Source: Abditibacteriaceae bacterium (GTDB lineage Bacteria; Armatimonadota; Abditibacteriia; Abditibacteriales; Abditibacteriaceae). From it: DNA of 44,271 nt. Of the stretch, positions 1-44,271 are shown piece after piece. Positions within the stretch are counted from its first letter, which is position 1. Every line of letters begins with the position of its first letter. The notes beneath the pieces are model-generated. The model did no database searches, was not told the DNA's origin, and saw only the letters and a program-made list of their open reading frames with translations. The stretch lies in contig JANPJS010000186.1 in assembly GCA_031425655.1 (NCBI GenBank), positions 1 to 44,271 on the forward strand, read 5' to 3'. A program made the translations under genes and the position numbers.

Positions 1-245
1 CTCATGTTACGCGGTGGACTTATAGTAAGCGGTGTGAAGAGTGGCTTCGCCACTCCTTAAAACCCCACCTGCCCAGAGGGCGCCCGCCCTTGGTAAGGGG
101 GCGAAAGAGTAACTTGGCAGAAGAAGGACAGCGTTATTCTTCCTCGCAAGCGTAAGAACATAGCCCCCTTAACAAGGGGGTTGGGGGTTTTAAGGAGTGG
201 CGAAGCCACTCTTTTCGCCTATCACACCCCACTGCGTAAGGTGAG
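1..245. mobile_element. MITE (non-autonomous element) with IS701-like ends
   Basis: Terminal inverted repeats CTCATGTTACGCGGTGG ... CCACTGCGTAAGGTGAG and inverted internal palindromes (AAGAGTGGCTTCGCCACTCCTT / AAGGAGTGGCGAAGCCACTCTT). The ends match 9397-9484 and the IS end at 44133. Confidence 0.7.
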
Positions 246-248
246 TAA

Positions 249-800
249 ATGTTTCTCATGTATTGGATGTTTTGTGCCGTGATCTTCGCGGTTGCGTGGG
301 GCATCAGTGGCTTGGTGTGCGTTTTTGGCTTCTGGCGTAAATCGTAAGTGCTGAAATGGCTTGGCGGCGTGCCGTTTGTTGGCCTCAATGTGTTGGCGGT
401 GCTTTTTGTTGGGATGTTGCTGTGGAATTATCTATTTCCGCCGTCGCCATCCCAACAATTTCAGACTGCTTTTGGATTTGCCCCGCCGGGAGACGTAAAG
501 AATTTGCAGGCTCACTCCTACGTTTTCGGCGATAGCGCGCAGAAATGGCTGGCGTTTTCCGCTTCGCCCTCCACGATTCAAAAAATCGTTAAGCTCGGAT
601 TTAAGCAATCTAAAAGTTCTTATGGCCGGGCCGGAATTAATCAGGAAGCTCCTACTTGGTGGCCACAGCAAACGCCAAATTACAAGGCAGCGTATTATAC
701 GGAATTTCGGCTTAAGCAGTTCTCTACATCCGAAGATGAGTGGATTTATTGGAATCCAAGCAGCGGTCAGACTTATTACCACTACGATGGAATTGATTGA
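249..800 (+). pseudogene. Membrane-anchored hypothetical protein with a probable premature TAA; the intact distal ORF is 348-800
   Basis: ATG at 249 reads MFLMYWMFCAVIFAVAWGISGLVCVFGFWRKS, then an in-frame TAA (345-347), then VLKWLGGVPFVGLNVLAVLFVG. The two hydrophobic segments read as one protein. Confidence 0.45.
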
Positions 801-806
801 AGAGCG

Positions 807-1739
807 ATGAACTTAAATCATCTGGCGATATTTCATGCCGTGGCCGAAGAAGGCAACGTGACGCGCGCTGCCGAGCGTCTGCATATTTCGCAGCCGGCGG
901 TCTCGAAAACGCTGCATGAACTGGAAAAAAGCCTCGGCACGGCCTTGTTTCATCGCTTGTCGAAGGGCGTGCGCCTGACCGAAGCCGGCGAACTTTTGCA
1001 TGGCTATGCGCGGCAGATTTTCGCTCTGGAAACCGAAGCTGGACGCGCATTGGGCGAACTGCGCGGACTCGAACGCGGCAAATTATCGGTCGGCGCCAGC
1101 ACCACAATTGGCGTGTATTTGCTGCCCGAAATTTGCGTGGCGTTTCGCACCCTGTTTCCCGGAATCGAGGTGCAGCTTGAAATTGCCAATACGGCACAAA
1201 TTCAAGCGCGTTTGCTGCGTAACGAATTTGATCTGGCGCTGATGGAAGGTTATTTAGCGGCGCCGGAAATTCAATCCGAAACTCTGGGACATGATGAAAT
1301 CGTGTGTATCGTAGCGCCGCGACACCGGCTGCTGCGCGAAAAGGACTTATCCGTAGCGAGCCTGTTGAAAGAGCCTTTGCTTTGGCGCGAAGCCGGTTCA
1401 GGCACACGCGCCGTCGTCGAACAGGCTTTGTCCGAGCGCGGCTGGCATACGCCGCCGCTATTATCGCTGGGAAGCACCGAAGCGATAAAACGCGCCGTCG
1501 CAGCGGGACGGGGAATCGCTTTCGTTTCGCGTCTGACCGTTGAGGATGAATTGCGAAGCGGCGAACTCAAAGTTTTGCCGCTGTGCGATTTTACGATTCG
1601 CCGGCCTCTGCAACGCCTGCGGCTCAAGGGCAAATACGAGAATCGCGCCGTGCGCGAATTCCTGCGATTATTGCGTCCTGTCGTGCGCGAAAAATGTGGC
1701 GATCAGCCGGTTTTGCGAATCGGGCCGTTGACATCGTAA
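807..1739 (+). CDS. LysR-family transcriptional regulator (CysL/YeiE-like)
   Basis: N-terminal HTH 'NVTRAAERLHISQPAVSKTLHELE...LFHR' and substrate-binding-domain motif 'REAGSGTR'. Confidence 0.93.
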   Translation: MNLNHLAIFHAVAEEGNVTRAAERLHISQPAVSKTLHELEKSLGTALFHRLSKGVRLTEAGELLHGYARQIFALETEAGRALGELRGLERGKLSVGASTTIGVYLLPEICVAFRTLFPGIEVQLEIANTAQIQARLLRNEFDLALMEGYLAAPEIQSETLGHDEIVCIVAPRHRLLREKDLSVASLLKEPLLWREAGSGTRAVVEQALSERGWHTPPLLSLGSTEAIKRAVAAGRGIAFVSRLTVEDELRSGELKVLPLCDFTIRRPLQRLRLKGKYENRAVREFLRLLRPVVREKCGDQPVLRIGPLTS

Positions 1740-3613
1740 TTGAAGCGGTCGCGGATATTAGCCACGGATTGCACGGCCCAATTCTGCACAGCGCGCTCGG
1801 TTTTCCAAAAGTCGGTGAACGGCAAAAGCAGTGGCAAATCTTCGGGTGTGCCGCTGGAACCGAGAAGAAAAGCTGCGTGCGCGCGGTCGCCGAAATTGGT
1901 TTCGAGCAAAGCGCGGCGCAAAAGAGGACGCGCTTTTTCATTGCGAAGCGTCTGCACAATATCCATCGCTTGCCGCCGCACGTCGGAATTAGAATGCGTC
2001 CATAATTCCAGCGCGCCGGCTTCGACTTCCCTTCCGCCGATGCGAACCAAAGCCTCTTTCGGCTCATAAGCGCGCCGCCACGGCGCGGCGGCTAAGTCGG
2101 CCAAGAGCGCCGGGACAGCGGATGCTTCGCGCAAATCGCCCAGTCGGAAAACGATCCATTTGAACGCCGCTTCCGGCAGTTCCGGCGGTGGATTTTTCAG
2201 CAGCGCGGTTAGCGTGGCGCCTTCGGTTTTTGCGATTGCAGCCGCACGCAGCGGTGCTAATTTGTGCCACTCAATCGGCAGCTTTTCTCCCAGTTTTTGA
2301 GGCAGGATTTTCCAAGTCGCGTCGTCGGCCAGCCATGTTAATTGCAGCAGGTAAGTCAGCGGTTGTTTCAGGCTAATAGTGCCGGTCGTTGCCGGTTTGG
2401 TAAGTTGCTCCAACGCCCGCGCTGCGCCCTGTGTGTGCGCCGCCGGCCCCAAATCGCGCAGCGCGAATGTGGCAAGCCTCGCCTCGGTTTCCCACGAATT
2501 ATACGGCTCGTTTTTCGGATCGTGCATCAAGTAGAGCAGCGCCGGAATGCAGTCGGGATGACGCAACGCACGCAGCAATTCAAGGCCGCTTTGCGCTTCA
2601 TAATAGTTGGCTTTTTTGCGCGTTAGATAATCAACCATCAACAAGCGCAGGCGCGCTTTTCCGGCGTCGTCGAGTAGTGGAAGCATTTCCTGCGCGGCGT
2701 TGACGCTGCTGAAATTTGCCTCGTTTGCGGTTTCGATTAAGCCAAAATACGCCGCGACAGCCTCAGTTTTTCGCCCGCCTTCGCGCAGAGCTTTGGCCTG
2801 CAAATAAGGCGTGGTTTTTACTTGCACCACGATGGTGGCATCCCGTTTGGCCATGTAATTCAACACTTGAGGCTTAAGATCGGGCTTTTGCAGCGCATCG
2901 CGCAAAGCCTCGTCCACGCCGGGCGCGCCGGGGAAATCGAAAACCAATTCGTGCGCGGCGTTGCGAGCGACGGCGCTCATCGGCGAGTGCAGCTTTTCAA
3001 GGAGCAAGGAAACGCCGCGCGTGTCGTTCATGGCGCCCAAAAATTGCACCAATGCTATTTGCTCCGGCTCGTTTAACAAGGCGAAGCTGGGCGCGATTAA
3101 ATCGAAATTGTCCGGCTCACGCATCGCCTGCAAGTCGGCGACGAGTTGTTTTTGCAGTAGCGGTTTTACCGCGTCTTGCGCCGCGCTTACGGCTTTTTGC
3201 AACGCGAGTAATCGCTCGCGTTCGGCAGGCAAGGCATAAATGGAAAGCAGCTTACGCAGCGCGGCGATTTCTTCGGGCTTCGCGTAGCTTTCCAAAACCT
3301 GCCATTTCCCCTCCGGGCTTTTCTTCAGCAACACGGCGGCGCTTGCGGCGCGCGGCAAAATATAACGCGCCTCGCCGTCTTTGAGGACGATAATCTCGCC
3401 CACTTTCCCAGTCCCGCGCAGAACTTCTTGAATCTTGAGTTGAAAACTGAAATCCGGCGCGTGCGGCTGGCTAATGTCGGCAATGATGATGGAATCCGCT
3501 TGACGCGCGTAATAGCCCATCGGCATTTGCGCGCGACTAAAAGCCCAAGCCGTGCGCGGCGCGTTCAGGCAAAACAGGCAGAGCAGGGCGAGGGCAAAAC
3601 GAATAATAAGCAT
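1703..3613 (-). CDS. Secreted HEAT/PBS-repeat protein
   Basis: Signal peptide (MLIIRFALALLCLFCLNAPRTAWA) and HEAT-like helical repeats ('LGDLREASAVPALL', 'SNSDVRRQAMDIV', 'DRAHAAFLLGSSG'). Confidence 0.75.
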   Translation of the reverse strand: MLIIRFALALLCLFCLNAPRTAWAFSRAQMPMGYYARQADSIIIADISQPHAPDFSFQLKIQEVLRGTGKVGEIIVLKDGEARYILPRAASAAVLLKKSPEGKWQVLESYAKPEEIAALRKLLSIYALPAERERLLALQKAVSAAQDAVKPLLQKQLVADLQAMREPDNFDLIAPSFALLNEPEQIALVQFLGAMNDTRGVSLLLEKLHSPMSAVARNAAHELVFDFPGAPGVDEALRDALQKPDLKPQVLNYMAKRDATIVVQVKTTPYLQAKALREGGRKTEAVAAYFGLIETANEANFSSVNAAQEMLPLLDDAGKARLRLLMVDYLTRKKANYYEAQSGLELLRALRHPDCIPALLYLMHDPKNEPYNSWETEARLATFALRDLGPAAHTQGAARALEQLTKPATTGTISLKQPLTYLLQLTWLADDATWKILPQKLGEKLPIEWHKLAPLRAAAIAKTEGATLTALLKNPPPELPEAAFKWIVFRLGDLREASAVPALLADLAAAPWRRAYEPKEALVRIGGREVEAGALELWTHSNSDVRRQAMDIVQTLRNEKARPLLRRALLETNFGDRAHAAFLLGSSGTPEDLPLLLPFTDFWKTERAVQNWAVQSVANIRDRFNYDVNGPIRKTG

Positions 3614-3653
3614 GGCGACTCTGACCGTGCAATCTGGCCCGAATGTTCCCTTA

Positions 3654-3724
3654 GAAGCTGTCTGAAAAGTGGGGGGCGTGACTCCTCTCCCCTTTTGGGG
3701 AGAGGGAACTTCTCAGACTATCTC
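3654..3724. mobile_element. Short MITE-like element
   Basis: Imperfect terminal IRs GAAGCTGTCTGAAAAGT / ACTTCTCAGACTATCTC, TTA/TGA flanks and an internal hairpin CCTCTCCCC-TTTT-GGGGAGAGG. The ends resemble 37500-37672. Confidence 0.5.
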
Positions 3725-3839
3725 TGAGGAACATCGTATTTGTGTTCGCTTTTCAACGCGAGATTAAATTTGTGTTGCGCTACCTCAAAATTCATTTTGT
3801 CGGGCGAAGGTGCGCTACACTGGGCGCCGGAGGCTAATC

Positions 3840-4193
3840 ATGGAAACAACAGAAGTCGCAAAAGGTTTAGTGGAAATGTGCCGTCAGGGGCAGTTTGCCG
3901 AAGCCATTGAGGCGTATTACGGTGAACACATCGTCAGCGTTGAAGGCAACGGCGAAGCGACAGCAGGACTCGACGCCGTGCGCGGCAAAAGCCAGTGGTT
4001 CATGGAGAACCATGAGGTTCACGGCGCAGTCGTTGAAGGCCCGTTCGTCGCCGCCAACGAGTTCGCCGTGCGCTTCACGCTCGACGTGACTTTCAAGCCC
4101 AGCGGCGAACGTTCGACGATGAGCGAAGTCGCGCTCTACACCGTCACCGACGGCAAAATCGTGAACGAGAAGTTTCTCTATCTCGCCGGATAA
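3840..4193 (+). CDS. SnoaL-like / NTF2-family protein
   Basis: 'VEMCRQGQFAEAIEAYYGEHIVSVE ... MSEVALYTVTDGKIVNEKFLY'. ATG at 3840 follows GGAGG. Confidence 0.85.
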   Translation: METTEVAKGLVEMCRQGQFAEAIEAYYGEHIVSVEGNGEATAGLDAVRGKSQWFMENHEVHGAVVEGPFVAANEFAVRFTLDVTFKPSGERSTMSEVALYTVTDGKIVNEKFLYLAG

Positions 4194-4204
4194 AGCCGTC
4201 AGTC

Positions 4205-4251
4205 TCGACAAAATGAGCGCCGAGAGAATTTCTCGGCGCCCTTTTTGTCGA
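4205..4251 (+). terminator. Probable intrinsic terminator
   Basis: GCGCCGAGA-GAATT-TCTCGGCGC stem followed by CCTTTTT, just after the SnoaL gene. Confidence 0.55.
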
Positions 4252-4472
4252 CGAAGGTGTGCCCACCCGGCGCTCTCATCAAGTCCATCGCAGCACGCCG
4301 CAAAATCCAATTCGCCGCCGACGCCGAATGGCCCTACACCGACCCCGCCAACGCCCCGATTCGCCGCGAGTTTCAGCTTCCGACGGATAGGCCGTTTGTG
4401 GGGTGAGATAAGATGTTCGCTCGCGCCTCTGAAAAGTGGCGCGAGCGTGATATTTTCAGAGGCAGAAATTTG

Positions 4473-6386
4473 ATGAAACCACCAGATAACAAAGATTTAC
4501 TCACCGCCCAAGAGCAACAAAACCAAAACGTAAAGCGGACGACTACACGTCGAAGCAGTAAGGCCTTCACAAAAAAAGACGCGCGTGAAGCCTTCCTTTT
4601 ACGCCAGAAAGCAGCAAAAACTCTACTTTCTAAAAAATGGCCGCAGCAAAAACTACTCAGGCCTTATGATTTTTGCAAAATGGCACAAGATCGTGGTTGG
4701 TGGTGGCTGAAAGAGAGCGATTTGGAAAATTGGGATCGCGTAGGCGTTTTGCATCCCATTCTCAAAACGCGAATGCCCTCTACTGTTCACCTTGTGGCTG
4801 GTTTCGATGCACAGGGTAACCCAATTCCGCAAAAAGAGCCTCTGAACCGAGAACCACACGAGGATGAGCAATGGGTTCGCATTTGGGACAGTTTTTTCAC
4901 ATATGATGAGGCGCTAAGCACCTATGCGGAGAAGTTCGATGATTTAGTTATCGTTCCCGATAAAGAAAACTTTGTGCCTTGGAACGAGATGACCAAAGAC
5001 CAAATTACACGAGGAAGTATTCTTTACCATCCGTATCAGATTTTTCGTCTTATAAAGGTTATTGAAGGGATGGAAACCACATTTCACTCTTCAAATTTCA
5101 AAGGTGCTGCGGGCCTTACTAATGTCTTTCGCCAAGAACTTAAAAGGGCATTGGCTACACTGCGGAAAAATGAAATTCATTATTTGCGCCATCTTATTTT
5201 GTTCCTTCTCCTTGAAGACAAATATTTACCTGACATTCGAGGTGCCCGGCACCTTCGTCATATTGTGAGATATGCTGGCAACGGAGATGATAGTTTCTTC
5301 CCAGAAATGCAAGCGGCTTTCAATCCCCATGAAGCCTTGAAGGAAAGCGAATTTCCAATAGAGAAAATTCGTGAGTTACGGAGCGGATATGCTCACCAAG
5401 GTCACTTTTGTGACCCCCTCAGTGCTTGGTTTGTGCTGGCCCGCCAAGTTGATCCCAAAAGGCGAGCGTCGTTACGAGGAAAAGCATTAATTGCGTGCGA
5501 TTACTACGAGATCGCCGATATACTCGGCGGATTTCTACAAGAACTCACAGGCAACCGACAACCTAACACAGATGCAATTTTCAGCAACACTTTTTGGCAG
5601 GAACAGCTTTATGGCATTCCATATGACCAAATTGATTTCAAAACCGGAAATATTTTGCCTCAAGTAGTGCGCCATTATGGGCTTGATCTGCGTATCAAAG
5701 TGCTTTTGTTAGTGGAGGGGCCAACAGAACGAGAATTCATTTTGACTTGGTGCCAAAAGCGCGGTTTTAGTCTCGAAGCGGCTGGAATCAGGTTGATGTC
5801 TCTTGATGGTGTAGGAGACCTTGCCAATCGTGCTGAGGAAATAGTGCACAATGCCATTGCCGAGGAGTCAGCTATTGTTCTATGCGTGGATGACGAGGGG
5901 GATGCCTTGAATAATCTGAATCGCTGGAAAAACTCCGGGCTGATTGAGGACATTTATGACGTGTCACAACTCGCCAGTCAAATGACTCCGGTCGGTGCAT
6001 TATTGTGGAGGCCCTGTTTTGAGGACGCAAATTTTTCATTAGATGAACTTGTAGACGCGTGGATTATGGTGTCCCATGAACACCATTTTACACAGACGGG
6101 CAAAGAATGGGACAAAAGCATCGTAGACCGCAATATGATTAAACAGATTGTCGAAAAGGTAAAGCTGGAGAAATGTTGCCCCTCGTGGATTAAGGCAATG
6201 GAGATCACAAATAAGGAAAGGCGTGTGCAATTCCCTTACAGCTTCTATAAACCTGCAATAGGCCGCCACCTTGCCGCGAAGTTTGCCCAAGAAGACAGGC
6301 CAGTAATAGTGTGGTTGGAAAAGATTTTTCAATTCGCTTTTTTGACCAATGTTTATAATTTGCCCGGTCGTCGCGCGTTGGGATGA
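4473..6386 (+). CDS. Hypothetical protein with a C-terminal TOPRIM-like domain (lower GC, probably horizontally acquired)
   Basis: 'LLLVEGPTEREFI...IRLMSLDGVGDL...VLCVDDEGD...CFEDANF' resembles the OLD-family TOPRIM motifs. No Walker A motif was seen. The ORF is open from 4413. Confidence 0.6.
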   Translation: MKPPDNKDLLTAQEQQNQNVKRTTTRRSSKAFTKKDAREAFLLRQKAAKTLLSKKWPQQKLLRPYDFCKMAQDRGWWWLKESDLENWDRVGVLHPILKTRMPSTVHLVAGFDAQGNPIPQKEPLNREPHEDEQWVRIWDSFFTYDEALSTYAEKFDDLVIVPDKENFVPWNEMTKDQITRGSILYHPYQIFRLIKVIEGMETTFHSSNFKGAAGLTNVFRQELKRALATLRKNEIHYLRHLILFLLLEDKYLPDIRGARHLRHIVRYAGNGDDSFFPEMQAAFNPHEALKESEFPIEKIRELRSGYAHQGHFCDPLSAWFVLARQVDPKRRASLRGKALIACDYYEIADILGGFLQELTGNRQPNTDAIFSNTFWQEQLYGIPYDQIDFKTGNILPQVVRHYGLDLRIKVLLLVEGPTEREFILTWCQKRGFSLEAAGIRLMSLDGVGDLANRAEEIVHNAIAEESAIVLCVDDEGDALNNLNRWKNSGLIEDIYDVSQLASQMTPVGALLWRPCFEDANFSLDELVDAWIMVSHEHHFTQTGKEWDKSIVDRNMIKQIVEKVKLEKCCPSWIKAMEITNKERRVQFPYSFYKPAIGRHLAAKFAQEDRPVIVWLEKIFQFAFLTNVYNLPGRRALG

Positions 6387-6388
6387 AT

Positions 6389-6826
6389 TTAAAATCGCCC
6401 GACGTGAACGGTGGCGTCCCAGCGCAGACCGAGGGCTTCGGCGATTTCCTGGGCGCGCGATAAAGTGATGGTGCGGTAGTCAGTCGCTTCGCAGCGTTGA
6501 ATTTGCTGCGGTTTGAGGCCGAGTTTTTCGGCGAGTTGCTTTTGCGTCAGGCCTGCTGCGAGGCGCGCTTTCACGAGGATTTGCGGCAATTCGGCGAGCG
6601 AGGCGATTCGCAGCGAGGCTTTTCCGGCTTTGAGCTGCTCGTATTCCTGCATTTGAGCGCGCCACTCTTCCAGCAGCGACGCCATGCCGTCCATGACCGC
6701 CTGCCGCATGACGGGATCAAGTTTCACGTCGCCGCGCTTTTGATATGCGAGCAGCGACGCTTCCATGTTTTTAACCATCGCTTTGGTGTGGCGGTAAGCC
6801 TTCTCGGTTGCTATGACGTATCCCAT
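6389..6826 (-). CDS. XRE-family HTH transcriptional regulator
   Basis: 'LVKARLAAGLTQKQLAEKLGLKPQQIQRCE' Cro/C1-type HTH after an N-terminal coiled segment. Confidence 0.85.
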   Translation of the reverse strand: MGYVIATEKAYRHTKAMVKNMEASLLAYQKRGDVKLDPVMRQAVMDGMASLLEEWRAQMQEYEQLKAGKASLRIASLAELPQILVKARLAAGLTQKQLAEKLGLKPQQIQRCEATDYRTITLSRAQEIAEALGLRWDATVHVGRF

Positions 6827-6896
6827 GATTTCAGTCCTTCACGGTTTCACCCGCTGCGGCGAAGCGTTCGAGTTCAGAGATTGGTAGAAAGCCGCA

Positions 6897-8147
6897 TTAC
6901 TTTCGCAAATGCTTGTCGGCAAAATTGAGAGTAGCCTGCCAGTCTTCGAGCGTGACATCGTGCTTGCCGGGGCGTAGATAATAGCCGATGGTGCTGCTGA
7001 TCAGTGTTTGCGGCGCGGGCCAAATCTTTGTCGAAATGCCGTCGGTTCCCAGCAGGCGATAAACCGCGTCGGCATTCGCGCCGCCAAGAAATTCGCCTTC
7101 CGGGTCACTCCATTTGTCTTCCAACCCGCTGAGAATCAGCAGAGGGCGCGGCGCGATGAGCGCGGCGAGTTGGTGGCCGTCAACCGGCAAAGCGGCCTCG
7201 TTTTTGGCGTATTTCGCGTAATTCGGCGCGAACCAATGGCCCAGACGGCCCGCCAAATGCTCAACCGGCTCGCCGACCAAGCGTTTGCTCAGCGACACGC
7301 CGCCTTTGCCGGAATTCTGCGAGATTATCATGGCAAAGCGCTCGTCGCGGGCGCCCGTCCACATCGCGGTTTTGCCCAGGCGGCTGAAACCAAAAACCGC
7401 CACGCGCTTTGAATCCACACGCTTATTGGTTTGCAGATAATCCAGCGCGCGGCTCAATGCCCACGACCACGCGCCAATCGCGCCCCAATCGTTGGCGCCC
7501 GGTTGCGGGCCGAGGCTGCGCGGGCCGTCTTTCCAGCGATCTTTCTCGTCCGGCTCGACTTCACCGTAGCACGCCGTGGCGAAGCCATAGCCGCGCGACA
7601 AAATCAGGTCATACGGAAACATATAGCTATGAATTCCGCGACCGGCTTCGGTCGGCTTATGATCCGCCGGCTTGTTGGCAAAAAGCCCGTTGACCCAATG
7701 CGTCGGCAAAGGAATATCCGGCTCGCTCGTCGTGGTGTAATTGCCATCGAAGTTGAGGCCGAGAAACAGCGGCACGCGGCCTTTCACGTTGTTCGGCAGA
7801 TAAACCAAAAGCTCCATCTGCTTGCCGTCTTCGCGGCCCCCGAAGAGAATTCCGACGCGCAGTCGCGTGGCTTTGCCGTCGCGCGCATCTTTTTTTTCTT
7901 CGCGCAGCACGAAACGCAATTTGTCCGGCTTGCCAACGAGAGTTTTGCCGTAAATCTCGTTTTCAAAGAGCGAAATTAGCTCTGGACGCCGTTTGCTTCG
8001 CCACATTTTCGGAGTCGTCACAGGCGTGCCGTCCTGCATTTTCAGCGGGTCGGGCAGGGAATATGGCGGCGGTTGGGGCGTTGGCGTGTCGCTCATGGCG
8101 GGAAAGGCGAACAAAGCCGCCAGAAGAAAACCGTAAGGGAATTTCAT
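6897..8147 (-). CDS. CE15-family glucuronoyl/acetylxylan esterase (alpha/beta hydrolase)
   Basis: Signal peptide, 'WGAIGAWSWALSRALDYL', catalytic-Ser motif 'GFSRLGKTA', 'LPVDGHQLAALIAPRPL', 'RPGKHDVT'. Confidence 0.85.
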   Translation of the reverse strand: MKFPYGFLLAALFAFPAMSDTPTPQPPPYSLPDPLKMQDGTPVTTPKMWRSKRRPELISLFENEIYGKTLVGKPDKLRFVLREEKKDARDGKATRLRVGILFGGREDGKQMELLVYLPNNVKGRVPLFLGLNFDGNYTTTSEPDIPLPTHWVNGLFANKPADHKPTEAGRGIHSYMFPYDLILSRGYGFATACYGEVEPDEKDRWKDGPRSLGPQPGANDWGAIGAWSWALSRALDYLQTNKRVDSKRVAVFGFSRLGKTAMWTGARDERFAMIISQNSGKGGVSLSKRLVGEPVEHLAGRLGHWFAPNYAKYAKNEAALPVDGHQLAALIAPRPLLILSGLEDKWSDPEGEFLGGANADAVYRLLGTDGISTKIWPAPQTLISSTIGYYLRPGKHDVTLEDWQATLNFADKHLRK

Positions 8148-8179
8148 AAAAAGTGCTGAAGCCGATAGCGGTTCAACTT

Positions 8180-8273
8180 ATAGAACGCAAATTACGCAAA
8201 TCCTCGGAAATTTACGCGAATTTCTTTTAAGATTTGCGACAATTCGCGTGCATTTGCGTAATTTGCGTTCTAT
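8180..8273. repeat. Intergenic imperfect inverted repeat (REP-like)
   Basis: ATAGAACGCAAATTACGCAAAT ... ATTTGCGTAATTTGCGTTCTAT. Confidence 0.75.
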
Positions 8274-8278
8274 TTGAG

Positions 8279-9148
8279 CTAATTCTGTTTCAACAGCGAT
8301 TCGACAGCTTTGTTCAAAGCTTCGCTGACCAATTCGTTCAGCGAACGATTTTGTTTGGCGGCTAAGGCGCTGAGTTGTTGGAACTGGCGCAGCGTCAAGC
8401 TGGCGCCGGAATTGATTTGCACCGCTTTGGGAATATCGAGCCAGGTTTCGTTGGCTTTTCTTAATTGCAAATCGTTCATGCCGAAGGCTTTGAGAACACC
8501 GTTGGCCATCATCACGTTGCCCATCGGGTTCATGTGAACGCCGTCTCCGGTCAGCAGATTGCCTTTATGCGGCGTGGCTTTAATGGTGGCCTGCATATCG
8601 CCGTTGAGGTCGGCCAAAGGCAGCTTCTTTTCCTTCGCCAACTGCTCTAAAAAGCCGTTGTAGGGGAGAAGTTTTTGATTGTTGGCGTTCGGCTGGTCTT
8701 CGCCGATCATTGTCGAAGTCAAAATTACCACTTTGATGCCGGCGGCTTGCGCTTTGTCCACAATTTGCGTGATGTTGGCCTTGTATTGATCGAGGGTCAC
8801 GCCTCGCTCGCCATGCCACACGTCGTTGACGCCGCAACTGAGCGTCATCCAATTCGGCTTTTTTTCGATCACGTCTTTGTCTACGCGCGCCAGCATATCG
8901 TTCGATTTATGGCCGCTGATGCCGGCGGGAATCGCTTCGGCTTTGATGCCGTTGGCTTCCAGCCCGCTGATGACAAGGCGCACATAGCCGACCGGACTGC
9001 CGGCGCCCTGCTGCGTAATCGAATCGCCGAGAAAGGCGATTTTTTCGCCGGTTTTGACGACGATTTCCTGCGCCGTCGCGCTTGAAACCAACACGTTCAT
9101 CGCCACGACCGCCAGAGCCGCATAGCGGCTGCTTTTCAGTTTCAACAT
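8279..9148 (-). CDS. SGNH/GDSL hydrolase, secreted
   Basis: Blocks 'FLGDSIT', 'GISG', 'GVND' and 'DGVH'. The start is placed at ATG 9148 after AGGAG. Confidence 0.9.
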   Translation of the reverse strand: MLKLKSSRYAALAVVAMNVLVSSATAQEIVVKTGEKIAFLGDSITQQGAGSPVGYVRLVISGLEANGIKAEAIPAGISGHKSNDMLARVDKDVIEKKPNWMTLSCGVNDVWHGERGVTLDQYKANITQIVDKAQAAGIKVVILTSTMIGEDQPNANNQKLLPYNGFLEQLAKEKKLPLADLNGDMQATIKATPHKGNLLTGDGVHMNPMGNVMMANGVLKAFGMNDLQLRKANETWLDIPKAVQINSGASLTLRQFQQLSALAAKQNRSLNELVSEALNKAVESLLKQN

Positions 9149-9396
9149 ATTATTGCTCCTTAGATTGATGCTGCGAAGCTCTTTTGACCATGCGGCGGTT
9201 GCTTTAATGCGCGGCATCGCACCTCTTTTTCGGAGCCGTAGATCAGGTCCCGGCATAAGCAGGCAGCATTTTCGTTTAGAGCAGTTCCGATTAGCATACT
9301 CCACGACGACCGTAGCGGCGCACAGCGTGCGCCGCTACATTGAGATGCCGCACCCTTCTTTCAGATGCAATTTAATTTTGTTCGCCTACTTATAAG

Positions 9397-9484
9397 CTCA
9401 TGTTATGCAGTGGGCTTGTGATAAGTGAAGAGCGACTTCGTCGCTCTTGGCAGCGCCTAACACAAATCCACTGCGTAACATGAG
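9397..9484. mobile_element. 88-bp MITE with IS701-like ends
   Basis: CTCATGTTATGCAGTGG ... CCACTGCGTAACATGAG terminal IRs, internal palindrome AAGAGCGACTTCGTCGCTCTT, and TTATAAG on both flanks. Confidence 0.75.
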
Positions 9485-9545
9485 TTATAAGATCCGTTCT
9501 TTCATTAGAAACGACCTCGCAACTTCCGCTTCATGCATCTGCTCC

Positions 9546-11471
9546 CTAAGCCTCGGTTTTCAGGAGAATCCGCAAGTATTCCTGCAATTTTTCGGCAAGG
9601 GGCCGCGTCATGCCCGCGACTGCCGCGATTTCGTCCACGTCCGCTGCGCGCAGTTTTTGCAGACCGCCAAAATGCTCCAAAAGGGCGTTGCGGCGCGTGT
9701 CACCGATGCCGGGAATGTCGTCGAGCAGCGAATGCGTGGCCGCTTTGCCGCGCCGCTTGCGATGGTGCGTGATGGCGAAACGGTGCGCCTCGTCGCGGAT
9801 GCGCTGCAACAAATGCAGCGCCGGAGCATTGCGTGGCAACGCCAGAGCTTCTTTTCTGCCGGGCAGAAACACCAGTTCATGCTGCTTGGCCAAGCCGATA
9901 GTGGGAATGAATTCCAGCGTTTTTTCCTGCAAAACCGAAAGCGCGATGCCGAGTTGGCCTTTGCCGCCATCAATCACCATTAAATCGGGCAGCGGTAAAA
10001 ACTTCTCGTCGCCTTCAAGAGCGCGTTGGAAACGGCGGCGCAAAACCTCGCGCATCATCTCGAAATCGTTGGGTTCTGTCCCGCCCGTCAGTTCCAGCGT
10101 GTGCTTGATTGTGAAATGGCGATAACACTTTTTATCGGCCTTGCCTGCGGTGAAAACCACCATCGAACCGACGGAAAACGCGCCCTGCACCGTGGAAATG
10201 TCGAAACATTCGATGCGGCGCGGCGGAATTTCGAGGCTGAGATGCTTCGCTAAATCTCCGAGCACGTTGTCGTTGATTTGCTGCGCGGTCGCGTTGTAAG
10301 AAAGATGTTCGCGCAAAGCGAGTTCAGCGTTGCGGCGTGCCATTTCGATGACTTTTACTTTGTCGCCGCGTTGCGGGCGCCGAACGCCGACACGCCGCTT
10401 CGATTTGTCCGACAGCCATTCTTCAATCGCTTCGGCATCTTCCAAGTCGGCGGGCGTGAGCACTTCCTGGGGAACCGACACCGGGCCTTCGTAGTGCTGG
10501 CGCACAAAAACCGAGAGCACTTCGGCGTCGTCGCGGCCTTCGATGCTGGTTAGGAAAAAGTGTTGGTCGCCGATGAGCTTTCCGGCGCGCACGATTAAAG
10601 TCGTCACCGACGCGACGCCGGCTTCGATGAATAATCCCAGTGCATCGTAATCTTCGTTGGCGAGCGAAACCACTTGCTGGCTTTCGGTCACGCTGCGAAT
10701 CGCTTCGATTTGGTCGCGCAGTTTGGCGGCTTTTTCAAACTCCATATCCGCCGCGACTTCGTGCATTTTGGCCTGCAATTCCTTCAATAAATCTTCCGAA
10801 CGGCCTTCGAGGAAGTTTTTCAGAGCTTTGGCTTGCGCCTGATAAGTCGCGTCGTCTACAGCGCCGACGCACGGCCCGGTGCAGCGATTGATGTGATATT
10901 CAAGGCACGGCTTTTCGAGCTGCTGCGATGTGTCGCGCCACGGACAGCCGCCGCGCCGCGTGCCGGCAATCACAGCGCCGGTTCGCACTTTGAAAACGCG
11001 CTTGGCCAAGCTCACTGTTTGGCGCATCTTGCCGGCGCCGGCATACGGGCCGAAATACGTCGCTTTGTCGGGCTTGGGCGTGCGCGTTTCGAGCAGCGCC
11101 GGAAACTGCTCGTTGAGCGTGATTTTCAGATAGGGATAGCGTTTGTCGTCTTTAAGCCGGATGTTGTATTGCGGCTTGTGCATCTTGACGAGGTTGTTTT
11201 CGAGAATGAGGGCTTCTTTTTCCGTGCGCGTGACGATGGTTTCAAAGTCGGCGATGAGTTTCACCATCTTGCGCGAAAACGCCGAATGCCCGCCGTCCTT
11301 CGAGAAATACGAGCGCACGCGCGAGCGCAGGCTGCGCGCCTTGCCGATGTAGATGATTTTGCCCTCGGCGTTTTTATGCAAATACACGCCGGGCAACTCC
11401 GGCAGCGCGGCGAGCTTTTCTTCGAGCGAGGAATCGTGCGGATTATGAGAGGAAATTTGCGGCTCAGTCAT
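9546..11471 (-). CDS. uvrC: Excinuclease ABC subunit C
   Basis: GIY-YIG 'PGVYL...IYIGKARSLRSRVRSYF', 'RRIECFDIS', 'PDLMVIDGGKGQL', 'LQRIRDEAHRFAI', and HhH 'IPGIG'. Confidence 0.98.
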   Translation of the reverse strand: MTEPQISSHNPHDSSLEEKLAALPELPGVYLHKNAEGKIIYIGKARSLRSRVRSYFSKDGGHSAFSRKMVKLIADFETIVTRTEKEALILENNLVKMHKPQYNIRLKDDKRYPYLKITLNEQFPALLETRTPKPDKATYFGPYAGAGKMRQTVSLAKRVFKVRTGAVIAGTRRGGCPWRDTSQQLEKPCLEYHINRCTGPCVGAVDDATYQAQAKALKNFLEGRSEDLLKELQAKMHEVAADMEFEKAAKLRDQIEAIRSVTESQQVVSLANEDYDALGLFIEAGVASVTTLIVRAGKLIGDQHFFLTSIEGRDDAEVLSVFVRQHYEGPVSVPQEVLTPADLEDAEAIEEWLSDKSKRRVGVRRPQRGDKVKVIEMARRNAELALREHLSYNATAQQINDNVLGDLAKHLSLEIPPRRIECFDISTVQGAFSVGSMVVFTAGKADKKCYRHFTIKHTLELTGGTEPNDFEMMREVLRRRFQRALEGDEKFLPLPDLMVIDGGKGQLGIALSVLQEKTLEFIPTIGLAKQHELVFLPGRKEALALPRNAPALHLLQRIRDEAHRFAITHHRKRRGKAATHSLLDDIPGIGDTRRNALLEHFGGLQKLRAADVDEIAAVAGMTRPLAEKLQEYLRILLKTEA

Positions 11472-11492
11472 GCTTGGTAGTTTGATTTATTT
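11449..11492. repeat. Junction direct repeat, copy 1 (end of WD40 gene + spacer + uvrC start)
   Basis: GAGGAAATTTGCGGCTCAGTCATGCTTG(G/A)TAGTTTGATTTATTT recurs at 12601 and 13753. Confidence 0.95.
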
Positions 11493-12623
11493 GACGCGCC
11501 AAAAGGTGAGTGTGCCGTTTTCACCGCCCACGGCCAGAGTGTGGCCATCGGGCGAGAATGCGGCGGAATTTATGGCATCAGGGTTTTCGATCTTCCTTGT
11601 CGCTTGACGTGTGTTTAAGTCCCAGAACGTGATGGTCTTAATCTGAGCGAACTGATAACCACTTTGAAAAGTAGCCGCGCTCTGGCCATCCGGCGCGATG
11701 ATGAAGTTATTTATGTGTTCTCCTATGTTGAGAGCAATAACTCGATTGCCGGTATCAGTTCTCCAACCGCGAAGTTGAGTTGGCCCATCACCTGCGCCGA
11801 CGGCAAAAAGGAGCTTGCCATCAGGAGAAAACTCGAAACTGCCTCCTGCGTCGAGTTGGTGCCGTAACCGTCCGCTCTTCACGTCGAAAACTTGAAGGCC
11901 AAAACTTTCGTAATGAAAGTCGGCTTTTGATGTGCCGCGCCAATCCTCAAACTCCGTCGCCACTAAGTTCCCATCAGGCGACCAACGAGCCGTTGCCGGT
12001 ATGCCGGCGTTCTCTAAATCGGCTGCGTAAGGCGTTTTATCTTCTATCGTCAATGGAACTTCATGTGATCGAACGTTGGTGCTGAGCTGGACTATCAGGC
12101 TCGTGAACCGAAGTTGTTTTCTCCCGTGTGCGTGGCGTGGCTTTTCGTTGTGTCCCAGCGAGAATAAACGTGAGCCAGCAATATGAAAGTAGGGGCCGCA
12201 CGCGAAGCCTCGCTTTAGTCGGCCACTCGAAACGTCGAATGCACGGACGTAGTTGAAATCGCTGACTGACTTATTGCCCATGAACAACGTTTTTCCATCG
12301 GGCGCAAATTGAAGTTGGTTAGCCCTCGACGAGATACCTCGGAAGCCAGTTCCGAGACGCTTGGTAATAAAGCCCCCAATGCTGCTCACAATGACAAGCT
12401 TGTTACGACAAGTCGCGGCAACATGGCAATTGTCCGGCGCCCAAGCCAACGCGTTGACAAAACAGAGCTTGTCGGCAAGTTGAACCGTGCCTAACGGCAC
12501 CGAATCGCGCTCGTCATCTGCAAAAAGCGCGACAGGCAAAAGCGCGATGGGCAAAAGCGCGGCGAAAAGCCACAGCCAGCGACGGCGCGGCGGCTTGTGC
12601 GAGGAAATTTGCGGCTCAGTCAT
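11487..12623 (-). CDS. Membrane-anchored WD40/beta-propeller protein 1
   Basis: N-terminal anchor 'RRRWLWLFAALLPIALL', repeated 'FSPDG'/'WAPD' motifs, C-terminal 'AFSPDGHTLAVGGENGTLTFW'. Confidence 0.85.
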   Translation of the reverse strand: MTEPQISSHKPPRRRWLWLFAALLPIALLPVALFADDERDSVPLGTVQLADKLCFVNALAWAPDNCHVAATCRNKLVIVSSIGGFITKRLGTGFRGISSRANQLQFAPDGKTLFMGNKSVSDFNYVRAFDVSSGRLKRGFACGPYFHIAGSRLFSLGHNEKPRHAHGRKQLRFTSLIVQLSTNVRSHEVPLTIEDKTPYAADLENAGIPATARWSPDGNLVATEFEDWRGTSKADFHYESFGLQVFDVKSGRLRHQLDAGGSFEFSPDGKLLFAVGAGDGPTQLRGWRTDTGNRVIALNIGEHINNFIIAPDGQSAATFQSGYQFAQIKTITFWDLNTRQATRKIENPDAINSAAFSPDGHTLAVGGENGTLTFWRVK

Positions 12624-12644
12624 GCTTGATAGTTTGATTTATTT
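12549..12644. repeat. Junction direct repeat, copy 2 (extended to include the anchor-coding segment)
   Basis: Near-identical to 13701-13796; the core matches 11449-11492. Confidence 0.95.
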
Positions 12645-13775
12645 GAGGCGGTAGAGGGTGATTGTGCGTTCGCCATCGAAAGCGGCAAGTGTGGAGCCGC
12701 TCGGTGAAAAGGAGAGAAACTGTGCTTTGTGATGCGCTTTAAGAGTCCTTTTTATCTGTCCCGTTTGTAGATTCCAAATATGCCCGTTATGCCCTTCCAT
12801 GATCGCGAACCATTTTGCATCAGGGGAGAATGCCATAATAAAATTCCCTTCGCAGGACGGTAGCGTCCAAGTCAGCATGGCGGTTCCGCTATGAACATCC
12901 CATACGCGCATTGTCCTTATACTTTTTCCGATGATTGTGCTGCTCAGAGTGGCGACTTTTCGACCATCATCTGAACAAAGCAAAAAGCCAATGGATTCAT
13001 TTACGAAGTTAATATTGTGTAAATGCCGCCCACTGCGCGCGTTAAAAATCAACAGTTGGTCGTGAAAATTGGTTTTTGGCTCCATGGCTGCGACGGCTCC
13101 GATGTGGCCGGTAGCGGAAATGCTTAGAATGGGCGGGGAAAAGAAAAATTGGTAGCCGGTATCCCAAACGCAGGAAAACCAGCGTCCCTTTGGTGAAATG
13201 ACCCGAACGCTTCGCTTAACTTTGACGGTAGGAATCTCCGTGAAATCAATCTTCAAATACTCAGGGGTATTGGCCGCTTTACGTGTCGCTTTGCAATCCA
13301 CCAATTCCATTCCGCGTAGATGAACGAGTTTTGCCTCTCCCAAATCAATGGATTCAGCTCTTGATCCTCGGCGCAAGTCAACTAATGTGTTCTCTCCACC
13401 GTTGTTGGAGCAAATGCCGGATTGTGCCTGCGGTGAAAACATTTCAATAGGGCCACCACAGGCGCCGGGTGATTTATATTTCGCTATTGCGTTGAACGCA
13501 CCTGTGGACACGTCCCATTCAATCAGTTTGTATCCATTGCTTGTCCCTTGGTTGACCAACTGTTCCAAGACCGACAACGTCGTTTCGTCTTTCCAACCGG
13601 TGAGCAAATAAGGAAACGGTTGGCGAGCCGATGGCGTCGGCAGATACTTTTCACGCGGCTGCCATGACCGCTTCTCGGCAATCACCGCGTAAAGTGCGAC
13701 GGGCAAAAGCGCGGCGAAAAGCCACGGCCAGCGGCGGCGCGGCGGCTTGCGCGAGGAAATTTGCGGCTCAGTCAT
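12639..13775 (-). CDS. Membrane-anchored WD40/beta-propeller protein 2
   Basis: Shared N-terminus 'MTEPQISSRKPPRRRWPWLFAALLP'; 'VWDVHSG', 'AFSPD', 'SFSPSGSTLAAFD'. Confidence 0.85.
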   Translation of the reverse strand: MTEPQISSRKPPRRRWPWLFAALLPVALYAVIAEKRSWQPREKYLPTPSARQPFPYLLTGWKDETTLSVLEQLVNQGTSNGYKLIEWDVSTGAFNAIAKYKSPGACGGPIEMFSPQAQSGICSNNGGENTLVDLRRGSRAESIDLGEAKLVHLRGMELVDCKATRKAANTPEYLKIDFTEIPTVKVKRSVRVISPKGRWFSCVWDTGYQFFFSPPILSISATGHIGAVAAMEPKTNFHDQLLIFNARSGRHLHNINFVNESIGFLLCSDDGRKVATLSSTIIGKSIRTMRVWDVHSGTAMLTWTLPSCEGNFIMAFSPDAKWFAIMEGHNGHIWNLQTGQIKRTLKAHHKAQFLSFSPSGSTLAAFDGERTITLYRLK

Positions 13776-13796
13776 GCTTGATAGTTTGATTTATTT
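13701..13796. repeat. Junction direct repeat, copy 3
   Basis: Near-identical to 12549-12644. Confidence 0.95.
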
Positions 13797-14909
13797 CAGG
13801 CGCCAGAGGGTGAGCGTGCGATGCTTGTCGAACGCGGCCAGTGTATGACCATCTGGCGAAAATGAGAGAGATAAATGATAATCGTAGTCGGTGGGCATTG
13901 GAGCCTGTATTATTTGGAGGCGCTGGCTTGTCCGAACATCCCATATAGAACCAGTCATGCCATGCAGTGCAGCAAACCGCTTGGAATCAGGAGAGAATGC
14001 AATTGACAATGGCCGGTCTTTGGTGTTGCCAGTCCACTTTATGATGAGTTTTCCATTGCGAGTGTTCCAAACGGAAACCGTGTTATTGTTCGCTCCACTC
14101 GTAGGTTGATAGGTGACGCTCACCGTAGAGCCATCCGGCGAACAGAGGATTTGATAAATGTCTTCGTCGGGGAACTGTAAGCGGCGTAGTGTTTTTCCGG
14201 TTCGCGCATCAAAGATTTGCAAACCGTCGCGGTGACTCGTTCCTCGAATCAAAGTTGATACCGCACCTACCCTCTTGTCGGCTGATATGTCAACGAGTGG
14301 AGGATCGTAGGTTTTTTCTCCGACGGAGCAAGAAAAACAGCGTCCAGTAGGAGCTTTCAAGCCTATGGTGCGTTTTACCGTAGCCGATATGGTGTCAGTA
14401 AACGCAATGCTTAGGGCACTCGGTTTATTGTTTCGCACCTCATCGTCTGTGCAGCCTGCCAATACTCGACCGCGCAAAGCTATCGGACGCTCCCATTCTA
14501 AGTCCACCCACTCGTGAGTTTTTAAATTGACCAAAGAGTATTGGGCCTCGTTGATTGTGTAAGTAGCGATTTTCGTCTCAGGCGAAAAGAGTTGGATACT
14601 TCCGGTTCCGCCACCTGGGTAAGTTGGTTCTTTGAATCGCGTGATGGACTTGACCTCACCCGTTTGCACATCCCATTCACGCTGAGTAAAAGTCCCCGGC
14701 GACAATTTCTCTTGTGGAAAAGTAAGAAGCCAAAGGTGAGAATTATCTTTCCAACCGAAAAGATGATGGGGCGCAGTTGCCCCCTTGTGAATTGGAAAAA
14801 TGATTTGGCGTGGTTTTGTGGAGCCGGACTTTTTCGACGCGCTGCAAAGCGCGATGGGCAAAAGCGCGGCGCAAAGCCACAGCCAGCGGCGGCGAAAATG
14901 CGGTTTTAT
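13791..14909 (-). CDS. WD40/beta-propeller protein 3; the expected ATG start reads ATA (alternative TTG at 14861)
   Basis: The frame extends to ATA AAA CCG CAT TTT CGC CGC CGC TGG (xKPHFRRRWLWLCAALLPIAL) at 14909. WD motifs 'WDVQTG', 'IFDARTG', 'AFSPDS', 'SFSPDGHTLAAFD'. Confidence 0.7.
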   Translation of the reverse strand: MKPHFRRRWLWLCAALLPIALCSASKKSGSTKPRQIIFPIHKGATAPHHLFGWKDNSHLWLLTFPQEKLSPGTFTQREWDVQTGEVKSITRFKEPTYPGGGTGSIQLFSPETKIATYTINEAQYSLVNLKTHEWVDLEWERPIALRGRVLAGCTDDEVRNNKPSALSIAFTDTISATVKRTIGLKAPTGRCFSCSVGEKTYDPPLVDISADKRVGAVSTLIRGTSHRDGLQIFDARTGKTLRRLQFPDEDIYQILCSPDGSTVSVTYQPTSGANNNTVSVWNTRNGKLIIKWTGNTKDRPLSIAFSPDSKRFAALHGMTGSIWDVRTSQRLQIIQAPMPTDYDYHLSLSFSPDGHTLAAFDKHRTLTLWRLK

Positions 14910-14914
14910 GGCGA
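14857..14914. repeat. 58-bp direct repeat flanking the TA module (partner at 15608-15665)
   Basis: GGCAAAAGCGCGGCG(C/A)AAAGCCACAGCCAGCGGCGGCGAAAATGCGGTTT(T/C)ATGGCGA, with 2 mismatches between the copies. Confidence 0.92.
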
Positions 14915-15328
14915 CGGCACTCGCATCAAAGCCGTGAAACCCATTTGCCGGTAATGGTCATCGGTTGTCAGAGCCGCAACAATGCCGCGCTCTTGCATGA
15001 CGACGAAGGAGACACAGTCAATCAAGCCCCATTCTTTATCGGGCCGATCCCGAAACAGCGTAAAAGCCTGCTGATAAAGCGATTCGGAGAAAGGAACAAT
15101 TTCCACGCCGGGGTCGGCTTCCAACGATTGCAACAGGCTCACGGCAGCGTGGCGGAATCGCTGTTTTGACAAAGCGTTGCCGATTTCCAGCATGATCGCG
15201 CGCGTTGTCACCAGACGCGACTGCGCGGCTTCCAATTCATCGGCGAGTCGCAGAGCTACCGCGTGGAGATGGTCGTTCGGAGACGACAAGGCAATAGCAT
15301 ACGCGGTGTCCAAGAAAATCTCAGCCAT
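14906..15328 (-). CDS. vapC: VapC-family PIN-domain toxin
   Basis: 'IFLDTAYAIAL...D.LH...E.GNAL...WGLIDCVSFVVM...ALTTDDHY'. The start overlaps the antitoxin stop. Confidence 0.88.
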   Translation of the reverse strand: MAEIFLDTAYAIALSSPNDHLHAVALRLADELEAAQSRLVTTRAIMLEIGNALSKQRFRHAAVSLLQSLEADPGVEIVPFSESLYQQAFTLFRDRPDKEWGLIDCVSFVVMQERGIVAALTTDDHYRQMGFTALMRVPSP

Positions 15329-15554
15329 CGCTCTGCGCCTTGTCACCGTAAAGATAAGCGTCCAGATTGGTTGACCAATCCGGCGGGCCGTCGAGTTTGA
15401 GTGCGCGTGCCGTCCGTAGAAACGACGTTGTTTCCGGCGCACTCTGCGGCATGGTTTCCACAACCAAACGAACACGAGTGTTCGGTTCGAGTGCCAACGG
15501 CTCATCGGGATGCAACACCGTTCCATCAAACACAGCTTCCAAGATTTGAACCAT
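15321..15554 (-). CDS. Antitoxin (DUF104/AF2212-like)
   Basis: 'MVQILEAVFDGTVLHPDEPLALEPNTRVRLVV...PPDWSTNLDAYLYG', directly upstream of the PIN gene, with RBS GGGAG. Confidence 0.8.
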   Translation of the reverse strand: MVQILEAVFDGTVLHPDEPLALEPNTRVRLVVETMPQSAPETTSFLRTARALKLDGPPDWSTNLDAYLYGDKAQSDG

Positions 15555-15607
15555 GTGAATCTCCCTTTGCCTAAAGTGTATCAATGCAAGAGCGTTTCCC
15601 CGCAACC

Positions 15608-15665
15608 GGCAAAAGCGCGGCGAAAAGCCACAGCCAGCGGCGGCGAAAATGCGGTTTCATGGCGA
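15608..15665. repeat. 58-bp direct repeat carrying the original ATG of the WD40 gene 5' end (29-aa stub MKPHFRRRWLWLFAALLPVAGKRSCIDTL*)
   Basis: Copy of 14857-14914 with ATG at 15660; the reading frame hits TAG soon after the repeat. Confidence 0.85.
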
Positions 15666-15672
15666 TTAATCA

Positions 15673-15777
15673 CCCCATTGAAATGGGGCGCTATTGTTAC
15701 GAAGTCCGCCGGCGCGGACTAGATGTTGAGTCCGCGCAGGCGGACTTCGTAATCGTAGACCCCGAATTTATTCGGGG
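15673..15777. repeat. REP-like palindrome cluster
   Basis: CCCCATTGAAATGGGG; TTACGAAGTCCGCC..CGCGGACT ... AGTCCGCG..GGCGGACTTCGTAA; GTAG-ACCCCGAATTTATTCGGGG (GTAG is the classic REP tetranucleotide). Confidence 0.7.
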
Positions 15778-15793
15778 GAAATACGCGTGAATG

Positions 15794-16762
15794 TTATTTG
15801 GCCGGTGCCGGTTTGGGCTGTTCGGAGCCGGTGCTTGTGGTTTTCGGCGCCGGGTCGGTGGCGCCGGTGAAATCGTTGGCGATAGTTTGAATCGCGTCCG
15901 CCGGCAGCATTTCGCCGGCTGCGACGACGAAGCGATATTTGAAGGTAGACGATTCGCCGCCTTTGATTTTCGCCATCGGGAAGGCGCCGAAGCGGCCATA
16001 ATCGCGGTAGGCCGACCAGCGCGTGTCTTTCGGGTTCGTCGGGTGGTTGATGTGCAGCACGCTGTAGTTCGCGTTGTTCAGCGAGAAGGTTTCGCCGACC
16101 CACGGATAATCTTTGTCGGCGTGCGGCTTGGCGCCTTCTTTGGGATAAATGTAGGTAGTTTTCTTGGTGTCCACTTCGTTAGCCGGGCGGAAATGGATGC
16201 CGGCGTGTTCGGGGTCGCCGTTCAATTCTACGTCAACCGTCGGGGCGATTTTCGAGGAGAAATCAATTTGCACATAAGCGGGCGCCGGGGCTTTGCGGAA
16301 GGTCAGGGTGCGCTCTTCGACGATGAAAGGCGCGCCCTTCTCATCGTTCCAGTTCACCTGAGAAGTAATCGTCGCGTGTGTCGCGTCGGCTTCCTGTGTC
16401 AGGAATTTTTGATGCACTTGCTCGCCGCCGGTCATGTGCCAGCGGTCGAGCGTTTTGTCTTTTCCGGCCACGGTAATCTTGTTCCAGCCGATGTAAATGC
16501 CGCGATGGTGCGTGAACTGTCCGCCGGGGCCTTTAGTAATCGGCGCTTTGCCTTCGGCGTCGAAAATATGCAGATACGGCTTGTAGGTTTCGGTCAGCTT
16601 TTCTTTGCTGGACTTGTCGTAAGCATACATATAACGCCCGACAATTTTGCCGTCCTGCAAAATATCCATGTGCTGGCCGGGCGTGTCTTGCAGCGCGAAA
16701 TCGGCGTGGGCGGTGCCCGCGAAGACGACGGCGGCGCATAAAAGTGAAGTGAATTTTTTCAT
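15794..16762 (-). CDS. Secreted 'PmoA-family'/DUF6807-like protein
   Basis: Signal peptide; 'KPYLHIF...HHRGIYIGW...NHPTNP...WSAYRDYGRFGAFP'. Confidence 0.7.
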   Translation of the reverse strand: MKKFTSLLCAAVVFAGTAHADFALQDTPGQHMDILQDGKIVGRYMYAYDKSSKEKLTETYKPYLHIFDAEGKAPITKGPGGQFTHHRGIYIGWNKITVAGKDKTLDRWHMTGGEQVHQKFLTQEADATHATITSQVNWNDEKGAPFIVEERTLTFRKAPAPAYVQIDFSSKIAPTVDVELNGDPEHAGIHFRPANEVDTKKTTYIYPKEGAKPHADKDYPWVGETFSLNNANYSVLHINHPTNPKDTRWSAYRDYGRFGAFPMAKIKGGESSTFKYRFVVAAGEMLPADAIQTIANDFTGATDPAPKTTSTGSEQPKPAPAK

Positions 16763-16804
16763 GGAAATCTATGACATCGCGGGCGTGCGATGGTCGTGTT
16801 CTTA

Positions 16805-16988
16805 GAGCCTGTGCATAAAAAGAGTTATTGCAAGAGGAAACGGCCCCGGCAAAAAATGGCTTGGCAAAAAATAGCGAAAGGAAGGAGCCTTCACCAGCGC
16901 AAAGCCACTTCGCCGGCTATTTTTTGCCAAGCCATTTTTTGCCATTTAACAGCAACGCTCTCTATCTACTCTCTTTGAGCACTGACTC
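16805..16988. mobile_element. MITE-like element with TTA target duplication
   Basis: TTA-GAGCCTGTGCATAAAAAGAG ... CTCTCTTTGAGCACTGACTC-TTA, with a long internal IR GGCAAAAAATGGCTTGGCAAAAAATAGC / GCTATTTTTTGCCAAGCCATTTTTTGCC. Confidence 0.6.
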
Positions 16989-16994
16989 TTAAAC

Positions 16995-17029
16995 AAACAG
17001 CCGGCGCTTCAATGAGCGCCGGCTGTTTG
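16995..17029 (-). terminator. Intrinsic terminator after the HD-GYP gene
   Basis: AAACAGCCGGCGCT-TCAATG-AGCGCCGGCTGTTT. Confidence 0.7.
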
Positions 17030-17046
17030 CGTTTTGGAGAACCAAA

Positions 17047-18387
17047 TTAAGCGGCCAGCGCTGCTTTGGAAGTTTCGCTCATCACGATTTGTTCCAGCAC
17101 TTCGACGACATCGGGGTCGAACTGGCTGCCGGCGCAGCGTTGCAGTTCGCTCACAGCCACACCGGTCGTCCACGACTCGCGGTAAGGGCGAATCGAAGTC
17201 ATGGCGTCGAAAGCGTCTACCACGCCGATGATGCGCGACGACAGAGAAATTTCATTGCCCGACTGGCCGTCGGGATAGCCGGAGCCGTCCAAACGTTCGT
17301 GGTGATGAAGCACAATCGGCGCGATGTTTTGCAGCGAAGGCACGCGCTTGATGATGTCGCTGCCGATGGCCGAATGTTTCTGAATAATCACGAACTCTTC
17401 GGGCGAAAGCTTGCCGGGCTTGAGCAAAATGCCGTCGGGAATGCCGATCTTGCCGACATCGTGGAGCAGCGCGGCGTATTGCATTTCTTCTAAGGCGCCG
17501 TCTTTGATGCCCAAGCGCCGGGCCACTTCGACCGCGATGCGCGACACACTTTCGCAGTGCCCGCGCGTGTAAGGGTCTTTGGCTTCGATGGCGTCGGCCA
17601 GAACCGCAATGGTCGAGCGAAAAGAGTCTCCCAGCGCACAATGCAAACGTTGATTTTCGAGCGCGATCCCTGCGTGCCGCCCGATAGAGAGCAAGATTTC
17701 CATGTCATCGTCCGTGTAAGGGCCGGAGCGTTTATTGGCTACAAGTAGCACTCCGGTCAAATTTCCCCTGACGACGACAGGAGCGCACGCGATGTTCACA
17801 AGAGCACTGCCGTCGGGCAAAGCCGATGGGTCGTTGCACTCGATAGAGTCTTCTTCGCGCGCGGCGCGCCTGGTAAATTCGTAAAGCGCTTGGGCCACGA
17901 AGTCCGGCATATTGTCCAAGCCGATGGCGCTGACGGTATTTTCGCCCAGCGGCCCGGTGAACAGCGCGGCTTCCGATTCGGTCAGGCTCATGCCGATGCG
18001 CGCCAGCAAAGTCGGCAAATCTTCGGCGCGCAAATCACGATAAACCTCCAATAATTCACCGCGCAGGCCTCGTTCACGCTCGCTTTGCCGCGCCATTTTT
18101 GCGGTCGCAGCCGCTAAGGCTGCGGCGCGCTGCTCGCAGTCGGAGCGCCAGCGGTCGCAATCGCCGCGCACCATATCGCGCTCGATTTCGGCTTGGTGCA
18201 GCGCGGCCTGCATGGCGTCGCGCTCGGTTTGAAAGTGGTGGCTTTGCGCCGTCGCACGCGCCAACTCGTCGCGCAAGCGCGCGAGATCGCTTTGCATGAC
18301 AATAACGGCGTGGCGTGCTGCGTCCAGCGATTGCAACGCGGTTTCGCCGTTAATTTCAGCGCCGTCTTGGGGAGAAAAATCGTTCAT
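17047..18387 (-). CDS. Coiled-coil + GAF + HD-GYP cyclic-dinucleotide phosphodiesterase
   Basis: 'AKDPYTRGHC', 'LLHDVGKIGIPD', 'HHHERLDGSGYPDG', 'DAFDAMTSIRPYR'. The start is placed at ATG 18387 after GAGGTG. Confidence 0.92.
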   Translation of the reverse strand: MNDFSPQDGAEINGETALQSLDAARHAVIVMQSDLARLRDELARATAQSHHFQTERDAMQAALHQAEIERDMVRGDCDRWRSDCEQRAAALAAATAKMARQSERERGLRGELLEVYRDLRAEDLPTLLARIGMSLTESEAALFTGPLGENTVSAIGLDNMPDFVAQALYEFTRRAAREEDSIECNDPSALPDGSALVNIACAPVVVRGNLTGVLLVANKRSGPYTDDDMEILLSIGRHAGIALENQRLHCALGDSFRSTIAVLADAIEAKDPYTRGHCESVSRIAVEVARRLGIKDGALEEMQYAALLHDVGKIGIPDGILLKPGKLSPEEFVIIQKHSAIGSDIIKRVPSLQNIAPIVLHHHERLDGSGYPDGQSGNEISLSSRIIGVVDAFDAMTSIRPYRESWTTGVAVSELQRCAGSQFDPDVVEVLEQIVMSETSKAALAA

Positions 18388-18503
18388 GCGACAACACCTC
18401 GAAAAGTAGTGGAGGTCGGCCATAGCAGGCGCCGTGCCGCCGCAAAGCGTAAAAGGCAATTATTGCAACACGAAAAGAGTAATTGTCGCAATGCGGACAA
18501 AAA

Positions 18504-19727
18504 TTAACTTTTCACGAGAGCGGCACTCCGCGGCCAGCGCGTGGTAAACGTCGTGCCGTTTTTGTCCGATTCGAGCGAAATGCCGCCGCCGTGCGCGCTC
18601 AGAATCTCGCGCGCGATATAAAGTCCCAGTCCCAGACCATCGTCGCCCGATTTTTCATCCAATTGCGAGGCGCGTCGAAACGGGTCGAAAATCGCTTCTT
18701 GCACTGCGGCGGGAATGGCCGGGCCGGCGTTGTGAATGGCGACCGTAACGTATTCGTCGTCATTTCGCACCGTGATTCCGACCGGTGAATCCGCGTCGCC
18801 GTAACGCAGCGCGTTGGAAACCAGATTGGAAACGACTTGCGCGGCGCGGGGCGCGTCGAATTCGCCGCGCGCGTCGTGAGCCGCAATGAGTTCCAGCGCG
18901 CGATGAGAATGCTGCACGCGCAATTCGCCGATGACGTGGCGACAGATTTCATTCATGTTCGCCGGAGCTGGGGAAACGGGAATGCCGCCGCCCAAACGAC
19001 CTCGCGTGAGATCAAGCGTTTCGCCGATCATGTGCGACATTCGCTGGGCGCTGCTTGCCATCAATGCGGCCATTTGAGCGTTTGGCGGGGATAAATCAGG
19101 GTCGCGCTGCAGAGCGTCGGCGCCCAATAAAATTGCGTTCAAAGGGCTACGCAAATCGTGGCCCAAAATGCCGATGAAACGCTCGCGGATGCGGCCCATT
19201 TCGCGCGTGGCGCGCAGTTCTTCATCGAGTTTTCGCCCTTGATCCTCGGCTTCCAATTGAAACGCGATCAGGTTTGCCAGCAAATGAAAAATTTGCAGAT
19301 GTGATTTATTGAGTTGCGTCGGACGCGAGTCAAGAGCGCACAGCGTCCCGAAATAGGATTGGTCGCGGCGGAACATCGGCACCGCGATATAACTTTCGAT
19401 GCCGAACACTTTGAGACCGGGATGGTTGCAAAAATCGGGTTCTTCGCTAGCTTTATTGATGATAAACGGCGCGACCGCGCCGCCAACATCCTGTCAGTAA
19501 GTGTTGGCGAGTTCCAGATTGTCGCCGGGTTTGAGTCCGAAGTCAGCCTCGTCTAAGACAGCGCAGGCCGTCCACGAATCAGCAGTAACACGGGCAACTA
19601 AAGCGATGCGCAGGCCGGTTGTCTCGCTTAAGACACGCAAGATCATCTCGATGCCCTGAATACGGCTGATGGCTTCTAAATCGTGCGTGATGTTGGTGTT
19701 TTGGGAGCCGGGTTCTGGATTGTTCAT
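18504..19727 (-). CDS. GAF-domain sensor histidine kinase with an in-frame UGA at codon 78 (putative selenocysteine), 407 aa
   Basis: ORFs 19494-19727 and 18504-19409 are in one frame separated only by TGA at 19494-19496: ...WTACAVLDEADFGLKPGDNLELANTY-UGA-QDVGGAVAPFIINKASEEPDFCNHPGLKVFGIESYIAVP...FGTLCALD. H-box 'LGHDLRSPL', N-box 'NLVSNALRYG', G2 'GLGLGLYI'. Confidence 0.8.
19461..19490 (-). promoter_or_regulatory. Putative bacterial SECIS element
   Basis: 3 nt after the UGA: GAUG-(UU bulge)-GGCGGCGC-[GGUC]-GCGCCGUU-UAUC hairpin, with 17 nt between the UGA and the G-leading apical loop. Confidence 0.65.
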
Positions 19728-19767
19728 GGGCGAGAAGTCGATGCTATCTTTTCACGATGCAGTGCTG

Positions 19768-20379
19768 TCAGATATTGCGCCGTTCGGGACGCACTTCACG
19801 CACCAAATGACCCAATTCGGGCGCGATGAGCTTTTCCATCGCCAATCGCACGGCATTCGTGCTGCCGGGCAGCACGAAAAGCAGCGTGCGTCCCATAACT
19901 CCGGCAAAAGCGCGCGAGAGCATCGTGGCCGCGCCGACTTCCTGAAAGCTGAGCACGCGGAAAACTTCACCGAAACCGGGCATTTCCTTAGTCAGCAACG
20001 GTTTTAAGGCTTCGGGTGTCACGTCGCGCTCGCCGATGCCGCTGCCGCCCGTTACGACCACGACTTCGGGGTCGCGGATGCCTTCGCTGGCGTCGCGCAC
20101 GGCTTGCGCGATCTCGGCCTTTTCGTCGCGCACGATGCGCGAGCCGACGATTTCGTGGCCGTTGGCGAGCAGAATTTCTCGAATCAAAGCGCCGCCGCGA
20201 TCATCGGCGTCCGTGCGCGTGTCGCTGACCGTCAGCACAAAGCAGCGCACCGAATTCGGCGCCTGCGCGCGATGTTCTTCGGTCGAGGCCGAAGCGTGCC
20301 CGCTTTCTAAATCGGGGCGCACTGGCAAGTTATTGTCGAGTTTCTGGTTGCTCGCCTGATTATCGGGATGTTGGGACAT
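19768..20379 (-). CDS. moaB: Molybdenum cofactor biosynthesis protein B (MoaB/MogA family)
   Basis: 'VLTVSDTR...D..G', 'TGGSGIGERDVTPEA', 'MPGFGEVFR', 'LSRAFAG...LPGSTNAV'. Confidence 0.92.
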   Translation of the reverse strand: MSQHPDNQASNQKLDNNLPVRPDLESGHASASTEEHRAQAPNSVRCFVLTVSDTRTDADDRGGALIREILLANGHEIVGSRIVRDEKAEIAQAVRDASEGIRDPEVVVVTGGSGIGERDVTPEALKPLLTKEMPGFGEVFRVLSFQEVGAATMLSRAFAGVMGRTLLFVLPGSTNAVRLAMEKLIAPELGHLVREVRPERRNI

Positions 20380-20395
20380 GATGTTGAATTCGGCC

Positions 20396-20707
20396 TTATT
20401 TCATCTGCCGTTGCATATCTTCGATGGCGTCTTTGGCTTCTCGAAGGCCCAAACCGGTGCGCTGGCGGTAGATTTTGATGGCTTCGATCTTCTGACCACG
20501 TCGCAGCAAATCTTGAATCTCGTCACCATCAGACGAAGTGGTTGAGCTAAAGGCCGATTCAAACGGCGACGGCGGCGCGTTGTTGAAATCGCCAACGCTG
20601 TTTTTGCCGCTACTGCCGGAATTGCGCCGCGACATGATGAAAAATACGACGCCGACCATGACAATCATGTCCAGAATGACAAAGGCGACGACAATCGTGG
20701 TATTCAT
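20396..20707 (-). CDS. Small membrane protein with a ribosomal L7/L12 C-terminal-like domain
   Basis: N-terminal TM helix and 'GQKIEAIKIYRQRTGLGLREAKDAIE'. Confidence 0.75.
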   Translation of the reverse strand: MNTTIVVAFVILDMIVMVGVVFFIMSRRNSGSSGKNSVGDFNNAPPSPFESAFSSTTSSDGDEIQDLLRRGQKIEAIKIYRQRTGLGLREAKDAIEDMQRQMK

Positions 20708-20721
20708 GAAATCTCCTTTTG

Positions 20722-20873
20722 ATTTAACCGCGGATGAATCCGCCCAAAGGGCACCCGATAAACGCAGATGAAATTTAAATTGAACGCTTTGAAAAGCGAG
20801 AAGGCATTGACATCTAAAGGTTTTTATCCGCGTTTATCGGGTGCCCTTTGGGCGGATTCATCCGCGGTTAAAT
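20722..20873. repeat. Long intergenic inverted repeat (REP/MITE-like)
   Basis: ATTTAACCGCGGATGAATCCGCCCAAAGGGCACCCGATAAACGC ... GCGTTTATCGGGTGCCCTTTGGGCGGATTCATCCGCGGTTAAAT. Confidence 0.85.
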
Positions 20874-20874
20874 T

Positions 20875-22815
20875 TCACCGCGAGGCGTATTCGCGCTCGA
20901 ACTTTTTATCGAGTTCCAATGTGGAAATTTTAATCAGAATTGGCTGGCCGTGCGGGCAAATGCCGGGATTGGGCACGGTCATCAAATCTTCGATGAGTTG
21001 CTGAATCTGCTCGTTTTGCAGCGGGTCGCCGGCTTTGATGGCGTTTTTGCACGACAGCATCGTTAATAACTGGCGGCGCTTTTCTTGAAGCGTGCGACCA
21101 AGAGCGCGGCCATCGCCGGAAATCATTTCATCTATCAAATCGCCGAACGCGGTTTGATAATCGCCGTGTGCTACCAACATTGGCACCGCTCGCACCAAAA
21201 CCGACGAGCCGCCAAATGATTCGACCTCGAACCCTAAATCGGCCAAAAGCGCCGCGTTTTCTTCAATCGCCGAGGCCGCGCGCGGGCCGATTTCCATGGT
21301 AAATGGAATGACTAAACGCTGCGATTCGACAGCGCGGCCTTCGGCATTTGCGATGGCGCGGTCGGCCAAAATGCGCTCGTGCGCGCGATGCTGGCACACG
21401 ATGTAAAGCCCGTCTTCGGCCTCGCATAGAATGTAAGCGTTGTTGGAAATTTGCGCTAAAGGCCGCAATTTCAGCGTCTTTTCTTCAACCGGCGACGGCG
21501 CGAAATCGGGAAAAAGAGGCTGGGGGCCGGAGGCTGGAGGCTGGGAAAACGGCGTGGCACTGCCGATTTGGTTTTGATACGCTTCGCGGAAGCCGCCCAC
21601 ATCGCCGCCGCGCGGCGCGACCGGCTGCGAAAACCCGCGATAATCGGGCGGCTGGAGGCTGGAGGCTGGAGGCTGGGAACCGCCTTCTGCGCCTTGCCTC
21701 CTGCCGTCTGCCGTCTGCCCGCTGTTTCCAGCCTCCAGTCCCAAGTCTCCAGCCTCCGCGCCAGCAGGCGCTATGGCGCGCGGCGCGAAGTTCCAATCGG
21801 GCGTAAGCTGCGCGGCGGCTAAGGTTTCGCGCACCGCGATGCGCACGGCGTGATGCACTTCCCATTCGCGCGCGAAACGCACTTCGCTTTTGGTCGGATG
21901 CACGTTCACGTCCACAGCGCCGGGCGGCAGTTGCACGAAAATCACGGTAATCGGAAAGCGGCCCGCGCCGTGCAAAAGCCCTTCGTAGGCCGCAGAAACT
22001 GCGTGCTGCATGGTGCGGCTCTTGATAACGCGCCCATTAATGTAGAAAATCTGCGAGTTGCGGTTGCCGCGCGTCATTTGCGGGCGGCCCACGAAGCCCG
22101 TGACTTTGATCGAAGAGGTTTCAGCTTCGGACGACGGCGCGAGAGGCAACATTTGGCGCGCGGTTTCGCTGCCCATCACGCAAACCACGGCGTTGAAGGC
22201 GCTGCCTCCGGCCTCGACGCGCAGCAATTCGTTGCCGTTGTGACGCAAGCGGAACGCCACGTTGGGATACGCCAAAGCCAGATGGCCTACCATTTCGGCG
22301 ATGCGCGCGGCTTCGGCGGAATCGCTTTTGAGGAATTTAAAACGCGCGGGCGTGTTGAAAAACAAGTTGCGGATCACGATTTCGGTGCCCGGCGAGCAGC
22401 CGGTTTCCGAAACGTCGGTCACCACGCCGCCTTCGACGGTGATGCGCGTGCCGGCTTCGGCATCGCTTTCGCGCGTGATCATTTCGAGGCGCGAAACCGC
22501 AGCGATAGAGGGCATGGCTTCGCCGCGAAAACCGAGCGTGTGAATCGCCCACAAATCTTCGGCCTCGCGCAGCTTGGAAGTGGCGTGGCGTTGCAGCGAA
22601 AGCACGGCATCGGACGAGTTCATGCCTTGTCCATCGTCACGCACGCGGATGAGTTTTTTGCCGCCGTCTTCGATGTCTATATTGATGCGCGTGGCACCGG
22701 CATCGAGAGAGTTTTCGACCAGTTCCTTGACGGCGTTGGCCGGGCGTTCGAGCACTTCGCCGGCGGCGATTTGGTTGGCAATTTCGGGTTCGAGTTTACG
22801 GATGCGGTTCGTCAC
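20875..22815 (-). CDS. mutL: DNA mismatch repair protein MutL
   Basis: 'NQIAAGEVLERPANAVKELVENSLDAGA', 'TLGFRGEAM', 'DVNVHPTKSEVRF', C-terminal 'SCKNAIKAG...CPHGQP'. Confidence 0.98.
   Translation of the reverse strand: MTNRIRKLEPEIANQIAAGEVLERPANAVKELVENSLDAGATRINIDIEDGGKKLIRVRDDGQGMNSSDAVLSLQRHATSKLREAEDLWAIHTLGFRGEAMPSIAAVSRLEMITRESDAEAGTRITVEGGVVTDVSETGCSPGTEIVIRNLFFNTPARFKFLKSDSAEAARIAEMVGHLALAYPNVAFRLRHNGNELLRVEAGGSAFNAVVCVMGSETARQMLPLAPSSEAETSSIKVTGFVGRPQMTRGNRNSQIFYINGRVIKSRTMQHAVSAAYEGLLHGAGRFPITVIFVQLPPGAVDVNVHPTKSEVRFAREWEVHHAVRIAVRETLAAAQLTPDWNFAPRAIAPAGAEAGDLGLEAGNSGQTADGRRQGAEGGSQPPASSLQPPDYRGFSQPVAPRGGDVGGFREAYQNQIGSATPFSQPPASGPQPLFPDFAPSPVEEKTLKLRPLAQISNNAYILCEAEDGLYIVCQHRAHERILADRAIANAEGRAVESQRLVIPFTMEIGPRAASAIEENAALLADLGFEVESFGGSSVLVRAVPMLVAHGDYQTAFGDLIDEMISGDGRALGRTLQEKRRQLLTMLSCKNAIKAGDPLQNEQIQQLIEDLMTVPNPGICPHGQPILIKISTLELDKKFEREYASR
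21515..21757. repeat. Heptamer repeat tracts inside the mutL linker
   Basis: GGAGGCT x2 (21529-21542) and x3 (21654-21674) plus degenerate units, with inverted copies (CCAGCCTCC) at about 21728-21757. Confidence 0.8.
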
Positions 22816-22915
22816 GTTTTAAGTTTATCAGCGTCGTATTGGTTGCCCCGGTGCGGCTGTGCTTTTAAACTGCTGCCGTCCCGGCGGGCCAGAGTGAAGA
22901 ATATTCTGGAACATC

Positions 22916-23389
22916 ATGGCGCGAATCGAGGAGAAGACTGTGGAAGCACAAAGTTCCACCCCACCGGCGGCGTCTGCGCCAGTGACGGTGGTCAAAGAGC
23001 ATCGCACCGTGCCGGGCGAAGCGATGCGCTCAGGACGTATTTGGCGGCGCACCGCGCGCTGGCTGGGCCTGTTGGTTTTTTTGGTCGGCGCGTTTTTGTT
23101 GGGTTACGTGTTCCGCGAGGCGTGGTATGGTTACGTTCGCTTCGCAACGCCCAATTTTTTCGAGAATTCGTTCAGCGCGCAGTTAGGAAAGTTCGCTAAA
23201 GGTGATTACGCCGCGCAAATCGGCTTCGTCGTTTACACCTTCGGCGGCGAAATCCTGAAGGTGTTTTACCTGTTGTTGCTGGGTTATTTGGGTTCGGCGA
23301 TTGCCGCCAAAGGCATTCAGTTCTTCGCGGCGTCGGAAGCTGTGATTGATGAAGCCGTCGTCGCCGATGTGGACGAAGAAATTAATTAA
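22916..23389 (+). CDS. Hypothetical membrane protein
   Basis: Two hydrophobic segments and host-like codon usage; divergent from mutL. Confidence 0.7.
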   Translation: MARIEEKTVEAQSSTPPAASAPVTVVKEHRTVPGEAMRSGRIWRRTARWLGLLVFLVGAFLLGYVFREAWYGYVRFATPNFFENSFSAQLGKFAKGDYAAQIGFVVYTFGGEILKVFYLLLLGYLGSAIAAKGIQFFAASEAVIDEAVVADVDEEIN

Positions 23390-23449
23390 GCCGGGCCAAT
23401 TTCGCATAAGCAAAGAGCGGGGCATGGTTCGCCATGCCCCGTTTGTTAA

Positions 23450-26347
23450 GTGGAAAGACCCGGCGGATTCAGCCGGATAAGATTGTTAGAGGAGCCTATC
23501 GTCTTTGTGAAGCCGCACCGATTGTCGCACATCATCCGCGAAATTTTCGCCATAGCCGTTGTAACCCTGATGCCCGCAGCCGCGTTTTTGAGCGTGGCCG
23601 GCGCGGCTCGTGCCGCCACGCCTCAAATCGAAAAAGTAGCGCTTCCCACGGCGTTTAAGGCCGATAAAACGCCGCTGCTCGACCCCAATCTGACGCCGTA
23701 TCCGCGTTCGGCTTTAGCTTCGTTCGAAGATTTATTGGACGCGCCCGCCGGCAAACACGGCTTTTTGGCGACCAAAGGCGAGCATTTTTACTGGCCAAAC
23801 GGTCGTCGCGCGCGGTTTTGGGGCATCAACGTCGCCAATACTTCGCTTCAGGAATCCGAAGCCGACATTGATGCGATGATCGAAAATTTTCGCACCGCCG
23901 GATTCAATTTGCTGCGATTGCATCACTTCGACGAGCGCGGCGGCATTATTGACCTGACTCGCAACGATTCGCGCCATTTCGACGAGGCGCGCGTGAAAAA
24001 GCTCGATTACTGGATTTTCAAAGCGAAGCAGGCCGGAATCTACGTTTATCTCGATTTGCTCGATTATCGGCGCTTCAAAGCCGGCGACGGCGTGGAAAAT
24101 CCCGAAGGCATCGGACGCGCCGCGCGGCCTTATGCGCTCTTCGACCCGCGCCTCATCGAGTTGCAAAAAGAATACGCCTTCAAGTTGCTCAAAGAGCACG
24201 TTAATTCGTATACAGGCCTGTCTTACGCCAATGATCCGGCCATCGTAATGCTGGAAATTTGCGATGAATCGGGCCTTTTCATGCGCCGCCAGGTGTGGCG
24301 CGAAATGCCCGAACCGTATAACACGCGCTTCCGCAAAATGTGGAACGACTGGCTGAAAGCGCGCTACAACAACACGCAGCGTTTGGCGGCGGCGTGGACG
24401 GACGTTAGCGGAAAATCGGCGCTTTTTAGCAACGAATCGCTGGAAAACGGCACCGTCGAACTGCCTGCGATGTCGTGGGAACCGAAGCTGATAGAAGCCT
24501 CGCAGCGGCCCTACGCAGCCGTAGCCCGCCGCAGCGACGGCGCCCGCTTCGCTTACGAAATCCACCGCAAATTCTATCGGGAAATGCATGGTTACCTGCG
24601 CTCGATTGGCGTAAGAATTCCGATTTCATCTACGGGGCGCTTTGAAGATTTAGCCGACATGAAATCCATCAGCGAAGAACTTGATTTCATCGGCACCAAC
24701 TTTTACTACGATCACCCGTATTGGCCGTCGAGCAAGCCGGCGTGGCAGCCGCCCTCGTATTTTCACAATCACAACCCGATGGAAGATATTGACGAACGCT
24801 CGATGGCCGCAGCGGTCAGTCTGGCGCGCGTTAAAGGGCGGCCTTTGGTGGTGCGCGAGTGGAACTATTGCTGGCCGAATCGCAATCGGGCGACGGGCAT
24901 CATCGAAGCGGCCAGCTTCGCGGCTTTGCACGATTTGGACGCGATGATCCTTTTCGTTTACGAAACCAGACCGACCGCGCGCGTTTCGTATTTCAACGTG
25001 CGTTCCGACCCGTCGCGCTGGGGACTTTGCGGCGTTGGGGCGCGCATCTTTTTGAAGTATTTAGTGCAGCCGAGTTTGCACAAAATCGTGGTGCCCTACG
25101 GCCAGACGGATGTGTTCACTTACACGCGCTACCATCAGCCGTTTTACGCGCTGGGCTGGGCCACGCGCATGGAAAACGATTTCTTCGACGGCGACGTTTA
25201 TAAAGCCAAACCGGGCGACGGCACCAGTTTGATTGTGACGCCGGGGCGCAGCGGCGTCGGACGTTATGAAGGCGCACCCGCCGTGCTGCACAGCGAAGAT
25301 TTGCGCTACGACACCAGCGGGAAAATCAACGCCGCGCCGGATTATCTCAAAGAATACAATTTGTTCGTCAAACCGGCGCAGGAGGTAAATTTCGCCTACG
25401 ACGGCCTGCTTTACAACGAGCGTGACACACGAACGCGCAAGATTAATTTTGGCCTACCCTTAAACGCGGTGCGCGCGGCGGGCTACCGGCCCATTGGCGC
25501 CAATACCGATCTGGATTTGACCAACGGCTTCGTGGATATGGCGAAGCAGCGATTCGTCTTTGGCGCTTTGGAACCGAAGGATGTGCAACGCGCCGCACTG
25601 GACGCCTTGCAGCTTTTTCACGGTGTTCCCAACGCGCATGACGCCAATGAAAACAGTGTTTTTCGCTCTGATACCAACGAAATGATGCGCGATTCTTCCA
25701 AAGGACGCCTCGTCGTTTCGGCGCCGGAGTTTCAAGCCTTGTGCGGCAACGTGGTCGGCGTGGCGGGCATGGCGAACGGCCTGAACGTGCGCAATCTGCG
25801 CAGCGGAACGCTGATCGCGTTGTCGTTGGATGGGCGCCCGCTTGTGGAAAGCCGCCGTTTTATGATAAAAATGGTCACTGACGCCCGCAATAAAGACGAA
25901 ATCGCCGGCCCCGACACGCGCCTTTCCAGCAAGACTGGAAAACCGATTGTTGTTCCCAATCAATGGCGCATGGATGTCTTGGGCGAAGGCCCGGTGACCA
26001 CGTTCGGCAAAGCCTCGACGACACCGGTGCAAATTTTCATCGGCAAGCGCCATCTGCTCGACGTTTTCTTAGAGCGCGGCAGCTTTGAATTGCTGGTAGA
26101 CGGCGACGATCAGAAATTTTATTCGGACACGCCGGGCACGCGCTTCGCGTTGCACAACAGGCCCAGCGCAGCCGTGGCGAAAACCGCGCCGGGCACCACG
26201 AAAACGACGAGTCGCGTGGCCACAACGCCGGTTTACCAGCAAATTTGGCCGGACGGCACGATCCGTCCTTTGAACGCGGTTTCGACAGGCGGCGCGACAT
26301 TCGTGGCGTTTCCACAAAACGCCGCTCTGGTGCAGGCGAATAGATAA
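23450..26347 (+). CDS. Secreted clan GH-A (GH5-like) glycoside hydrolase
   Basis: 'RARFWGINV', 'GFNLLRLHHFD', 'GIYVYLDLL', 'NSYTGLSYANDPAIVMLEICDE', 'PLVVREWNY'. The start codon is uncertain. Confidence 0.7.
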   Translation: MERPGGFSRIRLLEEPIVFVKPHRLSHIIREIFAIAVVTLMPAAAFLSVAGAARAATPQIEKVALPTAFKADKTPLLDPNLTPYPRSALASFEDLLDAPAGKHGFLATKGEHFYWPNGRRARFWGINVANTSLQESEADIDAMIENFRTAGFNLLRLHHFDERGGIIDLTRNDSRHFDEARVKKLDYWIFKAKQAGIYVYLDLLDYRRFKAGDGVENPEGIGRAARPYALFDPRLIELQKEYAFKLLKEHVNSYTGLSYANDPAIVMLEICDESGLFMRRQVWREMPEPYNTRFRKMWNDWLKARYNNTQRLAAAWTDVSGKSALFSNESLENGTVELPAMSWEPKLIEASQRPYAAVARRSDGARFAYEIHRKFYREMHGYLRSIGVRIPISSTGRFEDLADMKSISEELDFIGTNFYYDHPYWPSSKPAWQPPSYFHNHNPMEDIDERSMAAAVSLARVKGRPLVVREWNYCWPNRNRATGIIEAASFAALHDLDAMILFVYETRPTARVSYFNVRSDPSRWGLCGVGARIFLKYLVQPSLHKIVVPYGQTDVFTYTRYHQPFYALGWATRMENDFFDGDVYKAKPGDGTSLIVTPGRSGVGRYEGAPAVLHSEDLRYDTSGKINAAPDYLKEYNLFVKPAQEVNFAYDGLLYNERDTRTRKINFGLPLNAVRAAGYRPIGANTDLDLTNGFVDMAKQRFVFGALEPKDVQRAALDALQLFHGVPNAHDANENSVFRSDTNEMMRDSSKGRLVVSAPEFQALCGNVVGVAGMANGLNVRNLRSGTLIALSLDGRPLVESRRFMIKMVTDARNKDEIAGPDTRLSSKTGKPIVVPNQWRMDVLGEGPVTTFGKASTTPVQIFIGKRHLLDVFLERGSFELLVDGDDQKFYSDTPGTRFALHNRPSAAVAKTAPGTTKTTSRVATTPVYQQIWPDGTIRPLNAVSTGGATFVAFPQNAALVQANR

Positions 26348-26365
26348 ACGGTTTCAGGAGAACAT

Positions 26366-27823
26366 ATGCAACAGCGCAGCAAAGCTTTAACAGCGTGCAT
26401 CGGATTGGCGTCGTTGGCTGGAATCGGCGTTTGGCAGGGCGTCGCCCTGACCGATAACGGCGCCACCGGCGAGCCGAATCCGAAAAATGCACTGGTTTCC
26501 GCAACGGGCGAGGATTTAAGCAATTTGCCGTCGCTGCCAACCGAATACGTTCCGATGAGCGTGATTCTCAAAGACCGCGCTCGCCGCGCCAAATTGCCCA
26601 AGGCACTGCGCGATATGGTCTTTATACAGCCGCTCATCGGCGGGCAAAAGCTGCCGGAGGGCATGGAAACTTTGCCGGGCGCGCTGCCGTGGCCGGTCGG
26701 CAAGCCGCAAACTAATGCGCTGGCCCAAATAACGCCCGGCGCTAAAAAAGACAAAGCTTTACTCGATAGATTATTGGCGCAGGCGCCGCGTGCCGGACAG
26801 CCTTTGCCTCCCGCCGCGCCGCGTGCGGGCCAGCCACGAGGCGCGCAGCCGCGCCCCCCCGCTCGTCCGGCAGCGCGCCCCGCCGCTCGTCCGACACCCA
26901 GAATTCCCGCGCCGGGTTTGGGTTTGGCGCCGTATAGCGTAACAGCGGCGCGCACTCCGGCGCCGACGATTCCGCGTTGGGTGCGTTATCCGTTGGAATT
27001 CCAGTTGTGCGGCATCGGCATCGGCACGCGCGCCGTGGACAAAGATCGCTACAACCGCATTGATCGCTACGGCTTGTTCGCCATGCACGGCAACCCGACC
27101 GCCGTAGTCGTGCCGACAGCGGGCGGCGGCGTGACGATTCAACAGCAGCCTCCAGCGGTGGCTTCGCTTTTTCCCGCTGAGCAACAGGAGGGACTGCCCG
27201 ACTGGGCCGGCGCCATTACGGTTGGGCTGGACAACAACCACGTCGAATGGCTTTACAATCGTGAGACGTTTTCGATGGGCTTCGTGGTAGACCGTCTGGG
27301 TTTCGTGGATGCCATCGTCGCCGCCGGCATTTACTCGCCGATTGCCAAAACGCAGTTGGAAGACCCGCTGCATACCGTTCAGCTTGGCGACGACTTCCGC
27401 AAAGTGGTCTTCCGTTACGGCTATCCGGACACGATTGAAACCTACACCATTAACGCAATTGCCGGCGTCGGCTCCGCTACGGGCGGCGCGGGCGGGGCGG
27501 CAGGGGGAACGCCGGGAGCCGAGGGCGCTCCGGCGGGAGGCTCGCAGGGCACCGGCACTCCGACTGGCGGCACTCCGACTGGCGGGCAGGGCAGTTCAGG
27601 CTCATCACTAGGTGGCGAAGGCGGTGCTGGTGGAGCCGAAGGCGCCGCCGGCGGCGGCGGAGTGGCCGGCAACGCGGCTTTCCGCACTTTTGAATTGCGC
27701 TACGAGCAAAGCTATAACGTGGTCTTCACGCTGCGTGATAACCGCGTAGTGCGTATTTATATCTTCGGCGACCCCGACTTTTTCAATCTTCAGCGCCGCA
27801 AAGCTTTGCGCACACGGTATTAA
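26366..27823 (+). CDS. Hypothetical exported protein with Pro/Ala/Arg- and Gly-rich low-complexity linkers
   Basis: RBS AGGAG, an N-terminal hydrophobic segment, a long ORF and no recognised domain. Confidence 0.7.
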   Translation: MQQRSKALTACIGLASLAGIGVWQGVALTDNGATGEPNPKNALVSATGEDLSNLPSLPTEYVPMSVILKDRARRAKLPKALRDMVFIQPLIGGQKLPEGMETLPGALPWPVGKPQTNALAQITPGAKKDKALLDRLLAQAPRAGQPLPPAAPRAGQPRGAQPRPPARPAARPAARPTPRIPAPGLGLAPYSVTAARTPAPTIPRWVRYPLEFQLCGIGIGTRAVDKDRYNRIDRYGLFAMHGNPTAVVVPTAGGGVTIQQQPPAVASLFPAEQQEGLPDWAGAITVGLDNNHVEWLYNRETFSMGFVVDRLGFVDAIVAAGIYSPIAKTQLEDPLHTVQLGDDFRKVVFRYGYPDTIETYTINAIAGVGSATGGAGGAAGGTPGAEGAPAGGSQGTGTPTGGTPTGGQGSSGSSLGGEGGAGGAEGAAGGGGVAGNAAFRTFELRYEQSYNVVFTLRDNRVVRIYIFGDPDFFNLQRRKALRTRY

Positions 27824-27884
27824 TCAACAATGAAATGCGCGAGTGCCCCGGCACTCGCGCATTTCGCATTTTCAGGAGCGAAAC

Positions 27885-28658
27885 ATGAGCGGCGTATTAG
27901 CCGGCAAGACCGGCCTGATTTTTGGCGTGGCCAACAAGCGCAGTATCGCGTGGGCCATCGCGCAGGCGTGGGCGAAGGAAGGCGCGACTCTGATCTTCAA
28001 TTATCAAGGTGAGCGCTTAAAAGATAACGTCGAGGAACTGACTTCGACTTTTGGCCCGAACGTCGCCATCGCGCCGTGCGATGTTTCCAGCGACGAAGAA
28101 ATCGAGGCCTTTTTCGACTTCGTTAAAACCAAAACCGACCGCGTGGATTTGCTGCTGCATTCCGTGGCGTTCACGCGCAAGGAAACGCTGGCCGAGCCGT
28201 TCGTGCAAACCAGCCGCGACAACTTCCGCATCGCTCTCGACATCAGCGCGTATTCGCTTGTCGCTTTGGCGCAGCGCGCCGTGCCGCTAATGACGCAGGG
28301 CGGCAGCATCGTCGCCATGACTTATTTAGGCAGCGAGAAAGTGCTGCCCAATTACAACGTGATGGGCGTGGCCAAAGCCGCGCTCGAAGCCTCGGCGCGC
28401 TATCTGGCGCACAACCTCGGCCCGCAAAATATTCGCGTCAACTGCATCAGCGCCGGCCCGACCAATACCTTAGCCGCGCGCGGCATCAAAGGCTTCGGCG
28501 ATATGCTTTCCATCGCCAAAGAGCGCGCCCCGCTCGACTGGCAGGGCGACGCCAGCGAACTCGCCGGCACCGGCGTGTTCCTCGCCTCGGACGCCTCGGC
28601 CAAAATCACCGGCCAAGTGCTTTACGTGGACGGCGGCTATCAAATCATGGGAATGTGA
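27885..28658 (+). CDS. fabI: Enoyl-ACP reductase
   Basis: 'GLIFGVANKRSIAWAIA', 'ISAYSL', 'YNVMGVAKAALE', 'RVNCISAGP', 'ITGQVLYVDGG'. RBS AGGAG. Confidence 0.96.
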   Translation: MSGVLAGKTGLIFGVANKRSIAWAIAQAWAKEGATLIFNYQGERLKDNVEELTSTFGPNVAIAPCDVSSDEEIEAFFDFVKTKTDRVDLLLHSVAFTRKETLAEPFVQTSRDNFRIALDISAYSLVALAQRAVPLMTQGGSIVAMTYLGSEKVLPNYNVMGVAKAALEASARYLAHNLGPQNIRVNCISAGPTNTLAARGIKGFGDMLSIAKERAPLDWQGDASELAGTGVFLASDASAKITGQVLYVDGGYQIMGM

Positions 28659-28674
28659 AAACGCACTGGAAGAG

Positions 28675-28708
28675 CAAAGGGAGGCATCATTGCGATGCCT
28701 CCCTTTTC
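28675..28708. terminator. Bidirectional intrinsic terminator
   Basis: AAAGGGAGGCATC-ATTGC-GATGCCTCCCTTTT between convergent genes. Confidence 0.75.
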
Positions 28709-28746
28709 GGTTGCAGTTTTGTGGCCTCTAAGAACCGAACATCCCA

Positions 28747-30174
28747 TCACGGAACGGCGCTCAGCCATTGCTGCTGCAACGCTTTGAAATCTTCGCGCTC
28801 CATTTTACGCGCGGCGACATAACGGCTGTGTTCATTGTCGCGGGAATTCAGATGGCGGATGGGTCGGGGTGCCTCAATGCCGTGAATGCTGAGAGTCATC
28901 ACGACCTGCATCTCAGCGCCATGACAAGAGGCGCAGCGTGAGCGAAGCGGCACCAGAATCGGTGCGCCGCCATGGTTCGCATCGCCGTGAACAGTGGCGA
29001 AGGTGTAGTCATTTCCTGCCATGGGCAAATATGCAGGCTCATGATCGTCCGACGCACTCAACCCTCCTTCCTTAGGTTTCGTGAGGAGCAAACGGCGGCT
29101 GAGTTCAAAGGCGGCGATTTGCGCTTTGCCTGTGGCTTCTTGAACGACGGCGCCGGCTTGGCCTTTGGCAAAGCGGCGCATCTGCATCTCGTAGGTTAAG
29201 CGCGTGGGAACGACTTTGCCATCGCTGTTGATTAACAGGTTCTGTGTGACGAGCGCAACCGCTTCAAGCAGCTTGTTTTCGTTAAGTCTCTCCGGGCGTA
29301 AGGCTTTGAGAAAAAGACTTACGTCCTGCGGCGGCGAAGACGGCTTGACGAAGACACGAGCCGCGCGACGATAAGCCGAACTCATGTCATGCTGGCGTTC
29401 CGGCACCCATTGAATTTCCAACCATTCGCTGTTTTTCGCAAACAGGTCAGGCAAACGGTGCTTTTTGGCGGCAGCAGCATAATTGTCCGGCAAGGCGTCT
29501 ATTTCTTGAGATGTCAGCGCAAGTTTCTTGAGAAAGCGCAGCAGCAGCGGCATAAGGTGGTTTTTGCGCTGTTGTCGTTGCCGTCCTTCTTCGTCTTTAA
29601 TGCTAAAGTTGCGCGCGACAGATTCATAGGCTGCCCAAATATCGCTTTGCATCAGCGCACGGCTGACTGCCGACCGTTTGGATTGCTGGCGCAGTGCGTC
29701 CGTGAGAGCGCCTTCAAGTTGAGAGAAGCGCGGCTCATCAAGCACTTGGAAAGCGCCCGAAGCGCCGCCCATAGAAACGTATGAGGGGTAGAGAGGGTCA
29801 ATCGCGCGGTCGCCGCTTTCAATGCGCTGAAATAAGCGCGTGCTGGCCGCTAAGTGCGGCAATCCCATAGCTTCAACGGGATTGAAAGGCGCGGCACTTG
29901 TGAAATCGTTCGAGAGGCGCGTCTGAATAGTGCGTGTAAACAGGCAATGAAAAATCCGATTCCAAGAATCGTTTGGGTTATCCGCATAAACAGCTTGCGG
30001 CTCATCGTTGGTTAAAGAGCCGGCGAGATAATTGAGATTCGGTTCCGATGGTGCACCGGATTGCGCCAGGCACATGACGACCGTAAGTCCTGAAACCGAC
30101 GCCACAAACAGCGCCGCGACTCGTAAACGGTTGGCTTTGCGCGGCGAAAGGATGAAGCTGCTTTTGGTGAACAT
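28747..30174 (-). CDS. Hypothetical exported protein with a CxxCH motif (possibly the last cassette of the array)
   Basis: N-terminal hydrophobic segment and 'RCASCHG' near the C-terminus; it follows the degenerate attC at 30255-30308. Confidence 0.65.
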   Translation of the reverse strand: MFTKSSFILSPRKANRLRVAALFVASVSGLTVVMCLAQSGAPSEPNLNYLAGSLTNDEPQAVYADNPNDSWNRIFHCLFTRTIQTRLSNDFTSAAPFNPVEAMGLPHLAASTRLFQRIESGDRAIDPLYPSYVSMGGASGAFQVLDEPRFSQLEGALTDALRQQSKRSAVSRALMQSDIWAAYESVARNFSIKDEEGRQRQQRKNHLMPLLLRFLKKLALTSQEIDALPDNYAAAAKKHRLPDLFAKNSEWLEIQWVPERQHDMSSAYRRAARVFVKPSSPPQDVSLFLKALRPERLNENKLLEAVALVTQNLLINSDGKVVPTRLTYEMQMRRFAKGQAGAVVQEATGKAQIAAFELSRRLLLTKPKEGGLSASDDHEPAYLPMAGNDYTFATVHGDANHGGAPILVPLRSRCASCHGAEMQVVMTLSIHGIEAPRPIRHLNSRDNEHSRYVAARKMEREDFKALQQQWLSAVP

Positions 30175-30254
30175 TTTTACCCCTCACTAATGAGACTTCT
30201 TCCTATTCAGCATCGTTGCTCGTTGCGTGGGCCAGCCGGAATTATCGTGCAGTA

Positions 30255-30308
30255 TGCCAACGGCGGCGCTGTAGAGTGTTGGGTGTCGGGTGCAGCGCCT
30301 TGTTGTCT
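30255..30308 (-). other. Degenerate integron attC site
   Basis: Minus strand AGACAAC-AAGGCGCTGCACCCGAC...GTTGGCA. It shares AACAAGGCGCTGCACCCGAC with the attC at 31274-31359. Confidence 0.6.
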
Positions 30309-30327
30309 CGCTTGTTGATGCGTTTTG

Positions 30328-31227
30328 TTATGATGCTTGCGGATTTACGGCCAATTCTGCACCCGTCACGCCCTGTTTGATGGTGTTTTTACCATCGTTT
30401 TTCGCGGCATAAGTCAACTTATCTGCCAGATTGAGCAACTCATCCACTGACGGCGGAATGTCAATGCAGGTGAGCAAACCAATGCTAAACGAGACCGGCC
30501 AATTTTCCTTTTTCAACTCCTCCATCAATTTCTTTTGAATCTTCTGCACCAAGACTTGGGCGCCCTCTTGCCCAGTTTCCGGCAAAAGCAGGGCAAACTC
30601 ATCTCCTCCCAAACGTGCAACGACATCGGTTTCGCGCACATGGGCCTGAATCGTTTTGACGATGATGCGTAATAAATCGTCACCGGCTTTATGTCCCCTT
30701 GTGTCATTGACAGCTTTGAAATTGTCCACATCCATATGAACAACACTAAGCAGACGAGAATAGCGACGCGAGCGATGCAATTCCGCCTCTGCGACCTCAT
30801 AAAATGAGCGTGAATTCGCCGCGCCAGTCAAAAAGTCATTGCGTGCCAACTCCTTTTCATGTTCAAACGCTGTTCGCAATGACGACAGAAGTAGCGCGGT
30901 AACAGTGAAGAAAGCAAAGCGGGTGCTGGTGTTCCAGTATGGCGTGAAAGGGTTTGAATAAGTGGCACCGGCAGCTAAATCCGCTGCCATCCACGCACCC
31001 GCTGCCATGAAGCAGATACATAAACCAGCGGGGCGGCTCACAAAGTAAGACACGAGAGAGACAGGAATTAGATAAAAAACGGAAAAGGCAGCCTCATATC
31101 CTGTGAGAGCATCAATAAAGCCCAAGATGGCAACGAGGCCGAAGCCAGCATATAGCAAAGCTCTCTTGTTTTGCTGCTCCAGAAATTTTAGCCATTTCTC
31201 ACTTTGCTTTACTTTCATTGTAATCAA
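30328..31227 (-). CDS. Membrane-bound diguanylate cyclase (gene cassette)
   Basis: About four TM helices, 'DFLTGAAN', 'DVDNFKAVNDTRGHKAGD', RxxD I-site 'RETD' and 'RLGGDEF'. Confidence 0.92.
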   Translation of the reverse strand: MITMKVKQSEKWLKFLEQQNKRALLYAGFGLVAILGFIDALTGYEAAFSVFYLIPVSLVSYFVSRPAGLCICFMAAGAWMAADLAAGATYSNPFTPYWNTSTRFAFFTVTALLLSSLRTAFEHEKELARNDFLTGAANSRSFYEVAEAELHRSRRYSRLLSVVHMDVDNFKAVNDTRGHKAGDDLLRIIVKTIQAHVRETDVVARLGGDEFALLLPETGQEGAQVLVQKIQKKLMEELKKENWPVSFSIGLLTCIDIPPSVDELLNLADKLTYAAKNDGKNTIKQGVTGAELAVNPQAS

Positions 31228-31273
31228 TTGTAGCCCATTTATGTAGGGCTTGTAACCACGCCGCGCGCAAGCG

Positions 31274-31359
31274 AGATAACGACCAAGCTCACCCGCCGCC
31301 GAAAGCGAAGTGAGGAACGAACGAAGCTGTAGGCGGTCGGGTGCAGCGCCTTGTTGGGA
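31274..31359 (-). other. Integron attC site
   Basis: Minus strand TCCCAAC-AAGGCGCTGCACCCGACCGCC...GGCGGCGGGTGAGCTTGGTC-GTTATCT, an imperfect palindrome with AAC/GTT cores. Confidence 0.85.
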
Positions 31360-31386
31360 TGCGGTTTGGTTGTTGTAGCTGCTGTT

Positions 31387-31701
31387 TTATTGCTGCGTTT
31401 GAGCCTTAAGTTTCTCGTGCAGTTCACCGGCCTTAAAGAAGTTTATAACTGCAAAGTAACCAGCAATGTTGAACCTAACAACCGTTAAAAATATGGTGCG
31501 GTCGCTACAAACCAGCTTTATCATTCTGCCCAAGCCATGCATACGAAACATATCTACTGACACAAAAGAAGAGAAAGGCACCTCGAAAGATGACGCGCCA
31601 GAGATGAGCAGCGATTGCTCTTGCCAAGTCAAAGTGCCACCTTCAACTTTGGTCTTGACATCTATTTCTTCACCAATGTGATAAATGATTTTGTATTTCA
31701 T
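31387..31701 (-). CDS. Hypothetical protein (gene cassette)
   Basis: AT-rich ORF 'MKYKIIYHIGEEIDVKTK...' that fills the space between two recombination sites. Confidence 0.7.
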   Translation of the reverse strand: MKYKIIYHIGEEIDVKTKVEGGTLTWQEQSLLISGASSFEVPFSSFVSVDMFRMHGLGRMIKLVCSDRTIFLTVVRFNIAGYFAVINFFKAGELHEKLKAQTQQ

Positions 31702-31755
31702 TTGTATTTCATTTGTATTTTCACCGTATCGCACACAGAAGCACCGCGCGCCGCA

Positions 31756-31771
31756 GCCCAACTAATAATTA
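31756..31771 (-). other. Internal attI-like (non-palindromic) recombination junction
   Basis: Minus strand TAATTATTA-GTTGGGC; 15 bp identical to the array-leading site at 32937-32951. Confidence 0.55.
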
Positions 31772-31809
31772 GCCCGCTGTTCTTCAGCTTTCGTGACGAT
31801 GTATTTCTT

Positions 31810-32022
31810 TCATTCAGACCTTTTGAATACACGAGCGGCAACTATGACTCCAATTCCTCCACCGACTATTGCGGCTCCGCAGAGCACATACCAGAAATAT
31901 GGCAGAGCATCAGGAGTGAGCGCATCTCTGGGAGTGAGAGGCCATAGAGCAATAAAACTCACTGCCGCCAGACCCATAGCTCCAGCAATGCCTCCCGCAG
32001 CTAACGCCATGCCCCTTCTCAT
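31810..32022 (-). CDS. Small membrane protein (cassette); may be the frameshifted 3' half of the upstream ORF
   Basis: ATG overlaps the upstream TGA (ATGA); two TM segments. Confidence 0.5.
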   Translation of the reverse strand: MRRGMALAAGGIAGAMGLAAVSFIALWPLTPRDALTPDALPYFWYVLCGAAIVGGGIGVIVAARVFKRSE

Positions 32023-32282
32023 AGTTGAAGAAATGCGCGTAATATGAGTGCTGCAAGAGCTATGAGGCCGATGAACCCACAAATTGATAACCCCGTTTCA
32101 ATTTTTCTGTGATGGGATAACCTGACCACGATTCTCGCGCCGAATAAACACAAAAGCATCCAAAACCAGAGCGAAGCCGGACGCCCCACAGCAGCCTCAG
32201 CCAAACCTTGCAGAGCAATGATAATTGGCAAGAAGATGAAAACCGCACCGAAAGGTGCGAATGACTTGGCTTTGTGTGACAC
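32019..32282 (-). CDS. Small membrane protein (cassette)
   Basis: 87-aa hydrophobic ORF starting just inside the cassette. Confidence 0.55.
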   Translation of the reverse strand: MSHKAKSFAPFGAVFIFLPIIIALQGLAEAAVGRPASLWFWMLLCLFGARIVVRLSHHRKIETGLSICGFIGLIALAALILRAFLQL

Positions 32283-32338
32283 AGAACTATTATACGCTGT
32301 TAAAAATGACTTGGCGCACGTTCACGCCGCGCGCAGCC

Positions 32339-32414
32339 ACCGAACGACCAAGCTCGCCCGCCGGAAGCGTAGAGACTGAAGCTGCAGTAGGTCGGGTTCA
32401 GCGGCTTGTTGGGC
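32339..32414 (-). other. Integron attC site
   Basis: Minus strand GCCCAAC-AAGCCGCTGAACCCGACC...GGCGGGCGAGCTTGGTC-GTTCGGT; homologous to 31274-31359. Confidence 0.85.
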
Positions 32415-32434
32415 TGCTTGTTTGAGACGTTTGG

Positions 32435-32896
32435 TTAAGATTTTTTGGGAAATGGAGCGTATTGGTGAATCTCCTTCCACAGTTCCATAAATCCTCTCAT
32501 GTCCGTATTGCCTTCACGCACGAGCCAGTCTGCATCCGTTGCATTCACTGTTGTGTCTACCTCACCACAGTGGATGGAAATTACGTAAGATGGTGCATCA
32601 TCCATTGTGGCATTATAAGATCGCTCGTAAGAATGAAACCCAAGGTCTTCTGCTTTGAGGAGCAATTCGAGAACTGCTTCGACACTAATGTGGATTTGTT
32701 CCTGCCGTTCCTCTTGGATAATGCCGCTTTCCTTTGTCCACCGCCAAACCTTTACATCTTGAAAAAGGTTTCCTTCTTCGTCTATGACTAAGCGCCAGCG
32801 TGACAAATCTTCAGAGAAGCCAGAATGAAACTTTGCGCCAATAATGGCTCCGGGCAACATGAGATTTGACGATCCGAAAAATGCACGCGCTTTCAT
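32435..32896 (-). CDS. Hypothetical protein (first cassette)
   Basis: AT-rich ORF between the attI-like site and the first attC. The start is uncertain (32896 or 32860). Confidence 0.65.
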   Translation of the reverse strand: MKARAFFGSSNLMLPGAIIGAKFHSGFSEDLSRWRLVIDEEGNLFQDVKVWRWTKESGIIQEERQEQIHISVEAVLELLLKAEDLGFHSYERSYNATMDDAPSYVISIHCGEVDTTVNATDADWLVREGNTDMRGFMELWKEIHQYAPFPKKS

Positions 32897-32935
32897 ATCA
32901 AAAAGTATCGCTTTCAGCTGAGCCGCGCGCAAACC

Positions 32936-32965
32936 ACCCAACTAATAATTATGTGCAACTATTCA
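32936..32965 (-). other. Putative integron attI site
   Basis: Minus strand ...AGTTGCACATAATTATTA-GTTGGGT at the head of the cassette array, preceded by an AT-rich non-coding region. Confidence 0.55.
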
Positions 32966-33079
32966 ATACAACACGGAAAATTGCTGTGCATTATTTAGAT
33001 TCAACGCATCATGCCGAATAACGAGAGTCGGGAATATTCGGCGCGCAGACTCGAATAAAAAGCGCACCGCACAAACACG

Positions 33080-33107
33080 AACGGGCCGCCAAATCTGGCG
33101 GCCCGTT
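33080..33107. terminator. Hairpin/terminator downstream of the prepilin-type gene
   Basis: AACGGGCCGCCA-AATC-TGGCGGCCCGTT. Confidence 0.55.
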
Positions 33108-33115
33108 GCTGTTTC

Positions 33116-33781
33116 TCAGGGACAATCAGTGGCGGCAAAGCGAAAGTCGGCTTTGGTTAATTGGTCTTCGCGGCGCCATTTGACATGGCCGTCCAAAAAA
33201 GCGAAGTTGGCGCCGCCCAGGTGGATCAGGGTCGGTCTATCAATACTGCCGCAAAGGACAGGACTGAAATTGCCGTCGTTGAGAGTATCGCTTTCATCCA
33301 CCAAAAGGACAGTCGTGGAAACCTGAGCGGCAGTGGACATTTTCCTCTTCGAGCAAAGGATGTTCATGGAATAGCTCAGGTTGGTGCCGTCCGAAGCGGG
33401 ATCGGAGGGACAAATGTAAACCTGATGATTCTTCACATAAGGATAAAGTCCTCCTTTGTCCACGGCAGCCGGGAAAACGTAGGCCGCGCCGCCGCCGCCC
33501 AGCACCCAGCCACCTTCGATTCCATCCGAACCCTGCGCCGAATGCGGCAGACGCCCATCGTAATCCGCCTGATATTGCGTGAAAGCCAAGCCCAGTTGGC
33601 GCAGATTGCTGCCGCAACTCGTCTTGCGTGCGTTTTCACGCGCGCGGGCAAACGAGGGAAACAGAATCGCCGCGAGAAGCGCGATTATCGCGATTACGAC
33701 CAAAAGCTCGATCAGCGTGAACGCGCGGCGGGGTGATGCGTTCATCCTCGACACGGTGCGACGAAACGATGCCGTGGGCAT
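33116..33781 (-). CDS. Prepilin-type N-methylation / H-X9-DG (DUF1559-like) protein
   Basis: '[23 protein letters not shown]...[17 protein letters not shown]' and '[15 protein letters not shown]'. The start may be 33745. Confidence 0.9.
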
Positions 33782-33920
33782 TTGTGGCTCCTTATAAATT
33801 ACGGGGGGAAATTGGCTTCTATTATAGGGCGCGCGTGTTGGCCGCGCAAGCCATTGTGGTCACAAGGCCGCGTTTGGGTAACCTATCGCATACAAGCGCA
33901 ATTTACCCAAAGGAAAAGAT

Positions 33921-36140
33921 ATGATGAAACGCACGATTCTTTCGCTGGCGCTCGCCGCCGGATTCGCAGGCGCCGCGTCCCTTCCCGCAACAGCGCAAAA
34001 CCTTCATCCATCGCTGCCGACGCTGACTGTTCCCAATGGCGCGGGTGTGAACATCCATTTCACCGATCCGCGTCCGGGCGAGATGAAAATGCTCTCCGAA
34101 GGCTTTCGCTTCGTGCGCATGGATTTCGTGTGGAGCGCAACCGAGCGCGTCAAAGGCCAATACGATTTCTCGGCCTACGACCGCTTGATGAAAGCTTTGG
34201 ACGAATACAAGATTCGTCCGCTTTTCATTCTCGATTACGGCAACGCTTTCTACGACGGCGGCCTGTCGCCACACAGCGAAGAAGGGCGCGCGGCGATGGC
34301 GAAATGGGCCGCCGCCGCCGTCACGCACTTCAAAGGGCGCGGTGCGCTGTGGGAGATGTTCAACGAGCCGAACATCAGTTTCTGGAAGCCTGCGCCCAAC
34401 GTGGACGATTATATTTTGCTTTCCAAAGCTGTTGCGACGGCCATTCGCGCCGCCGCGCCGAACGAATGTCACTTCGGCGCCGCGACTTCGACGATTGACC
34501 TCAAGTTTCTCGAAGCGTGTTTCAAAGCCGGATTGCTGGCGCAGTGGGACGCGGTTTCGGTTCATCCGTATCGCCAAAACGACCCTGAAACCGCAAGTGC
34601 CGAATATCGCAAATTGCGCTTGTTGATCGAAAAATACAAGCCCAAAGGCAAGACAATCCCGATTATTTCCGGCGAATGGGGCTATTCGACGGCGTGGAAC
34701 AAGTTCGACGACGAGCGTCAGGGCAAATATCTGCCGCGCCAGTGGATGACCAACCTGATGAACGACGTGCCGCTTTCGATCTGGTATGACTGGCACGACG
34801 ACGGCACTGACGCCAAAGAAGCGGAACATAATTTCGGCAGCGTCGAAAACAAGTATTTCGAGAATCGCGACCCGGTTTACGACCCGAAACCGAGTTACCA
34901 AGCTGCGCGAACTTTCACGCAATTTTTCAACGGCTACACGTTTAACAAGCGCCTGTCGCTGACTTCGCCCGACGATTATCTGCTGCTTTTCGAGAAAAAC
35001 GGCGCCGTAAAACTCGCGGCGTGGACGACTAAAGCGGCGCATGAAATTACGATTCCGGCCTCGCCCGGCGCGTTTCGCGTCAGCAATTATTTGGGCCAAG
35101 CGCAGCCGGACGTAACGGTAGGGCAGGGCGGCTTGAAACTCGTAGTTAGCGACGCGCCGTTGTATTTGGAACCGACGGCGCCGAACGATGTGCTGACCAA
35201 AGCGGCGCAGTGGAAACGAATGCCTTTGGAAATTTTGGTTAAGGCACCGTATCGCTTCGTGCAACGCAATAGTATGGGCGCTCGCACAGCGCTGATGGGC
35301 CGCGATGCGTCCTCTCAAACACTGAGCGAATCGTCAAACGGCGCCACTCAAAGCACCGAGGTTGTGGTGACGAATCCCTTAATGATTTCGGTGCTTCCAC
35401 CGATCAATAATCAAGTCTCGGTGCGTCTGGAAAACCCGTCCGGCGAGGCATTGGCAGGCCGGATTTCGTTAGAAAATGGCGGGGCACAAAACGTCGTTTT
35501 CGCTGCCGGTGAAATCGAGAAAACTGTGTTGCTGCCGAGTTTCGTTATTGATGGCCTCGTTCAAGCCAACGTGCGCTTTCAAGGGGCACAAAAAGAGGAT
35601 GTGGTCGAAGTCGCGCGCTCGTTCCGCGCTTACGATGACTTCGCGCGCAACGCCGATTTTGCCAAAGCCTATCGTGTAACACCCGACGGCGATGCCGCAA
35701 TCGTTTCGGAGCAAAATATCACTCTGGCGCAGCCGGCGGATGGCCCCTCGCCTGCGGGCGGCGCCTCGCTGAAACTCAGTTATCGCATGGAGCCGGGCTG
35801 GAAGTTTTTGCAAATTCAGCCGCTAACGGACGATTTGAAGAAAGTCGAGGGTCAGCCGAAAGCGTTGGGACTGTGGGTTTACGGCGACGGCTCGAACAAC
35901 ACGCTGCGAATGCGCTTCCGCGATGCCACAGGCCAGACTTTTCAGCCCAACGGCACGCAAATTTCGTGGAAAGGCTGGCGTTACTACGAATTTCCGATAG
36001 ACAACACCGGCGGAAATTGGGGCGGCGACGGCCAAATTCACTGGCCGATTAGCGTGGACACTTTGGCGTTGCTCGATTCTGTCAAAAAGCCCGATAACAA
36101 AGGCGAAATTTACCTCAGCGCGCCGGTTTGGGTGTATTGA
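33921..36140 (+). CDS. Secreted GH39/GH5-like glycoside hydrolase with a C-terminal CBM-like domain
   Basis: Signal peptide, 'FVRMDFVW', 'WEMFNEPN', 'DAVSVHPY', 'ISGEWGY' and C-terminal 'LWVYGDGS...ISWKGWRY'. Confidence 0.85.
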   Translation: MMKRTILSLALAAGFAGAASLPATAQNLHPSLPTLTVPNGAGVNIHFTDPRPGEMKMLSEGFRFVRMDFVWSATERVKGQYDFSAYDRLMKALDEYKIRPLFILDYGNAFYDGGLSPHSEEGRAAMAKWAAAAVTHFKGRGALWEMFNEPNISFWKPAPNVDDYILLSKAVATAIRAAAPNECHFGAATSTIDLKFLEACFKAGLLAQWDAVSVHPYRQNDPETASAEYRKLRLLIEKYKPKGKTIPIISGEWGYSTAWNKFDDERQGKYLPRQWMTNLMNDVPLSIWYDWHDDGTDAKEAEHNFGSVENKYFENRDPVYDPKPSYQAARTFTQFFNGYTFNKRLSLTSPDDYLLLFEKNGAVKLAAWTTKAAHEITIPASPGAFRVSNYLGQAQPDVTVGQGGLKLVVSDAPLYLEPTAPNDVLTKAAQWKRMPLEILVKAPYRFVQRNSMGARTALMGRDASSQTLSESSNGATQSTEVVVTNPLMISVLPPINNQVSVRLENPSGEALAGRISLENGGAQNVVFAAGEIEKTVLLPSFVIDGLVQANVRFQGAQKEDVVEVARSFRAYDDFARNADFAKAYRVTPDGDAAIVSEQNITLAQPADGPSPAGGASLKLSYRMEPGWKFLQIQPLTDDLKKVEGQPKALGLWVYGDGSNNTLRMRFRDATGQTFQPNGTQISWKGWRYYEFPIDNTGGNWGGDGQIHWPISVDTLALLDSVKKPDNKGEIYLSAPVWVY

Positions 36141-36153
36141 GAAGTTAACGAAA

Positions 36154-36280
36154 AACCTAAGCGGGAAGTCGGAAAGGGCGGGAAGACGAGAAGGATTTTA
36201 AAGATATCGGAGCGTATTTCAATCCGAACTCCATAAAGTTTTTCCCGTCTTCCCGCCCTTTCCGACTTCCCGTTTAGGTT
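36154..36280. repeat. Intergenic inverted repeat between convergent genes
   Basis: AACCTAAGCGGGAAGTCGGAAAGGGCGGGAAGACG ... CGTCTTCCCGCCCTTTCCGACTTCCCGTTTAGGTT. Confidence 0.85.
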
Positions 36281-36292
36281 TGCGCCCTTCAA

Positions 36293-36949
36293 TCAAACGA
36301 TAAATTCGCGCAGAGTCGCTTCGAGTTCCTGAGGAATCAGCGTGACCAGCACGTCGCTGAGTTCAAAAACGGTGTGCGCGTTGGGAATAAACGCCTCGCC
36401 GTGACGCAAAACCGAAATGATTAAGGTGCCTTTGGGCAAATTCAAGTCGCCCAAACGGGCGCCGTTGAGCGGCGAACGCTCGTCCACGATCAGTTCCATG
36501 ACTTCGATGTTGCTGCGTTCCAAAGCGCCGAGCAAAATCACCGAACCTTGTCCAACTTTCTGGCCGAGCAGGTTGAGCGCCGCCGAAGTCACGCTGACAC
36601 GTTCGCGCACACCTAATTTCTCGAAGAGTTCTTCGCTGTCCGGGTCGTTGACGACGGCGATGATGCGCGTGCGCTTGAAACAATGCGCGGCGATCTGGCA
36701 AACGACCAAGTTGGCCGGATCGTCGGCGCTGGCCGCGATGACTAAATCGGCGCGCTGAATGCCTGCCGCTTTGAGCGTCAGCGGGTCGCAGCCGTCGCCG
36801 AGCATCATTACGTCGCCCAAATCGGCGGCGAGTTGGCGAAACGTGGTTGGGTTGCGCTCCATGAGCAGCACTTCGTAGTCGTTGTTAATGAGCGAGCGGG
36901 CCAGATGATAGCCGATTTTGCCGCCGCCGACGATGATCGCGTAAGCCAT
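36293..36949 (-). CDS. trkA: TrkA-family RCK protein (TrkA-N + TrkA-C)
   Basis: 'IIVGGGKIG', 'GDGCDPLTLKAAGI', and C-terminal 'SPLNGARLGDLNLP...IPNAHTVF'. Confidence 0.88.
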   Translation of the reverse strand: MAYAIIVGGGKIGYHLARSLINNDYEVLLMERNPTTFRQLAADLGDVMMLGDGCDPLTLKAAGIQRADLVIAASADDPANLVVCQIAAHCFKRTRIIAVVNDPDSEELFEKLGVRERVSVTSAALNLLGQKVGQGSVILLGALERSNIEVMELIVDERSPLNGARLGDLNLPKGTLIISVLRHGEAFIPNAHTVFELSDVLVTLIPQELEATLREFIV

Positions 36950-37413
36950 TAAACAACCTCCAGCACGCCGGGATCGCCGAAAACTGCGATTTCGCCGGGC
37001 AATTCGGGATAACTGCCCTTATTAATGTTGATTTCCAGCAGTCCTTCGATAACCGTCGTGGTGCAAATGGTTTCGATGCCGAAATGATGAAAAACCGAGG
37101 CGCGAGCCGGATCGTGCAAGCGTGCCATTGAGCGCTGCACGCCGAAAACGTGCTTCAAAAGCTGCGCGATCATCAGATTGCGATTATCGCCGCCAGTGAC
37201 GGTCACGCCGATGTCGGCTCCCTGGGCACCGGCGCGCTTGAGAACATCCTGATCTAAACCCGAACCTTGATAGGTTTTGCCGCTGAAATTGGCGCCCAGC
37301 CGCACGAACGATTCGCGGACTTCGTCAATAATCGCTACGTCGTGGCCTTGTCCGGTCAGACGCACCGCAAGGCGCGCTCCGACGCGGCCACAACCAATAA
37401 TAAGAATCTTCAT
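36949..37413 (-). CDS. TrkA-N-only RCK protein
   Basis: Start 'MKILIIGCGRVG' at 37413 after AAGGA; the stop overlaps the next start. The ORF extension to 37635 is repeat sequence. Confidence 0.85.
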   Translation of the reverse strand: MKILIIGCGRVGARLAVRLTGQGHDVAIIDEVRESFVRLGANFSGKTYQGSGLDQDVLKRAGAQGADIGVTVTGGDNRNLMIAQLLKHVFGVQRSMARLHDPARASVFHHFGIETICTTTVIEGLLEININKGSYPELPGEIAVFGDPGVLEVV

Positions 37414-37441
37414 TTTGTCCTTAGCCTCGCTAACGGCATTA

Positions 37442-37752
37442 ACCGCAGAGGACGCGGAGGTCGCTGAGAAAACGGGAGAAAAAAGGAGGGTTGAGCTTAG
37501 AAACAGTCTGAAAAATCCCCTCCCCTTGCCGTTTAAGGCGGGTGCCCACTGGGTAGGTGTTAGGGTGGGGTTCTGCCGTGACGCCGAACCCCATCCCCCT
37601 GCCCAGAGGGCACCCGCTTCCCCTTGAAACGGCAAAGGGGAAGGGAGTCGCCGCCACTTTTCAGACTGTTTCGTAGAAAAGCTGCAGGCTTCTCCTCAAG
37701 CAATTGCTCATTTATCTCTTGAAACCTCTGCGTTCTCCGCGTCCTCTGCGGT
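37442..37752. repeat. Composite repeat: REP-like inverted repeat with a nested MITE (37500-37672)
   Basis: Outer arms ACCGCAGAGGACGCGGAG / CTCCGCGTCCTCTGCGGT; inner ends GAAACAGTCTGAAAA / TTTTCAGACTGTTTC. Confidence 0.75.
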
Positions 37753-37758
37753 GTAATT

Positions 37759-39750
37759 TTAATGTCCGCCATGTGCGGCGTGATGTGCGGGCTGCTCCAT
37801 TTGCTCATCCGGCGCTAATTCCACAAACGCCTCGATTAAATACGGCACGCTGACCACGACCACGCCCGGAAGTTCGTGCAAACGCACGTTGAGCAGCAGT
37901 CCGGCGTGGCCGTGCAGCAGCTTGGCCCACCAGCCTTTGGGCACAAATTCGGGAATTACAATCGTGACCAAACTGCGCGGGTCTTGCGCTTGAATCTGTT
38001 TAATGAAGTCCACGACCGGCGCGACCAGCGAGCGATACGGCGACGGCAGCAGCGTCAAGGGCACGCCGCGCGAAAACAATTCCCAGCGTTCGCGCAGGCG
38101 CTTTTCGCGCGTCGGGTCAATCGAAACGTGTAGCGCGCGGGCGTCGGGCGACATCGAGCGCGCGTATTGCAAAGCCGGAATCACGCCCCTGTGAATATCC
38201 GGCACAAGCGCGAAAACGTGGTGCCGCAAGCCCTGCTGAGGCCGGTAGCCTTCGAGCGACAACTGCTTGGCCACGCTGCGATAATGGTTGTTGATTTTTT
38301 GCAGCGTGACCACAATGAGCGGAATGGCGACGGCCACCATCCACGCGCCGCCCAAAAACTTGGTGTAAAGAATAATGCCCGCCACGATGCAAGTCGCCGT
38401 CGCGCCGACCGCGTTGACCGTCGCGTTGAGTTTCCAGTTTGGCGGACGCAATTTGCGCCAGTGCATCACCATGCCGGCTTGCGAAAGCGTGAACGACAAA
38501 AACACGCCCAGGGCATAGAGCGAAATGATGCGCGTGACCGAGCCTTTGAAAATAATCACGATCAGCGCCGAAGCGATTGCAAGCGCGATAATGCCGTTGT
38601 TAAAGGCCAGCCGGTCACCGATGTTGGCCATTTGACGCGGCACATAACGGTCGCGCGCTAAAACCGAGGACAAGCGCGGGAAATCGGCATACGCGGTGTT
38701 GGCTGCCAAAATCAAAATCGCCGCCGTCATCGCTTGAATCACAAAGTAAAACCACGCGATGCCGGTTCCATCGAAAACGCGATGCGCGAGAACGGAAACC
38801 AGCGTTTCCGTCGAGGAAATATGGCCGTGTTCGATGGCGATTTGCCCGTTATGTAATGCGAGAATCGGCTGCGAACCGGACAAATAAGTTAGGCCTGTGA
38901 TGCCCAAAAACAGCGTGACCAGAATCGTCGCCATCCAACCCAAAGTAATGGCCGCGTTGCGCGATTCGGGCGGACGAAAAGCCGGCACGCCGTCGGAAAT
39001 CGCTTCAATTCCTGTAAGAGCGGTGCAACCCGACGCAAAAGCGCGCAAAAACACGAAAATGCTCAAATTCCGCACAAATTCGGGGCTGGCTAAGGTTTTT
39101 TGGTGTTCCAGCGGCTCGTAAACGCTCAAATTACCATTAAAATGCTGATAAAATCCGACGACTAACAACGTGACAATCGAGAGCAAAAACCCGTAAGTCG
39201 GAATCGCAAAAAGCGTCCCGCTTTCCTTCATGCCGCGCAGGTTGAGCAGCGTTACCAGAGAGATGAAACCCAGACACAAATAAACGGTATAGCCCGGATG
39301 CTCTTGCAAATGCGGAAACGCTGAAGTGATGGCCGCAACTCCCGCGGCAATCGAAACCGCAACCGTGAGCACGTAATCAATGAGTAGCGCAGCAGCGGCG
39401 ACAAGTCCGGTTTTTTGCCCGAAATTCTCCTTTGCCACCAGATAAGCGCCGCCGCCTTGCGGATAAGCGTAAACCGTTTGGCGATAGGAGAGCGCTACGA
39501 TCACCAGCAAAATGCCGATGCCGATGCCGACCGGCAAAATATAATTGAGGCGCGACAGCGTTGTGGGGTCAGTGGCAAAGCCGACGGCTAACATCAGCGC
39601 CAGCATGATTTCTTCGGTTGCGTAAGCTGTGGACGACAGCGCGTCCGAAGCGAAAACCGCAAGGGCAATCCACTTCGGCAGCCGTTGATGGTGCGCGTGT
39701 TCGGTCGAAATCGGTTTTCCGACCAGCAAGCGTTTCAAGGAAAACGCCAT
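37759..39750 (-). CDS. APC-family permease, KimA/YdaO-like K+ transporter
   Basis: 'ALAVFASDALSSTAYATEE', 'YPQGGGAY', 'FASGCTALTGIEAISDGVP', 'NTAYADFPRL', C-terminal 'IPEFVP..WW..LLHG'. Confidence 0.88.
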   Translation of the reverse strand: MAFSLKRLLVGKPISTEHAHHQRLPKWIALAVFASDALSSTAYATEEIMLALMLAVGFATDPTTLSRLNYILPVGIGIGILLVIVALSYRQTVYAYPQGGGAYLVAKENFGQKTGLVAAAALLIDYVLTVAVSIAAGVAAITSAFPHLQEHPGYTVYLCLGFISLVTLLNLRGMKESGTLFAIPTYGFLLSIVTLLVVGFYQHFNGNLSVYEPLEHQKTLASPEFVRNLSIFVFLRAFASGCTALTGIEAISDGVPAFRPPESRNAAITLGWMATILVTLFLGITGLTYLSGSQPILALHNGQIAIEHGHISSTETLVSVLAHRVFDGTGIAWFYFVIQAMTAAILILAANTAYADFPRLSSVLARDRYVPRQMANIGDRLAFNNGIIALAIASALIVIIFKGSVTRIISLYALGVFLSFTLSQAGMVMHWRKLRPPNWKLNATVNAVGATATCIVAGIILYTKFLGGAWMVAVAIPLIVVTLQKINNHYRSVAKQLSLEGYRPQQGLRHHVFALVPDIHRGVIPALQYARSMSPDARALHVSIDPTREKRLRERWELFSRGVPLTLLPSPYRSLVAPVVDFIKQIQAQDPRSLVTIVIPEFVPKGWWAKLLHGHAGLLLNVRLHELPGVVVVSVPYLIEAFVELAPDEQMEQPAHHAAHGGH

Positions 39751-39929
39751 AAAATTCTTCCTTTGGCCTGTTGTGATTGATTTCACAAGGACGCAAGCGG
39801 TAATGTTAGCGCGCGATTGAATTGTCGTCAATGACCGATGCTTTTAAGAGCGATAGCGGCTGCGAGGAAGGCTGTTTTGCAATGCTACGCCAGTCGAATG
39901 GCTTTCAGGGCGTTGGTATACTGCGTTTC

Positions 39930-40184
39930 ATGCAAACGATAACGGATTCGGAAAATTCGATGGTAATTTGCGATCCAAAAATCTGTCATGGTCAGCCAAC
40001 GTTTCGTGGCACACGCATTTTAGTGGCTGACGTGCTGGAACAGGTTGCGTCCGGCATGGATTGGGACGCTATAAGCGCAGAATGGCGTGGCGCCATTGAT
40101 AGGGAATCCATCGCACAGGCGGTGCGTTTGGCGCGGCGCAGTTTATTGATGCGCGCGGAAGAGCCGGAGCGAGCCGTCTCGTGA
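39930..40184 (+). CDS. DUF433 antitoxin-like protein
   Basis: 'DPKICHGQPTFRGTRILVADVLEQVASG'; the stop overlaps the next start. Confidence 0.85.
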   Translation: MQTITDSENSMVICDPKICHGQPTFRGTRILVADVLEQVASGMDWDAISAEWRGAIDRESIAQAVRLARRSLLMRAEEPERAVS

Positions 40185-40576
40185 TTGTGCTTGACGAAAA
40201 CGTCATTGAAAATCAAGCACAATTACTGCGTTCGTGGCGTGTTCCCATCCGCCAGATTGGTCGCGATGTGGGGCGCCAAGGGATGCAGGATGATGAGCTT
40301 ATACCACTCTTTCATTCGCTCAGTCGCGTGACTTTCTTTTCACGAGATTTGCGCTTTTATACACGCGAAATACCTCACGCCAACTACTGTCTCGTAGTTT
40401 TGGCTGTAGAACAGCAAGAAACAGCGTTTTTTGTGCGCCGTTTTCTCAAACATCCTAATTTCAACGCAGCGCAAAAACGTATGGGCCTGATTGTTCAGGC
40501 CGGGCACAGTGGTTTGCGCGTGCGAACCTTGAATCAGCCGGGCGATGTTACGATCTCTTGGCTGAAGTTGGTTTAA
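40181..40576 (+). CDS. PIN-like toxin (VapC45/DUF5615-like), partner of DUF433
   Basis: 'IVLDENV...GMQDDELI...FFSRDLRF' in the usual position after a DUF433 gene. Confidence 0.65.
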   Translation: MIVLDENVIENQAQLLRSWRVPIRQIGRDVGRQGMQDDELIPLFHSLSRVTFFSRDLRFYTREIPHANYCLVVLAVEQQETAFFVRRFLKHPNFNAAQKRMGLIVQAGHSGLRVRTLNQPGDVTISWLKLV

Positions 40577-40585
40577 ACCTTTCTC

Positions 40586-41923
40586 ATGCTGATAAAACCG
40601 GGCGAACATTTACAGGGCAAAAACGCGTATTACGAGATGGTCGAAGTCATCGGACAGGGCGCATACGGCACGGTTTTTCGTGCGCGCGACGCCGAAGGCC
40701 GCTTCGTCGTCGTCAAGCAGCTTTTCGATACCGGCTCGGCCTCGCCCGAAGATTTTGAATATCAGCGCCGCCTTTTCTGGCGCGAAGCCGATATTTTGTC
40801 GCAGATTAACCATCCCAAAATCGTGCGTTTCATCGAGCGTATTCCCGACGACGTGCCCGGCAGCGCGCCGCCCGACGGCGATTTGTTTTTGGCTATGGAA
40901 CTGGTGCAGGGGCCGAGTTTGCGGAAGGTTTTCGACGAATGGCGCATCAAAAACAATAATCAGCCGTTCCCGCCCGAAACTGCGGTCGCAGTAGGACTGG
41001 AAATCTGTGAGGCGTTAGATTACGTTCATCGAATGCCCGGCCAGATTATTTACCGCGATTTGAAGCCCGAAAACGTGATGTGGGACGCGCAGGCGCAGGT
41101 TTGCAAATTGGTGGATTTCGGCACAGCGCGTTTTTCCTCGAAAAGCCGCAAAGTCACGCAGGGCTTGGGCACCGAAGGCTACGCGCCGCCGGAATTGTAT
41201 TCAACACGCGCCGATGTAACTTTCAGCGCCGACGTGTTTACTATCGGCGCACTGCTTTACGAATTGCTGACCGGGGAAACGCCCGAACCGAAAGTCACGC
41301 CGCGCAATTTTCGCGGCTACGACCCGCGCATTCCCGACGGTTTGAAGACAATCGTCTTAACCGCGCTGCAAATAGACCCGGCGCGTCGCCAGCAAACCGC
41401 TGCGGCGATGGGCGATGCGCTTCGCAAACTGGGTTTGCAGACCGGGGGCGCTGCTTTGGAAGCCGTCGGCGCCGGGCGCGCTAAGAATTTGCATCCATTA
41501 TTAAGCTGCTTTTGTCCGGCTTGCGGCGCCGCGCCGCGCACCGAACGCGCGATATTCTGCGGCAAATGCCGCGCGCCGATTCACACCGTAATGCTGCGCG
41601 TGCTTCCCAAAGATTCGCCGCCGAGTTTGCTTTATTTGCAAAAAGAAGAATCGCGTTTGGGCCGCACCGACCCCGATACGGGCGTGTTTCCTGATATTGA
41701 TTTGTCGCGCTTCGACGCCGGGCGCTACGTCAGCCGCCATCATGCCAGCATCAAGCGCAACGGCACGCAGTTTTTCCTCACTTCGCAGCCGACCTTGAAT
41801 CCAACGCGCGTAGACGGTTTTCTCGTCTCAGCAGGAGCCGCTGTGCCGCTGCAAGACGGCGCACGCTTGGAATTCGCTGATTTGGTGTGCAATTTCTTGG
41901 TGCGCCCAGTGGCGGGGAATTGA
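40586..41923 (+). CDS. Hanks-type Ser/Thr kinase with a zinc ribbon and C-terminal FHA domain
   Basis: 'IGQGAYGTV', 'VVVK', 'YRDLKPEN', 'DFG', 'GTEGYAPPE'; CPAC...CGKC; FHA 'LGR...VSRHHA...NPT'. Confidence 0.93.
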   Translation: MLIKPGEHLQGKNAYYEMVEVIGQGAYGTVFRARDAEGRFVVVKQLFDTGSASPEDFEYQRRLFWREADILSQINHPKIVRFIERIPDDVPGSAPPDGDLFLAMELVQGPSLRKVFDEWRIKNNNQPFPPETAVAVGLEICEALDYVHRMPGQIIYRDLKPENVMWDAQAQVCKLVDFGTARFSSKSRKVTQGLGTEGYAPPELYSTRADVTFSADVFTIGALLYELLTGETPEPKVTPRNFRGYDPRIPDGLKTIVLTALQIDPARRQQTAAAMGDALRKLGLQTGGAALEAVGAGRAKNLHPLLSCFCPACGAAPRTERAIFCGKCRAPIHTVMLRVLPKDSPPSLLYLQKEESRLGRTDPDTGVFPDIDLSRFDAGRYVSRHHASIKRNGTQFFLTSQPTLNPTRVDGFLVSAGAAVPLQDGARLEFADLVCNFLVRPVAGN

Positions 41924-41926
41924 TTG

Positions 41927-42042
41927 TTAACCACAAAGACACAGAGGCACAAAGAAAACACAAAGATTTATGAAAATGTTTAGAAGCGTTAAGGCTTTCT
42001 TACCTTCATTATTTCTTTGTGCCTCTGTGTCTTTGTGGTTAA
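41927..42042. repeat. Intergenic inverted repeat between convergent genes
   Basis: TTAACCACAAAGACACAGAGGCACAAAGA ... TCTTTGTGCCTCTGTGTCTTTGTGGTTAA. Confidence 0.85.
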
Positions 42043-42407
42043 AACTCGCTTGGAGTTCGTCCGGCCAGTAGAATTGAACACGCGACGGTGGCTTCGAGGC
42101 CCAGTTCTTCGCAGCGGCGCAGCAATTCGTCGCTTTGCGCGCCGGGATTGAGCAGCACTTTTTTGATGCCTTTTTGCGCAACTTCTTCGATGATTTGCAG
42201 GCCGATTTCGGGCAGAACGTAAAAGCTAACGACATCAATCGGGTCGGGGATATTGAGGACGGATGGATACGCTCCGATGCCCTCGATTTCGCTTTCATGC
42301 GGGTTAACGGGGTAAACGGCGTCGCCGCGCTGTTGATAAGCGCGCACGGCTTTGTTGCCGTATTTCGAGCGGTCGCGTGAGGCGCCGATGATGGCAATGG
42401 AGGTCAT
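42039..42407 (-). CDS. CoA-binding protein (YccU-like)
   Basis: 'IAIIGASRDRSKYG...VYPVNP...IDVV...NPGA...ACSI'. Confidence 0.88.
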   Translation of the reverse strand: MTSIAIIGASRDRSKYGNKAVRAYQQRGDAVYPVNPHESEIEGIGAYPSVLNIPDPIDVVSFYVLPEIGLQIIEEVAQKGIKKVLLNPGAQSDELLRRCEELGLEATVACSILLAGRTPSEF

Positions 42408-42537
42408 AAAGGCCTTTCGTTTTTTGACTCCGCACCCTGAATCGGGCTAAAATCTTTTCGAGAAAAACATCGCAATTCGGGCGCCGCGACTTTTATAGAG
42501 TGGCGTTTATAAACTGGGTAGCAGAAGGAAGAATGTT

Positions 42538-44094
42538 ATGGCGGACGAGCAAAGCACGATCAACGAATCACCTAAAGACAACGGCAGCGCGGCGCGCGGC
42601 GGCAAAGTGCAAATGGCTTCGGTGCCGTATCCCGAACTGCAAATGCCGCTCGGACACGAAGAAATCTGCCGCATTTTGCCGCATCGCTACCCGTTTTTGC
42701 TGGTAGACCGCATTCTCGAAGTGGAGCCGGGCAAACGCTGTGTGGGCTTGAAAAACGTCTCCTCCAACGAAGAGCATTTCAACGGCCATTTTCCCGGCCA
42801 TCCCGTCATGCCCGGCGTGCTGATTTTAGAAGCGATGGCGCAAGTGGCGGGCGTTTTGATTTTGGTTTCGCGCAACACGCCCGGCGCGCTTAGCTATTTC
42901 GCGTCCATCGAAAAAGCGCGTTTTCGCCAGCCTGTGCGCCCCGGCGACCAGGTGATTACCGAAGCCACGATCAGCGTTTTGCGCGGCGCTTTGTGCAAAG
43001 CGCACGTCGTGGGCCGCGTGGATGGGCAGATTGTAGTCGAAGCCGATTACACCTTTATGACTACCACCGGCGATGCGGCGCGGGCCGTAATCGCCCATCA
43101 AGGCGGCGAACAAAGCGCGGCGAAGCCTCCGATGGTTTCGATTCCGCCCGCCATCGCTGCTGTTGCCGCCGCCAGCGAAAATCTGCCGTCCAACGGTGCA
43201 TCGCGCGCCACGCAAACCCTCAGCGCAACTCCCGCGACAGCGCCTATTGAAGCTCCTGTTTCTTCGCCTGCGACGGCGCCGCGCGTCTGGGAAGGCAAAA
43301 CTTTTATTCATCCGACGGCTATTGTGGATTCGCGCGCCGAACTCGAAGACGGCGTCTGGGTTGGGCCGTTTTGCATCATCGAAGGCAACACGCGCATTGG
43401 AAGCGGGACGATTCTGGAAGCCGGCGTGATTGTCAAGCAATACACGACGGTCGGACGGCGCTGTCGCCTGTGTCCGCACGTCGTTTTGGGCCACGAGCCG
43501 CAGGACATGAAATTCCGGGGCGAAGAAAGTTATCTTCGCATCGGCGACGACAACGTGCTGCGCGAAATGGTGACTTTGCACCGCGCGACCGGCGAAGGCG
43601 CGCAAACCGTTTTGGGCAACAACAACGTGCTGATGGCCTACGCGCACGTCGGCCACAACTGCACCATCGGCTCGAATAACATGATTTCCAATTCGACCGG
43701 CATCGCGGGCCACGTCACTATCGAAGACAAAGTCGTGATTGGCGGCTTCGTAGGCATTCATCAATTCGCGCACGTCGGCAAAATGGCGATGTTGAGCGCG
43801 ATGTCCAAAGTGGTGCAAGATGTGCCGCCGTTTTGCTTAGCCGATGGGCGCCCGGCCAAAATCAGCGGCCTCAATATTCGCGGCCTGCGCCGCAACGGCG
43901 TCGCCAGCGAACAGCGCAATCAGGTCAGCGCAGCGTTTAAGCTGCTTTATCGCTCCAATCTCAACACCACGCAGGCTTTGGATCGCATTTACGCCGAAGT
44001 GCCGCCCAGCGAAACCCTCGACTATTTTCTGCAATTTGTCGAACGCGTGCGCGAAGGCAAATTAGGCCGCCAGGACGAAACGCCGCACCTTTGA
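42538..44094 (+). CDS. fabZ-lpxA: Bifunctional FabZ (3-hydroxyacyl-ACP dehydratase)-LpxA (UDP-GlcNAc acyltransferase) fusion
   Basis: FabZ 'LPHRYPFLLVD...GHFPGHPVMPGVLILEAMAQ', an Ala/Pro linker, then LpxA 'IHPTAIV...PQDMKF..E...REMVTLHRAT...MAYAHVGHNC...GIHQF...QDVPPF...GLNIRGLRR' in one uninterrupted frame. Confidence 0.92.
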   Translation: MADEQSTINESPKDNGSAARGGKVQMASVPYPELQMPLGHEEICRILPHRYPFLLVDRILEVEPGKRCVGLKNVSSNEEHFNGHFPGHPVMPGVLILEAMAQVAGVLILVSRNTPGALSYFASIEKARFRQPVRPGDQVITEATISVLRGALCKAHVVGRVDGQIVVEADYTFMTTTGDAARAVIAHQGGEQSAAKPPMVSIPPAIAAVAAASENLPSNGASRATQTLSATPATAPIEAPVSSPATAPRVWEGKTFIHPTAIVDSRAELEDGVWVGPFCIIEGNTRIGSGTILEAGVIVKQYTTVGRRCRLCPHVVLGHEPQDMKFRGEESYLRIGDDNVLREMVTLHRATGEGAQTVLGNNNVLMAYAHVGHNCTIGSNNMISNSTGIAGHVTIEDKVVIGGFVGIHQFAHVGKMAMLSAMSKVVQDVPPFCLADGRPAKISGLNIRGLRRNGVASEQRNQVSAAFKLLYRSNLNTTQALDRIYAEVPPSETLDYFLQFVERVREGKLGRQDETPHL

Positions 44095-44132
44095 AAGTTT
44101 TGAGTTTTTAATTTTAAGTTTTGAGTTAAGAA

Positions 44133-44271
44133 CTCATCTTACGCGGTTGGCTTGTGGTAGCGAAACTGAAGAGCTGATGACCAAGCACAACTTACGCCTG
44201 CTCGACCTTTACACGGATTACCTGTTGTCGTCCTTCGGGGCCACCACCGCGACCGGATTATCGCGCTTGCT
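44133..44271 (+). mobile_element. Left end of an IS701-family insertion sequence; the transposase starts at 44177 and is cut by the window edge
   Basis: Terminal CTCATCTTACGCGGTTGGCTTGTG, then MTKHNLRLLDLYTDYLLSSFGATTATGLSRL, which resembles the 'DLYTDYL..SFG..TATGLSR' N-terminus of IS701-like transposases. Confidence 0.75.

Follow-up and report, generated by a model that had tools for sequence, protein, structure and literature searches.

A sensor histidine kinase gene in the window (the whole 44,271-nucleotide stretch of Abditibacteriaceae DNA analysed here) is interrupted by a single in-frame TGA, raising the question of whether this codon is a lesion, a stop or a signal for insertion of selenocysteine (Sec). 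Read-through translation of positions 19727-18504 on the minus strand meets one internal stop only and no frameshift, and the gene is made up as follows.

18504..19727, minus strand: probable selenoprotein gene for a GAF-HisKA-HATPase_c cytoplasmic sensor histidine kinase; 407 codons and a TAA stop, with predicted Sec at codon 78
19254..19649, minus strand: GAF sensory domain, residues 27-158 (Pfam PF01590, E 9.4e-10; PF13185, E 1.2e-7), containing U78
19494..19496, minus strand: UGA codon 78, in the motif T76-Y77-U78, predicted to be read as selenocysteine; the aligned codon is mostly Cys
18996..19187, minus strand: HisKA dimerisation and phospho-acceptor domain, residues 181-244 (Pfam PF00512, E 1.3e-12)
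18528..18857, minus strand: HATPase_c catalytic ATP-binding domain, residues 291-400 (Pfam PF02518, E 1.2e-22)

Under translation table 11, gene calling yields two ORFs from this frame, one of 77 aa (19494-19727) and one of 301 aa beginning at GTG 19409. The initial annotation had described a kinase divided only by the one TGA, with 28 codons between the ORFs that continue the domain; this is borne out by the translation and by a Pfam GAF match that spans the TGA, and these codons (79-106) are conserved in frame. The protein has the phospho-acceptor His, N box and G box of a class I (HisKA) sensor histidine kinase. In the alignment of homologues, H190 within the GHDLRSP motif of HisKA is invariant, as are D191, L192 and R193, and so are N301, N305 and G366-L-G-L in HATPase_c. 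Homologues with Cys at position 78 are 384-431 aa at full length. The best NCBIfam matches to the kinase were generic kinase models, all under their cut-offs.

The codon aligned to position 78 was read in 144 loci. It encodes Cys in 124 (TGC in 96, TGT in 28), Gly in two, Ser in one and Trp in one, and is TGA in the other 16; the pairing of Cys with Sec that had been expected of this family is upheld. In the GAF alignment, the position-78 column is invariably C or U. The 16 TGA loci represent 14 distinct sequences, namely the window and 13 relatives, which belong to Abditibacteriaceae, Acidobacteriota and a 'Deltaproteobacteria' MAG or come from metagenomes; one relative (L114) is from a genome flagged as unpublished. 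Because the Sec forms are related to one another, they cannot be counted as independent cases.

If the TGA arose by nonsense mutation, as a pseudogene lesion, or through a mistake in sequencing or assembly, this would account for the splitting of the gene by gene callers, and for its presence in the database as two separate pieces, P0124 (77 aa, N-terminal) and P0002 (290 aa, C-terminal). Such an origin is hard to reconcile with the finding that 13 relatives, just 40-54% identical to the window protein, also have TGA at this codon, a result that also speaks against the private nonsense mutation that had been raised as a possible refutation. Stop codons at this position, read in 16 loci, were TGA in every case, with no TAA or TAG. 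Sequencing error had likewise been a concern; the contigs of four public runs from two studies all retain the TGA, with no difference at the codon and no instance of TGC or TGT, in a comparison of assembled contigs from which rare variants could escape and in which this DNA may itself derive from one of the runs. A look for RNA runs containing this stretch returned none. Both flanks of the codon are conserved, and nine of the 10 strain variants near it, which lie on both sides, fall at third codon positions. We consider the probability of a lesion or error to be practically negligible.

If the UGA were instead a true stop, the locus would yield a 77-residue peptide and a separately initiated kinase with half a GAF domain. 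Possible internal starts can be found for such a kinase, both at GTG 19409 and in database entries P0008, P0075 and P0108, which start just past codon 78. However, the stop falls inside the GAF fold, which would leave neither piece a domain, and both the in-frame conservation of the 28 intervening codons and the predominance of Cys among aligned residues are difficult to explain for a gene that ends at codon 78. A like division is apparent in public databases, where no fewer than 119 'hypothetical proteins', 64-112 residues long, have T-Y or T-F as their last residues, directly ahead of codon 78; among the matches listed this is true of 119 of the 120 short proteins homologous to residues 1-77. 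As a practical matter, these short proteins, together with the truncated kinases that match them, look like the two parts of selenoprotein genes that were annotated wrongly.

Insertion of Sec in bacteria would be expected to involve an RNA hairpin, and one lies downstream of the UGA.

19465..19484, minus strand: predicted bacterial SECIS-type hairpin (5' arm 19484-19477, loop GGUC 19476-19473, 3' arm 19472-19465)

This hairpin has an 8-bp G+C-rich stem and a GGUC loop, with an MFE of -13.8 kcal/mol (RNAfold); it begins 9 nt past the UGA, and its loop lies 17 nt past the UGA. The E. coli fdhF SECIS has GGUC as its apical loop, too. [quoted passage not shown] In the alignment, the hairpin is found in all 14 distinct TGA loci, 12 of which have the GGUC loop. 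Across these loci, 91.1% of cells are paired, as compared with 82.5% in shuffles (0 of 500 as high), and pairing drops to 21-60% when the hairpin partner is slid by 1-3 columns. Compensatory changes occur at two pairs, at synonymous sites: pair 18-33 is CG in 10 loci, UA in two, AU in one and GC in one, and pair 21-30 is CG in eight, UA in three, and AU, GU and UG in one each. This covarying hairpin is additional to what the initial annotation proposed. An Rfam scan of 19300-19600 detected no family at E <= 1, a database that may have no model for the element.

The hairpin also leaves a mark on the protein. In the window it encodes G-G-A-V-A-P (residues 82-87), and it imposes the AVAP peptide on 13 of 14 Sec forms, a peptide that is present in none of 124 Cys forms. 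Mean local MFE downstream of codon 78 is -13.4 kcal/mol for Sec forms, as against -6.0 kcal/mol for Cys forms. Some Cys forms also fold into stable hairpins at this place, six of 124 equalling or exceeding the Sec median in stability.

The host genome encodes the machinery that Sec insertion would require. The search for selA, selB, selD and tRNA-Sec that had been suggested as a check recovered all four, each above its family cut-off: tRNA-Sec with 76 bits (above the Rfam cut-off) and anticodon TCA, SelA with E 5.6e-145, SelB with 355.7 bits (above cut-off), and SelD with E 1.4e-108, the last being of the Sec type with one in-frame TGA of its own. Hairpins downstream in the SelD gene differ in shape and loops from that of the kinase, and no SelB recognition motif common to the two could be claimed from this comparison. 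SelA was detected in all seven genomes with a TGA form, as compared with six of 34 with a Cys form; among the latter, it was found in none of the four genomes from the same family and was strong and full-length in six of the 30 others. The confinement of TGA forms to genomes with SelA (7/7), together with the agreement of the hairpin with the bSECIS model, argues against a true stop, for which the hairpin would have to have some other role, such as in pausing or mRNA stability, and we regard that explanation as very improbable.

The UGA might also be translated without Sec, under a reassigned code or by near-cognate suppression that inserts Trp, Cys or Arg, and the TGG (Trp) codon at position 78 in homologue L180 could be taken as a hint of this. 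Yet TGA is the ordinary stop for nine of the 24 long ORFs in the window; within the kinase gene it occurs in frame only once, at an invariant Cys position, and it is accompanied by a SECIS-type hairpin and the full Sec machinery. Such alternative decoding is exceedingly improbable. We conclude from these comparative data that 19727-18504 (minus strand) very probably contains a genuine SECIS-directed Sec codon within a full-length 407-residue kinase. The GGUC-loop hairpin would act as the SECIS element, recruiting SelB carrying Sec-tRNA(Sec) to the UGA.

By alignment, the kinase gene belongs to a GAF-kinase clade that is predicted to alternate between Sec and Cys at position 78, with putative Sec forms in several phyla. 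The Cys forms include GAF sensor histidine kinases named as such by NCBI in Archangium, Myxococcus, Corallococcus and Vulgatibacter. They resemble the window kinase in having equal length, the same GAF-HisKA-HATPase_c architecture, a Cys exactly at the UGA position and a common set of invariant residues (W52, C55, D59, T76, S112, Y113, P117, F126, G127, C130 and H190); they differ from it in having TGC or TGT in place of TGA, in lacking the AVAP hairpin peptide and in residing in genomes mostly without SelA. The nearest Cys forms, metagenome proteins P0004-P0006, are 53% identical to the window protein and branch within the Sec clade, beside Sec forms of the same genus. We found no functionally characterised Cys-form homologue. 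The Sec clade ranges over Abditibacteriota and Acidobacteriota and, by database names, also Chloroflexota.

With few exceptions, the known selenoproteins of bacteria are redox enzymes or handlers of metals or organometals. As in FdhA, SelD and other SelB/bSECIS genes, the window kinase gene has a UGA at a Cys position and a hairpin inside the coding region. Unlike established bacterial selenoproteins, its product is a signal-transduction kinase rather than an oxidoreductase or metal/organometal handler, and neither a UxxC nor a CxxU motif occurs in it. The 119 prokaryotic selenoprotein families in Table 1 of a 2026 catalogue (PMC13188914) include none of GAF, kinase or sensor type, and the text of the catalogue contains 'GAF', 'sensor' and 'two-component' 0 times and 'kinase' only as PSTK. 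This catalogue and our literature searches agree with the earlier statement that no Sec-containing two-component sensor has been characterised. Set against those 119 families (PMC13188914), our analysis reveals the TGA kinases as a predicted selenoprotein family that is widespread and so far uncatalogued.

What, then, might Sec do in a sensor kinase? An AlphaFold model of residues 20-165 (mean pLDDT 90.3) places U78 between beta2 and beta3, and its lowest-confidence block (69) is the loop encoded by the SECIS. The initial annotation had grouped the Sec with the cysteines of WTAC, FCNH and GTLC. In a 58-sequence GAF alignment, the first and last of these, C55 (19563-19565, minus strand) and C130 (19338-19340, minus strand), are invariant, whereas C99 of FCNH varies, which reduces the conserved set to C55, U78 and C130. 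The same alignment shows D59 to be invariant and H102 near-invariant. The top PDB match to the window GAF domain is that of Dcsbis (PA2771, Pseudomonas aeruginosa, PDB 4zmu), a GAF-GGDEF diguanylate cyclase (sequence profile E 2.3e-5; Foldseek E 3.6e-8, TM 0.72), in which the cysteine of 'SFC' aligns with U78 and that of 'GTLC' with C130. Dcsbis differs from the window kinase in its GGDEF output and in having Cys for Sec, with an identity of ~21%. In the text of the Dcsbis paper, the ligand of this GAF domain (4zmu) is given as unknown, 'Cys' and 'cysteine' occur 0 times, and its cysteines are accordingly undiscussed (PMC4937426). We also considered kinship with free methionine-(R)-sulfoxide reductase (fRMsr/MsrC) and rejected it: hhalign against E. 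coli MsrC gave a probability of 0.3 and an E value of 0.2, the 27 aligned columns lie outside the Cys region, and no fRMsr chain is among the PDB matches listed for the GAF domain.

We propose that Sec78 lies on a short helical segment between beta2 and beta3 that would roof the GAF ligand pocket, with Cys55 (beta2) and Cys130 (beta5) on its floor. The selenol of Sec78, with its low pKa and high nucleophilicity, would be the reactive sensing group, most likely reacting with an oxidant or electrophile or pairing with a Cys nearby in a selenenyl-sulfide; ligation of a metal or cofactor by the selenol would be an alternative. The C-terminal GAF helix could relay this event to the DHp helix, altering autophosphorylation at His190. 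When selenium is lacking, translation would stop at codon 78, such that selenium supply would be a further requirement of the pathway. This sensing role is less certain than the Sec codon itself, and we put it forward as a tentative model with a little less than an even prospect of being correct.

A variant in which Sec78, Cys55 and Cys130, perhaps with His102 or Asp59, ligate a metal ion or Fe-S cluster, making the kinase a sensor of metal, O2 or NO, draws on the three invariant Cys/Sec positions, near-invariant His102 and invariant Asp59 of the GAF domain. Several catalogued selenoproteins bind metal or Fe-S (Table 1, PMC13188914). There is, on the other hand, no CxxC-type motif, and the neighbouring genes, which are variable over 150 ORFs, have no metal-related theme; we regard a metal or Fe-S centre as unlikely, though it deserves serious consideration. 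Binding of a tetrapyrrole (bilin or heme), with Sec78 providing a covalent or axial bond, is suggested by analogy with some cyanobacteriochromes, in which a second Cys bonds the tetrapyrrole, or with heme-thiolate sensors. After Dcsbis, the best Foldseek matches are indeed bilin-binding GAF domains (phytochromes, PixJ, AnPixJ and Slr1393; E 1e-6 to 3e-5, TM 0.6-0.75), and a heme-oxygenase-like gene (PF01126, E 1e-8) lies directly downstream of one TGA locus, L110. But the resemblance to bilin-binding domains is at the level of fold, with a sequence identity of just 10-21%, and bilin GAF domains are so numerous in the PDB that their high rank may reflect sampling. Moreover, variation at C99 means that the canonical Cys-His motif for a chromophore is not kept, and heme oxygenase was found in only one of 150 neighbour ORFs scanned. 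Tetrapyrrole binding is accordingly quite improbable.

Sec as a reactive sensing residue, the reading we prefer, would carry selenium biology into signalling by giving a two-component sensor a Sec in its ligand pocket. This may be the first selenoprotein family in bacterial signalling, a widespread GAF-kinase clade whose selenol acts as the sensing residue, responding faster or at lower potential than Cys to oxidants, electrophiles or metal. Its phosphorelay would in addition be gated by selenium status, because a full-length sensor would be made only when selenium is available. Taken as a whole, we hold this proposal to be a plausible one that narrowly falls short of being probable. To our knowledge, Cys has been replaced by Sec in evolution only where reactivity matters, and on that basis position 78 would be marked as chemically important in a very large GAF-kinase family. 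U78, C55 and C130 would thus offer a direct handle on the signal of this family and of related Dcsbis-type GAF domains.

Neither in the window nor at the TGA loci did we find a receiver-domain gene beside the kinase, which is therefore an orphan. Orphan kinases are common, and orphan status does not exclude membership of a two-component system. A minority of Cys forms have a single REC gene alongside (9 of 150 neighbour ORFs). A Pfam scan of 29 + 150 neighbour ORFs identified no partner gene conserved across lineages. The genes on either side of the kinase in the window are as follows.

17047..18459, minus strand: GAF and HD-GYP-type (HD_5) protein, likely a c-di-GMP phosphodiesterase (Pfam HD_5, E 7.7e-43; GAF_2, E 1.4e-8)
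19768..20379, minus strand: MogA/MoaB-like molybdopterin-binding protein (Pfam MoCF_biosynth, E 1.7e-30)

These two neighbours are confined to Abditibacteriaceae loci and are not next to the kinase in other lineages. Within the family, the GAF-HD-GYP gene adjoins the kinase in both annotated loci, the window and L109, and the MoCF_biosynth gene is also present in L109.

The window encodes, on its minus strand, a soluble GAF-HisKA-HATPase_c histidine kinase whose reading frame contains a TGA at codon 78, which we consider very likely to be a genuine selenocysteine (Sec) codon directed by a SECIS element. The kinase has the following features:

18504..19727, minus strand: kinase gene, 407 codons, from ATG at 19727 to TAA at 18504, with read-through of the TGA and no further stop
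19496-19494, minus strand: TGA codon 78, in the window sequence
Residues 27-158: GAF domain, across the TGA (Pfam)
Residues 181-244: HisKA domain (Pfam)
Residues 291-400: HATPase_c domain (Pfam)

The minus-strand sequence around codon 78 is AAC ACT TAC TGA CAG GAT GTT GGC GGC GCG GTC GCG CCG. Standard ORF calling splits the gene into two ORFs 28 codons apart, one of 77 aa and one of 301 aa that begins with GTG 19409. The initial annotation had described a kinase broken solely by one in-frame TGA, with 28 codons between the ORFs, and read-through, ORF calling and Pfam show this to be correct as written. A reassigned genetic code is ruled out, since TGA is the normal stop of 9 of the 24 long ORFs in the window. 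We searched the genome to which the window belongs (G000; 5.98 Mb in 327 contigs, 97% complete, the window being contig C186) for selA, selB, selD and tRNA-Sec, as the initial annotation had proposed, and found all four: tRNA-Sec (76.1 bits, exceeding the Rfam cut-off; anticodon TCA by ARAGORN), SelA (E 5.6e-145), SelB (355.7 bits; cut-off 242) and SelD (E 1.4e-108). The selD gene (G000:C40:91-1281; loci L018 and L001) has one in-frame TGA of its own, in the motif SCAG-U-ASK, and SelD is therefore of the Sec type; the tRNA-Sec gene lies ~150 nt downstream of it.

A protein search with the read-through kinase scored 8000 candidates, of which 5437 matched at E <= 0.001. Full-length matches share the kinase's architecture, and several top matches are suspiciously short, beginning just past residue 78 (database proteins P0003, at 81% identity, P0008, P0075, P0108 and P0113). 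We then collected DNA for 168 loci from 61 related genomes, a metagenome collection and GTDB species genomes; 144 could be aligned over position 78. The codon there is TGC in 96, TGT in 28 and TGA in 16, with no TAA or TAG among the 144. Cys occupies the UGA position in 124 of the 144 loci, as the initial annotation had predicted for the family. In four homologues, Trp, Ser or Gly stands there instead (TGG 1, AGC 1, GGT or GGC 2; loci L180, L058, L079 and L091). The 16 TGA loci comprise 14 distinct sequences (L021 is the window; L109 and L111 repeat L022 and L023), and the proposed search for relatives with TGA at the same codon hence yielded 13: two species of the same genus (genomes G002 and G003), four metagenome-assembled genomes (MAGs) titled Deltaproteobacteria, Pyrinomonadales, Thermoanaerobaculia and Acidobacteriota (L114, genome flagged unpublished), and seven metagenome contigs. 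These relatives are only 40-54% identical to the window protein, which excludes a private nonsense mutation. Strain data came from assembled contigs, not raw reads, of four public runs (one possibly the assembly source, one more from that study and two from a second study). Contigs of all four runs cover 19494-19496 without any difference. Of 10 nearby sites with strain variants, nine are third codon positions, at codons 19-64 upstream and at codons 93 and 105 downstream of the TGA; therefore, both halves of the kinase are under purifying selection in the same frame.

The same hairpin lies just 3' of the TGA in all 14 distinct TGA loci. In the window it is formed, on the minus strand, by:

19484-19477, minus strand: 5' arm
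19476-19473, minus strand: loop GGUC
19472-19465, minus strand: 3' arm

This hairpin has 8 bp, including two G-U pairs, a UGA-to-loop distance of 17 nt and a local MFE of -13.8 kcal/mol. It fits the consensus model of bacterial SECIS elements on all four constraints that the Fig. 2 legend of PMC13188914 lists: a loop of 3-9 nt with G in its initial two positions, a stem of 4-16 bp, a spacing of 16-37 nt and an MFE <= -7.5 kcal/mol. Twelve of the 14 TGA loci have GGUC as the loop, whereas L023 has GGGC and L073 has AGUU; loops of the hairpins that follow the selD TGA of G000 differ from GGUC. Across the 14-row alignment, 91.1% of pair cells hold standard pairs, as compared with 82.5% in column shuffles, and 9 pair cells carry both-sided changes; for neither measure did any of 500 shuffles score as high. 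Sliding the partners by 1-3 columns reduced pairing to 21-60%. Covariation is seen at the two pairs located on synonymous third positions (CG10/UA2/AU1/GC1 and CG8/UA3/AU1/GU1/UG1); three of the eight pairs are invariant and hence uninformative either way. Over the 33-nt region, MFE averages -13.4 (sd 2.7) kcal/mol for Sec forms and -6.0 (sd 3.7) kcal/mol for Cys forms. The two groups overlap to some extent: six of 124 Cys forms reach or exceed the median stability of the Sec forms, and 45 of 124 that of the weakest Sec form, L057, in which 3 nt are inserted. The constraint on the RNA is also visible in the protein, as the peptide AVAP, which follows Sec in 13 of 14 Sec forms (AGAP in the fourteenth) and is found in none of 124 Cys forms, which are variable at that stretch. 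One Cys form nested in the Sec clade, L070, has a strong hairpin (-21 kcal/mol) at the SECIS site (L070:294-353) that may be a relic of Sec-to-Cys conversion.

We built a FastTree phylogeny of 150 rows (13 Sec forms, 124 further loci and 13 database proteins), leaving out L038, other loci that do not span residues 25-380, and duplicates. A single set of 24 rows (SH-like support 100) contains all 13 Sec rows and 11 Cys rows, among them P0004-6, which are sister to the Sec forms of the same genus; Sec is absent from the remaining 126 rows. At least five Sec/Cys state changes are required, their direction not being readable from a midpoint-rooted tree without bootstrap. Removing the columns for residues 77-89 left the result unchanged, with 5-6 state changes. 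At E <= 1e-5, a search with residues 1-77 alone detected 179 proteins, 42-135 aa long. Among the best 120 of these, 119 (P0125-P0243, 64-112 aa) end exactly in T-Y (109) or T-F (10), just before the Sec position, and 118 of the 120 contain W-x-x-C-A. Those with a name are called "hypothetical protein", in MAGs labelled Chloroflexota, Chloroflexia, Herpetosiphonaceae and Pyrinomonadaceae. They appear to be N-terminal halves of mis-annotated Sec-form kinases, presumably ending at a TGA.

SelA was found in all seven searchable TGA-form genomes (G000, G002, G003 and those of L110, L112, L113 and L114), which stem from about five lineages and cannot be counted as independent. The selA of G003 (G003:C8:669353-670369) is in four frameshifted pieces with stops; since the kinase of the same assembly is also frameshifted (L023 near 2417-2424, near residue 320), these are probably assembly errors rather than gene decay. 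No SelA was found in four same-family genomes with the Cys form, an absence that completeness of only 87-92% leaves unproven. A SelA match at E <= 0.001 was present in 10 of 30 further Cys-form genomes, six being strong and full-length (E < 1e-100) and four weak and partial. Hence, the TGA form appears to need the Sec machinery, whose presence alone does not seem to suffice for it.

In a 58-sequence alignment of the GAF domain, L30, T37, W52, C55, D59, G64, G68, T76, U/C78, S112, Y113, P117, F126, G127, C130 and A131 are invariant, and H102 is nearly so. Of the cysteines that the initial annotation had named around Sec, C55 (WTAC) and C130 (GTLC) are thus invariant, while C99 (FCNH) varies. 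H190, beyond the GAF domain, is also invariant. NCBIfam matches are to generic kinase models only, all under their cut-offs; kinship with fRMsr, a GAF enzyme, was rejected on testing. An AlphaFold model with C standing in for U (mean pLDDT 90.3) places C55 on strand beta2, C130 on strand beta5 and U78 between beta2 and beta3, in short helical turns. The block over the hairpin-encoded peptide has a confidence of 69, the lowest of any block, suggesting that the SECIS occupies a tolerant loop of the modelled protein. By both sequence profile and fold, the best solved relative is the GAF domain of Dcsbis/PA2771 (4zmu), in which the cysteines of "SFC" and "GTLC" correspond by alignment to U78 and C130. 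The paper on Dcsbis describes a large pocket with a sheet floor and an alpha3/alpha4 roof, reports that neither cAMP nor cGMP binds and that the ligand is unknown, and never mentions the cysteines (PMC4937426). By topology, we infer that U78 of the model would line the equivalent pocket. Sec takes the place of Cys where nucleophilicity or redox reactivity matters. By analogy with established selenoprotein biology, the most likely role of the U78 selenol would be as an oxidant or electrophile switch, possibly through a selenenyl-sulfide with C55 or C130; ligation of a metal or Fe-S cluster is the next most likely role, and a tetrapyrrole adduct the least.

Titles and abstract openings in the literature gave no report of a Sec-containing histidine kinase, sensor or GAF protein. 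A 2026 review tabulates 119 prokaryotic selenoprotein families (PMC13188914), and neither its Table 1 nor a term search of it gave a GAF, sensor or two-component entry; nor did the main text of the BSepDB paper. Within these sources, the earlier statement that no Sec-containing two-component sensor has been characterised holds. The kinase defines a family of GAF sensor kinases that are selenoproteins, uncatalogued and apparently widespread. UGA is decoded in the ordinary way; what is new is the place of the selenium.

Neighbours of the kinase vary between lineages and give no clue to function. Two genes adjoin it in the window:

17047-18459, minus strand: GAF+HD-GYP (HD_5) protein
19768-20379, minus strand: MogA/MoaB-like gene

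Both neighbours were found only in Abditibacteriaceae loci (both annotated in the window and at L109:985-2946), in differing order; mere synteny could account for the pairing, as could a functional tie to c-di-GMP. Stand-alone receiver genes adjoin a few Cys forms. In the "Deltaproteobacteria" MAG, the Sec-form kinase is directly followed downstream by an ORF (L110:1939-2538) that is heme-oxygenase-like (PF01126, E 1e-8), the sole such case among the neighbours scanned. Elsewhere in the window, two near-coextensive ORFs occupy opposite strands at 15791-16762. The plus-strand ORF has no Pfam match and is probably a shadow ORF; the minus-strand ORF encodes a DUF6807 protein (E 4.5e-45), and loci L024 and L111 of the same genus likewise have DUF6807 close to the kinase.
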